Shown here piece by piece: positions 1-64,000 of a stretch of 64,000 nt of DNA (position 1 is its first letter; every line of letters begins with the position of its first letter). Both the position numbers and the translations under genes were made by a program. Source of the DNA: Eledone cirrhosa (taxonomy: Eukaryota); assembly GCA_964016885.1 (NCBI GenBank), contig OZ024741.1:331886001-331950000 (forward strand), given 5' to 3'. Below the pieces are notes generated by a model. That model made no database searches. It had not been told where the DNA came from and saw nothing but the letters and a program-made list of their open reading frames with translations.

Positions 1-65
<65 letters not shown>

Positions 66-66
66 A

Positions 67-104
<38 letters not shown>

Positions 105-129
105 GTATGTATATATATATAGATATATG

Positions 130-205
<76 letters not shown>

Positions 206-240
206 TATACATATATATACATACATATATATACATACAA
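1..240. repeat. (TA)n microsatellite (first of dozens of TA/CA/GA/TATC tracts in the window)
   Basis: Directly visible; such tracts are the source of all YIYI-type ORFs. Confidence 0.99.
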
Positions 241-745
241 AGTAAAAACCTACTACAGTCAGTAGGCATCTCTATCAAAACACACCCCCGTCCCACCACC
301 TCCACCCCATCCATACCGCCCCTTTCAATGTAAAGTTATGTTGGTCCCACAACATCCAGGCCGAAACAAATGAGATCGTGTAGGTGTCACGACAAAAAAA
401 CACACAGTCCACGCTGTAATGTGACCGTGTAGGCAACACGGTAAAAACCTCCCAGCCCCACACTGTAAATGTGGTTGGTGTTAGGAAGGGCATCCAGCTG
501 TAGAAAACCCGCCAGACAGTCCACGCTGTAAATGTGGCCGGGTAGGCAACACGGTAAAAACCTCCCAGCCCCACACTGTAAATGTGGTTGGTGTTAGGAA
601 GGGCATCCAACTGTAGAAAACCCGCCAGACAGTCCTATGCGAGCAAGACAACCACTCTTGCCTCAAGTGGGACTACCCCCATCCAAACCCATGCAAGCGT
701 GGAACACGGACGCTAAACCTGATGATGATGATGATGATGATGATA
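241..745 (+). mobile_element. RTE LINE 3' UTR fragment with (GAT)n tail and internal ~112-bp tandem duplication
   Basis: Matches the sequence following the RT stop at 9288 and 54889; ends in gatgatgat; unit 404-515 is repeated at 516-634. Confidence 0.9.
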
Positions 746-838
746 AATATATATATATATATATATATACATATATATACATATATATACATATATATAC
801 ATATATATACATATATATACATATATATACATATATAT

Positions 839-936
<98 letters not shown>

Positions 937-1054
937 GTATCCAATACTAATAATATAATTAAAGCTACAACTCCACTATCCGGGAGCTTCCAACAGTAAT
1001 GGTTGCATTCTTTAAGGGTATGTCAATATTTATTTATAAAAGTGATCTATATTA

Positions 1055-1119
1055 TATTTTATCTGATGAAAGCACACCATACTTTAACATGGTGTCCTTG
1101 AAATATGTATAATGAAATA
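1055..1119 (+). ncRNA. Minimal type-I hammerhead ribozyme motif within a PLE-like terminal fragment (940-1162)
   Basis: tattttat-CTGATGA-aag c acaccat..atggtgt c ctt-GAAA-tatgtaTA-atgaaata. Stems I and II pair, stem III is short, AATAAA follows. Confidence 0.75.
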
Positions 1120-1159
1120 AATATGGTTTTATAAATATAGTTTCCATTTGTTAATATCG

Positions 1160-1200
<41 letters not shown>

Positions 1201-1207
<7 letters not shown>

Positions 1208-1660
1208 GACGTAAAATGAGAGAATTATGAAAAATTGACTTACTTACTAAAATTTCACTCCAACTAATTAGTTCTGTAAGGGAATAAATATGGTTACGTA
1301 ACGTAATCATAGAGAAACCTTACGTCATCAGGGAGTCTATTCTCAGCTAAGTTCCTAGGCAATGCGTGGACACAAGGAACTCATATAAAAATAATTCAAT
1401 GGATGGAAAAAAGCGAGCGGGGGCTAAATTCCAGGACATTGAAAAAATTCACTGCCTACTTGGTCAGTGGCAAATTCGAAAGAATCAATCACGTGACACA
1501 ATTTTTTATAATTCTCTTATTTTACGTCTTTCATATGATTGTTCTGCATCCCCTTGCATTGAACTACAAAGTTACTAAGACTAAACCTATATATTTGCTA
1601 GCATAGGTATGCATCTGTATACATATGTTGGTAGATATACTAATTCTTTATAATTATCTC
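1201..1660. mobile_element. Non-coding fold-back repeat in (TA)n; related pieces at 2605-2790 and 61295-61443
   Basis: 1201-1237 is the reverse complement of ~1498-1537, followed by a ~120-bp tail that recurs at 61.3 kb. Confidence 0.7.
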
Positions 1661-1661
1661 C

Positions 1662-1695
<34 letters not shown>

Positions 1696-1706
1696 GTATG
1701 TATATA

Positions 1707-1798
<92 letters not shown>

Positions 1799-1802
1799 CA
1801 TA

Positions 1803-1863
<61 letters not shown>

Positions 1864-1900
1864 GCAAGCGTGGAACATGGACGTTAAACGATGATGATGA

Positions 1901-1959
<59 letters not shown>

Positions 1960-2020
1960 GTATATATATCTATATCTATATCTATCTATATATATATATA
2001 TATATATGTATGTATTTATA

Positions 2021-2604
<584 letters not shown>

Positions 2605-2852
2605 ATGAAAGACGTAAATAAGAAAGTTATGAAAATTGACTTACTTACTGAAATTTCACTCCAATAATTAGTTTCTGTAAGGGGATAAATACAGTTATGT
2701 AATACCTGTAGTCATCAGGGAGACTATTCTCGGCTAAGCCACCAGGCAATGCGGGGACACTGGAAGCTTATATAACAATAATTCAGTGCCTCCATTATAT
2801 ATATATATATATATATATAGTTAAAAGAATAGAGGTGTAACACACAAGTTAT

Positions 2853-3246
2853 TATATATTGGTAAACGGAATAGAAAATGCTGACAAATTGTTCACAGTT
2901 GAAAAATGGTTTAATTAGGAATAAAAGAGTATTAGTGATTGTATGGGTTAGTATTCAGTTGTGGTTTTAAGTTTTTATGTTTTTACCGGTTGCGCATTTC
3001 TAAATGCTTTTCAAAAATAATTTTGAGATAGAGTGTCCGTGCTGTTTGCTCAGATCAGAGCAAACAGCACGGACACTCTATCTCAAAATTATTTTTGAAA
3101 AGCATTTAGAAATGCGCAACCGGTAAAAACTTAAAAACTTAAAACCACAACTGAATACTAACCCATACAATCACTAATACTCTTTTATTCCTAATTAAAC
3201 CATTTTTCAACTGTGAACAATTTGTCAGCATTTTCTATTCCGTTTA

Positions 3247-3256
<10 letters not shown>
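2853..3256. repeat. Near-perfect palindrome (199-bp arms, 6-nt spacer); third diverged arm at ~3305-3496
   Basis: 2853-3051 is the reverse complement of 3058-3256 with one mismatch seen; 33-bp unpaired tail at 2820-2852. Confidence 0.95.
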
Positions 3257-3306
<50 letters not shown>

Positions 3307-3489
3307 GGTCAGAGCAAACATCACCGACGCTCTATCTCAAAATTATTTTTGAAAAGCATTAGAAATGCGCAACCGGTAAAACTTAAAACCAGAACTGAAT
3401 ACTAACCAATACTATTACTAATTCTCACTTATTCCTAATTAAACTATTTTTCACTGTGAACAATTTGTCAGCATTTTCTTTTCCGTTTA

Positions 3490-3528
<39 letters not shown>

Positions 3529-3710
3529 CAGGAAAGATATATATATATATATATATATATTGTTATACTTTGGGAGGGTCATGTTGCCAATAAGAAACAC
3601 ACGCACCAGTTGCTTTCACTTCAATTTATTATAATAAATTTATAAATTTAAGAATTTATAAATTTTCGGTTGGTTGGTTGGTTCCACAACCAGATGGTTG
3701 TTTATATATT

Positions 3711-3753
3711 GTCAAAGTTCTTTCGTCACACATTCTGTGACCTCTTCAGTGAC
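3711..3753 (-). ncRNA. Minimal hammerhead ribozyme motif in the PLE pseudo-LTR
   Basis: Reverse complement reads gtca-CTGAAGA-g-gtcaca gaatg tgtgac-GAAA-gaacTT-tgac; identical copy at 50762-50804 (+). Confidence 0.7.
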
Positions 3754-3954
3754 TGGGGATTCTTTTCTTTGTTTTTGTGCCTCTCCTTTGTTCTGTCCTA
3801 TGCCATCTTGTTTCTGTGTGTGTGTTGTGTGCTCAGTCTGCGCATGCACCACATCTGGGTGTCTGTGTGTGTTTATATTCATTTATTTACTTGTTTATTT
3901 ACATGTTACTGGTTGGTTGTTTGTTCTATGTGCGTGTGTGTTTTCATTTTGTCC

Positions 3955-5664
3955 TTAATTGTAAGTTGTGATGTTGCTGTTCCACTCATGTTTTCTATTT
4001 AATTTTGGTTGTAATTCTTTTATGTTTATTGCCTCTGTGATTTGTCTAAACATTGCGTCTTTTCTGTGTGTAGATTCTATTTTTATTTCTATGTTCTCTA
4101 ATTTACCCTTATGTTCTATTTTAGCATGTTGGTAGAGTACAGATGATTCTTTACTATCTTGAAGGTTTCGCCAGTGTTCATTTATCCGTTCCCCTACACT
4201 ATGAGCTGTCTCACCTATGTACACTATATTTTTATCTCTACATTGTCCTTCAGTACATCTCATGCTATATGCTACATTTCTAGTTTTACAGTTAATATGG
4301 GGGCTTAATTTACAGGTTATACATTTTTTATCTATATAGGGGGTTCTTTGAAAAGCGTATGTCTTGCTAATAAGTGTTTTTATGGAGGTACCTGTTCTTT
4401 CTACTATCTTAATATTGAGTTTATGTTTATCTAGAGACCTTCTAAATTTGTAAGCTAATTCACCTCTAGGGGTTGTATCAATGAACATTACACTCTGGTA
4501 TTTATTGCTATCATACCATGAGTTTATTCTATTAGTCTTATTCCTTGTTCTTTCTATTCTATTCAAAAATTTGCTCCTATACAAGGGGCAGGTCCCATTT
4601 GTGGCATTATTTACCATTTTTTCCCATTTGGTTCTGGCTCCTCTATACACTCTGATTTTATCTCTCTGATTGTAACCAGAGAACTGCATACGGTGGATGA
4701 AGTGTTGTATGTGTCTCTCTAGTTCTTCGGGGTTGCACATGCGGGACACGTTTCTCATCACCCGTACCAAATCCGCAATCAGTATGTTGATTTTGGTATG
4801 GTCCGAAACAGCTGAGTTTCGGTGGATCAGATATTTGGAAGTCATGGGTTTGGCATAATGGGAATGGAGGATTTGTTTTTTGTTATTAATGGTATCTAAC
4901 CAGAGCTCTGTGTCTAGTACAGGTAGTCGATGGTTGGGGTGTTTGTAGTCTATAGTAACTCTAATACTCTGGTGGATGGAGTTAGCTATTTGCTGGATGC
5001 TTTCCATTGTTTTTTTCTCTAATTCCTAACTGTTCTCTAGTGAGGGTGTTTTAACTACGATGTTTATATCATCAACTTAGCGGGAGTACATTATCAGGGT
5101 TAAGGGGTCTTCTAATTGTTCTTTAAGTTTAAGTCTACTGTCCCACCATACCATGAATAAGTTAGCTATGTCGCCTGCAATGCTAACACCAATGGCTGCT
5201 CCCACCTCTTGGGCATATGTTTTTCCATTAAATTTGAACATATGTTCCTTAAGGGTTAATTTTATGCTGGCCCCCACCGCATGTGCAATCATTTTCTTTA
5301 GTTCATCGTGGTTTTTGGGGGTTCGTATGGCTCTGGTCCACCCGTTCCATCTATCTGTGTGGGTTTTCTTGGCCATTGAGGTAATGGTAGGTGGTCTGCC
5401 TCTTGCTGGTCTTGTAGGGCACAGGTTGCTAAGGTCATATGTGTCTAGATAATTATTACTATAGGTAAGTTTCAGTAGGAGTCCCAGCTCACTGGTATCA
5501 ATCCCACGGAACTCAACATTGCTCTCACTGATCATTTCTATGCATTTCTCCACAGCAAAATCCACATCAATAGATGGATACAAGGACACAACATCCATAC
5601 TACCTGTTAGGTCCCTAGATCGGTTACTCTCGCCGATTCTGCTGAGCAGGTCCTCCGTGCTGTC

Positions 5665-5676
<12 letters not shown>
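3955..5676 (-). pseudogene. PLE reverse transcriptase / GIY-YIG endonuclease, disrupted
   Basis: RT motifs GSMDVVSLYPSI, QEVGAAIG, YSR*VDD (stop at 5077 in place of the Y of YVDD), LPVLD and HYAKPM; EN motif NVAY...YIGET...RINEH. Confidence 0.92.
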
Positions 5677-5695
<19 letters not shown>

Positions 5696-5696
5696 A

Positions 5697-6435
5697 TAAT
5701 GAAATGACAGGAGGCTGGATTTGTGTAAATCCTTGAAAGGTTTATTATACTATGATCATTTCAATGACCGGGTTCCGTATGAATCCGGTGATATCATCAG
5801 GTATTCGAAATATAATACGTGAATGTAATAGATAAAATCCATGGGGCTGAAAATCAAGGACCCGAGGGCGACCGCTATTCTGTTCCTTGAACCTCAGCCG
5901 GTCGCCCTCGAGTGACGTGGCTAAAGTTTATAGTATGCTACTACCGGTCAGATAAACAAAAACAGAAAGGGATGGGAACATAAGTTAGCGTCAATCTCAT
6001 GACACAAGGTAAAAGAAAGAAAGAAAGGAAGGAGAGAGAAGAAGGGGGAAGAAAGAAGAAGAGAAGTCAGGGTTAATGTCAGCTAAAAGAAGAAAGGCAA
6101 CTACTACCGGTCAGAAGAGGGGAAAGGAAGATAAGTCTGCGGGAAGAAGACAGGAAGAGGGGAGAAGAGAAGGAAGAGAAGAGAGAAGTAGAAAAGTAAG
6201 GGTTGATGGCTACAAGAAGGAAGATAGAAAGAAAGAGGAAGAAAGGTCGATATTAATGTCAGACCACAGTCAGGCCAGGAGTGGCGCGAGAAAATTTTCA
6301 CAGGGACCCGCATCTTAGCAGAGGTGAATATATTGGGAGTCAGTGTGTTACAATGTTTAGACTTCTAGGATGAAGTTAAAAAATTAATAATCAATATCCA
6401 ATATTAAAGAGGTTAGAAAATTTAAAGTTCAAGAG

Positions 6436-6436
<1 letters not shown>
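5697..6436 (-). mobile_element. Non-coding PLE-like terminal fragment between (TA)n tracts
   Basis: Hammerhead motif followed by AATAAA and a short tail on the minus strand; 12-bp GC-rich inverted repeat cgagggcgaccg/cggtcgccctcg at ~5863-5910. Confidence 0.55.
5747..5804 (-). ncRNA. Minimal hammerhead ribozyme motif
   Basis: Reverse complement reads atac-CTGATGA-tat c accgg..ccggt c att-GAAA-tgatcaTA-gtat; palindromic stem III loop (ATGATCAT). Confidence 0.65.
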
Positions 6437-6483
<47 letters not shown>

Positions 6484-7237
6484 GAAAAAACGAAGAACGA
6501 AGAAGTTTCGTTTACATATGAAAAATATTTATTGCGTATCGACCTGTCACGCACATTTTGCAGAGGATCTGCTCAATGTGATCCATATTTAATAATATAC
6601 TGTATGCTTATTTAAAACTTTTTGAAGGCCCTTTGCTATGAATTTAAGGTAGTGACTATAGTCACATACCTAGCTTCAGCAAAAACAAAGGGGAATAACT
6701 GACATATTTCTCATTGTTTAGCGGTTATCAAGGTTATATACCCCTCTGTTTATGCTGCGAGCTGTAGAAGCTGAATTCTTATAGAATACCAATTATATCT
6801 ATGAGCTGTTTAAACTTATTAACATACAGAGCAGTTGCCAGCCCAGCAATATATATATGAATGTGCGTATTGTATATTTAATAATATATTGTATGTTTAT
6901 TTAAAAACATTTTGAAGGTTGAAAACTTCATAGGCTGACTATGATGTAGTGATGTTAGAGCTATGAAATATTGCATGCATTAATTTCAGTTCTTCTTATT
7001 AATAACTGCATTGTTTCTTTCCAGGGACTATGCTGAAAAATAACCTCATTTGGCCTCCACCACTTTCCAATTTCTGTTTAGTTTAGGTCATGTCAGGAGT
7101 GTACTCCCATGGTTGTACTCCCATGGTTGTACTCCCATGGTTGTACTCCCATGGTTGACCAACTGAAGGTTGGGGAGGCTATTTAATCCATAGTTGGATG
7201 TGTTTATCTATGTATGTGTAAATCTATGTACATATAT

Positions 7238-7392
7238 TTCTGGTTGGCTGGTTGGTTGGTTGGTTTGATGACCAGATGGTTGTTAATATATTGTCAAAGT
7301 TCTTTTGTCACACATTCTGTGACATTCTCAGTGACTGGGCTTTTATTTTGTGTCCCTACTTTGTTCTGTCCTACACCATCTTGTTTTTGTGT
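7238..7392 (-). mobile_element. Decayed copy of the PLE pseudo-LTR
   Basis: Aligns by eye to 3668-3815; the ribozyme core is mutated. Confidence 0.8.
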
Positions 7393-7435
7393 ACATATAT
7401 ATATACTGTATCGATTGTTATTTCCATTTACCTTT

Positions 7436-7490
<55 letters not shown>

Positions 7491-7515
7491 GTATGTATAT
7501 ATATATATATATATA

Positions 7516-9672
7516 TGCCATCACTGACGCTGATAAGAAGGTAGCTTGGAAGTGTCACTACGAAAGGCTACTAAATGAGGAGAATAAATGGGAGAAAAAC
7601 AGTCTCCCCCACATCGATCCAATAGAGGGACTAGCAGTGTTAGTCGAAGGTAGTATAATAAGTAAGGCAATCAAAGACATGAAGACAGGCAAGGTGGCTG
7701 GGCCTTCGGAAATAGTTGCTGAAATGCTGAAAGCTTCTGGAACGGTGGGACACACCATGGTCACCCGGATAGTAAACCAAGTCATACAGAATCGGGTTGT
7801 TCCAAAGGACTGGTGTAGCAGCATCATCATTAACTGTTACAAGGGTAAAGGAGATGTCCTAGATAGGAGTAACTATAGAGGCATTAAATTAATCGACCAG
7901 GTCATGAAGGTCATAGAAAAAGTAATAGCGCAACTAATCAGAGAGAGAGTTGATCTAGATGAAATGCAGTTCGGGTTTGTGTCAGGTAAAAGTACTACAG
8001 ACGCTCTTTTCATTGTACGACAACTACAGGAAAAGTACCTAGCTAAAAGTAAACCCCTATACTTAGCTTTTGTCGACTTGGAGAAAGCCTTTAACAGAGT
8101 CCCCCGTTCCATTATTTGGTGGGCTCTTAGAAAACTAGGTGTTGATGAATGGCTTGTGAGAGCTATACAAGCCATGTATAAATAAACGGTCAGCAAGGTT
8201 AGAATTAACAACGAATATAGTGAAGAGTTTAGCGTAAAAGTTGGTGTTCATCAGGGCTCCGCTCTTAGCCCCCTACTATTTATTATTGCCCTTCAGTGGA
8301 GTTCAAGACCGGCTGCCCATGGGAACTCCTATACACAGATGATCTAACGCTCATAGCTGAATCAATGGCCGAGCTAGAGAAGAAATTCCAAACATGGAAG
8401 CACGGCCTAGAATCAAAAGGCCTTAAAATTAACCTGGCTAAGACTAAAGTTCTAGTTTGTAGGAAAGAAAATAAGGCACCGGTCCCTTCCGGGAAATGGC
8501 CATGCTCAGTGTGTAGGAAAGGCGTAGGTAGAAACTCCATTTTATGTCCCAAATGCAAAGTATGGGTGCATAAAAGATGTAGTGGGATCACAGGTAAGCT
8601 AACTAAGAACACAGATTTTACATGTGGCCGGTGCTCTGGTGCAATAAGTAGCAGCAAGTGCCCACAGAATACTAGCTCATTCCATTGCACAGATGGTTCT
8701 ATAGAAATAGTGGACACCTCCCGTTACTTGGGTGACAAAATCAGCAGTGGTGGAGGGTGCTCTGAAAGTACAGTAGCTAGAGTCAGAACTGGATGGAAAA
8801 AGTTCAGAGAGCTTATACCACAATTAGCCGCTAAAGGGTTCTCCCTAAAAATGAAAGGCAGGCTGTATGATGCCTGCATACGAACAGCAATGTTGCATAG
8901 CAGTGAGACCTGAGCATTGTGTGCAGAGGATATACGCAGACTGGAGAGGAACGAAACTTGCATGCTCCGCTGGATGTGTAATAGTAATATACGTGAGCGG
9001 CAAAGCATAAACGAACTAAGGGAAAAATTAGAAATAAGAGGGATCCGATGTTGTTTACTCGAGAGAAGACTATGTTGGTATGGTCACGTGATGCGCATGA
9101 AAGATGACAGCTGTATAAAAAAGTGCAGGGCAATAAAAATAGACGGTAGCCACAGAGTAGGCAGACCCAGAAAAACCTGGGACGACCTGATAAATTCCGA
9201 CCTCACACACTTACACCTCTCCAAGACAATGTCACTGGACCGAGATTTTTGGCGCTACACAGTAATACAGAAGACCCGCCTTACCTAAGTACAATGTGAA
9301 ACCTATTACAGTCAGTAGGCACCTCTAACAAAATACACCCCGTCCCACCACCCCATCCACCCCATCCACACCGCCCCTTTCAATGTAAAGTTATGTTGGT
9401 ACCACAACATCCAGTCCGAAACAAATGAGGTCGTGTAGGTGTCACGACAAAAAAACACACAGTCCACGCTGTAATGTGGCCGTGTAGGTAACACGGTAAA
9501 AACCTCCCAGTCCACACTGTAAATGTGGTTGGTGTTAGGAAGGGCATCCAGCCGTAGAAAACCCGCCAGACAGTCCTATGCGAGCAAGACAATCACTCTT
9601 GCCTCAAGTGGGAAAACTCCAAACCCATGCAAGCGTGGAAGATGGACGTTAAACGATGATGATGATGATGAT
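7516..9672 (+). mobile_element. RTE-clade LINE, 5'-truncated (RT, PHD-like finger, 3' UTR, GAT tail), disrupted
   Basis: Motifs NYRGIKL, QFGF, FVDLEKAF, GVHQGS, LLYTDD, RYLG and GRPRKTW; stops or frameshift at ~8185, ~8295 and 8913. Confidence 0.96.
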
Positions 9673-10639
9673 ATGTGTGTGCTGCTATCCAGTACCAGGC
9701 TCGAAAACTATAGTTCCACTGTGAGATGGGTTCAGCACAGCCAACCGGCCTGTCCCTCCTCATAGTGGTGCCATCCAGTGCTGGCCCCAAAACTATGGCT
9801 ACTCTCTGAGATGGGTTAGGCTCCTTGTATCGGTGCCATCAACTACTGGGCTCCAACACTATGGTTCCACTGTGAGAGCGGTTCAGCACAGCCAACTGGC
9901 CTGTCCCTCCTCATAACGGAGCAATCCAGTTCCACACTATAAATGTGGTTGGTGGTAGGAAGAGCATCCAGCTGTAAAATACCCAGCCAAATTTACAGTC
10001 CTTGTCAGAGCAAGGTATGGCATGGCCATCTCTGGCCACACTTGTCTCCCAAAATGGATGACACATCTAACCCATGCAAGCATCGAAAAATGAACGCTAA
10101 ACAGTGATGATGATGATGATGACATATATATATATACACAATCTATGCAGAGCCTTCTCACTCTGTTTGGAGGAACCTCTCCCAGATTGACCTCCACTGT
10201 CTTTTGTTTGATTTTGGTCATGTCTTCAGAGGTGTAGCTGTACTCACCAGATTTGGCCAATTGTGGATTGGGAGGCTATTTAACTCATAGTTGGGGTGAA
10301 TGACTGTTGACTCTGAAGAGCTCATCTGTCCTTTTAACAGTCCTTGTTTTTGTGCTGCTGGGGTTCCTCTTATTCTCCTCACTAGACCAGGATCTGGTGG
10401 AGGAGCCAGTTTAGTCACTGACCACTCGACCATGAAGCAGGTTGTAATGGTACCAGTAGCAGGCAAGTGCCTGACCTGACCAGACTAGGGTCTGATGGGG
10501 TAGCTGATTTAGTCACCGACCATTCGACCATGAAGCAGGTTGTAATTTGATTACATGGTACCAGTAGCAGGCAGAAACCTAATCTGACACAAATAAAGCA
10601 TATGTAAAATGACCCTGAATGACGTTTTAAATTCAGCTA

Positions 10640-11180
10640 TGAAGATTTTACCAGTTCTATGCACATTTGCATAACAATCTGTCAACATGTAAAGATACTA
10701 TAAACATTTGAATTAACAAACCTATTTTTAGATATTTTCTGTTATATCATTACAAGATGTTAAGAAATAATTGTTTCTACTTTTGGCACAAGGCCAGCAA
10801 TTACCAGTACATTACTGGTACTTTATTTTATCGACCCCATAAGGATGAAAGGCAAAATTAACCTCGACGGGATGTTAAGAAATAATACTGCACATTTCCA
10901 CAACAATCTGTCTATTAGTAAAAATACTTTAAACATTGGAATTAAGAAACAGATTTTTAGATACAGCATTACAGAATGTTAAGAGATAATACTGCACATT
11001 TTCAGGACAATTTGTCAACTTGTAAAGATACTATAAACATTTGAATTACAGGATGTTAAGAGGTAAAACTGCAAATTTTTGTAACAATCTCTCAACTTAT
11101 AAAGATACTATACATATTTGAATTAACAAACCTATCTTTAGATATTTTCTGTTAAATCGTTATAGGATGTTAAGAGTTAA
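10640..11180. repeat. Degenerate ~100-120-bp tandem repeat; same unit at 24340-24559 and 29514-29650
   Basis: Recurrent ctgcacattt..aacaatctgtc..gtaaagatactataaacatttgaatta..gatgttaaga units. Confidence 0.8.
10772..10870 (-). mobile_element. 5'-truncated SINE (main family) with 16-bp TSD
   Basis: Reverse complement of the SINE core; gatgttaagaaataat is duplicated at 10756-10771 and 10871-10886. Confidence 0.9.
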
Positions 11181-11292
11181 AAAGAAACAAATACAAGTGA
11201 GTGATAGTGTCAGGAAGAGCATCCAACTATATGATTCTGTCTCACTAATTTCATCAAAATCCTTCTATCATGCAAAAATGGACATAAAACCA

Positions 11293-11414
11293 ATGATGAT
11301 GATGATGACAATGATGGTGAGGCAATGACGATAATGGTGACAACAATGATGACGAGAATGATGACGGTGACAATGATGATGTTGATAATGGCAATGATGA
11401 TGATGATGATGACA

Positions 11415-11461
<47 letters not shown>

Positions 11462-12078
11462 AGAATTATATTATTAATGATGATTATAAAAATTATGATG
11501 ATGATAACATCAATGATGGTGATGATGAGGGTGACGATGATGATGGTGACAATGATGATGAGGGTGACGATGATGATGGTGACAATGATGATGAGGGTGA
11601 CGATGATGATGGTAACAACAATGATGAGGGTGACGATGATGATGGTGACAATGATGAGGGTGACGATGATGGTGACAATGATGATGAGGGTGACGATGAT
11701 GATGGTGACAATGATGAGGGTGACGATGATGGTGACAATGATGATGAGGGTGACGATGATGATGGTGACAATGATGAGGGTGACGATGATGGTGACAATG
11801 ATGATGAGGGTGACGATGATGATGGTGACAATGATGAGGGTGACGATGATGGTGACAATGATGATGAGGGTGACGATGATGATGGTGACAATGATGATGA
11901 GGGTGACGATGATGATGGTGACAATAATGATGAGGGTGACGATGATGATGGTGACAATGATGATGAGGGTGACGATGATGATGGTGACAATGATGATGAG
12001 GGTGACGATGATGATGGTGACAATAATGATGAGGGTGACGATGATGATGGTAACAACAATGATGAGGGTGACGATGAT
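11293..12078. repeat. (GAT)n-derived low complexity and 27-33-bp minisatellite
   Basis: Units of gatgatgagggtgacgatgatgatggtgacaat. Confidence 0.95.
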
Positions 12079-12313
12079 GAATATGGAAGATGACCGGTGG
12101 GTGAAGAAAATGCAAGGAAATACCAGTGGAAGGAAGATGCAGTAGAGGAAGACCATGAAAAATATGGACGAAGGTGGTGGGAGCTGACCTCAGATAGCTG
12201 AAGCTCACAGATGAGATGACAAAGGACCATGATGAATGGAGAGATGCCATGCTGAAGAGGACTCGTCCCACCCTTGCAAGCAGGGAAAAACAGACATAAA
12301 ATGATGATGATGA
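12079..12313 (+). mobile_element. Old RTE 3' fragment (related to 51340-52230; another piece at 31085-31215, minus strand)
   Basis: Degenerate MEDDRWVKK..GRP.K.W C-terminus and GAT tail. Confidence 0.7.
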
Positions 12314-12380
12314 TATATACATATATTACACATTCGTACATATGCATATACATTCATACATACTCATATAAATGTATATT

Positions 12381-12411
<31 letters not shown>

Positions 12412-12890
12412 CATACACGCATCATAAATTCATAAATTATAATTACATACACTTATACAGAAAATATATGCATAACTGTTTGTATATATATATATAATGA
12501 AATGAGAGCAAGATGAGTATGTATAGATAGATATACAGACAGACAGATTGATAGGTATATAGATATACAGATAGGTAGATAGATAGATTATTAAATATAT
12601 ATGTATATATAAAGACACTTTCTCTTTTACATACAGACATCAATGTACGTAACAGTATATGTTGTTGAAGTAAATTCTTTGGGAGTATCTTTCATATCTT
12701 TAGAATCAAACATTTTTGCCTGTCTTCTTCTTGTGTCATATTTCTGGCATCAAATTTGGTCAGTGCCGGTAACTACCAAAGACATCAGAGACAAGGAGAG
12801 AGAGATTTTCTCTCTAATAAATATATTGCCATCACAACAGACAACCTCTTTGTAATATTCCTTTTGAAAATGAGAGATACATAGAGAGAA

Positions 12891-12956
<66 letters not shown>

Positions 12957-12962
12957 GGAGAA

Positions 12963-12998
<36 letters not shown>

Positions 12999-13670
12999 TT
13001 ATAGAGAGAGAGAGGGGAGAGAAAGAGGGGAGAGACTTGAAAAAGAAAGATATCAAGAGAACTATTGCTCACTTTTCCAAAATGATGCTGATATAATTTT
13101 GTTGCCGTTAAAAAAGGCGACCAAAAATACAGTTGTAATTCTTGTTATTCAAATACAAAAGACTTCCTGCCATTACGGATTTTTGTAATTAAGATATCAA
13201 AGGCAGAAGAAATGGTATTTCCGTTCAGTTGTCAAGTGAGTCACAATGAGTTCTCTCTCTCGTTCTTTCTCTCTCCACACACACCACACACACATACACA
13301 CACATGCACACACAGACACACACACACACATTCATTGCTTTTAATTTACTTTGATGAACAACTATTCCATCTTTCAAACAGACCTTTGAAGTCATAGGTC
13401 TGTTATTTACCACAAAAGAAACCTTACAAACAAACTCTGTATTTATATCTCCTGATAATTTCCTGATGAAGCATTTTATTCAAGTTTTTAGCTCAACACT
13501 TCATATATAGAACCATAGAACCAATAACCAGAATATCCTGTGTTCAGCTGGCTATAATAATGAAGCTTACAAGAATTATTATTGAATCTCGTGTCATCGC
13601 CACGGTTTATTGTATCTATCTTTCTGTATATCTATCTATCTATCTATCTATCTACCTATCTATCTATCTA

Positions 13671-13767
<97 letters not shown>

Positions 13768-13788
13768 CTAACTATCTATCTATCTGTG

Positions 13789-14810
13789 ATTTTGGAAGAA
13801 GAATCAGGATAGAGAGAGAGGTGCTGTACCCCAGCAAATTTTATAAAAGGTGGGTGAATGTGGCAAAGATGGCCCGAGTGGTTGGGTCTTCTCTCTATAT
13901 AAGCCTGTAGGTTGAGGAAAAAGAGGAAGAGAGGAAGGGAGTACTCACTCTGGGTGTTCCTGGAGATGAGGGTTGTACATTTATTCGGGGTGCGTACGTC
14001 CCCTGTGTAACGCCCCCCCCCCCCCTTATTGGCGATTTCAATTGTTATTTGTTATTTTATTAATAGTTTTATTTTCATATACCTGTATGAAAACTCCCCA
14101 TTTGTATTTGTCCCCTTCTTTTGTGCCCTTGTGGCTAATAAAGAAATTTATCTGTGTATGTATCTGTCTACCTGTCTATCTATCTATAAAGGAAACCGTC
14201 GCACACGCATTTGTACACTGCCCGGGCATTACCGACCTGTGGGGCTATGTAGAACGACTATTGTCGCAGGTGGGACCAATCCAGTTGACCACCAAGTCCA
14301 TTGTCATGATCAAACCGCCACCCTCCTTCAAAAACGAAGGAGAGGCAGTTTTCCTTTGTGTGATAGCTATGGCGAAAGAGGTTGTATGGTGGACGAGGTT
14401 AAAAGGGCTGAGGTCAGACACCTTTCTCTCCGGCGAGCAACTGATTCGTTTTTTCAAATATCATTTTGGAAGAAGAATCAGGATGGAGAGAGAGGTGCTG
14501 TACCCCAGCAAATTTTATGAAAGGTGGGTGAATGTGGCAAAGATGGCCCGAGTGGTTGGGCCTTCTCTCTATATAATCCTGTAGGTTGAGGAAAAAGAGG
14601 AAGGGAGTACTCACTCTTGGTGCTCCTGGAGATGAGGGTTGTACATTTTTTCGGGGTGTGTACAACCCCTGTGTAACACCTCCCACCTATTGGGGATTTC
14701 AATTATTATTTGTTATTTTATTAATAGTTTTATTTTAATATACCTGTATGTAAACTCCCCATTTGTATTTGTCCCCTTCTTTTGTGCCCTTGTGGCTAAT
14801 AAAGAAATTT
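13789..14810 (+). mobile_element. Two head-to-tail L1/Tx1-like 3' ends (13789-14148, 14189-14810) in (TATC)n
   Basis: ETVAHAFVHCP zinc-knuckle tail, shared 3' UTR ending gtggctaataaagaaatt, TATC repeats on both sides. Confidence 0.82.
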
Positions 14811-14887
14811 ATCTATCTATAAAGGTATCTTTACTTATATATATATATATCTTTCTGCATCAAAATGTGTTTATATATATATATAAA

Positions 14888-14931
<44 letters not shown>

Positions 14932-16154
14932 TTTATACACCTCTCTCTTTCTCTCATAAACCATATCTTTTTATACTGTCACTTATTTAGTGTCGCCAAA
15001 ATTAAATAAAACCTGTGTTGTTTCCTCTTCCTACTAATTTTTGAAGTTAGGTCTCTTAAATTTTAATGGAGTCTATACACACGCACACACACACATAAAT
15101 ACACAAGTGCATGCACAAACACACACATATAAAAGAGCACACAAACACACACATGAGTGCACACATACATGCATACAAAAATGCAAGCATACAGAGAAAT
15201 ACACACATGCGTGCACACACATGCACACACACACAACTACACACACATATTAAAAGAACAACTCTTCCTCCATTGGACTAGTTTTGTATTTATTCTCAAT
15301 CCTTAAACAACAAAATTTAAAACATTTAAAACAACAAAACCAAACAAATAGATTCTCTTTGATATTAGATACCGTGATATAGAGTGACATATATATATAT
15401 AATATATTTCTTTTTTTATGTATATATATATATACATAAAAAATATATATATAGAGAGAGAGACATATATATATATATATATATATACATAAAGGTAAGT
15501 GTAAATTTTATTGTAATGGACAGAAATAGTTAATTATGGTGAAGATAAAAGGACAAAAAATCTATGTTTGAAGTAAAGCTTTATTCTATTAACTGCTCTG
15601 CCATTTTTCTAATAGTCTGCATCAATTTCAGCTAATGAATCAATACACACCATTAGGTTTTATGCTGTTTATTACAGTTTGTTTATTACAGTTTGTTTAT
15701 TTTGGTTAAGAAATAACAAAGGAAAGAAAGACATTATTATTCATCCAAATTTTACCCAGAATTTTAACCTTTTATCATGTGTGGATACTCATTATTTTTC
15801 GAGTACAAAAAAAAAAAAGAAAGAAAGAAAGAAAAAAACAGGATGGGGTATGCTGATCATCAAATTTAACCAAGGAAACAATGTTTTTATTGGTCTTTCC
15901 ATTCCTAATACTATTTGCCATTTCCATCTCAGAATGTACAAAACTTGATCAGATACTTCTGCAAAGTATCCTGCCCAACCTTTTAACAATTCCACCAATC
16001 TACAGCCCCTGGACTTTTACTTTATTTCATCAATCCTCACAAGGAGGAAACATACAGTTGACCCCATCAGGATTTGAATTCAGAACTGGAATACATTTTA
16101 AGGCATATAATCCAATGACTCGGCTTGAATTAACCAAACAAGTGATAAAGTGAA

Positions 16155-16272
16155 GGTATGTGGCTTAGTGGTTAGAGAAATGGATTCACAATCATGAGAT
16201 AGTGAGTTCAATTTCCAAACCAGGCAATGCATTATGTCCTTGAATAAGACACTTTCTTTCACATTGCTCTTT
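16155..16272 (+). mobile_element. Decayed tRNA-headed SINE 5' part
   Basis: A box tggcttagtgg, B box gagttcaattt, then a tgtccttgaataagacact core. Confidence 0.6.
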
Positions 16273-16807
16273 CTACCAGGAATTGTGATGGGTAGATAGT
16301 ATCAGCAGTTTGTAAGACCAGAGGAAACATTGTTTCCTTGATCTGATTTGAAATTTGGGATCTTGTTGATTGATTCCACTGAGATATATTTACTTTGTGG
16401 TGCTAAAAATGTTTTATATATTAGAAGTTGAATAGAGTATGCAAGAGAAATGATTGCACTGGTCTGTGCTGGTGATGCGTTTGGAGAGCAAGAGTTATAT
16501 AAATATGTGCTGAGTACTTAAAATGGATGGAACCTGTGGAAGAGGGAGACAAAGATAGACTTATGATAAAGATGTGAAGAATGACCTCAAGAAACTAAAT
16601 CTCTTGAAGGAGATGACACAGTACTGTCAACATGTCATAAGAGAAAGAACCCATCCACCAATACAAGTACTGAAACACTAAAATTAAAGTGATCATTGAG
16701 AAGGGACTGTCTAGTGTTTTGTCCAATTTTCTGTTGTCTTTGCTCACCTTTCTTGATTGATTTCTTATGATTTTATCCACCTGAGACACTTTTTCAAATT
16801 TATATTT

Positions 16808-17575
16808 GATGGTCTTTATTCTCTCTAATCCACGATTTCACAGAACTTATGTTCATCGATTTCAGGGACTTGACACCTTCTTCCTCACTTTTCGTTGCAT
16901 TACCATCTTTGTTTGTTTACTGTCTCACTCATTCCCCCTATTTACGTGTCCCGACGACTTTCTTTAGCCGTTGCTCGCACCAACCAGAGGTATATGGTCT
17001 TTAAAGCGATGAAATACCAATGAAGGCTGGAGGATCACTGATGAAGGACTAAATTTATTCATATGTAACCCATTTGCAACCACGCAGCACGCCATGTTTT
17101 CATATTTTTCATATATATTTTCCTCCGTTGTGACCCGTCTGTTTCTTTCTTACTGCTTCCTCTTTTCTCTGTATCTCTCACTTCCTTTTACCCCCTCTAC
17201 CAGTCACTCTCTCTGTTAGCCTCTTCCTCACACTTTCACTCACTCACTTTCTGCTACTCCCTCTCCTACTTCCTCCTGTTTGACCTGTGCGAGATTCTTT
17301 CCTCACTCACACTTCGACCAGGTTGGATGGTCTTTATTCTCTCTCGTCCACGATTTCACAGAACTTATGTTCATCGGTTTCAGGGACTTGACTCCTTCTT
17401 TCTCACTTTTCGTTGCATTACCATCTTTTTACTGTCTCGCTCGTTCCCCCTATTTACGTGTCCCAACAACTTTCTTTAGCCGTTGCTTGCACCAACCAGA
17501 GGTATATGGTCTTTAAAGCGATGAAATACCAATGAAGGCTGGAAGATCACTGATAAAGGACTAAATTTATTCATA
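16808..17575 (+). repeat. Non-coding 518-bp unit present as a 1.5x direct tandem; related copy at 60735-61122
   Basis: 16808-17064 is repeated at 17326-17575; ends in (TA)n. Confidence 0.88.
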
Positions 17576-17587
17576 TATATATATATA

Positions 17588-17790
17588 TGGCGAAACAGAG
17601 AGAGAGGTAAACACCCAACTATGACACCAAGTGGTTTCAGCTTGTATTTAGCAAGACTTTTAGACTTTTGAGGGTGTATACCCTTGTAAAGGCTTGATGA
17701 ATACAAACTGAAATCACTTGGTGTTATGATCGGGTTTTAATTTTCCTCTATACTCACTCTGCTTTTTCTCATGGATAGAGTACTCCCCGG
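17588..17790. repeat. Imperfect fold-back element with tail
   Basis: acaccaagtggtttcagcttgtatt pairs with aatacaaactgaaatcacttggtgt around a gggtgtataccc tip. Confidence 0.75.
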
Positions 17791-17821
17791 TCTCTCTCTC
17801 CCCCTCTCTCTCTCTCTCTAT

Positions 17822-17857
<36 letters not shown>

Positions 17858-17923
17858 ATATATATAAACATTACATATATATCTAAACATACATACATAC
17901 ATATATATACATGCATATGTATA

Positions 17924-18062
17924 TGTGGTTGGTGTTAGGAAGGGCATCCAGCCGTAGAAAACCTGCCAGACAGTCCTATACGAGCAAGACAACCAAACTT
18001 GCCTCAAGTGGGAAAACTCCCGTCCAAACCCATACAAACGTGGAAGATGGACGTTAAACAAC

Positions 18063-18098
<36 letters not shown>
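17924..18098 (+). mobile_element. RTE 3' terminal fragment
   Basis: Matches 9525-9672; (GAT)n tail. Confidence 0.88.
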
Positions 18099-18177
18099 AT
18101 ATATATAGTATGTGTGTGTGTGTGTGTGTGTGTGATGCTTCATACAGTTTCAAACTACTAAATTCTACTCACATGAA

Positions 18178-18357
18178 TTGGCAGTATCGGTAGGGTGTTC
18201 GACGACATGCTTTCCAGCATAGTTACGCCCCTTTACGAACTGAGTTCAAATCCAGCCGAGGTTAACTTTGCCTTTCATCCTTACGTGGTCGATAAAATAA
18301 AGTACCAGTAATGTATTGGGATAATTTCTGGCCTTGTGCCAAAAGTAGAAACAATTA
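18178..18357 (+). mobile_element. Main tRNA-derived SINE (Nin/Deu-like core) inserted into an older minus-strand SINE
   Basis: tggcagtatcgg A box, gagttcaaatcc B box, actttgcctttcatcc..gtcgataaaataaagtaccag core. Confidence 0.88.
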
Positions 18358-18799
18358 TTTGGTCTAAGGTTATAGTTGAAGTGAAAACATTGTCCAAGGT
18401 ACCACACAATGGAATATAAGCCAAGACAATATGGCTGCGAAAGCAACCTCCTTAACCACACAGCCATGCCTGTAACTCCATACATAAACTGAAATTTTAC
18501 ACCACATACCATTAAAACAATGACAATTATGTTTCAGAAATGTTATGTTTGAGAAATGAATTTTAAAATTTATATCCAAACTACTCAAAATGGTAATTTT
18601 ACATCAGCTATAAATAAATATTTAATGTCTTCTAAATTAGAAATTTTATATTTAACCTGTTTTAAGAAAATTAATATCCAGCATTGCATTCCAATATTCA
18701 ATACAAATATGGAGAGTTTGGGGATGTTTACATTATTCAGAGAAGATATTTCTGAAAGATACATAATTACTTATTAACAACACAATATATACAATATTA

Positions 18800-18998
18800 C
18801 GAGGGTTAGACTGAAAAGTTCATAGGTTCACTATGAAGGAGTGATGTTAGAGCTGTGAAATCTTGCATGCATTAATTTCAACTCTGCTTATTGATAACTG
18901 TATTGTTTCTTTTTAGGGACTAAGTTGAAAAATAAACCTCATTTGGTCATACCATGAGAGTATCTTCATCAGACGATTAACTTTTCAGCTGACTTTTG
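18800..18998. mobile_element. Mariner-type MITE (second partial copy at ~6912-7060)
   Basis: TA-cgaggg..ctgaaaagtt ... aacttttcag..g-TA imperfect TIRs. Confidence 0.7.
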
Positions 18999-19020
18999 TA
19001 TATAAATTTATATTATATAT

Positions 19021-19030
19021 CATCATCATT

Positions 19031-19062
<32 letters not shown>

Positions 19063-19445
19063 TATCATCATCATCATCACTGTTTTACGTCCGTTCTTCC
19101 ACGCTAGCATGGGTTAGACGGGTTGTCCTGTTGTGGGCAGTGTCTGGTCGGCTGACCTTGTCTTGCTTATACGGGAATTGATTCTGGCTTGATTTCTACA
19201 GCTGGATGCTCTTCCTAACACCAACCTCATTTACAGTGAGTGCTGGGTGCTTTATTCCCGTGGCACCTCCACGTCCACTTTACAGTGTGGGCTGGGTGCT
19301 TTTTTGCCGTGGCACCTCCACGACTACTTTGCAGTGGGAGGGGGTGGGGGCATATTGTCTATATGCTTCAGCTTTGGCTTGTACCCGTGGGAAGTCAGTT
19401 CTTCTGTATTACTGCGTGATGCCAGAGGTCACAGTCATGTGTCAT
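19021..19445 (-). mobile_element. RTE subfamily B 3' end
   Basis: Closely similar to 48915-49298; (CAT)n tail. Confidence 0.88.
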
Positions 19446-19459
19446 ATATATATATATGT

Positions 19460-19643
19460 GTGGGAAAAGAGTCAGGACCCCGACGACTGAGCTCCGGCTG
19501 TTTCGATAGCTAGATCTAGCTGTCAAAACGGCTGGAGCTCAGCCCTTGGGGTCCTGACTCTTACCCACTCTACTACCCTAAGTATTGAGTCTCTGGTGCG
19601 TTATGGTCCACCTGGTATCTTACCACACCCTCTTTGTGTTTTG
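19460..19643 (+). mobile_element. Fold-back family A (hairpin 19460-19568 plus tail)
   Basis: Hairpin followed by tail ctactaccctaagtattgagt..tatggtcca; other copies at 59161-59356 and 62627-62788. Confidence 0.85.
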
Positions 19644-19807
19644 TATATATATATGTGTTTATATATATATATATATATAAGCAAAGAGATATTTAATTTG
19701 TTAGTTATTCAACAAATTTATTTATAAAAGATTTGAAGCACTCTACAGAACCTGAACCGATAAGGTCTGGTTTCTTGGGTATGTCAACATTTATAAAACA
19801 AATTTTG

Positions 19808-19868
19808 TATTTTATCTGATGAGTGCGTACCAAAATGTTGGTACCCTTGAAATATATATAATAAAATA
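19808..19868 (+). ncRNA. Minimal type-I hammerhead ribozyme motif (in element 19680-19912)
   Basis: tattttat-CTGATGA-gtg c gtaccaa..ttggtac c ctt-GAAA-tatataTA-ataaaata; perfect 8-bp stem I. Confidence 0.75.
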
Positions 19869-20807
19869 AATATGGTTTTATAAATATAGTTTCCATTTAT
19901 TAATATCATTGATATATATATATTAATAATAATAATAAAAACTTATTACCATAACAGAAGTCCAACGAGCTTTTGATTCCAGAATCAGGCCAGATCGATA
20001 CAGATTAAGCCTTGAGCTGATCAATCACGAAACACGTATCACACCTCAATAAATGTAATGAATATCTAACACTTCGTCCTTTTTATTATTATTAGCATTG
20101 CACTTTGCTTAGTACAACACCAATATAACTACTAGAAACTACACATCATGTGCTCACTATGGAGAACCTACAGTAACTGGACATTACAATCCCTATATAC
20201 ATATATATATATAAGTTTATCCCGGGTTGAATCAGGGGTAACCACAGTAGCTACTCAATACATAGCAGAGTATAAATATTTAATATAGCTTCTACAGGAC
20301 TAGAACTGTTTCATTTGGGGAAAACATATATATATATATATATCAAGGGTGAAGGGTGCATGCATGCAACGCATGCAGTGCATGCGTTATAGAACCTTGA
20401 GTTGATCAATTGCATCAGTTGAAGCAAGCAGAATTTTGGCTGCTTACTAAAACGTAGACACATAAAAAGATAACATACACATACACACAAACACATACAC
20501 ACAAACACATACACACAAACACATACACACAAACACATACACACAAACACATACACACAAACACATACACACAAACACATGACAGCTTTGGGGCAAGCAG
20601 AATTTTGACTGCTTACTACTAAATCGTAGACATATAAAAAGATAACACACACATACACACTAGATAACACTACATGCGGCTTTGATGGGGAGGGTCATTT
20701 AGAGGGAATTGGGGGGGGGGGGGTAAGGCTGCATAGCCCCACTTTCCGCCATGGCGATTGGACTGCATGCTCTGCTTTCCAGTTTACCCTTTGCCACTGA
20801 TATATAT

Positions 20808-21310
20808 ATATGGAAACACAAAGCAAGCTTTGTTTAGAAATGGCTAGCAAATTTGAAAATTAGGTAGTAACATGTGCTTACACCGTATTTGACTAAATAG
20901 AATTAGTCTGTTAGTTGGGATTTTTAAAAAAACCTCTGAATGGAAAAAAGGATGAATATTGAGAGGGTTTTTTAAAATCCCAACTAACAGACAAATTCTA
21001 TTTAGTCAAATATGGCGTAAGCACATGTTACTACCTTATTTTCACATTTGTTAGTCATTTCTAAACAAAGGTTGCTTTGTGTCTCCATATTTATATACAT
21101 ATATATACCTGCTATGGTTATATAGCTTCTATGAATGGCGTGTTGGTGTAATGGTAACATATTGGTCTGGCAAACCAAAGATGTGGGTTCGTGTCCCATG
21201 TACATCAATACTCATCCTTTTTTCCATTCAAAGGGTCTTTTTAAATCCCAACTAACAGACTAATTCTATTTAGTCAAATATGCCATAAGCACATGTTACT
21301 ACCTAATTTT
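20808..21310 (+). mobile_element. Fold-back element containing a tRNA-like cloverleaf; ~268-bp direct period
   Basis: 20808-20937 is inverted relative to 20963-21090; the body is repeated directly at 21232-21310; TA flanks. Confidence 0.85.
21137..21207 (+). other. tRNA-like cloverleaf (anticodon loop ctGGCaa), repeat-embedded, probably not a translational tRNA
   Basis: D stem gtgt/acat, anticodon stem ttggt/accaa, T stem gtggg/cccat with ttcg loop, weak acceptor stem. Confidence 0.75.
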
Positions 21311-21689
21311 ATATATATTAAAATACCATCGAAGCCAGAAAAATTCAACAGGGATGGAATCATGTGTCTTCCTAAATGGTAGCAGATGCTAATCACAAAG
21401 GATGGCGATTATTTTGACTTAAGTTTTCCTGTTAAAAAAATGCCAAAATCAATAAAAATTTGAAAAACGGCAAGAACTTTCTGTCCAAACTAATACTTTA
21501 CTCTTCTGATGCTGATCCACCTGAAACTACCTTTAGTTCTATATGTTGTTGATAATGAGGTTGATTAAAGCAAACATTATTAGTAGTAATATTAGTAGTA
21601 GTATTAGTGTGTTTTGGGTGTCATTTAAAGTGTAGTCTTTCTTAATAAATATTGTGTCGGTTTACTGATGTTGATTTGTTGATGAAGAT

Positions 21690-22474
21690 GGCGGTGGTGT
21701 TGAAGTAGTCGATGTTGCAGTAAATGGTGGAGGTGGGGTGGGGTAGATGGTGGTGGTGATGGCAATGGTGTTGAAGTAGACGATGTTGGAGTAAATGGTG
21801 GAGGTGTGGTGGTGTAGATGGTGGTGGTGGTGGTGGTGGTATTAAAGTAGACGATGTTGGAGTAAATGGTGGAGGTGTGGTGGTGTAGATGGTGGTGGTG
21901 ATGGCAATGGTGTTGAAGTAGACGATGTTGCAGTAAATGGTGGAGGTGTGGTGGTGTAGATGGTGGTGGTGGTGGTGATATTGAAGTAGTCGATATTGCA
22001 GTAAATGGTGGAGGTGTGGTGGTGTAGATGGTGGTGATGGCGGCGAATGTAGTGGTGATGGTGGTGGTGTTGATGGCAGAGGTGATGGTGGTGTAGATGG
22101 TGGTGATGATGGCAGTGGTGATAGCAGTGGTGATGGTGGTGTTGATGGCGGAGGTGATGGTGGTGATGGTGGTGGTGATGATGATGAAGAGGAGGAGGAG
22201 GATAGCAATGATGATGGTGATGAAGGGGAGGAGGAGGATGGCAATGATGAGGATGATGATGAAGATGATGATGATGGCAATGATAGTAATGATTATAATG
22301 GTAATGATGATTATGATGGCTATGATGATTATGATTATGATGGCAATAGACATGATAATCATGTAATGGGGGGGGGGGGGTAGATGATGATTGTGGTGAT
22401 GATTATGATAGGAATAGACATGATAATCATGGTTGGATGATGATGAAGAGGGGTGATGCCGATGGCAACAATGG

Positions 22475-22511
<37 letters not shown>

Positions 22512-22560
22512 AACAATGATGGTGATGATGGTGATGGTGATGATGACAACGATGATGATC
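21690..22560. repeat. ~69-bp minisatellite (about 5 copies) grading into GGT/GAT low complexity
   Basis: Units of ttgaagtagacgatgttgcagtaaatggtggaggtgtggtggtgtagatgg. Confidence 0.9.
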
Positions 22561-23164
22561 TTCTGTTTTACCAAATAGAACATAAAATTCTTATCTCCTG
22601 GTCCCAGCTCCGCTCCACCACCATTAGTTTTATAGCTGTAGAAGTGAATGATGAAATTTATAGTCAAAATGACTGCTGACATTATTTTCTGATGACAACA
22701 TTACTGCTGCTGCTACTACTACTACTGCTACTGCTGCTACTGCTATAAAGTAATAAAATGAAATAAAATAAAATACCCCCCCCCCCCCCCTCCAAAAAAA
22801 AAGAAAAAACAGAAAAAAAAACCCTAGAAAAACAAGCAAAAACATTTCGATGATTTACTTTTCTTTATAACACTTTTATGTCTATTATTTCTGCATTAGT
22901 TATATTTCTAAATTGTTATTATTACTGGACATAATTCTTCATGAGTCTGTCTACCTGTTGGTTTGTCTGCCAGGGAGGGGGGAAGGAGAGAGAGAGAGAA
23001 ATCTGTCTGTTTTGATTAGTGGGTGTCTCCTTGTTGCTGTTGTTGTCTGTCTTATGAACAGGCATGATTGTTGCACAGTTAAGGGGATCACTTCACTTCA
23101 CAACCACATAGTTCTTGGGTTCACTCCTGCAGTGCAGCACTTTGAGTAAATAAGTTGTTATTCT

Positions 23165-23562
23165 GGACATCAGACACCATGCTTTGCAGAATAGAGTTAT
23201 GTCCCTTTATATTCTGAGTTCAAATCCTGCTGAGGTGAGATTTGCCTTTCATCGCTACGGGGTTGATAAAATAAAGCACCAGTAATGCACTGGGGTCGAT
23301 TTAATCGGCTTTTCCCTTTCTTAAAATTGTTTGTCTTGTGCCTAAATCAGAAACCATTATTACTGAACAAAGGTGGTGGATTGGCAGTATCGGTAGAGGG
23401 TCGGACGCCATGCTTTGACGCATAGAGTTATGGCCCTTGCCATTCTGAGTTCAAATCACGCCGAGGTTAACTTTGCCTTTCATCCTTACGGGGTCGATAA
23501 AATAAAGTACCAGTAATGCACTGGGATAATTGCTGGCCTTGTGCCAAAAGTAGAAACAATTA
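23165..23562 (+). mobile_element. Two adjacent main-family SINEs; the second has 14-bp TSD attattactgaaca
   Basis: SINE core occurs twice; TSD at ~23357 and ~23559. Confidence 0.88.
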
Positions 23563-23684
23563 TTACTGAACATAATTATTTATGAGATTGTGGAGCTGTT
23601 AGCTTGCTCTGGTGAGAGGGAGAGAGAAATCTGTGTTTTGATAAGTGGGTGTCTCCTTGTTATCATTGTCATCTTGTCAACAGG

Positions 23685-23845
23685 CATCACAGTTAAGGAG
23701 GTCATTTCACAACCACATGGTTCTTAGTTCAAGCCTGCAATACAGCACTTTGGGTAAATAAATGTCATTTACTACTATAGCCATGGGTTGACCAATGCCT
23801 TGTGAGTGGAATTTAGAAGATGGAAACTGCAGAAGCCTGTCATAT
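23685..23845 (+). mobile_element. Old CORE-like SINE (partial duplicate at ~23060-23160)
   Basis: gttcaagcc B box, gcactttgggtaa core, gccttgtgagtggaattt..ggaaactg tail. Confidence 0.65.
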
Positions 23846-25821
23846 ATATATATATATCATCATCATTTTTACATCTATTTTTCCATGCTTGCAAGAGTTG
23901 GCTGGGTCCTTTTCAGCACAGCATCTCCCAAATTGGTGCATTCCTTTGTCATCATGTGTGTGTGTGATTGTGTGTGTGTTTGTGTGTGTGATTGTGTGTC
24001 TCTGTGTGTTTGTGTGTGTTTGTGTGTGTGTGTGTATTTGTGTGTGTGATTGTGTATCTGCTTGTGTGTGTGTGTGTTTGTGTATGTGTTTATGTGTGTG
24101 TGTATATCAGTGTCTACATTTACATTTGTATTTTATATCCTGTGACTTAAAGGTTTGACAAAACACAATTGATAAAATAAGTACAAAATTTGAAAAAAAA
24201 CAAATGAACGCTGTAGTCCATGACATACACTCATAATCTGCTTGCTTAGGGTAGACCTCAAGCTAAACAACAACAAGTACTACTCTTCAAAATTTAAGTA
24301 GTTCACTTATTTACATCCTGTACCACATGAAGCCACATAAGCAGAACATTCTTGAAAAGTATAAAACAGCACTATGACTGCATTACATTAAAAATTAAAG
24401 TATTTACTCTAATACTGCATATTATCCCAACAATCTGGTCTATCAGTAAAGATACTAAAAACATTTGAATAAACAAACCATATTAGCAAAACATTCTTGA
24501 AAAGTACAAAACAGTGTTATGAATGTATCACATTAAATATTAAAGTATTTACTCTAATACAGTGAGTCCTCGATATACGGTATATATGCGTTCCTGAAAC
24601 CCTTACCGTATATTGAATTACCGTATAAAGAACCCATTTATAACATGAAATAGATAGGGATGCGTTCCAGCACATCGAAATAGTCATCCCTACAGAAAAG
24701 AAATAATGTTTTTTTTTATTTACTGTACCTTACACATGCCGCGTAGTCCATCAGATGATGTGCCTCTTCATTTGTCCCTCCCGAGGCTAAGGGACAGTAT
24801 GGGTTTCAGCCCTTACTCATCTTGGGCTGAGTTGGCCGGGGAGGATGAGGGTGATGTGGGAGGCTCAAAACCAACAAACTCGTTGACTGCAGTGGATATT
24901 GAAGGGCCAGCTGTAGCACGGTTGGCAGGTGTGACTGGCTTGAAGAAAGAGTAGATGGAGGACTGTTTGGCGGTGTTTCTTTTAGCTTCATACATTTCTT
25001 GGTAAATCTTGACGCTTTTCTCGATGTCTTGAGCCACTTTGCTGCTCCTAGCAGGGTTGGGGTCATGCTCCTTCAGGGTTTCTTTGTTTCGATAATCCCG
25101 AGACATTCTCTTAGAGTTTTTATGTACAAGCCACGCACAGGTTTTTAGGCGGGGTGGTCAGACATCCATGTAGAAAAAAAAAAAAAATGTTTTTCTTTTT
25201 GTGTAAGACGAACAATTTTCAATTTAAAACGAATGGTGAGCAGGCTGCGTTTTCATATTATCACGTCGGGGTTACCACTTTAGGTGGGGTGGTCAGACAT
25301 CCCATCTAATTGGATATTGTTTACTGGCACATAGTCAAAGAAGGAATAAGGAACATACCTCAATTCTATGTTATAAAAACATTTTTAATAGGAGAAATTA
25401 CAGAATATATACAAATTCATTAGTGCTCCTAGGTTGGGATATATTTAAGTCATCATATACTGTCACATGATGTGATGTCATCCTTTGGATCACTGCATGT
25501 AGATAGCACGATAGAGATAGCACGTTTATTTTCCCCGAGGAGATCATCGTTTAATAGATATTGTTTCAGCTACTGATGTCATTAAATAAAAATCGGTTCA
25601 TCAAATCATGTATGTAGAAAAACCATTTAGCAACCAGCAAAAATCCCAAACCAAGGAGCAATCAGCCCAACCGAGCATGAAGGGCACAGCAAATTTCAAA
25701 AATACATATTAAAAAAGCATGCAAGAACGTGAAAGGAAAAAACAAATGTAATAAAATGTAAATACAATTTCCTAAAAGTTCCAATAGTCACTACAGGATT
25801 AAAGCACCGCACAATAGCAGT

Positions 25822-27045
25822 TTAAAAATATACCATGCTACACAGTGTTTTGGGCCAATGAACCCTTCGACCAGAACGGGTCGTAGTCTTATATCTTGAT
25901 GAGGGGGGGGGGGGCAAAGAAACAGGTGTGTGTGCAAAAGAGAAAGATGAGGGTGTATGTGGCTCAGGTGTGTGAGCATCTGTGTGGGCCCGTTTAAGTC
26001 TATCAACCGCAATGGTCTCTCTGGATCCCTTAATGTCTACAGTGTAATGTTTATCAGAATGAGCCAACACACGGCAGGGTCCAGAGTACGGTTGTGTGAG
26101 AGGTGGTCTCACAGCATCGTTTCTTACAAACACATGGGTCCACGAGGCAATATCAATCGGGACTGCACATTTTACAGTTTGCTTCCTCGTATCCATCGGT
26201 AGCAGGTTCTGAAAATAAGAATGCAGACGGGATACGTAGAAAAGCGGATCTTGTGCAGCAAGATCAACAGGGGCAAGCATTTGCCCAGGCAACCCTAGAG
26301 GAGCATCATACAATAATTCGGCCGGGGAGAACCCAAAGTCCTCCTTTATTGATGACCGAATCCCCAACAACACAATAGGGAAGTACTCACTCCAATGCGT
26401 AGAGTCAGAAGTCCGTAGAGCGGCTTTTAGTTGTCAGCGGAAACACTCCACCATTCCATTAGAGGCAGGATGATATGCAGTCGTTCGGATGCATTTAACG
26501 CCAATGATTTTCGTTAATTCATGGAAGAGATTCGATTCAAACTGTCTTCCACAGTCCGTTGTAATCGTGGTTGGCACTCCAAAGCAGGCAATCCATCCTG
26601 ATACTAGGGCACGCGCTGTCGTTTCAGCAGTGATGTCTTTCAAGGGGATGGCTTCAGGCCATCGCGAAAAACGATCAATTACAGTCAATAGATAAGTATG
26701 ACCACCATTGACTGGCCAAGGTCCCACGATGTCCACATGACTGTGCCGGAAACGGGCGTCCGGTGTACTGACAGTACCGAGCGGAGCCTTAACGTGTTTA
26801 TGGATTTTCGATTTCTGGCAAGCAATGCAGGAACGGCACCAAACAGTAATATTGCGCCTCATATTTGGCCAGAAGAATCTGGCTGTTATGAGCTTTACTG
26901 TGGCAGAAGATCCTGGGTGGGAAATGCTGTGTAAAGCAAGAAACACAGTACGACGATGGTTTAGCGGGACGAATGGTCTCGGTGAAACCACGGAAACGTC
27001 GCAGAGAATCTGTTCGTCTGCGGTGGGCAATGGCAGGTATTTCAA
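25822..27045 (-). pseudogene. Gypsy integrase (HHCC, DDE, GPY-like), disrupted
   Basis: [41 protein letters not shown] and TRSGR; stop at ~26434. Confidence 0.93.
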
Positions 27046-27213
27046 ATGGTGCCGTTCCTGCATTGCTTGCCAGAAATCGAAAATCCATAAACACGTTAAG
27101 GCTCCGCTTGGTGGGAGGCCATGTAGAAAAAAAAAAAATTTTTTTTTTCTTTTTTGAAAACAATTTTCAATTTAAAACGAATGGTGAAATTAAGCAGGCT
27201 GCGTTTTCATATT

Positions 27214-27231
27214 ATCACGTCGGGGTTACCA
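27214..27231 (-). promoter_or_regulatory. Primer-binding site for tRNA-Trp (second copy at 25260-25277)
   Basis: TGGTAACCCCGACGTGAT lies 1 nt from the LTR end, one mismatch to the tRNA-Trp PBS TGGTGACCCCGACGTGAT. Confidence 0.85.
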
Positions 27232-29984
27232 CTTTAGGCGGGGTGGTCAGACATCCCGTCTAATTGGATATTGTTTACTGGCACATAGTCAAATAAGGAA
27301 TAAGGAACATACCTCAATTCTATGTCATAAAAACATTTTTAATAGGAGAAATTACAGAATATATACAAATTCATTAGTGCTCCTAGGTTGGGATATATTT
27401 AAATTGTCATATACTGTCACATGATGTGATGTCATCCTTTGGATCACTGCATGTAGATAGCACGATAGAGATAGCACGTTTATTTTCCCCGAGGAGATCA
27501 TCGTTTAATAAATATTGTTTCAGCTACTGACGTCAGAACTAAGGGCAGTTAATCGACTGCCTTCACAGTCAACGTTAGATGGCGTGATCTTCTACAGGTT
27601 CTTCTTCCTCCTCTTCTTCTTTTTCTGTCTCCTGTATCGCCTTGTCTAGTTCTATTAGTTCATCATTGGAGAGTGGTTCAGCATGGCTTTCTGAAAGGTC
27701 TTGCACACCATCATCATTAACACCATCGAAGCCAGCTCTATGGCAGAGATTTACAATATCTTTTTTTATCGCACCAATGTCCTCAGCAAAGTCTTGGAAG
27801 TAATTCACACATGCTGGCCATAATTTCTTCCAAGCCAAGTTCATGGTAGACTGCTTCACTTCTTCCCAAGATGCCTTGATGTTGTCTAAGCCGTGCTTGA
27901 TGTTGTACAATTTCCACCATTCCCTGATTGTGGGCTTGTCAGGCCCATCTGTGCCCTTTATCAGCTGCTGCATGGTTCTCCGCTGGTAGTATGCCTTAAA
28001 TGTTTTGATGACTGTTTGATCCATCGGTTGAATGAGAGCTGTGCTGTTTGAGGGGAGAAACAAAACCTCAATATTTCCTGACCAGTCTTCCATTGCCCGT
28101 GGGTGGCTGGGGGCGTTGTCCACTAATACCAGAAAATGGTTAGCAATGTTGTTAGTTAATGCATATTTCTTAAGGGTTGGTGACAGATATGAGGTGAAAA
28201 AATCCTGGTGAATTAAAGTGATCAGCCATGCCTTCTTATTAGACTTCCATATCACTGGTAGGTATTGCTTAAATAACCCCTTGAGTGCTCTTGGAGTTTC
28301 AGAATGGTAGATAATGAGTGGCTTTAGCTTTAAATCTCCTTCTGCATTCCCTCCAAGTAACAGAGTAACGTGGTCCTTTGAGGCTTTGAACCCCTTCGCA
28401 CTTTTCTCCTCCTTGTCAATATAAGTATTACTGGTCATCTTTTTCCAATAAAGTCCTGTTTCATCATAATTAATAACCTGTTTTTTGCTGTACCCCTTCT
28501 CTGCAATGCATTTCTCTAACTCTGCCTTGAATTTTTCAGCACTCTCTTTGTCGGAACTGGCAGCCTCACCTGTAACTTTTATGTTGTGAAGACTCGAACG
28601 TCGTTTGAACTTATCAAACCAGCCTTTGCTTGCTTTGAATACAAAGTCCTCCCCCTACATTTCAGTCTTGAGTCTGTCAATAATGGACAATGCTTTCTCA
28701 CTGATTACATTTAAAGACAGAGGCATATTTTGAAGATGTTGGTTGTCGATCCAAATTTTGAGCAACCTTTCCATCCTATCCATAATCGGCTCATGATGTT
28801 TGGTCAATAATTTACTCTGTAGACTCGTAACATTCTCCCCAGCTTTTTTGACAGCCTCACTATTTTTTAAAACAGTCCAGACTGTAGACTGGGCTAGGCC
28901 TAAGTTACGACTTATGGCGGACATACCTTGCCCTGTTCCTTCCTTTTCAAAATGTCCAGCTTTATCTCCAAAGTCAGGCTCTTCCTCATGCATTTGGCCT
29001 TTCCATCTGCATCAGCAATATTCGCAGGATGTTTTGGGACCATGAGATATGGGGTTATAAGATATGCCGTGATAATTATGCTCCAAAAACATGCCGTCGG
29101 GTTTTCTCTTACTTTGAATAACGTCATAGCTTTTAACTGGTCACTTCAGTTCGGCAAAAATTCTCTCACTGAGAGGACACGCTAGTTTGCCGAACTGAAG
29201 TGATCAGTTAAGAGTTATGACGTCATCGACTGATATCTGAACTCACTCATGGATTGGCCAGGTTCTCGGTAAGGTCAGTTAGTACGATAGCAGTAGTAAC
29301 ACAATTTTCCTAGAATTCGAATAGCAGTCAGTTTCCACGAATTCAAGGGGGAATTTATTGCTTACTACAGGTGGCGCTACGGTACAATATAAACAAAACA
29401 CGACCAAAAACCGTATCTGTGACTTTTTTTTACCGTAAATAGAATTGATGGTAGTAATTACCCAAAACCGTATCTGTGAATTTACCGGATAAAAAACTAC
29501 CATATACCCACTGTACTGCATATTTTCTCAACAATCTGTTCACCAGTAAAAATACTATAAACATAAAATACTATAAACATAAACCACATAAAACCTGTTT
29601 TTAGATATTTTTTGCTCAATCATTACAAGGTGTTAAGAGGTACTGTATATACTCAAATATAAACTGCCCCCTATTTTTATGTCTGAGAAATGGGCAAAAA
29701 TCCAAACCTTGTTTATAAGCCGAGGCAGCTAATCAACACATTATGTTTAGATGTTTTCTGCTAAATAATTACAAGAGGTAATTTCTAAAGAAACTAGCCT
29801 CTTAAACTGATGAAGAAACTTCTGTAATAATGAGTAGGCTATGTACTTTGTATTCAAGATCTGGTCACCAGACCGGTCTTGTCTCAGAACCTGACAACCA
29901 GTCCAACCCATGCCAACATGGAACATTATAGTAAAACAGTGATTGTGACCATGACAGAGACATCCTAGCATGCATCCAAAGAAA

Positions 29985-30270
29985 GTAAAGTAGGTAAAGT
30001 CTGTCTTGAGCCCAAAGACTCATGAGGCCAGTGATTATCCTGGTTTCTGTGCTGTTAAGTGACAGAGTACAAGACTCCCCCACTGGACAGAATACCAGTC
30101 CATCACAGGGTTAAACCTCCAGCTATTGCTGGTACTCATTTTCAGCTGAGTATACTGGGGTAACATAAAATGAAGTGTTTTGCTCAAGAACACAACACAC
30201 AGGTCAGTTCAGGAATGGAACTCACGACATTATGATTATAAGTCCATCACCCTAACCACTAGGCCATGGA
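29985..30270 (-). mobile_element. Old tRNA-derived SINE with V/Meta-like body
   Basis: Reverse complement has ggcctagtgg A box, gagttcca B box, gttcttgagcaa, aatgagtacc and cctgtgatggactgg. Confidence 0.65.
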
Positions 30271-30539
30271 TTTTTACTTCAAAGAAAAGCTCACCTGACT
30301 TATTAAACATAAAGTTACTCCCACAACACACTCCAACTTATAGCCCACAGATGTGCTGTGTCTTTGCTACTAGAGTGTTTTTTAGAGCAAGCTGATCTTG
30401 TTGTGCCACCATCACTCAAGCACTTCTGACTCACTTGCTCTCCTCCTCCTCCTTCTCCCATAACCCATACTGTTTACTCCATCCCCAGGTTCCACACTAA
30501 CAAGGACACTTAATCCTTCCTCCCCATAATTTATATATA

Positions 30540-30666
<127 letters not shown>

Positions 30667-30775
30667 TAAAGAGTTAAACAAGATTCAATGAGTATATCAA
30701 AGAATGAGTTTTACAGTAGATTGGAACCATTTAATTAACATCTCAGGGTATGTCATGTATCATTATATTTTGTCT

Positions 30776-30950
30776 ATTGGCAGTATCGGTAGAGGGACGT
30801 AACTATGCTTTCCAGCATAGTTACGTCCCTTTACGATCTGAGTTCAAATCCCGCCGAGGTTGACTTTGCCTTTCATCCTTACGGGGTCGATAAAATAAAG
30901 TACCAGTAATGCACTGGATAATTGCTGGCCTTGTGCCTAAAGTAGAAACA
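30776..30950 (+). mobile_element. Main-family SINE inserted at hammerhead stem I, 14-bp TSD
   Basis: attatattttgtct (30762-30775) versus attatattttctct (30951-30964). Confidence 0.88.
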
Positions 30951-30955
30951 ATTAT

Positions 30956-31008
30956 ATTTTCTCTGATGAGGACGTACTGTTGTACCTCCGAAATATGTAT
31001 AATAAAAT
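30956..31008 (+). ncRNA. Minimal type-I hammerhead ribozyme motif
   Basis: attttct-CTGATGA-gga c gtac tgtt gtac c tcc-GAAA-tatgtaTA-ataaaat. Confidence 0.75.
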
Positions 31009-31048
31009 TTAATTGATCAAAAGAACATCTATTTTATTAATATTTGTA

Positions 31049-31087
<39 letters not shown>

Positions 31088-31237
31088 TCATCATCATTTT
31101 ACGTCCGCTTTTCCCTGCTCGCAAGGGTGGGACGGGTCTTATTCAGCACAGCATCTCTCCACATGTCACGGTCCTTCATCATCTCCACCGTGAGCTTCAA
31201 CGATCTCTGGGTCTGTTCTCACCACCTCCGTCCATGT

Positions 31238-31269
<32 letters not shown>

Positions 31270-32050
31270 GTGAGAGAGAGAGTGAGAGTGAGAAACAGAG
31301 ATAGTTATATATATGTGTGTATAAATATACATACATATTTAGCAGGAAAGATTTTGTATCCAAGGTATTATTTAACATACACTCTGTATCTTAGCTTGAG
31401 CTTCAACTATGAAACATCAGCTGAAGTGTATGACATGATTGCAAAGTATTTCTAAAGATTTTCTGATGAGATTCTGAAAATCAGATAGCCAAGCTGTGTT
31501 CTTTAATAGTTCCATCAATTTGCTGATAAGCGTTTGTTATAAATTCAATAGAAATAATGTACTTCGCAGAATATTCTAGATGAGGCACTATTATTCAGTG
31601 TCAATTTTAGACAATAATCCTTGTCTCTTATCTGATCAATGCTTAGATAAATGTGTGATTATTGTGCATGAGTAGATATATATATATGTATGTATATATA
31701 TATATATATATAAATATATATGTATATATATATAATTACACATATATACATACACATATATATATACATAAATATATATAAATACACATATTTATATACA
31801 TATATATATATACATATATATTTATATATATAAGTAGGTATATATGCATGAATATATATAATGCTTGTATAATTCTGTGTGATTGTACGTGTGTGTATAT
31901 CTGTTTGGATGTATGTATAGATGGGAAGCAATTTAAGGAGGAACAAGAACAGACAAATAGACAGGGTGATAATAAATAGACTTATATAGTTCTGCTAAAA
32001 CTCTTTACACATAAATTGCAACTATAGTTTATCTTAAGTATACATACATA

Positions 32051-32169
<119 letters not shown>

Positions 32170-32340
32170 CACACACACACTTATTTATATATATAAATAC
32201 ACATGGAAATATTCAGAGATTTACTAACACATTTAAATGCACACATATATACATATCATCATATGTGTATACAGATATACATCTGTATGAAATTATAGAC
32301 ACAGGTCTTTCTCTCTTACTCTCAACATATAAGTCTCTCA

Positions 32341-32393
<53 letters not shown>

Positions 32394-32462
32394 ATATATA
32401 TATATAACTTTGATAGGTCTTGGCCAGTATTGGCCGTGGCCATGAACAACATAATATCACCA

Positions 32463-32511
<49 letters not shown>

Positions 32512-32904
32512 GTGTGTGTGTGTATATATATATATATAGAGAGAGAGAGATATACAGATATATTACCTTACATATGTTATATATATGCATATATATATAT
32601 ATATGGGTGTATATATATACATAACGTTTGTTGTATGAGTGTATATGTTATGTAGGTTTGTTAATGGTCTCATCACATTCATGTTATCATTATGATAACA
32701 ATAAGATTGAGGAGATATTGTCGAAAATACTATGATTATTTTCACTTTTATATTGCAAGACACTGCCACTAGTCATTGCCAAGTTTCACTCTCCCTACTC
32801 CTCTTGCATGTGTGTGTCTGCATGTATATGCATGTGCATGTGTGTGTGTGCATGTGTGAATGTGTGTGTATATATATATATATATTTCTATGCCTATATA
32901 TCTG

Positions 32905-32989
<85 letters not shown>

Positions 32990-33100
32990 TACTATATGCC
33001 TATATAACATACATAACACACACACGCACACACATATATATATGTATGTGTGTGTTATGTATGTTATACATGCCTATACCAGACATGACACACACACAAC

Positions 33101-33146
<46 letters not shown>

Positions 33147-33472
33147 CACACACATGCACACAGATATCTGCATATATACACACACATATGAATATTTATG
33201 TGTAATGCAAAAGACCAAAAAAAGAATAAAATAAATAAAAAATTGGAGGCGGGGTAGAAGCAAGAAAGATGAATATATAGTGATAGCAATATGCCTTTCA
33301 GTGTTCTGTTTTATGATCAGATATATATTTCTTGGTAGTATTAATATAGACTTGACGGTGCCATTTAATAAGGAGCCTCTCAGTGCACAGAACTAGTGTG
33401 TTTTACATGCTATTGGTTACTCATCCAACTTCTAAACACCGGTTTATCCAAAAGACTGCTTATAGCAATATC

Positions 33473-34262
<790 letters not shown>

Positions 34263-34295
34263 TTATATATATATAAATACATATACATATATATA

Positions 34296-34945
34296 ATCAT
34301 CATCGTTCAATGTCCATTTTGCCAACAACATTTACAGTATGGACTGGGCGCTTTTTATCATGACTTCTACATGACCACTCTATAGTGTGGACTGGGTGCT
34401 TTTTGAGATGACTCCTTAATGACCACTTTACTATGTGGACTGGGCGCTCATTGTTGTGGAACCAACATGGCCATTTTATAGTGTGGATTGGCAACTGGTG
34501 GGGAACATGCATGGGGAATTGAGGAGGTACATCTAGGGGTGGGGGTGTGAGGACATTGGCTGGGTGATTAAAATATGGGAGGTGTATGGGAGTGGTGATG
34601 GGAGGGATGCTGGTGCATATTAGATGTATGTTCCTGCATATGAGAAGGCATGTCTTCTGTATTACTGCATAGCGTCAAAGTTCACGGTTTTGTGTCCTCT
34701 CCTTTGAGAGATGCAATTGTGCAAGGTCAGTTTTTATCCCCTCATCCCACTCCATAGCTTCCATCAACTTTGAGCGCTCTGCACCTTTTTATACAGCTGT
34801 CATCTTTCATACACATCACACGTCCATACCAACACAATCTCCTCTTCTGCACATTGCATCTGATCCCCCTTATGCCTAATTTCTTTCTCAGTTTATTTAT
34901 TCTTTGCCATTCATGTATATTACTGTTCACATCCTTCGAAGCATG
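34296..34945 (-). mobile_element. Old RTE 3' fragment
   Basis: RRLCWYGRVMCMKDDSCIKRC on the minus strand; CAT tail. Confidence 0.82.
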
Positions 34946-35020
34946 GAAGCTTCAATGCAAGCAAGAATAGTAAACATTAAAATGACAATGATGATGATGA
35001 TGATATATATGTATATATAT

Positions 35021-35347
35021 AGTTGTCCCCCGGTTTTCGTAGGGGTTACATTTATAGAGCACATGTGAAGAATGAAAAACCGCGAATATGGACGTGGTTC
35101 ATAAAAATGCCTATAAACATCAAAACATAATGTAACATATAGGCTGGCAAATTCGGTTTATTGTTATTAATAATTTAGCATCAAAAAGTGTGAAAAAATA
35201 TATATTACCATGAAAAAAGCCATAAAAAAAATTGTGGAAGATATTTATGAGATCTCGAATATGCGGTAGTTTCCACGAACAGTTATTAGTTAGGTTCTAA
35301 GGAAAATTCCATGAATAATCGGGACCGTGAATGCGGTGGGTACACTG
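35021..35347. mobile_element. Tigger-like MITE, decayed
   Basis: Left agttgtcccccggttttcg, right cgtgaatgcggtgggtacactg-TA; subterminal cgcgaata motifs. Confidence 0.6.
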
Positions 35348-35367
35348 TATATATATATATATATATA

Positions 35368-35546
35368 TATAAAGAAAAAAAGATGAAATCGAAAATGCAA
35401 CTGGATCTTATTTTTAAAAAAATATATATATTTTTAAAAATAAGACTCCAGCTCCATTTTCGATTTCATCTTTTTTTCTTTATACTTTCACTCGTGTAGG
35501 ACACCTCGGTTATTTTTCATTTTGTAAAAAAAAACCTCACTTTCTA
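35368..35546. repeat. Fold-back hairpin (~55-bp arms) plus ~60-bp tail in (TA)n
   Basis: aaagaaaaaaagatgaaatcgaaaatg pairs with cattttcgatttcatctttttttcttt. Confidence 0.85.
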
Positions 35547-35583
35547 ATATATATATATATATATATACATATATATAAATATA

Positions 35584-35661
<78 letters not shown>

Positions 35662-35669
35662 TGTATATA

Positions 35670-35705
<36 letters not shown>

Positions 35706-35711
35706 TGTATG

Positions 35712-35760
<49 letters not shown>

Positions 35761-35766
<6 letters not shown>

Positions 35767-36290
35767 GAATAAACAAGAGAGATGAACACTAATATAAACA
35801 TACATGTGTTCGAATCGTAAGGACCAAGTTTGCTAGGGTGAAAAAATACTAACTACACCAATATGGTTTGTCAGACTTAATTTTAAATATTAAATTAAGA
35901 AAAATAACAGACCTATATTGGGCAATCGCCTGGTAACAACTAGACAGTTTTGGAGACTGTTTCGCAACATCATATTAAGTGAAGTCCACTCTTTTCTCTG
36001 CTCCTCAGTAGTTGTTGAGAAATTAGTGATCCTTGTTTATTCAATTATATTGTACGGCTCGGAAAAGCTTTTTTCTTAGAGCTATTGTAGTTTTAATGTC
36101 CTGTTAACCCGGCTGCTATTTTTAGCGGCATGGAACTTCGAGACATGCTGGGTTCCGAAGACACATGCGATAATTCTTATCCCACGCAATTCAGTCTCTA
36201 ATATTTTTAGAAGTGGAAGGATCACTAATTTCTCAACAACTACGGAGGAGCAGAGAAAAGAGAGGAGAAGTCGTTGCGTCTTTTAATACA
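35761..36290. mobile_element. Hammerhead-containing non-coding element (inverted arm plus permuted sense copy, ~445-nt monomer)
   Basis: 35761-35777 is inverted relative to 36032-36048, and ~35990-36033 is inverted relative to 36218-36262. Confidence 0.78.
35935..36016 (-). ncRNA. Complete type-I hammerhead ribozyme motif
   Basis: Reverse complement reads aacaacta-CTGAGGA-gca..tgc-GAAA-cagt ctccaaa actGTC-tagttgtt; all three stems pair and the site is GUC. Confidence 0.88.
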
Positions 36291-36414
36291 AACTGCAGGA
36301 TATTTCTAATCCCTTGTTTGGCAAGATTTCTACTGCTGAATGCCCTTACTAACACCAACCACTTTACAACATGTACTGGGTGCTTTTATTGTATAAATTA
36401 CCAGCACTATGGAG

Positions 36415-37115
36415 GGTGTCACAGTGAAGGAGGCAGGGGATTTGATGCAGGAAGTTGAGACTGTGTCGATGAGTGTGGGACTGAGAATGAATGAGACTAA
36501 GACAAAATGTCTGGTAGAGAATGTTGAGAAGCCAGAGTGGATTACTAATGTAGGCGGGAAGCTACTGGAATTAGTTGAGGACTTCCTGTATTTGGGAGCA
36601 AAGATTGGTTATACGGAAGATGATGTGGTTGAGAGGAAGAGCAAAGCCTGGGCGCCATGCCACAGTTTGAAATCGGTGTGGAAGTCGGACCTTCGTGAGT
36701 GGAGTCTGTGCTGCTGCACGGGTTTGAGACTTGGACACTGACCAAGAAACTCACTCAGATGGTGGGTGGGTGCTACATGAGAATGCTGAGGATGGCTCTG
36801 AACATTAATCAGTATACCCTGAGGATGAAAAACTCAGAGCTGTATGGGAGCCTCCCAAGATGTCAGCTCAAAAGTGACACAGAGGAGACTGAGGTTAGCT
36901 GGACATGCTCACCGATATCCAGAGTTGACACTGCACTCAGTGCTCCTGTGGGAGCCCCTGCAAGGACACACTGGAAGAGGAAGACCAAGATTAATGTTGA
37001 TGCCCTAAGGACAGACACTGGTCTATTGGAGATGCAAGACATGGCAACAGTAATGAGGGACAGAGACCGTTGGAGAGAACTCGTCCATGGATCTCGGGAA
37101 TTTTACCCGCCCTAG
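36415..37115 (+). mobile_element. Non-LTR (RTE-like) RT C-terminal fragment, decayed
   Basis: GLRMNETKTK, FLYLG, KAW, ESVLLHGFETWTL and MRDRDRWR; ends at (TAGA)n. No PHD insert. Confidence 0.82.
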
Positions 37116-38522
37116 ATAGATAGATAGATGGAGGGTATCATATGCTTGACATAACTAAAGGATTTTCCCAACCCTTTGTTTGGCAAGCGTTCTACAGCTG
37201 GATACCCTTACTAATATCAACCACTTTAAGGCATATGTATGTAGATATATATGTATATACATATATATGTGTGTATGTACCTTGGTTGGATATGCTCTGT
37301 GTTTACATCTACCTTTCTGTATTTCTTACCTTAAGAATATCTTTCATATCTTCTACCTATAATTACATAAACATATTGAGCTTTGTATAAAACTATTTGG
37401 CAACCATATACTTTCCTATATAGCTCTCTACATGCAAATAGAGTTATATTTTTACATTTGCTATATATATATACACACACATATATATATACTGAGGTTT
37501 TTTGAATATTAATAATAATATTAATTTGCAATCATGCAAACAAGCCTCATTTTTAAAGCCATGTCAGTAGAATGAGCTCCTCATTCTTACTCTTGTGTTG
37601 GTATGTAAACAGAACATGCCAACACAAGAGCAGACTGGGTCTAAAAATATTGGTTGCCAGGTGATGAAGGGGGCCCACCCACATATAGAATGCTATCATT
37701 TAATTTCTATAATGAATAAATAATATTTTCGAAAAATACATAAGTGGAAACAAAACAGTGCAATCAAATTTTGTGGAAAAATATCTTACCTTCTCCAATA
37801 AAAAATATTATGTATTTTGTGAAACCCAGAGACTTTCAATAATGACCAGAAGTTGACCCTAAATATTGCTAATAGCTCAAGGAAATCCATGAATGACACC
37901 ACATCTTTTTTACTTTGATGTTGAAAGTAGGTTTATAATTATCAATTTTCATTATACTTTAGTAACTGTCTCAGTGGCCTAGTTGGAGGAATCGTAGACA
38001 GTGGTGGTATTGGTCGAGGGTAGGGTTCCCGGTAAACCGTATCAGTTTTTTTCTATGGGTTGTAAAATAAAAACTGAAAAAGGTTACATGTACCTCTTGA
38101 CCAGGATTGAACCCAAGGTCAGGATCTCCACTGTCTCTAGTACCTACTGCTAGGCCACAAAGACAACTACAAAAATCTTATGAAAATTCATACTTATAAA
38201 CCTACTTTCAAAATTTTCAAAACAAAGTGTTGTGGTGTTGTTCATGTCTTTCTTAATGATATTGCTCCTACTTAAAGTTGACTTCTAAATCATTTGGGTG
38301 TCACATAAATTACATCCCCGTTTTATTTCTCATCTATCTGTAATCCATGTTTCATTTCTGTTGCACCTCATTTCTCCCCTTCCCTCTCTCTTTTTCTATC
38401 TCTCTTTCTCTCTGTGATATTTGACTCTACTATGATTTGGGCTTACCTTATTCCTATATATATGTTTTTGCATGTCAGTTAGATTCAAACTTACAATCAT
38501 TGGCATTTTATATATATATATA

Positions 38523-39074
38523 CAGTAGCGGACATGATCTAAAAATAAGGGGGCCTACCTACATATAGAATGCTATCATTTGATTTTATAATGAATAAAT
38601 AATATTTTCAAAAAATAAACAAAACAGTGCAATTAAATTTTTTCTGAAAAATATCTTACCTTCTCCAATAAAAAATGTTATGTATTTTGCGAAATCCAAA
38701 GACTTTCAATAATGACTTTGGTCTTTCACACTCAAAATAAAGGCGGTGGATTGGCAGTATCGGTAGAGGGTCGGACGCCATGCTTTCCAGCATAGTTACG
38801 TCCCTTTACGATCTGAGTTCAAATCTCGCCAAGGTTGACTTTGCCTTTCATCCTTACGGGGTTGATAAAATAAAGTACCAGTAATGCACTGGGTAATTGC
38901 TGGCCTTGTGCCAAAAGTAGAAACAGTTATTTATTTTTAAAAAAATGTTATTCTCTCTCTTAGATTTCTTTGAAAACAAAGCATTGGCCCCTGCAATGCT
39001 ACTGTGGGCTCTTGCAATGCTACCGTGGGCCCACTTGCCATTGGGCAACCTGGCAACCTGGCCAGTCCGCCACT
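38523..39074. mobile_element. hAT-like non-autonomous element carrying a SINE (38741-38927); partial duplicate at 37631-37850
   Basis: TIR cagtagcggac / gtccgccactg; 38545-38715 matches 37665-37845. Confidence 0.6.
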
Positions 39075-39079
39075 GTATA

Positions 39080-40314
39080 CAGATGGTGAGGAAGATGATG
39101 GTGGTGGGGAGGATGTTGATGCTGATGATGGTGATGATGTTGATGGTGATGGTGATGATGATGACAATGGTGGTGATGGTAGTAATGATGAAGATGTTAG
39201 TATGAGGATATTGATGAATATGACAATGATGTTGACGATGGTGATGACAATGGTGATGACAATGGTGATGGTGATGGTGATGATGATGATGACGATGATG
39301 TTGATGGTGATGGTGATGATGATGACAATGGTGGTGATGTTGGTATGAGGATATTGATGATGATGTTTATGATAATGTTGATGATGATGATAATGAGGAT
39401 GATAATGATGATGACAATGATGATGATGTTGGCAGTGGTGATGATGGTTATGATGACAAGGATAATGATGGTGGTGGTGGTGCTGGTGGTGATGATATTG
39501 ATGATGATGATAAAAAAGATGGTGATGATGACAATGTCGATTGTTTATAGTGATGATCTCCAGAACGATGACATATTATTGTTGACATGGATGGCTAAAT
39601 AAAGCCATCTTCTGTGCAACTGGGCATGACTTTTAAGTCATCCATCACAGGATTTCTATTTGAAATAAAATAAAAAAAAGACTGTTGTTTCACATTTCCG
39701 TCTGTAGAAAAAGATGATTGTTCCTTTCATTGTTGATCGATATTCATAGCAGTGAAGATGATGATGATGATGATCGTGATGACGATGAGGATGCAGATGA
39801 GATTGATGGTGATGATGATGGTGGTGGTGATGATAATGGTGATGATGATAATGGTGACGATAATCACTATGATGGTAAAGATGATGACGGCAATGGTGTT
39901 GATGATGATGATGATGATGGTGATGATGATGTTGGTGAAAATGATGATGGTGATAGTGATGATGATGATGATGATGATAAAGATGATGATAGTGAAGATG
40001 GTGATGATGATGATGTTATGATATTGATGACAATGAGGATGCAGATGACATTGATGGTTGTGATGATAATGGTGAGGATGATGATGATGATGGTGAGGAT
40101 AATCACTATAATGGTAACGATGATGATGGTGATGGTGTTGATGACGATGATGATGAAGATGAGGATGATGATAAAGATGATGATAGCGAAGATAGTGATG
40201 ATGATGATGATGATGATGGTGATGGTGAAGATGATGATGCTCTTAGTGATGATAGTGTTGGTGATGGTGTTGCTGATGCTTGTGATGATGATGATGTTGA
40301 TGGGGGGGGTAGTG

Positions 40315-40345
<31 letters not shown>

Positions 40346-41020
40346 TGATGGTCTTGACGATGGTTATGATGATAATGATGGTGATGGTGATGGTGATGAT
40401 GATGATATTGACCATAATGTCTAAAACCACAATGGACTCCTCTGTCACACAGTGAGAAGTCAAGAGTGAAAAGTTTTCTATGAATTATGAAGTGAAATTA
40501 CATTTTCACATGTCAACTATTTTATCTTTGATTAAGAAACATGACTTTCATACCCCCCTCTCTCTCTCCCACCTCTACCTTTATTTCTCTGTCTGTCACT
40601 CTTTCATTCCTTCTCTGTATCTCTCTTTACCTCTGGCTCTGTCACTCTCTTTCTGTCACCCCCTCTTTCTCTCTTTCCCTCTTCCTCTCTCTCTCTCATT
40701 TCTCAGTCTCTCTGTTTGCCCTCATTGTCTTTCTCTCTCTCTCTGTCTCCTCCCTCTCTCTGTCTCCCCCTCCCTCTCTCTCTATTTCTCTCTGTCATTC
40801 TTTCTTGCTCCCTTCCCCTCTCTCTTTGTCATTCCTTCTGCCTTTCTCGTTCTTTCTGTCTGTCTCTTTCTACCCCTCCTTTTTCCCCACTCTGTCTGTC
40901 TCTACTCCCTCCTCTCTTTCCCTCTCTGCCTATCTCTTTCTACCCCTCCTCTCTTTCCCTCTCTGTCACTCTCTTCTAACCCCTCTCTCTCTCCCTATCA
41001 CCCCTCCCCTCTCTCACACA
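39080..41020. repeat. GAT/GGT low-complexity tracts and a CT-rich tract
   Basis: Directly visible; source of the poly-M/D and LS-rich ORFs. Confidence 0.92.
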
Positions 41021-41357
41021 AATCATCATAACATCCAATACCTCTGTGTTATATTCCACCAAAGTTTATTTCTTTGTTTTCTATCTTTTATTTATCTTTG
41101 TTTTATTTCCTTTCTTTCCTTTCTTTTGTTTCATTCATTTATGAATTCATATATCGTTCCATTTTTTTAAATTTTATTTTATATTTTTGTATGTTTGTTT
41201 TCCTCTACCCCAACCCACACACCTCTAATGCCCTTTTAATTTATTTTAAATTTTAGATAATTTTTTTAAAAATTATTTATATTTTTATTTTCATTATTTT
41301 TATTTTTATTAGAATAAAAAAAAATTGTTATCATTATTGTTATTATTATCATAAATC

Positions 41358-42591
41358 AGGGCGGTGGATTGGCAACATCGGTAGAGCGTCAGACACCATA
41401 CTTTACAGCATAGAGTTATGGCCCTTTACGTTATGAGTTCAAATCCTGCCAAGGATAACTTTGCCTTTCATCCTTACGGGGGTCGATAAAATAAAGTACC
41501 AGTCACGCACTGGGGTCGATTTAATCGACTTTCTCCTCCCCAAAAATTGCTGGCCTTGTGCCTATATAAGAAACCATTTGTATTGTTGTTGTTGTTGTTA
41601 CTATTGTAGTTATTACTATTATCGTTACAGTTATTATATTATTATCATCATTCTGTATCAGAAAGACATGGTCATCTGATCTGGCTTGTCTCACAACAGG
41701 ACAACTCGTCTAACCCATGCTAGCGTGGGAAAATGGATGTTAAACAGTATTGATGATGATGATCATTGTAGAGTTGAAGTCCCATTGAGGTCAACTTTGC
41801 CTTTCCTCCTTCCAGAGTCAATAAAATAAAGTAGCGGTAATGTACTGGGGTCGATATAAGCAACTTTCCCCACTGCTGTCCACAAATTGCTGTCCATGTT
41901 GCCTAAATAAGAAATCCTTATTATGATTATTGTTATTGATCCAAGATTTTAGGGAGAAATGTTAGGGGCAAAGTCAATTCTCTGCCTTATTATCATCACC
42001 ATCATCATCATCAGATTTTTTAAATATTTATTCTTTTAGTTTTTATTATATCTTTTTTATACAGAAAAAGCCACATTGTATCATTCTGTGCCATTCTTTA
42101 TTGTTTGCTTAATGTGAACCCTGTGTGGCTAATAAAGAAATCATTTTTTTGGCAGTAATTGATAGTGTTGGAAAACATGCTTTGCAGTATATAGTTACAT
42201 CCCTTTATGTTCTGAGTTCAAATCCCACCAAGTTTAGCTTTGCTTTTCACCCTTACGATGTCAATAAAATAAAGTACCAGTAATGCACTGGGGTCAATTT
42301 AATTGACATTCTCCTCTCCCAAAATTGTTGGCCTTGTGCCTAAATCAGAAACCATTAATCCCGTCGAGGTTAACTTTGCCTTTCATCCTTATGGGGTCGA
42401 TAACATAAAGCACCAGTAAAGTAGAAACAATTATTATTATTATTATCATCAAGGGTTCAAATCCCACCGAGGTTAGCTTTGCCTTTCATCCTTACGGGGT
42501 CAATAAAATAAAGTACCAGTAACGCACTGGGGTTGAATTAATCAATATGCTCCTCTCCCAAAATTGTTAGCATTGTGCCTAAATCAGAATC

Positions 42592-42593
<2 letters not shown>
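41358..42593 (+). mobile_element. Cluster of about five main-family SINE copies or fragments (more at 44180-44262, 50149-50327, 58731-58835)
   Basis: Repeated tttgcctttcatccttacggggtcgataaaataaagtaccag core. Confidence 0.88.
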
Positions 42594-42626
<33 letters not shown>

Positions 42627-42932
42627 TTTGAGTCTCAGTAATTGATGTTATTTAACTGGAAAGTTTGTTGAAATGAATATCAAGCCGCTACCTGCAGCCT
42701 CAGATATTCAGGATGTATCGTAGGGTTCTTACTGTTCCCAGCAAGCATGTCTTTTGAAGTGTTCCAAAAAACTGGGCTGGACTAATCTTCTTTAACCATC
42801 CTTGGAAACTCTTTGAGATAGCACCTAGTGTGCCTATGACAATCGGGACGACCTGGATCTCATGGCAGTTCCAAATCCTTTTTAACTCCCACTTTAAGTC
42901 CTGGTATCGGTTAATTTTCTACTTCTCCTTTT
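42594..42932 (-). mobile_element. R4/Dong-like non-LTR 3' end (RLE C-terminus) with (AAT)n tail
   Basis: Reverse complement translates KEK*KINRYQDLKWELKRIW..VVPIVIGTLG..LQKTCLLGTVRTLR; abuts (TAA)n. Confidence 0.85.
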
Positions 42933-43104
42933 TTGCACTCTCGTGTCGAATGGGCAGGCTACATCTACAATCAGGCACGATCTTTTTTCCTTGTCCAATT
43001 TTTACACGCAGAAATGCCCATTTGTACCGTCCTGTATTGTCCTGTACTGTCCTTAATGTCTACTTTGTGTAAACCCTTGTGGTTAATAAAGAAAGCATTA
43101 TTAA

Positions 43105-44120
43105 AAGACCGAGGGATAGCGCTTGGAAACTGGAATGTCTCCAGGCGCTCACTGCCCTCTGCCAGCTGGGCACCAGTTTCGGTGGAACATCCACCTCGGC
43201 GTTCTATGAAGGACTAGTGGAGGGGAAGAGCGACAACATTCTCGGAGAGATCCTGAGTGTCGAAGAAGATCAGTTGTTTGCTCTCTTCCGGAGGACTTTC
43301 AGCCCAGGGCCTATGGATAACTTCCAAAAATCCCTGGCCTGGCAGTGCTACTGGGGAGCGCTCCGGTTCGAGATAAGCTCTACAGGCACGGAAGTGCCGT
43401 CAGCCGAGCCTGTCCAAGATGCGCGCAGAGTGACGAAACCGTCGTGCACGCACTCGTTCAGTGCCCGAGCATTGCTGACTTGTGGAGCTATGTCAAACAG
43501 TTGCTGTCGCATGTAGGACTGATCCAGTTATCGACTGAGTCCATTGTGCAGATGGTCTCGCCGTCTTCCTTCGAGGAGGAAGGGCAGGCGGTTTTCATCT
43601 GCCTGGTGGCCATAGCAAAAGAGATTGTGTGGTAGACAAGGTTAAAAGGGTTAAAGACAGACACTTTCCTCTTCGGCGAATCCCTAATTAACTTTTTCAA
43701 GTTTCACTTGAAGAGGAAAATCAGGGTGGAGAGGCAAGTGCTGTCTTCTAGCAAGTTTGTTGAAAGGTGGGTGAATGTAGCGAGAATGGTCCAAGTGAAC
43801 GGGACCGCTCTGAATATATGTCTGTAGTTTGAGAAATGGAAAAATTGAGAGAGGGTGCTTGCACTGGTGGTCAGGGAGGCCATGGTCTTTCACCATGAGT
43901 AACCCTTGGAGGTTTCCCCCCTATTGGGAATTTTTCATTGTTTCAATTTTCATTTTTATTGTTTATATATATATATGTTTCTATGTCCTTTTTTTCTTTT
44001 CTTATATAAATAATAAAAATATTTACACGCACAAAACCCACATCGTACCGTCCTGTACCGTCCTGTGCCGTCTGTAATGTTTTTCTTGATGTCAGCCCTT
44101 GTGGCCAATAAAGAAATCAT
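43105..44120 (+). mobile_element. L1/Tx1-like 3' fragment with CCHC knuckle
   Basis: ACPRCAQSDETVVHALVQCP; homologous to 14189-14810; ends gtggccaataaagaaatc(att)n. Confidence 0.85.
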
Positions 44121-44260
44121 TATTATTATTATTATTATTAATATTATTATTATTTCCAATATCATATTTACTTTACTTTATTTCATCCTTACGGGGTTGA
44201 TAAAATAAAGTACCAGTAATGCACTGGGTAATTGCTGGCCTTATGCCAAAAGTAGAAACA

Positions 44261-44346
<86 letters not shown>

Positions 44347-45048
44347 CATTATTAATTATTATTACCAATATCATTGTTGCTGTTGTTATTGTTATTGTTA
44401 TCTTTATTGAGGAGGTGGGTCGAAGAGGGGGAGCTTTCTAATGCCATGGCAGCGATTTTCTATTTCCATATTTTGTAATCAAAACTCATGGCCTTTTGCT
44501 TTTGGATCTCTGACAATTGAGAAAGGCACAATAAAATCTTTTTTGATGACCATTTCAAAAATATGCTTTTCAGAAATATAATCCAATTAAAACAGCAAAT
44601 ACTTTTTAACAAAATCATTGAAAGAACAAATAAATAAAAGAAGAAATAATATTTTTGAAAATTTCCTTTTCTTTTCATTTCTTTTTTGAAAGGGTGGGGG
44701 TGGAAGGTATTGTGGGTTTTCTGATATTAGTGTAAGTATGTATGTGTGTTTATGCATATGTGCATGTATGTATGAATATATATGTATGTATGCGTATGTA
44801 TATATATATATATATATCATCCTTTTACATCTGTTTTCTAAAGCTTGCATAGGTTGGACATATGTACATACACAAACACACACACAAACAAACACACACA
44901 CAAACACACACACACACAAACAAACACACACAAATATGTATATATTATGTTATTTTTCATATTATTATGTTAAATTAAATTCGTAAAATACAAAAGTACA
45001 AATAAAGAAGAGAAAGAGGGAGAGCAAGAGAGAGAGATAGAGAGATAG

Positions 45049-45144
<96 letters not shown>

Positions 45145-45401
45145 TGAAGTATAAAGAAAAATATTTTAAAATGAAAAGTATAAAACTGCTGATAGCAATA
45201 TGGCATGCCAATATAATATGGACCGTTCGGCTCACTGTATTAGTCTGAACAGCAAAATATAAATTCTATTAAGTTGAGAAAATGGAAGGAATCAAAACAA
45301 AGCAAACATACCCGCAGTCCCACACACTCACACATATATAGGGACACATACATGAATACATACGGACAAATATACATATATATATATATTTATATGTATA
45401 T

Positions 45402-45484
<83 letters not shown>

Positions 45485-45569
45485 TATACACACACACATA
45501 TATATAAATATATATACATACATACACACACATACACACACATATATATATATATATATATACATACAT

Positions 45570-45618
<49 letters not shown>

Positions 45619-45753
45619 CATACACACACACACATATATATTTATATATACATATACATACACACACACGCACACACATATATATATTTATACATATATA
45701 AGCAAACATACATACACATTTTTATGTATCCAAATACATATCTATGAAACATA

Positions 45754-45805
<52 letters not shown>

Positions 45806-46704
45806 TGCATTGTAATACATGAGCATACATACATACACCTATGAAATTCATTCATGTATATGTATATATTTATACATTGAAATGCATGTGTGTACATATA
45901 TACACACAAATACATCTAACACTGAAACCAACTTTGCTGCTAGAACTATCACTGGGAGCGTCTCTCCCATTGAAATGTAGAAATAAAATTAATACATATA
46001 TACTGTATATATGTAGGCATACATGCATATGTCTGTGTATCCATATATATGCATGTATGTATATATACACTGATAACAGCACTAGAACCAATGACAACAA
46101 TAAATGAAAATAGATTTAAGGTGTAAAAATCAATAGATTTAACGTTATTATTCATTTACAGCCTTTTTATTGAAAATAGATACACATACATTATGTGTAT
46201 GTATACATACATATATACAAATATATATACACACATATGCATGTATATAAACACACACATATGTATATATAAATGCACACATATATACACATACATTATG
46301 TGTATGTATACATACATATATACAAATATATATACACACATATGCATGTATATAAACACACACATATGTATATATAAATGCACACATATATATATACATA
46401 TATATATGCATACATACATACACACACACATATATATCTATATATATACACACACACACATAAATATATATATAGATACATGCATGCAGGCATACATACA
46501 TAATTAGATATAAATTTATAGTTATATATATATATATACACACACTCACACACACATACACGCATATATTGACATGCATTTTATATTAAACATATTCCAC
46601 ACTCACATACACTAAATTTTAATACTTACATGTGTGTGTGTATGCGTAAGCATGTATATCTACCTATCTTCCTCCCCAACCCTTTCTCTCTCTCTCTCTC
46701 TATG

Positions 46705-46804
<100 letters not shown>

Positions 46805-47122
46805 TGTGTGTATGTGTAACCTAGAGCTTCAGCTTCAATGATATTCCTTCATAGCAGTGTGAGATAAAACTAATACCTAAGTGATGTTAAGTTGCTAGGA
46901 ACCTTACCACCCACCCAACCCTCACCGTCTATATGATTTATTCATGGGGAACGTGTACACTAATTGCCTTCTCATGACAAACACAGAGTCAGTTGGAATA
47001 TTTCTGAAAGATACTAAAGAATCAATCCAAACATATATATATATATACATACATATATACATACACACACATATATATATATATATATATACACACATGT
47101 ATATATACGTACATAGATACAT

Positions 47123-47312
<190 letters not shown>

Positions 47313-47662
47313 TAAAAGAAAACTAAAAGAAAAAATAATATAAACGAAATAAAGATAAAGATGAAATAAAAATAAATGGAAACAATGAAATAAATTAATA
47401 AAACAACAGCAGCAGCAGAAACAACAACATCAGCAACAGCAGCAGCAACAACAGCAACATCAGCTGAGAATAAACAGGAAAAACAATATGGTCTTTTCGA
47501 ATGGAAATTGGATTTTGTGTTAATCTATAGCAAAGCTATTTCGAGAAAAATGTCTGCTACCCATTAATAGAATAATAGATTTTAGCTGAGAAACAATGTT
47601 CCAATCAAATAATAAAGTAGAATTTGGTGTATATGTGTGTGTATATATATATGTGTGTATAT

Positions 47663-47722
<60 letters not shown>

Positions 47723-47753
47723 ACATACATTCCTATACACATGAAACCTATAT

Positions 47754-47982
<229 letters not shown>

Positions 47983-48493
47983 TTTCATGTGTGTGTATGA
48001 ATGTATGTAGGTATATATAGATATAGACATGTATATATATATATGTATGCACATGTAAGCATGTATACATACTTATATATATACATATACTGTATTTGTG
48101 TGTATGCCATCTCCCTTCCTTGCTCTTTACACATGTACGGATGTGTGTCTGTGGTTTCATGAGTTTGGTATTTATGTTTCTTGGTGTGTGTACACACATG
48201 TCTATATGCAAATGTGTGTGTATATGAACTGATGTCTTTGTGTCTAAGAATTAATGTGTAGGGCAGTATTGCATTATCTTTTGTTTTGTTTTTCTTGCAT
48301 GTTTATATATGTATGTGTGTGTGCGCATGTATGTATATATGTGTGTGTGTGTATGTATTTATGCACGTGTGGGTTGGTGTATATCTAATTGTGTGTTGAT
48401 GAATGTATATGTGTTAGAGTAGGTAAAGTACTGAGTGTACTCTACATGTTAATCTACTAATGAACATAATTTTATTTGTGTCTTCTCAATGTT

Positions 48494-48529
<36 letters not shown>

Positions 48530-48624
48530 AGTGTGTGTATAAACATTGGAAAGACATGGAAACGACAAACAGAGATACAAAAGTCTTATTAGGTTCACGT
48601 TTCATATGAAAAAGGGAAAAGAAA

Positions 48625-48659
48625 GTTCGATGTGTTGGGCTTTAGCCCTTCTTCAAGAG
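48625..48659 (-). ncRNA. Degenerate minimal hammerhead motif
   Basis: Reverse complement reads tTGAAGA-a-gggc taaa gccc-aacacatc; C3 and G12 are lost. Confidence 0.35.
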
Positions 48660-48914
48660 TAGTAAAATAGAGACAGGATCACAACGGATAGATACAGAAA
48701 ATAAAAGATACTCCAAATAAAAAAAAACAATATATATATGTTATAAATAATGACATATACAGATAAATATCTATATCTATATATGTATATATATATCACA
48801 TATACACACTCATACAAACAAACACATATATACATGCATACATACATGAATACACAACCTCACATCTCTCTCTCTCTCTCTTTCTTTCTCTCTCTCTCTC
48901 TATATATATATATA

Positions 48915-50010
48915 TCATCATCACCATCATCATCGTTTTACATCCATTCTTCCACGCTAGCATGGGTTAGACAGGTTGTCCTGTTGTAGGCAGTGACTGG
49001 TCGGCTGACCATGTCTAGCTCATACGGGAACTGATTCTGGCTTGATTTCTACAGCTGGATGCCCTTCCTAACACCAACCTCATTTACAGTGAGTGCTGGG
49101 TGCTTTTTTCCCGTGGCACCTACACGTCCACTTTACAGTGTGGGCTGGGTGCTTTTTTGCCATGGCACCTCCACAACCACTTTTCAGTGGGAGGGGATGG
49201 GGGCACGTTGTCTATATGCTTCAGCTTTGGCTTGTACCCGTGGGGGGTCGGGTCTTCTGTATTACTGCATGACGCCAGAGGTCACGGTCGTGTGTCATCA
49301 CCTTTGAGAGGTGTAATTGGGTAAGGTCAGCTTTTATCACCACTCCGCGGTTTCCATCGACTTCTACTGCTCTGCACCTTTTTATGCAGCTGTCATCCTT
49401 CATACGCATCACATGTCCATACCAATGCAACCGCCTCTTCTGCACACAGCATTTGATTCCTCTTATGCTCAGTCTCTCTCTCAATTCATTTATGCTTTGA
49501 TGTTCATGTATATTACTATTACACATCCATCGGAGCATGCAGGCTTCTTTTCTTTCTAATCTACGCAAGTCTTCCACAGACAGCGCCCAGGTCTCACTAC
49601 CATGTAACATTGCTGTTCGTATACACGCATCATAGAGTCTGCCTTTCATTTTGAGGGAAAAAGCCTTTTGCAGCTAGCAGTGGCAGTAGCTCCCTGAACT
49701 TCTTCCATCCCGTTCTTATCCTAGTTATTGTACTTTCCGAACACCCACCTCCGCTGCTAATTCGGCCACCTAGGTAGCAGAAGCTCTCTACTGTTTCTAC
49801 AGAGTCCTCCCAGAGTTTGGTGTTACTTGTTTCCTGTGGCTGTTTGCTGCTTGCTGTCCCAGTACAGCTGCTACATGTGAAGCCTACATTCTTAGTTAAG
49901 CTTCTTGAGATCCTGCTACATCTCTTGTGTACCCATTGTTTGCATGTGGGGCAGAGAATGGAGTTCTTACCTACACCTTTCCTACATACTGAGCAAGGCC
50001 ATTTCCCATA
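48915..50010 (-). mobile_element. RTE subfamily B, 5'-truncated, with PHD-like finger
   Basis: WPCSVCRKGVGKNSILCPTCKQWVHKRC, FCYLG and LHGSETW. Confidence 0.93.
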
Positions 50011-50139
50011 TATATATACACACATACACATATGGGGATTCCATATATCCATGGTGCAAGCATGGGGGAAATATTTTCATGGAAGATCAGGTGCTTTTTC
50101 TCCACACAGTTCTCCTGTTGTCTACAACCACAATATTAT

Positions 50140-50578
50140 TTAACATTTTTGGCAGTATCGGTAGAGGGTTGGATGCCATGCTTTCTAGCATAGTTACGTC
50201 CCTTTACAGTCTGAGTTCAAATCCCGCCGAGGTTAACTTTGCCTTTCATCCTTACGGGGTCGATAAAATAAAGTACCAGTAATGTACTGGGTATTTGCTG
50301 GCCTTGTGCCTAAAGTAGAAACAATTATTAGTACTAAACCATCTGAAACCCCTTCGCTGATTCTGTAATACAGTGCCATTCATTTTAAAGTGTATTTATT
50401 TATCAAAAAAAAATCTTCCAATATAATTTTATGTAGGAACATTTGTTATATCCTAAACCAACTATATAAAGAAAAAGTTAAGAATATTACTAAATTCTTC
50501 CAAACAAATTCTTGATTATTTTCAAAATTATTAATAAATCAGTGTCTTCCATTAGAGATAAGGTCATGAAAGGGTTAA
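50140..50578. mobile_element. piggyBac-like MITE (TTAA ends) with a SINE in its left end
   Basis: Right end gaaaggg-TTAA; left ttaac.. is interrupted by SINE 50149-50327. Confidence 0.5.
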
Positions 50579-50697
50579 GGAAGAGACTAAAGGCTGATGG
50601 TGATATAGTTTGGCTCTAGTGTTATCAGGCAATACAGCAATCACAATGCAAATAGCTGGAAAATATGCCACTCTGTATGTGTGTATATATATATATA

Positions 50698-51016
50698 CAA
50701 AAACAAGATGGCGTAGGACAGAACAAAGGAGAGGCACAAAAAACAAAGAAAAGAATCCCCAGTCACTGAAGAGGTCACAGAATGTGTGACGAAAGAACTT
50801 TGACAATATATAAACAATCATCTGGTTGTGGAACCAACCAACCAACCAGAAATTTATAAATTCCTAAATTTATAAATTTATTATAATAAATTGAAGTGAA
50901 AGCAACTGGTGCATGTGTTTCTTATTGGCAACATGACCCTCCCAAAGTATAACAATATCGGTTTCAACACACGTTTTCAGATAAAGAATCTTGCTAAACA
51001 AATTCAGAAACGAAAT
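50698..51016 (+). mobile_element. Solo PLE pseudo-LTR with hammerhead motif (50762-50804)
   Basis: Reverse complement of 3559-3815 plus ~60 bp of extra tail; TA flanks. Confidence 0.88.
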
Positions 51017-51339
51017 ATATATATATATATATATATATCATCATCATCATCATCATCATCATTTTACGTCTGCTTTTCCCTGCTTGTGTGAGTGTGTGTG
51101 TTCAAGCTGCCCACACTATGAAAGTAAACCTTTTTTAATATTTGATAAGATTAATATACCAATTTAAACTGGTAATATTTGACAAAATTTCAATCCATTT
51201 AATGTAACAATTATAAAAAATATCTATTCTGTTGGATTAAAGAAAAAAATAATCTTTAAATATATCCCTGTGCTTTTTCACTTTTACTTTTTACCTAAAG
51301 CTTTGATTTGTATACAACTTTACCTGATTCTTCAACTAA

Positions 51340-52230
51340 ATATCAAAAGTATGAGAGTAAACTTAGCCAAAACTAAATTGCTAGTTAGTAGGAGAGAAGA
51401 TAAGACCCGGATTTCCTCAGGAAAGTTGCCATGCTCAATATGTAGAAAAGAAGTAGGCATAAACTCCATACAATGTACACAATGTAAATCTTGGGTACAC
51501 AAAAGATGTAGTGGGATAATGAGTAGACAACTAAGAAGGGAGAACTTAGCATGTAGAAGATGCTCAGGAGAAACCGAGAGGAAGAGTGCCAATATGATAT
51601 AAGCCTTTTCCAGTCACTGGAAGGATCCATAGACGTGTCCTAATTAGCAGTAGAAGAGGGTGTGCTGAGGGTATAATAGCTAGAATAAGGATAGGATGGA
51701 AGAAGTTTAGAGAACTACTCTTACTGTTGACAACAAAAGGTTTCTCCCTACGTACAAAAGAAAGGCTGTATGATGCCTGTGTGTGGAGCGTGGTACTGCA
51801 TGGTAGTGAAACATGGGCTGTAACTGAAGAGGACATGCGTTGATTGGAAAGAAATGAAGCAACCATGTTTCATTGGAGTTCAATGTAAGTATGAGAGAAA
51901 GGCAGAGCATGGATGAGCTGAGGAGTAAGCTGAGTGTAAGGGGAATCCAAGGTGGTGTGCAGGAGAGAAGACTACGTTGGTATTGACGTGTGATGTGCAT
52001 GGACAATAACCGATGGGTGAAGAAATACCAGGAAATCCCAGTGGAAGGAAGCTGCAGTAGAAGATGACCAAAACAGACCTGGGCAGAGGTTGTGAGAACT
52101 GACCTCAAATTGTAAAGACTGGCAGAGGAGATGACAAAGGAAGGCGACAAGTGGAGAGATGTCATGCTGAGGAGGACCCATCCAACCCATGCAAGCATGG
52201 TAAAGCTGACATAAAAATAATGATGATGAT
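51340..52230 (+). mobile_element. Old RTE fragment with PHD-like finger
   Basis: VNLAKTK..PCSICRKEVGINSIQCTQCKSWVHKRC; many stops; GAT tail. Confidence 0.88.
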
Positions 52231-53060
52231 ATATATACATATATATATATATATATAGTGAATTTTGAAAAAAAAATTTATATCCAAAGTTGACAGAGCA
52301 CTCATTCCAAGGGATCAGTTGAAACATACTAAATTTGGTTAAATTCACATTTTCTTCTGTGGAATATGCAGGAGCTGGTGCAGTAATGCGCAAGCCTCAC
52401 TGCAAAGTGGTTGTGTAGGAGACAGTCTCCCAACAAATCTTGCCTCAAGTGGGACAATGCCGTCTAACCAATGCTAGCATGGAAGAAGGACATTGAACAA
52501 TGATGATGATGATGATGATGATGATTATATATATATATGTGTGTGTGTGTGTGTCCTGGTTTTTTCAATAGGTAGGTACACAGATTCCATGAGTGTCATA
52601 AAATGTGACTAATTAAGTTGGTGCCAAGAAAAGTACAAGGCTTTAACACAGTATCTCAAAACACCTCATTCAACCCCTGCTAACATGGGAAAGTTGAGGT
52701 AAAATAACAATGATGATACACACATACACACACACCACACATACACACACAGGCAAGAACATACACAGATAAACACACACACACACATATTCACACACAT
52801 ACACACATGCACACACATACACACACAACCAACTAAAACCGTTTATGATGGAACCTCAGCACGGCAGCAATTCAGTCAAAGCATAAAAGTATATATATAT
52901 TTTTATATATTAATATATAAGGGAACAAAGAATCATATATATATATATATATATACATACATGTATATATGTAAGTATATATACTCTTTTACTCTTTTAC
53001 CTGTTTCAGCCATCCGGCTGAGGCCATGCTGGGGCACCGTATATATATATACATATATAT

Positions 53061-53126
<66 letters not shown>

Positions 53127-53551
53127 ATATATATATATATGTATGTATATATATATATATATACATACATATATACATAGATGTATGTATATATAGTGCA
53201 TGTGTGTGAGTTTATGTGGAATGTGTGAGTATGGGTGTGGATGTGTGACATGTATGTATGTGTGAGTGAGTATGGGTGTGGATGTGTGACATGTATGTAT
53301 GTGTGTGTGTGTATGCATGTGTGTGTGAATGCGTGTGTGTGTGTATGTGCAACATTTATATGTGTGTATGCATTTGTGTATTCAATGTAAAAGTAGTATG
53401 CAGGCATTTAAGTATGGCTATGTTAATGTCATACACTTCTATGTCGGAGTGCTTGTATCAATGTTTATGGCTAATTAGCTGCCACAGAATACATGCTTAG
53501 GTATGTATGAGCACACACACACAAATATCATTCCACACTTCCATGGGTTGG

Positions 53552-53605
<54 letters not shown>

Positions 53606-53609
<4 letters not shown>

Positions 53610-54889
53610 GACAACTACAGGAGAAGTACCTAGCTAAAGGTAAACCCCTCTACTTAGCTTTTGTCGACTTGGAGAAAGCCTTCGACAGAGTCCCCCGCTC
53701 CATTATCTGGTGGGCTCTTAGAAAACTAGGCGTTGACGAATGGCTTGTGAGGGCTATACAAGCCATGTATGAAGAAACAGTCAGCAAGGTTAGAATTAAC
53801 AACGAATATAGTGAAGAGTTTAGCGTAAAAGTTGGCGTCCATCAGGGCTCTGTTCTCAGCCCACTACTATTTATTATTGCCCTTCAGGCTATATCAGAGG
53901 AGTTCAAGACAGGCTGCGCATGGGAACTCCTATACGCAGACGACCTGACACTCATAGCGGAATCAATGGCCGAGCTAGAGAAGAAATTCCAAACATGGAA
54001 GCACGGCCTAGAGTCAAAAGGACTTAAAATTAACCTGGCTAAGACCAAAGTACTAGTTTGTAGGAAAGAAAACAAGGCGGCGGTCCCTTCTGGGAAATGG
54101 TCGTGCTCGGTGTGTAGGAAAGGCGTAGGTAGAAACTCCATTTTATGTCCTAAATGCAAAGTATGGGTGCATAAAAGATGTAGTGGAATCACAGGTAAGC
54201 TAACTAAGAACATAGATTTTACATGTGGCCGGTGCTCTGGTGCAATAAGTAGCAGCAAGTGCCCACAAAATACTAGCTCTTTCAATTGCGCAGAGGGTTC
54301 TATAGAAATAGTGGACAGCTTCCGTTACCTGGGCGATAAAATCAGCAGTGGGGGAGGGTGCTCTGAAAGTACTGTAGCTAGAGTCAGAACTGGTTGGAAA
54401 AAGTTCAGAGAGCTTATACCACTATTAGCTGCTAAAGGGTTCTCCCTAAAAATGAAAGGCAGGTTGTACGATGCCTGCATACGAACAGCAATGCTGCATG
54501 GCAGTGAGACCTGGGCATTGTGTGCAGAGGATATACGCAGACTAGAGAGGAATGAAGCTTGCATGCTCCGCTGGATGTGTAACAGTAATATACGTGAACG
54601 GCAAAGCATAAACGAACTAAGGAAAAAATTAGAGATAAGAGGGATCAGATGTTGTTTACTCGAGAGAAGGCTACGTTGGTATGGACACGTGATGCGCATG
54701 AAAGTCGATAGCTGTATAACAAAGTGCAGGGCAATAAAGATAGACGGTAGTCACGGAATAGGCAGACCTAGAAAAACCTGGGACGAGCTGATAAACTCCG
54801 ACATCACACACTTACACCTCTCCAAGACAATGTCACTGGACCGAGACCTTTGGCGGTACTCAGTAACAGAGAAGACCCGCCTTACCTAA
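53606..54889 (+). CDS. RTE reverse transcriptase C-terminal half (427 codons uninterrupted, no own start)
   Basis: FVDLEKAFDRV, GVHQGSVLSP, LLYADD, PHD-like finger, FRYLG and GRPRKTW. Confidence 0.9.
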
Positions 54890-55288
54890 ATATATAGTAA
54901 AACCTACTCCAGCCAGTAGGCATCTCTAACAAAATACACCCCGTCCCACCACCACCACCCCCACCCCATCCACACCACCCCGTTCTATGTAAAGTTATGT
55001 TGGTGCCGCGCCATCGAGGCCGAAACAAATGAGATCGTGTAGGTGTCACGACAAAAAAACACACAGTCCACGCTGTAATGTGGCCGTGTAGGCAACACGG
55101 TAAAAACCTCCCAGACCCACACTGTAAATGTGGTTGGTGTTAGGAAGGGCATCCAACTGTAGAAAACCTGCCAGACAGTCCTATGCGAGCAAGACAATCA
55201 CTCTTGCCTCAAGTGGGACTACCCCCGTCCAAACCCATGCAAGCGTGGAACACGGACGTTAAACGTTGATGATGATGATGATGATGAT
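53606..55288 (+). mobile_element. Young 5'-truncated RTE LINE
   Basis: Open RT C-half, 3' UTR and (GAT)n tail; TA tracts on both sides. Confidence 0.96.
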
Positions 55289-55484
55289 ATATATATATAC
55301 ACATATATATATATAATAATGAAATTATTGTGTAAAGTGCTCAGGTGTACTACAACTAGTCAAAGGTGTATGTATAGTACATAGAATAATATACAAATGT
55401 CAGGGAAGTGAATAGTGTATGAGTCATGGTATACATATCTGAGACGAAGTTAGCTGGAGATGGTCATCTTACAGAATTTTGTGG

Positions 55485-58400
55485 AGAATATACATTCTTC
55501 TGGAAAGGAAGGAACCAGAAGAGAGGCTGGGGTAGCATTTGCTGTTAAGACTGTTCTTGTGAATAAATTAGAAGAATTCCCAGTAGGGATTAGTGAGCGT
55601 CTTATGTCCATGAGAATTTTGCTGGACAAAGGAAGATATACGACCCTGGTGGGTGTGTATGCTCCAACTATGAATTCTGTCGATGAAGAAAAAGTGTCCT
55701 TTTACCATGCCTTGAAAGGTGTTTTAAGAAATATCCCTCGGGCAGACAAAGTCATCGTGCTTGGTGACTTTAATGCTAGAGTGGGTAGGGATTTTAACAC
55801 ATGGAATGTAATCGGAAGGCATGGGGTGGGAAAGTGTAACAACAATGGTATGCTTCTGCTGCAGATGTGTGAGGAGCTGGATCTGTGTGTTACCAACACC
55901 ATGTTCCAACAAAAGAACAAATTCAAGACCACATGGATGCATCCTGCATCTAAGGAATGGCATCTTTTGGACTACATCCTAGTCAGGATGCGTGACAGAC
56001 TGGATGTGCAGTGTGTTCGTGCTCTTCGTGGAGCTGAGTGCTGGACGGACCACCACCTGGTACGCGCAAAAGTGAAACTAATCACTAAACGTAAAATCCG
56101 GGCTCCTGGTGTTGCCCTGCCCAGAAGATTGAATGCTGCTCATCTTAATGATAAAAATGTGAAGAGGACATTGCAAGAAGAGATGCAGGTTGCAGATCTT
56201 GGTGAGGATTGGCCGACCATTAAAAAGTCGGTTTATGATGTAGGCTGGCGTGTTCTGGGATTGGTGCAGAGAAAACATCAGGACTATTTAATGAGAATGA
56301 TGTACATATAGAAGACTTGTTGCCTGATAAGAGGCATGCTCTGTCACGCTACTTGATGGCAAAACCACAGGAGAAGAATACGTTGCATAAAGAACTCAAG
56401 GATGTGAAATCACGTGTTAGGTGGAGTCTTTCTCAGATGAAGGATCAGTGGTGGAGTGAGAAGGCTGATGAAATACAAACTGCGTGAGATTCCAATAACA
56501 CAAAGCTGTTGTACAGTCTCTTGCGTGAAGTTTAAGGACCGTCTTCTTCTCTGGTGACACCGCTTCGTAGCAAGGATGGCAAAGAACTTCTTCATGACTC
56601 ACAAGAAATTCTACGAAGGTGGTGAGAGCACTTTGATGATCTTTTGAATCAGCCATCTGTCGTCAATGAAGATTTCCTCAATCTCATTCCAGAAAGTCCT
56701 GTGAAAGTAGCTCTCGCAGAACCTCTGACACTTGTGGAGGTTGCAGTGGCTATCTCGAAGCTGAACAGTGGAAGATCTCCAGGTATGGATGGCATACATG
56801 CTGAGCTCCTATAATATGGTGGTGAGAGACTCCTGCAACATCTTCACTCTTTGTTTGGCAGGATATGGGAAAATGAATCCGTACCCGAGGACTGGAGAGA
56901 TGCAGTAATGGTGGTCTTGTATAAGGGAAAGGGTAACAGGAATGATTGTGGGAACTACAGAGGTATATCATTGCTTTCTGTCGTAGGGAAAGTTTTATGT
57001 AGGGTGCTTCTGGACCGTCTGCTGACACACATTGCAGATTGTGTTCTTCCTGAAAGTCAATCTGGTTTTTGTGCTGGACTGATATGATCTTTTCAGCTAG
57101 ACAGCTCCAGGAGAAGTGCATGGAACAAGGTTTGGATCTGTATCAGGTTTTTGCCGATCTGACAAAAGCTTTCGATACTGTTAACAGAAATGCATTATGG
57201 AAGGTTCTCCAGAAACTTGGTTGCCCTGATAAGTTCCTTGCTTTAGTTAGGTCTTTCCATGACAACATGAAGGCTTGGGTTAATCGACATGAAGCCTTGG
57301 GTTGTCGGAGGTAGCATGTCGGAGTCTATCTCAGTAAAAATGGAGTGAAACGGGGATATTCCAGCACCGACCCAGTTTGCCATATACTTTGCAATGGTTT
57401 TCTGTATTGCATTCAGGAATTGTGAGCATGATGCTTACATCCGATATCGAACCTCAGGCAGCATATTTATTTAACATCAGGCGCTTTCTGCAAAGACAAA
57501 AGTATTTACATCAATCATAAGAGACCTCTTGTATGCAGATGATTGCAATCTTGTAGCGCACACAGAGAGTGATATGCAGCACATTTTGAATGCATTTTCT
57601 GATGCTTGCACTGCCTAGGATTGACTGTCAGTGTCAAGAAAACCGTTGTCATGTACCAACCTGCCTCTGGTAAGCAGTACAGTGAACCAAATATCTATGT
57701 GTCTGGTAAACGACTTGGAGTGGTTGATCAGTTTGTCTACCTGGGAAGCACTGTCAATTGATACAGCAACCTTGATAGTGAAATCTCACTTAGGATTAGG
57801 AAAGCAAGTGATGCTTTCGGAAAGATAGAAAGGCGTCTCTGGGGTCGGCGAGACATATGCAAGAAGACAAAGGCAAAGGTGTACAAGGCATGTGTGCTCT
57901 CTTCTCTTCTTTATGCCTGCGAGACATGTGTCACATATCGACACCACCTTAAGCAATTGGAGCATTTCCATCAGATGTGTCTCGGATGGATCCATGGCGT
58001 TCACTGGAGGGATCACATCAGTGATGTCAAGATTTTGGAAAGCTCTATGTGTGACAGTAAAGAAGCTCTTGTGCTTAAGCAACGACTCCATTGGAGTGGT
58101 CACCTTGCCAGGATGAAGGATTCTAGAATACCAAAACAACTATTTTATATGGAGTGTTAGTTAAAGGAAAACGACCGCCACATAAACCAAAAAAGAGGTA
58201 TAAGGATTCCTTGAAAGCCTCTTTGAAAGACGCTAACATCTCTGCTGATACATGGGAAATGGAGAAAGACTGTATATGAGGGAAAAGTTGCCTTTGAGGC
58301 ATCTCGAATCGCATACGAGAAAGTAAAGCGGGAAGTGAGGAAGGGCATTGCTGGTGCACTTCCAGACGGCGTGGGTCCTCCTATGGTGCTGACATGCAGC

Positions 58401-58956
58401 GTCTGTGCGAGACTCTGCCTAAGCTAAGCTGGACTTGAAAGTCATCTTCACAGTCATAAAGTAAGACCAGTGGTTGACTACCAGGCTGCTGTTGGAGATG
58501 CTATTCATCATGCTTTCCAGAGAATGTAAATCAGCAGGAGGGCTCAAACGACATGCAAAAGTACATGAACTCCAACCACAGCCGGCTATTCCCAGTGAAT
58601 GTTTTGGTTGCCGACTCTGTGCAAGACATTAAAAAGCCACATTTGATCGCAGCGCTGTTAATTGCTATCGTGTGTGTGTGTGTATAGATATGTTTATGTG
58701 TGTGCGTGTGTGTGTATACATATATATGTATCCGAGGTTAACTTTGCCTTTCATCCTTACGGGGTCGATAAAAAAAATAAAGTACCAGTAATACACTGGG
58801 CAATTGCTGGCCTTGTGCCAAAAGTAGAAACAATTATTATCGTTGTTGTTGTCATTATTATTATTGTTGTTATTATTATTATTATTGTTATTAATATATA
58901 TATATATATATTTACCTCGTGCAATGGCCATACTCGATAACGAGAGGGCAGCCATC
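55485..58956 (+). mobile_element. Near full-length decayed RTE (BovB-like): APE + RT + C2H2 fingers
   Basis: APE motifs GVAF, YAPT, LGDFNARVG, LDYILV, TDH; RT motifs NYRGISLL, DLTKAFDTV, LLYADD; fingers at 58390-58650; 3' end resumes at 58910 after a SINE and microsatellite. Confidence 0.93.
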
Positions 58957-59102
58957 ATATATATATATATGTATGTTTGTGAGTCAATGCATGGATATAT
59001 CTATGTATTGAGGTCTATGTAGGCATACATCTGTTCGGATGAATGCATGAACAAATCTAGACTTATACATGCGTAGTGTGTCAGCATGTTTATATACATA
59101 TA

Positions 59103-59160
<58 letters not shown>

Positions 59161-59161
<1 letters not shown>

Positions 59162-59356
59162 CAAAGGAATTGTGGTAAGGAACCAGATGGACCATAACGT
59201 ACTAGAGTACTCAATACTTAGAGTAGTAGAGTGGGAAATAGGAAGAAGTATGACCCCGGCGGCAGAGCTCAAGCCGTTTCGATGGCTATTTCTGGACTCC
59301 AGAAATAGCCGTCGAAACAGCTTGATCTGTGCCGTTGGGGTCATACTTTTTCCTAT
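59161..59356 (-). mobile_element. Fold-back family A (hairpin 59238-59356 plus tail)
   Basis: Same tail and arm as 19460 and 62627, in opposite orientation. Confidence 0.85.
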
Positions 59357-59360
59357 ATAT

Positions 59361-60716
59361 CATCATCATCATCATCATCATCATCATCGTTTAACGTCCA
59401 TCTTCCACGCTCGCATGGGTTTCGATGGGAGTTTTCCCACTTGAGGCAAGATTTGTTGTCCTGCTCGTATAGGACTGTCTGGCGGGTTTTCTACGGCTGG
59501 ATGCCCTTCCTAACACCAACCACGTTTACAGTGCGGACTGGGAGGTTTTTACCATGTTACCTACACGGCCACATTACAGCGTGGACTGTGTGTTTTTTTG
59601 TCGTGACACCTACACGACCTCATTTGTTTCGGACTGGATGTTGTGGTACCAACATAACTTCACATTTAAGGGGGTGGTGTGGATGGGGTGGGGGTAGTGT
59701 ACTTAGGCAAGGCGTGTCTTCTGTATGACTGTGTAGCGCCAAAGATCTCGGTCCAGTGACATTGTCTTGGAGAGGTGTAAGTGTGTGAGGTCGGAATTTA
59801 TCAAGTCGTCCCAGGTTTTTCTGGGTCTGCCTACTCCGTGGCTACCATCTATTTTTATCGCCCTGCACTTTTTTATACAGCTGTCGTCTTTCATGCGCAT
59901 CACGTGACTGTACCAACGTAGTTTTCTCTCGAGTAAACAATATCTGATCCCTCTTATTCCTAATTTCTCCCTTAGTTCGTTTATGCTTTGCCCTTCACAT
60001 ATATTACTATTACACATCCAGCGGAGCATGCAAGCTTCATTTCTCTCCAGTCTGCGTAAATCCTCTGCACACAATGCCCAGGTCTCACTGCCATGTAACA
60101 TTGCTGTTCGTAAGCAGGCATCATATAGCCTGCCTTTCATTTTTAGAGAGAACCCTTTAGTGGCCAATATTGGTGGATTAGCAGTATCGGTAGAGGGCCG
60201 GACGCCATGCTTTGACGCATACAGTTACGTCCCTTGCCATTCTGAGTTCAAATCCCGCCAAGGTTAACTTTGCCTTTCAACCTTACGGGGTCGATAAAAT
60301 AAAGTACCAGTAATGCACTAGGTATTTGCTGGCCTTGTGCCTAAAGTAGAAACAATTGTTAAGGGCGGTGGATTGGCAGTATCGGTAGAGGGTCGGACGC
60401 CATGCTTTCCAGCATAGTTACATCCCTTTACGATCTGAGTTCAAATCCCGCCGAGGTTGACTTTGCCTTTCATCCTTACGGGGTCGATAAAATAAAGTAC
60501 CAGTAATGCACTGGGTAATTGCTGGCCTTGTGCCTAAAGTAGAAACAAATATTGGTATAAGCTCTCTGAACTTTTTCCATCCCGTTCTGACTCTAGCTAC
60601 TGTACTTTCAGAGCACCCTCCCCCACTGCTGATTTTGTCACCCAGGTAATGGAAGGTGTCCACTATTTCTATAGAACCATCTGTGCAATGGAATGAGCTA
60701 GTATTCTGTGGGCTCT
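59361..60716 (-). mobile_element. 5'-truncated RTE interrupted by a SINE dimer (60175-60547)
   Basis: The ORF pieces 60418-60663 and 59703-60167 join; TSD aatattggt at 60166-60174 and 60548-60556. Confidence 0.93.
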
Positions 60717-61142
60717 TATATATATATGTATAGGCCGGTCGGCATTTTTTCTCTCTCTCGTTTACGATTTCACAGAACTTATGTTTACCGAATTCACAGA
60801 CTAGACCCCTTCTTCCTCCCGTTAGACCTGTGCGAAATTCCTTCCTTGCTCACATTTCAACCAGGTTTGATGGTCTTTATTCTCTCTCGTTCACGATTTC
60901 ACCGAACTTATATTCATGGAAATTTTTGGACTAGACTCGCTCTTCCTCACTTTTCGTTGCTTCACCATCTTTGTTTGTTTACACTCTCACTGTTCCGTTT
61001 ATTTACATGTCCCAACGACTTTCTTTAGCCGTTGCTCGCATCAACCGGAGGTATATGGTCTTTAAAGCGAAGAAATACCGATGATGGTTGGAAGATCACT
61101 GATGAGGTACTACTTTATTCATATATATATATATATATATAT

Positions 61143-61214
<72 letters not shown>

Positions 61215-61215
61215 G

Positions 61216-61280
<65 letters not shown>

Positions 61281-61439
61281 GTATATATATATATAATTTT
61301 TATAATTTTCTTATTTTACGTCTTTCATATTATTGTTCTGCATCCCCATGCATTGAACCACAAAGTTACTAAGACAAAACCTATATATTTGCTGGCATAG
61401 GTATGCATCTGTATATATATGTTAGTAGATATACTAAAT

Positions 61440-61490
<51 letters not shown>

Positions 61491-61492
<2 letters not shown>

Positions 61493-62390
61493 AATATATT
61501 ACACAAAGAGAAGTGTGTTACACAGTGAGATGTGTGTAAAGAATTATTACAAGTGAGTTTTACCGTTATTGTTAACAATATCTACAGGTTTAGCAATTAA
61601 ATAGAAAAAAAAAAGTCAGAATCAAATCTCTGAATTAGAGTTTTAAATTACCAACCTTATAACTATAAGTTTGCTGATACGAATCTCGTTCGTTTCACCA
61701 CCGATATGTGCAGTATAACAGTTCACAGGATCCTCTCTTTCTGTAATATATTGCATTTGAGCTCAGAAGAAAATTCTCTATTCTTCTTTGAGCTAATATT
61801 ATTATTATTACTGTGAACTGCGGAATACTCTTAATTCCGATTTTTGTATACTTAACGAGCTCCAAATTGTTGAGCTAATAAATTCGAATGGTTGGGCTGC
61901 ACTCTCTAGCATTTTCCCCAATCCATGAGTCCCTTTATTTGATGCAAATAACATGTGATTTCGCCCTACTCTGGGCAGCGTGTATAATAGCTTTCTCTCT
62001 ATCCATGAGGTTAGATGTGTCGTGAACAGAATCTACATTTGCTGACTGAGGATCCTGTGAACTGTTAAACTGCACATGTCGGTGGTGAAACAAACGAGAT
62101 TCGTATCAGCAAACTTATAGTTATAAGGTTAGTAATTTAAAACTCTAATTCAGAGATTTGATTCTGACTTAGTTTTTTTCTATTTAATTGCTAAACCTGT
62201 AGGTGTTGTTCTCGATACAGTAACGGTAAAACTCACTTGTAATAATTCTTGACACACATCTCACTGTGTAACACACTTCTCTTTGTGTAATATATTTGCA
62301 TTTGAGCTCAGAAGAAAATTCTGTATTCTTCTTTGAGCTAATATTATTATTATTACTGTGAACTGTGGAATACTCTTAATTCCGATCCTT

Positions 62391-62394
<4 letters not shown>
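61491..62394 (+). mobile_element. Retrozyme/mini-PLE-like element: 245-bp inverted arm plus 1.2 copies of a 544-nt non-coding hammerhead monomer
   Basis: 61491-61735 is inverted relative to 62048-62298; 61734-61848 is repeated directly at 62278-62394; TA flanks. Confidence 0.88.
62038..62113 (+). ncRNA. Type-I hammerhead ribozyme motif
   Basis: tttgctga-CTGAGGA-(34 nt)-GAAA-caaa cgaga ttcGTA-tcagcaaa; the inverted arm has cgaa/ttcg in stem III. Confidence 0.8.
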
Positions 62395-62451
<57 letters not shown>

Positions 62452-62454
<3 letters not shown>

Positions 62455-62608
62455 CAAAGGGGTATTTAATTTGTTGGTAATTCAACAAATATATTTATAA
62501 CAGATTCGAAGCACTCGACAGGTTTTCTGGAGTATAATATCGATGATATTAATAAATGGAAACTATATTTATATTTATATATAGTTTCCATTTATTAATA
62601 TCATTGAT
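62452..62608. mobile_element. Fragment of the 19680-type element ending in a terminal hairpin
   Basis: 62452-62520 matches 19680-19750; atgatattaataaatggaaactata pairs with tatagtttccatttattaatatcat. Confidence 0.75.
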
Positions 62609-62626
62609 TTATATATATATATATAT

Positions 62627-62786
62627 ATAGGAAAATGTATGACCCTGACGGGTGAGCTCAAGCTGTTTCGATGGCTATTTCTCTGCCGTCGGAGTCATAC
62701 ATTTTCCTATTACCCGCTGCACTACCCTAAGTATTGAGTACTCTGGTGCGTCATGGTCCATCTGGTTCCTTACCAGAACTCCTTCG

Positions 62787-62788
<2 letters not shown>
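62627..62788 (+). mobile_element. Fold-back family A (asymmetric hairpin plus tail)
   Basis: ataggaaaatgtatgac pairs with gtcatacattttcctat; shared tail. Confidence 0.85.
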
Positions 62789-62839
<51 letters not shown>

Positions 62840-63276
62840 TATATATGTATATATAACATATATACACTTCTGTATGCTGGTGGATTCTGATTAATTGTCC
62901 TCTCTCTGTCTTTGTATTTCTGTGTTTTGTTGATTGACTATATGTATGTTTGCATCTAAGTAGAAATTAAACTTTAGTCTGCACATGCATATGTGCATAT
63001 ATCTTGTGCACAAGCATATGAACATATATTGTGTGCACAAGCATATGTGCATATATTTTGTGAACTGTCATAGATGATCTTGCTGCTGCTGCTGTTGTTG
63101 TTGTTGTTGTTGTTGTTGTTCTATACATTCTTCATGTCTTTCAATTGACATGTTTATGCATATATTATGTGCATGCAAATGTTTCTGTTGAGGGACTGAA
63201 TTGTCACCATATACGCATATATACATATATATATGTGTATATATATATATATATGCACATACATATATATATATAT

Positions 63277-63385
<109 letters not shown>

Positions 63386-63440
63386 CATATATACATATAT
63401 ATATATACATATATAGACACACACATATATACATATATAT

Positions 63441-64000
63441 GGTGGCTGCCAACTCTTTTTCGAGTACGGCCACTACTTTATATCCATGTAGGAGAACTCC
63501 TACCGATGCGCTGAACGAGTGTGACTTTTTAGTCCAGCCAGCGACTTGAAAATTCTGGTACCAACACTACACCTGTGACAATTATTGGCACATAGTGCTG
63601 GGCCCATGGTACCATGTGACGACAAGTGCAGAGAGATCTCCAGATATAATGCAATGCCTGTGCCGTGAAGCTTTTATAGTGAGCAAAGGCACTGCACAAA
63701 GCCAGTCCCACTCTCTTAACCAAGATGATATTTACCAAAAAGAAGAACAAGTCAACATCATTGGATACCATCAGGGTTGCAGGTGTTATATCAGAGTTTT
63801 GATTCTCCTAGAATTCTGCCTTGACAAAGGCTAAGGGGTCATCTCTCCTGATGATTTTGGATGGCCATTGACTCTTAAGAGCTCCTTTGCCCTTTGACAG
63901 GTTTTGTTTTTAGTCCTGCAGGATGTCCAAAGTCACCCTCCTCACCAAGAACCCTTGGTGGGGTTGCCAGTTTAGTCGCCAACGACCCGACCATGATATG
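63441..64000 (-). mobile_element. RTE-derived fragment with a terminal C2H2-like finger, running off the window
   Basis: Reverse complement of 63577-63500 reads [25 protein letters not shown]; the 3' end resembles 58925-58955. Confidence 0.6.

What the first reader, a model, noticed from the sequence alone, without database searches (positions are those of the whole stretch)
35761..36290. Second permuted monomer (~445 nt) with a fully paired hammerhead
Seen: a minus-strand hammerhead at 35935-36016 has an 8-bp stem I, a 5-bp stem III and a GUC site. The plus-strand part starts with the arm's 3' end (cttgtttattcaattat), runs ~170 nt and re-enters the same ribozyme (36218 onward, core mutated to CGGAGGA). 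Inference: arm plus spacer close into a ~445-nt non-coding circle unrelated in sequence to the 544-nt one. This is the best candidate for an active monomeric ribozyme.
Basis: partly seen in the sequence, partly recalled or inferred. Interest (0 to 1): 0.75.

Follow-up and report, generated by a model that had tools for sequence, protein, structure and literature searches.

The report
Twin-start Penelope-mobilised hammerhead retrozyme copy
This is one damaged, two-armed copy of a dispersed 505-base non-coding repeat carrying a predicted self-cutting RNA fold; the copies end at two fixed sites, each followed by the same small hairpin, which likely marks where a Penelope-type jumping-gene enzyme starts copying a probably circular RNA.

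Summary
The hammerhead fold is real: type I, stems of 8, 4 and 5 bp, intact CUGAGGA/GAAA/GUC core, compensatory changes across three subfamilies. The ~445-nt circle is not. The family unit is 504-511 nt and this copy has lost about 60 nt. It has one complete ribozyme and its arms face opposite ways, so it cannot release a monomer. The family (at least 141 copies, roughly 1,000 by a crude estimate) sits mostly in (TA)n. Copies end at two fixed sites 78 nt apart, each 6 nt before a GGCTC..GAGCT hairpin. Two-armed insertions use one site each in 55 of 57 cases, and arms read through the cleavage site. A coding Hydra-type Penelope element in the same genome leaves a matching footprint, and a published coral Hydra element carries the same hairpin. 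Best reading: a non-autonomous, Penelope-mobilised retrozyme, probably copied from a ligated circle; no RNA evidence was obtained. The 544-nt neighbour does not align but shares the twin hairpin. The scan reported this kind of element before on other DNA of this genome.

The parts
35547..35763 (.). (TA)n/(TATG)n microsatellite: likely insertion target, left flank
   Evidence: 103 of 150 fixed outward ends in the family are flanked by (TA)n
35759..36034 (-). Left arm, 276 nt of the unit (ruler 232-507); its RNA 3' end is the fixed start site E1
   Evidence: 98.6% identical to L002, no private variants
35935..36016 (-). Type I hammerhead fold: stem I 36016-36009/35942-35935, core CUGAGGA 36008-36002, stem II domain 36001-35964, GAAA 35963-35960, stem III to 35944, predicted cut 35943|35942
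   Evidence: covariation across subfamilies
36032..36279 (+). Right, inverted arm (ruler 489-45, then 102 to about 300), joined to the left arm by a 3-nt overlap; atypical outer end, not at a fixed site and without (TA)n
   Evidence: BLAST ends it at 36266, an 11-nt match extends it to 36279 after a gap of about 10 nt
36056..36083 (+). Hairpin 1 (GGCTC, 6-bp inner stem, small 3' bulge, GAGCT), 6 nt after the E1 site; candidate start signal for reverse transcription
36085..36092 (+). Junction of a deletion of about 57-64 nt that removes start site E2 and most of hairpin 2; the cause of the apparent 445-nt size
36217..36266 (+). Second, incomplete ribozyme (5' half only; core CGGAGGA at 36243-36249, private U-to-G change); no GAAA, stem III or cleavage site

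Best explanation
The locus is a decayed two-armed insertion of a dispersed 505-nt non-coding hammerhead repeat (a non-LTR retrozyme) that was likely copied into (TA)n DNA by the enzyme of a Hydra-clade Penelope-like element, probably from a cut-and-ligated circular RNA. Steps. (1) Inferred: a source locus spanning two ribozymes is transcribed, self-cleaves and is ligated to a 505-nt circle. (2) Inferred: the Penelope protein binds one of two GGCTC..GAGCT hairpins; shown: copies end 6 nt upstream of each, at sites E1 and E2, 78 nt apart. (3) Inferred from in vitro work on another Penelope element: both strands of an AT-rich target are nicked and both are extended; shown: two-armed insertions use E1 on one side and E2 on the other. 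(4) Shown: arms run back through the ribozyme cut site and the unit junction, stop at scattered places and join head to head. (5) Inferred for this copy: later deletions removed E2 and the right end. I put family identity and Penelope-type mobilisation at about 0.9 and the circular template at about 0.6.
For: Unit period 504-511 nt; longest ATG ORF 60 aa in two natural multi-unit copies. 141 matches to a 26-nt ribozyme stretch and 218 to the hairpin pattern, reversed-pattern controls 0. 150 of 170 outward RNA-3' ends fall at E1 or E2, 103 of these beside (TA)n. Of 74 two-armed insertions, 57 have both ends at fixed sites and 55 of those pair E1 with E2 (p 2e-14). 126 of 186 fixed-end arms cross the cut site; 3 of 211 5' ends lie at it, 5.4 expected. 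7 of 17 ribozyme pairs change on both sides across subfamilies about 71-80% alike, 0 of 500 shuffles. Both hairpins recur in subfamilies A, B, C and in the 544-nt element. A coding Hydra-type element in G000 has a CUGA(G/A)GA hammerhead, two ends about 70 nt apart in (TA)n, an ACTC..GAGT bulged hairpin just after the first end, and one end of each kind in 5 of 6 readable two-armed loci. The published coral consensus Hydra-2_Amil has GCTC-stem-TT-GAGC near its 3' end (PMC8557442 supplement). Two internal start sites and extension of both strands are shown in vitro for an anole Penelope element (PMC11167929).
Against: No expression, cleavage or circle evidence was obtained. The autonomous partner was not identified: three coding families checked share no alignable terminal sequence, and no second hairpin was found after the second end of the one best studied. 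In PMC11167929 ribozyme cleavage was not needed and uncut RNA was the main template, so read-through of the cut site does not by itself imply a circle. A 1321-nt arm (2.6 units, L201) exists and could supply linear multi-unit transcripts. No strand-biased A-to-G excess (9.95 against 8.76 per 1000). The ribozyme fold is a minor predicted state in unit-length RNA (stem I 0.04-0.18 in three copies; a fourth could not be scored). The covariation alignment has only 12 rows from three subfamilies plus one misaligned row, and the shuffle control ignores relatedness.
Confidence: 0.6

Rival explanations
1. Same non-autonomous Penelope-mobilised repeat, but the template is uncut linear read-through RNA from loci holding more than one unit; the ribozyme only trims transcripts or is a passenger.
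For: PMC11167929: ribozyme mutants do not change insertion and uncut RNA is the dominant substrate. Loci of 1.7-2.6 units exist. Only 1 of 9 predicted frog retrozymes cleaved in vitro (10.64898/2026.07.22.740005).
Against: Linear templates lose about one unit per generation, because the start hairpin lies downstream of the copied part (inference); arms of 800-1300 nt need still longer parents, and none longer than 2.6 units appeared among the 15 best loci for a 906-nt query. The ribozyme is kept by compensatory changes, yet 5' ends do not pile up at the cut site.
Confidence: 0.3
2. The copies are truncated terminal repeats (pseudo-LTRs) of a coding Penelope element, not an independent element.
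For: Same footprint as coding Hydra-type elements; retrozymes are reported to be related to pseudo-LTRs.
Against: The unit closes on itself with a 504-511-nt period; 5' ends are spread evenly round the unit and run into unrelated flanks; the termini of three coding families do not align with it.
Confidence: 0.04
3. Endogenised viroid-like RNA replicon that copies RNA to RNA and is only occasionally integrated.
For: Circular map, no ORF, predicted folding somewhat better than shuffles (z -0.4 to -4.9 on the ribozyme strand of four monomers).
Against: No ribozyme on the opposite strand of the window copy; predicted structure is branched, 62-65% paired, not rod-like; dedicated Penelope-type start signals and hundreds of germline copies.
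Confidence: 0.04
4. One reading: this locus itself encodes an active ~445-nt monomeric circle.
For: Intact ribozyme core in the left arm.
Against: The arms are on opposite strands, only one ribozyme is complete, and 445 reflects a deletion not seen in the other copies mapped.
Confidence: 0.02

Closest known systems
Metazoan non-LTR retrozymes (Cervera and de la Pena 2020, PMC7229834, parts 2-4 of 6 read; Li, Clavereau and Pollet 2026, 10.64898/2026.07.22.740005, parts 1-3 of 5 read)
   Same: Non-coding, low-GC unit with one type I hammerhead, head-to-tail junctions, dispersed in an animal genome that holds Penelope-like elements; proposed there to move through circles using Penelope enzymes.
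   Different: Unit of 505 nt (150-450 in the 2020 paper, up to 972 in the 2026 preprint); mostly about one unit per insertion (median span 552 nt, longest arm 2.6 units) rather than long arrays; stem II closes a 30-nt loop; two fixed hairpin-marked ends and two-armed insertions are not described in the parts read; expression and circles untested here.
Hydra clade of endonuclease-positive Penelope-like elements (Craig et al. 2021, PMC8557442 and its preprint; passages and supplement excerpts read)
   Same: (TA)n targeting, hammerhead near the 3' end, inverted 5'-truncated second arm, one-sided tail; GCTC-stem-bulge-GAGC hairpin in the Hydra-2_Amil consensus.
   Different: No ORF; tail of 78 nt rather than 30-40; two hairpins per unit; the unit closes on itself.
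Anolis Poseidon element PAc in vitro (Frangieh et al. 2024, PMC11167929, parts 1-2 of 4 read)
   Same: Reverse transcription starts internally at two nearby sites that define the tail; both target strands are nicked and extended; AT-rich target; the ribozyme site is read through.
   Different: There the two strands showed no difference in start site and the start lay in an AC-rich stem-loop within the ORF; here the two ends of one insertion almost always use different sites, and each site has its own downstream hairpin.

Membership tests
Metazoan non-LTR retrozyme | Type I hammerhead with intact core in each unit | tested here: met
   all three core motifs intact in 64 of 112 copies (sample partly picked by the ribozyme sequence); covariation
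Metazoan non-LTR retrozyme | Short non-coding unit in head-to-tail repeats | tested here: met
   Period 504-511 nt; 43 of 211 segments exceed one unit, 4 of 228 span two cut sites; longest ATG ORF 60 aa. The window copy itself is not a tandem.
Metazoan non-LTR retrozyme | Self-cleavage of the RNA | not testable with these tools
   Fold only; predicted stem I probability depends strongly on context
Metazoan non-LTR retrozyme | Accumulation as circular RNA | not testable with these tools
   Only contig runs of unrecorded kind were available
Non-autonomous Penelope-like (Hydra-type) element | Two fixed 3' ends defining a one-sided tail | tested here: met
   150 of 170 outward ends at E1 or E2; 55 of 57 pair one of each
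Non-autonomous Penelope-like (Hydra-type) element | Inverted 5'-truncated second arm and (TA)n target | tested here: met
   74 of 129 insertions two-armed; 103 of 150 fixed ends beside (TA)n
Non-autonomous Penelope-like (Hydra-type) element | Sequence similarity of its end to an autonomous partner in the genome | tested here: inconclusive
   Shared bulged-hairpin shape with one coding family and with Hydra-2_Amil, but no alignable terminus in 40 loci of three coding families
Autonomous Penelope-like element | RT plus GIY-YIG ORF | tested here: not met
   No ORF over 60 aa in the unit
Viroid-like RNA replicon | Ribozymes in both polarities or a rod-like circle | tested here: not met
   One polarity only; branched fold, 62-65% paired

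The most novel reading that the evidence does not exclude
A minimal RNA circle that has evolved two copies of a Penelope-binding hairpin, one for each half of a dimeric Hydra-type enzyme, so that both strands of a (TA)n break are primed on the same circle at two set sites 78 nt apart; the recognition signal lies outside the first bases copied and is regained only by going round the circle. This would give a portable 30-nt start signal and direct support for circle-templated retrotransposition.
Probability: 0.3. Interest if true: 0.7.

Novelty: new variant of a known kind. Interest (0 to 1): 0.4.

Why it matters
Animal retrozymes are proposed, but in the papers read not shown, to spread by Penelope enzymes copying RNA circles. 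This family supplies a testable anatomy: two start sites, each with its own hairpin, used one per strand. If it holds, a short hairpin defines what a Penelope reverse transcriptase will copy and where it starts. The locus given, taken alone, is a broken copy, and the scan has already noted similar families in this genome, so the gain from this finding is incremental.

Tried and rejected
Expression: no RNA holder listed; the three runs laid are contigs of one sample of unrecorded kind and only show that the family is high-copy and that other copies carry the deleted stretch. Rfam: no hammerhead model hit. Idea that the two arms add up to exactly one circle: suggested by the window copy (511 nt) but sums in 53 E1+E2 insertions range from 102 to 1012 nt; rejected. 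The negative correlation of arm lengths (rho -0.36) may come from how loci were picked; not used. Same-molecule test: the two arms of one insertion share minor alleles more than arms of different insertions (8 of 29 against 96 of 2704; 87 of 99 against 2442 of 13085), but rare variants are shared within loci no more than with the best-matching other locus (55 of 972 against 40 of 571); this shows same subfamily, not same molecule. RNA-editing scars: none. Argument that no parent is long enough for linear templates: weakened by the 1321-nt arm. A genome-wide count of tandem ribozyme pairs was not obtained; long arrays were judged from the 40 scored candidates only. Partner search: pattern for a second hairpin in the coding family found nothing; two further coding families show no matching terminus. 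Pfam and PDB gave no meaningful hit for the coding element's protein, so its Hydra label rests on my comparison by eye of motifs (DKT, CxC-x5-C linker) with the alignment excerpts. A first hairpin pattern was mis-spaced (3 hits) and was replaced. Supplements of the bioRxiv preprint were not seen and may list related families.

Full report
Observation. The window is AT-rich animal DNA full of microsatellites, in a 3.0-Gb assembly; it looks like a cephalopod genome (my impression, and the wording of earlier scan notes). On the minus strand 36016-35935 folds as a type I hammerhead: stem I 8 bp, CUGAGGA, stem II 4 bp closing a 30-nt loop, GAAA, stem III 5 bp, GUC, predicted cut 35943|35942. A structural scan of both strands found this as the only hit with a perfect core; two weak one-mismatch hits also passed. 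The plus-strand part repeats the arm's 3' end and then the ribozyme's 5' half with core CGGAGGA.

The family. A search of the own genome returned 145 matches from 40 scored of 1913 candidates. A 26-nt ribozyme stretch has 141 matches with at most one mismatch; a hairpin pattern has 218, a few from sister subfamilies; reversed controls gave 0. The overlap of the two lists on contig C1 (21 and 35 loci, 4 shared, counted by eye) gives a crude estimate of about 1,000 copies. Tandem periods are 504-511 nt. Against a natural monomer (L014) used as ruler, the window copy is an antisense arm covering 232-507 joined head to head to a sense arm covering 489-45 and 102 to about 300. The right arm ends off any fixed site, without (TA)n, and has five private changes against none in the left arm. 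With one complete ribozyme and opposed arms this locus cannot release a monomer. Copies differ from the column majority by a median 4.9%, a figure that includes subfamily differences, with a strand-symmetric spectrum, so most are decaying neutrally (inference).

Insertion footprint. I mapped 131 loci (151 fetched for this purpose, 20 dropped as duplicate places; segments under 78% identity or under 29 nt ignored). The first 30 were picked by likeness to the window copy, the rest by ribozyme or hairpin patterns or as further hits. In the first set of 109 insertions, 150 of 170 outward RNA-3' ends fall at ruler 507 (E1) or 78 (E2), and 103 of these lie beside (TA)n; the pattern-picked subset alone gives 107 of 120. 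In the full set, 74 of 129 insertions are two-armed; 57 have both ends at fixed sites, and 55 of these have one E1 and one E2 end (p 2e-14 against a coin toss); 17 have at least one other end. Six bases after each site begins a GGCTC..GAGCT hairpin. Hairpin 1 has a 6-bp inner stem and a small 3' bulge; hairpin 2 folds only by its outer 5 bp. Both persist in subfamilies B and C, about 71-80% alike, with changed loops, and in the 544-nt element at 61488-62393, which otherwise does not align. The hairpin lies downstream of the start, so it is not part of the first bases copied.

The ribozyme. Across 12 rows from three subfamilies and the 544-nt element (that row misaligned), 7 of 17 pairs change on both sides, 93.9% of cells pair, and slid controls pair 24-41%. 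The structure was drawn from the window copy and rows are related, so this is supportive, not a probability. All three core motifs are intact in 64 of 112 copies. Predicted folding depends on context: stem I probability 0.92 for 82 nt, 0.45 for 116 nt, 0.03 for the whole arm, 0.04-0.18 in unit-length RNA. Activity is therefore open. Of 186 arms with a fixed end, 126 run through the cut site, and only 3 of 211 5' ends lie within 6 nt of it (5.4 expected). Templates were thus not cut linear monomers; they were ligated circles or uncut multimers.

The likely enzyme. A neighbouring ORF led to a coding family with tens of thousands of first-look candidates. Its protein resembles Hydra-1_Obim by eye (DKT, CxC-x5-C linker); Pfam and PDB gave no support either way. 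It ends in a hammerhead, then at one of two sites about 70 nt apart in (TA)n, with an ACTC-stem-T-GAGT hairpin just after the first. Five of six two-armed loci with both ends readable have one end of each kind; L213 is ambiguous (12 loci fetched). I found no second hairpin in it, and neither it nor two other coding families align with the retrozyme ends, so the actual partner is unnamed. The published coral Hydra-2_Amil consensus shows GCTC-5 bp stem-TT-GAGC shortly after its ribozyme.

Literature. Cervera and de la Pena 2020 (PMC7229834, parts 2-4 of 6) show circles for coral, mussel and axolotl retrozymes and propose Penelope mobilisation. Li et al. 2026 (parts 1-3 of 5) link retrozymes to pseudo-LTRs and saw cleavage in 1 of 9 elements. 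Craig et al. 2021 (passages, supplement excerpts) describe inverted arms, tails and (TA)n targeting by Hydra. Frangieh et al. 2024 (parts 1-2 of 4) show two internal start sites, extension of both strands, and no need for ribozyme cleavage. Cervera and de la Pena 2014 (PMC4209133, passages) already proposed circular templates for Penelope elements. Three searches and these readings showed no account of twin hairpins or of the one-site-per-arm rule; subscription journals are not covered. Earlier scan notes in this genome reached the same general reading for other families; they supplied the Hydra and hairpin leads, which I tested here, and are not independent support.

Verdict. It works like a retrozyme moved by Hydra-type Penelope machinery and meets the sequence-level tests for both; cleavage and circles remain untested. 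The twin start signal and the one-site-per-arm rule are the notable parts. Interest 0.4.

Noticed in passing
window 61488-62393: The 544-nt element: two-armed, in (TA)n, with hairpins at 61760, 61858 and 62305 of the same GCTC..GAGCT type and a CUGAGGA hammerhead-like motif near 62047 whose stem II opens TCC and closes GGT, as in the coding Hydra-type family.
   Followed up: partly
window 36267-36279: After a gap of about 10 nt the right arm continues with an 11-nt stretch typical of the other branch of subfamily A, whereas the left arm has the first branch's version; unexplained (template switch or chance).
   Followed up: partly
window 16805-17580: A 518-nt-period direct repeat (92%) ending in (TA)n with a CTGATGA/CTGATAA core-like word near its end; no alignment to this family; possibly another retrozyme-like family.
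   Followed up: partly
window 1063 and 30963 (+): Minimal CTGATGA..GAAA motifs without a clear stem III, in a short abundant repeat.
   Followed up: no
window 13789-14820: Two 371-nt direct repeats, 91% alike, around about 300 nt; LTR-like layout by eye.
   Followed up: no
window 3005-3104: Near-perfect 100-nt palindrome inside an inverted and tandem 243-nt repeat.
   Followed up: no
window 21137-21207 (+): tRNA-like hit above Rfam's gathering score (52.5 bits), inside a small inverted repeat.
   Followed up: no
window 36397-37115 (+): Two overlapping open frames that look by eye like the end of a LINE reverse transcriptase; Pfam and PDB gave no hit.
   Followed up: partly
L166 (G000:C3:187851000-187860500): A 4.9-kb block holding a family copy beside a Hydra-type coding fragment occurs three times in tandem, with the protein stretch identical.
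   Followed up: partly
L168-L196: Sister subfamilies B and C (about 71-80% alike, 3846 first-look candidates for B) with recoded ribozyme stems; B-like copies also lie beside coding Hydra-type copies in L127, L130 and L132.
   Followed up: partly
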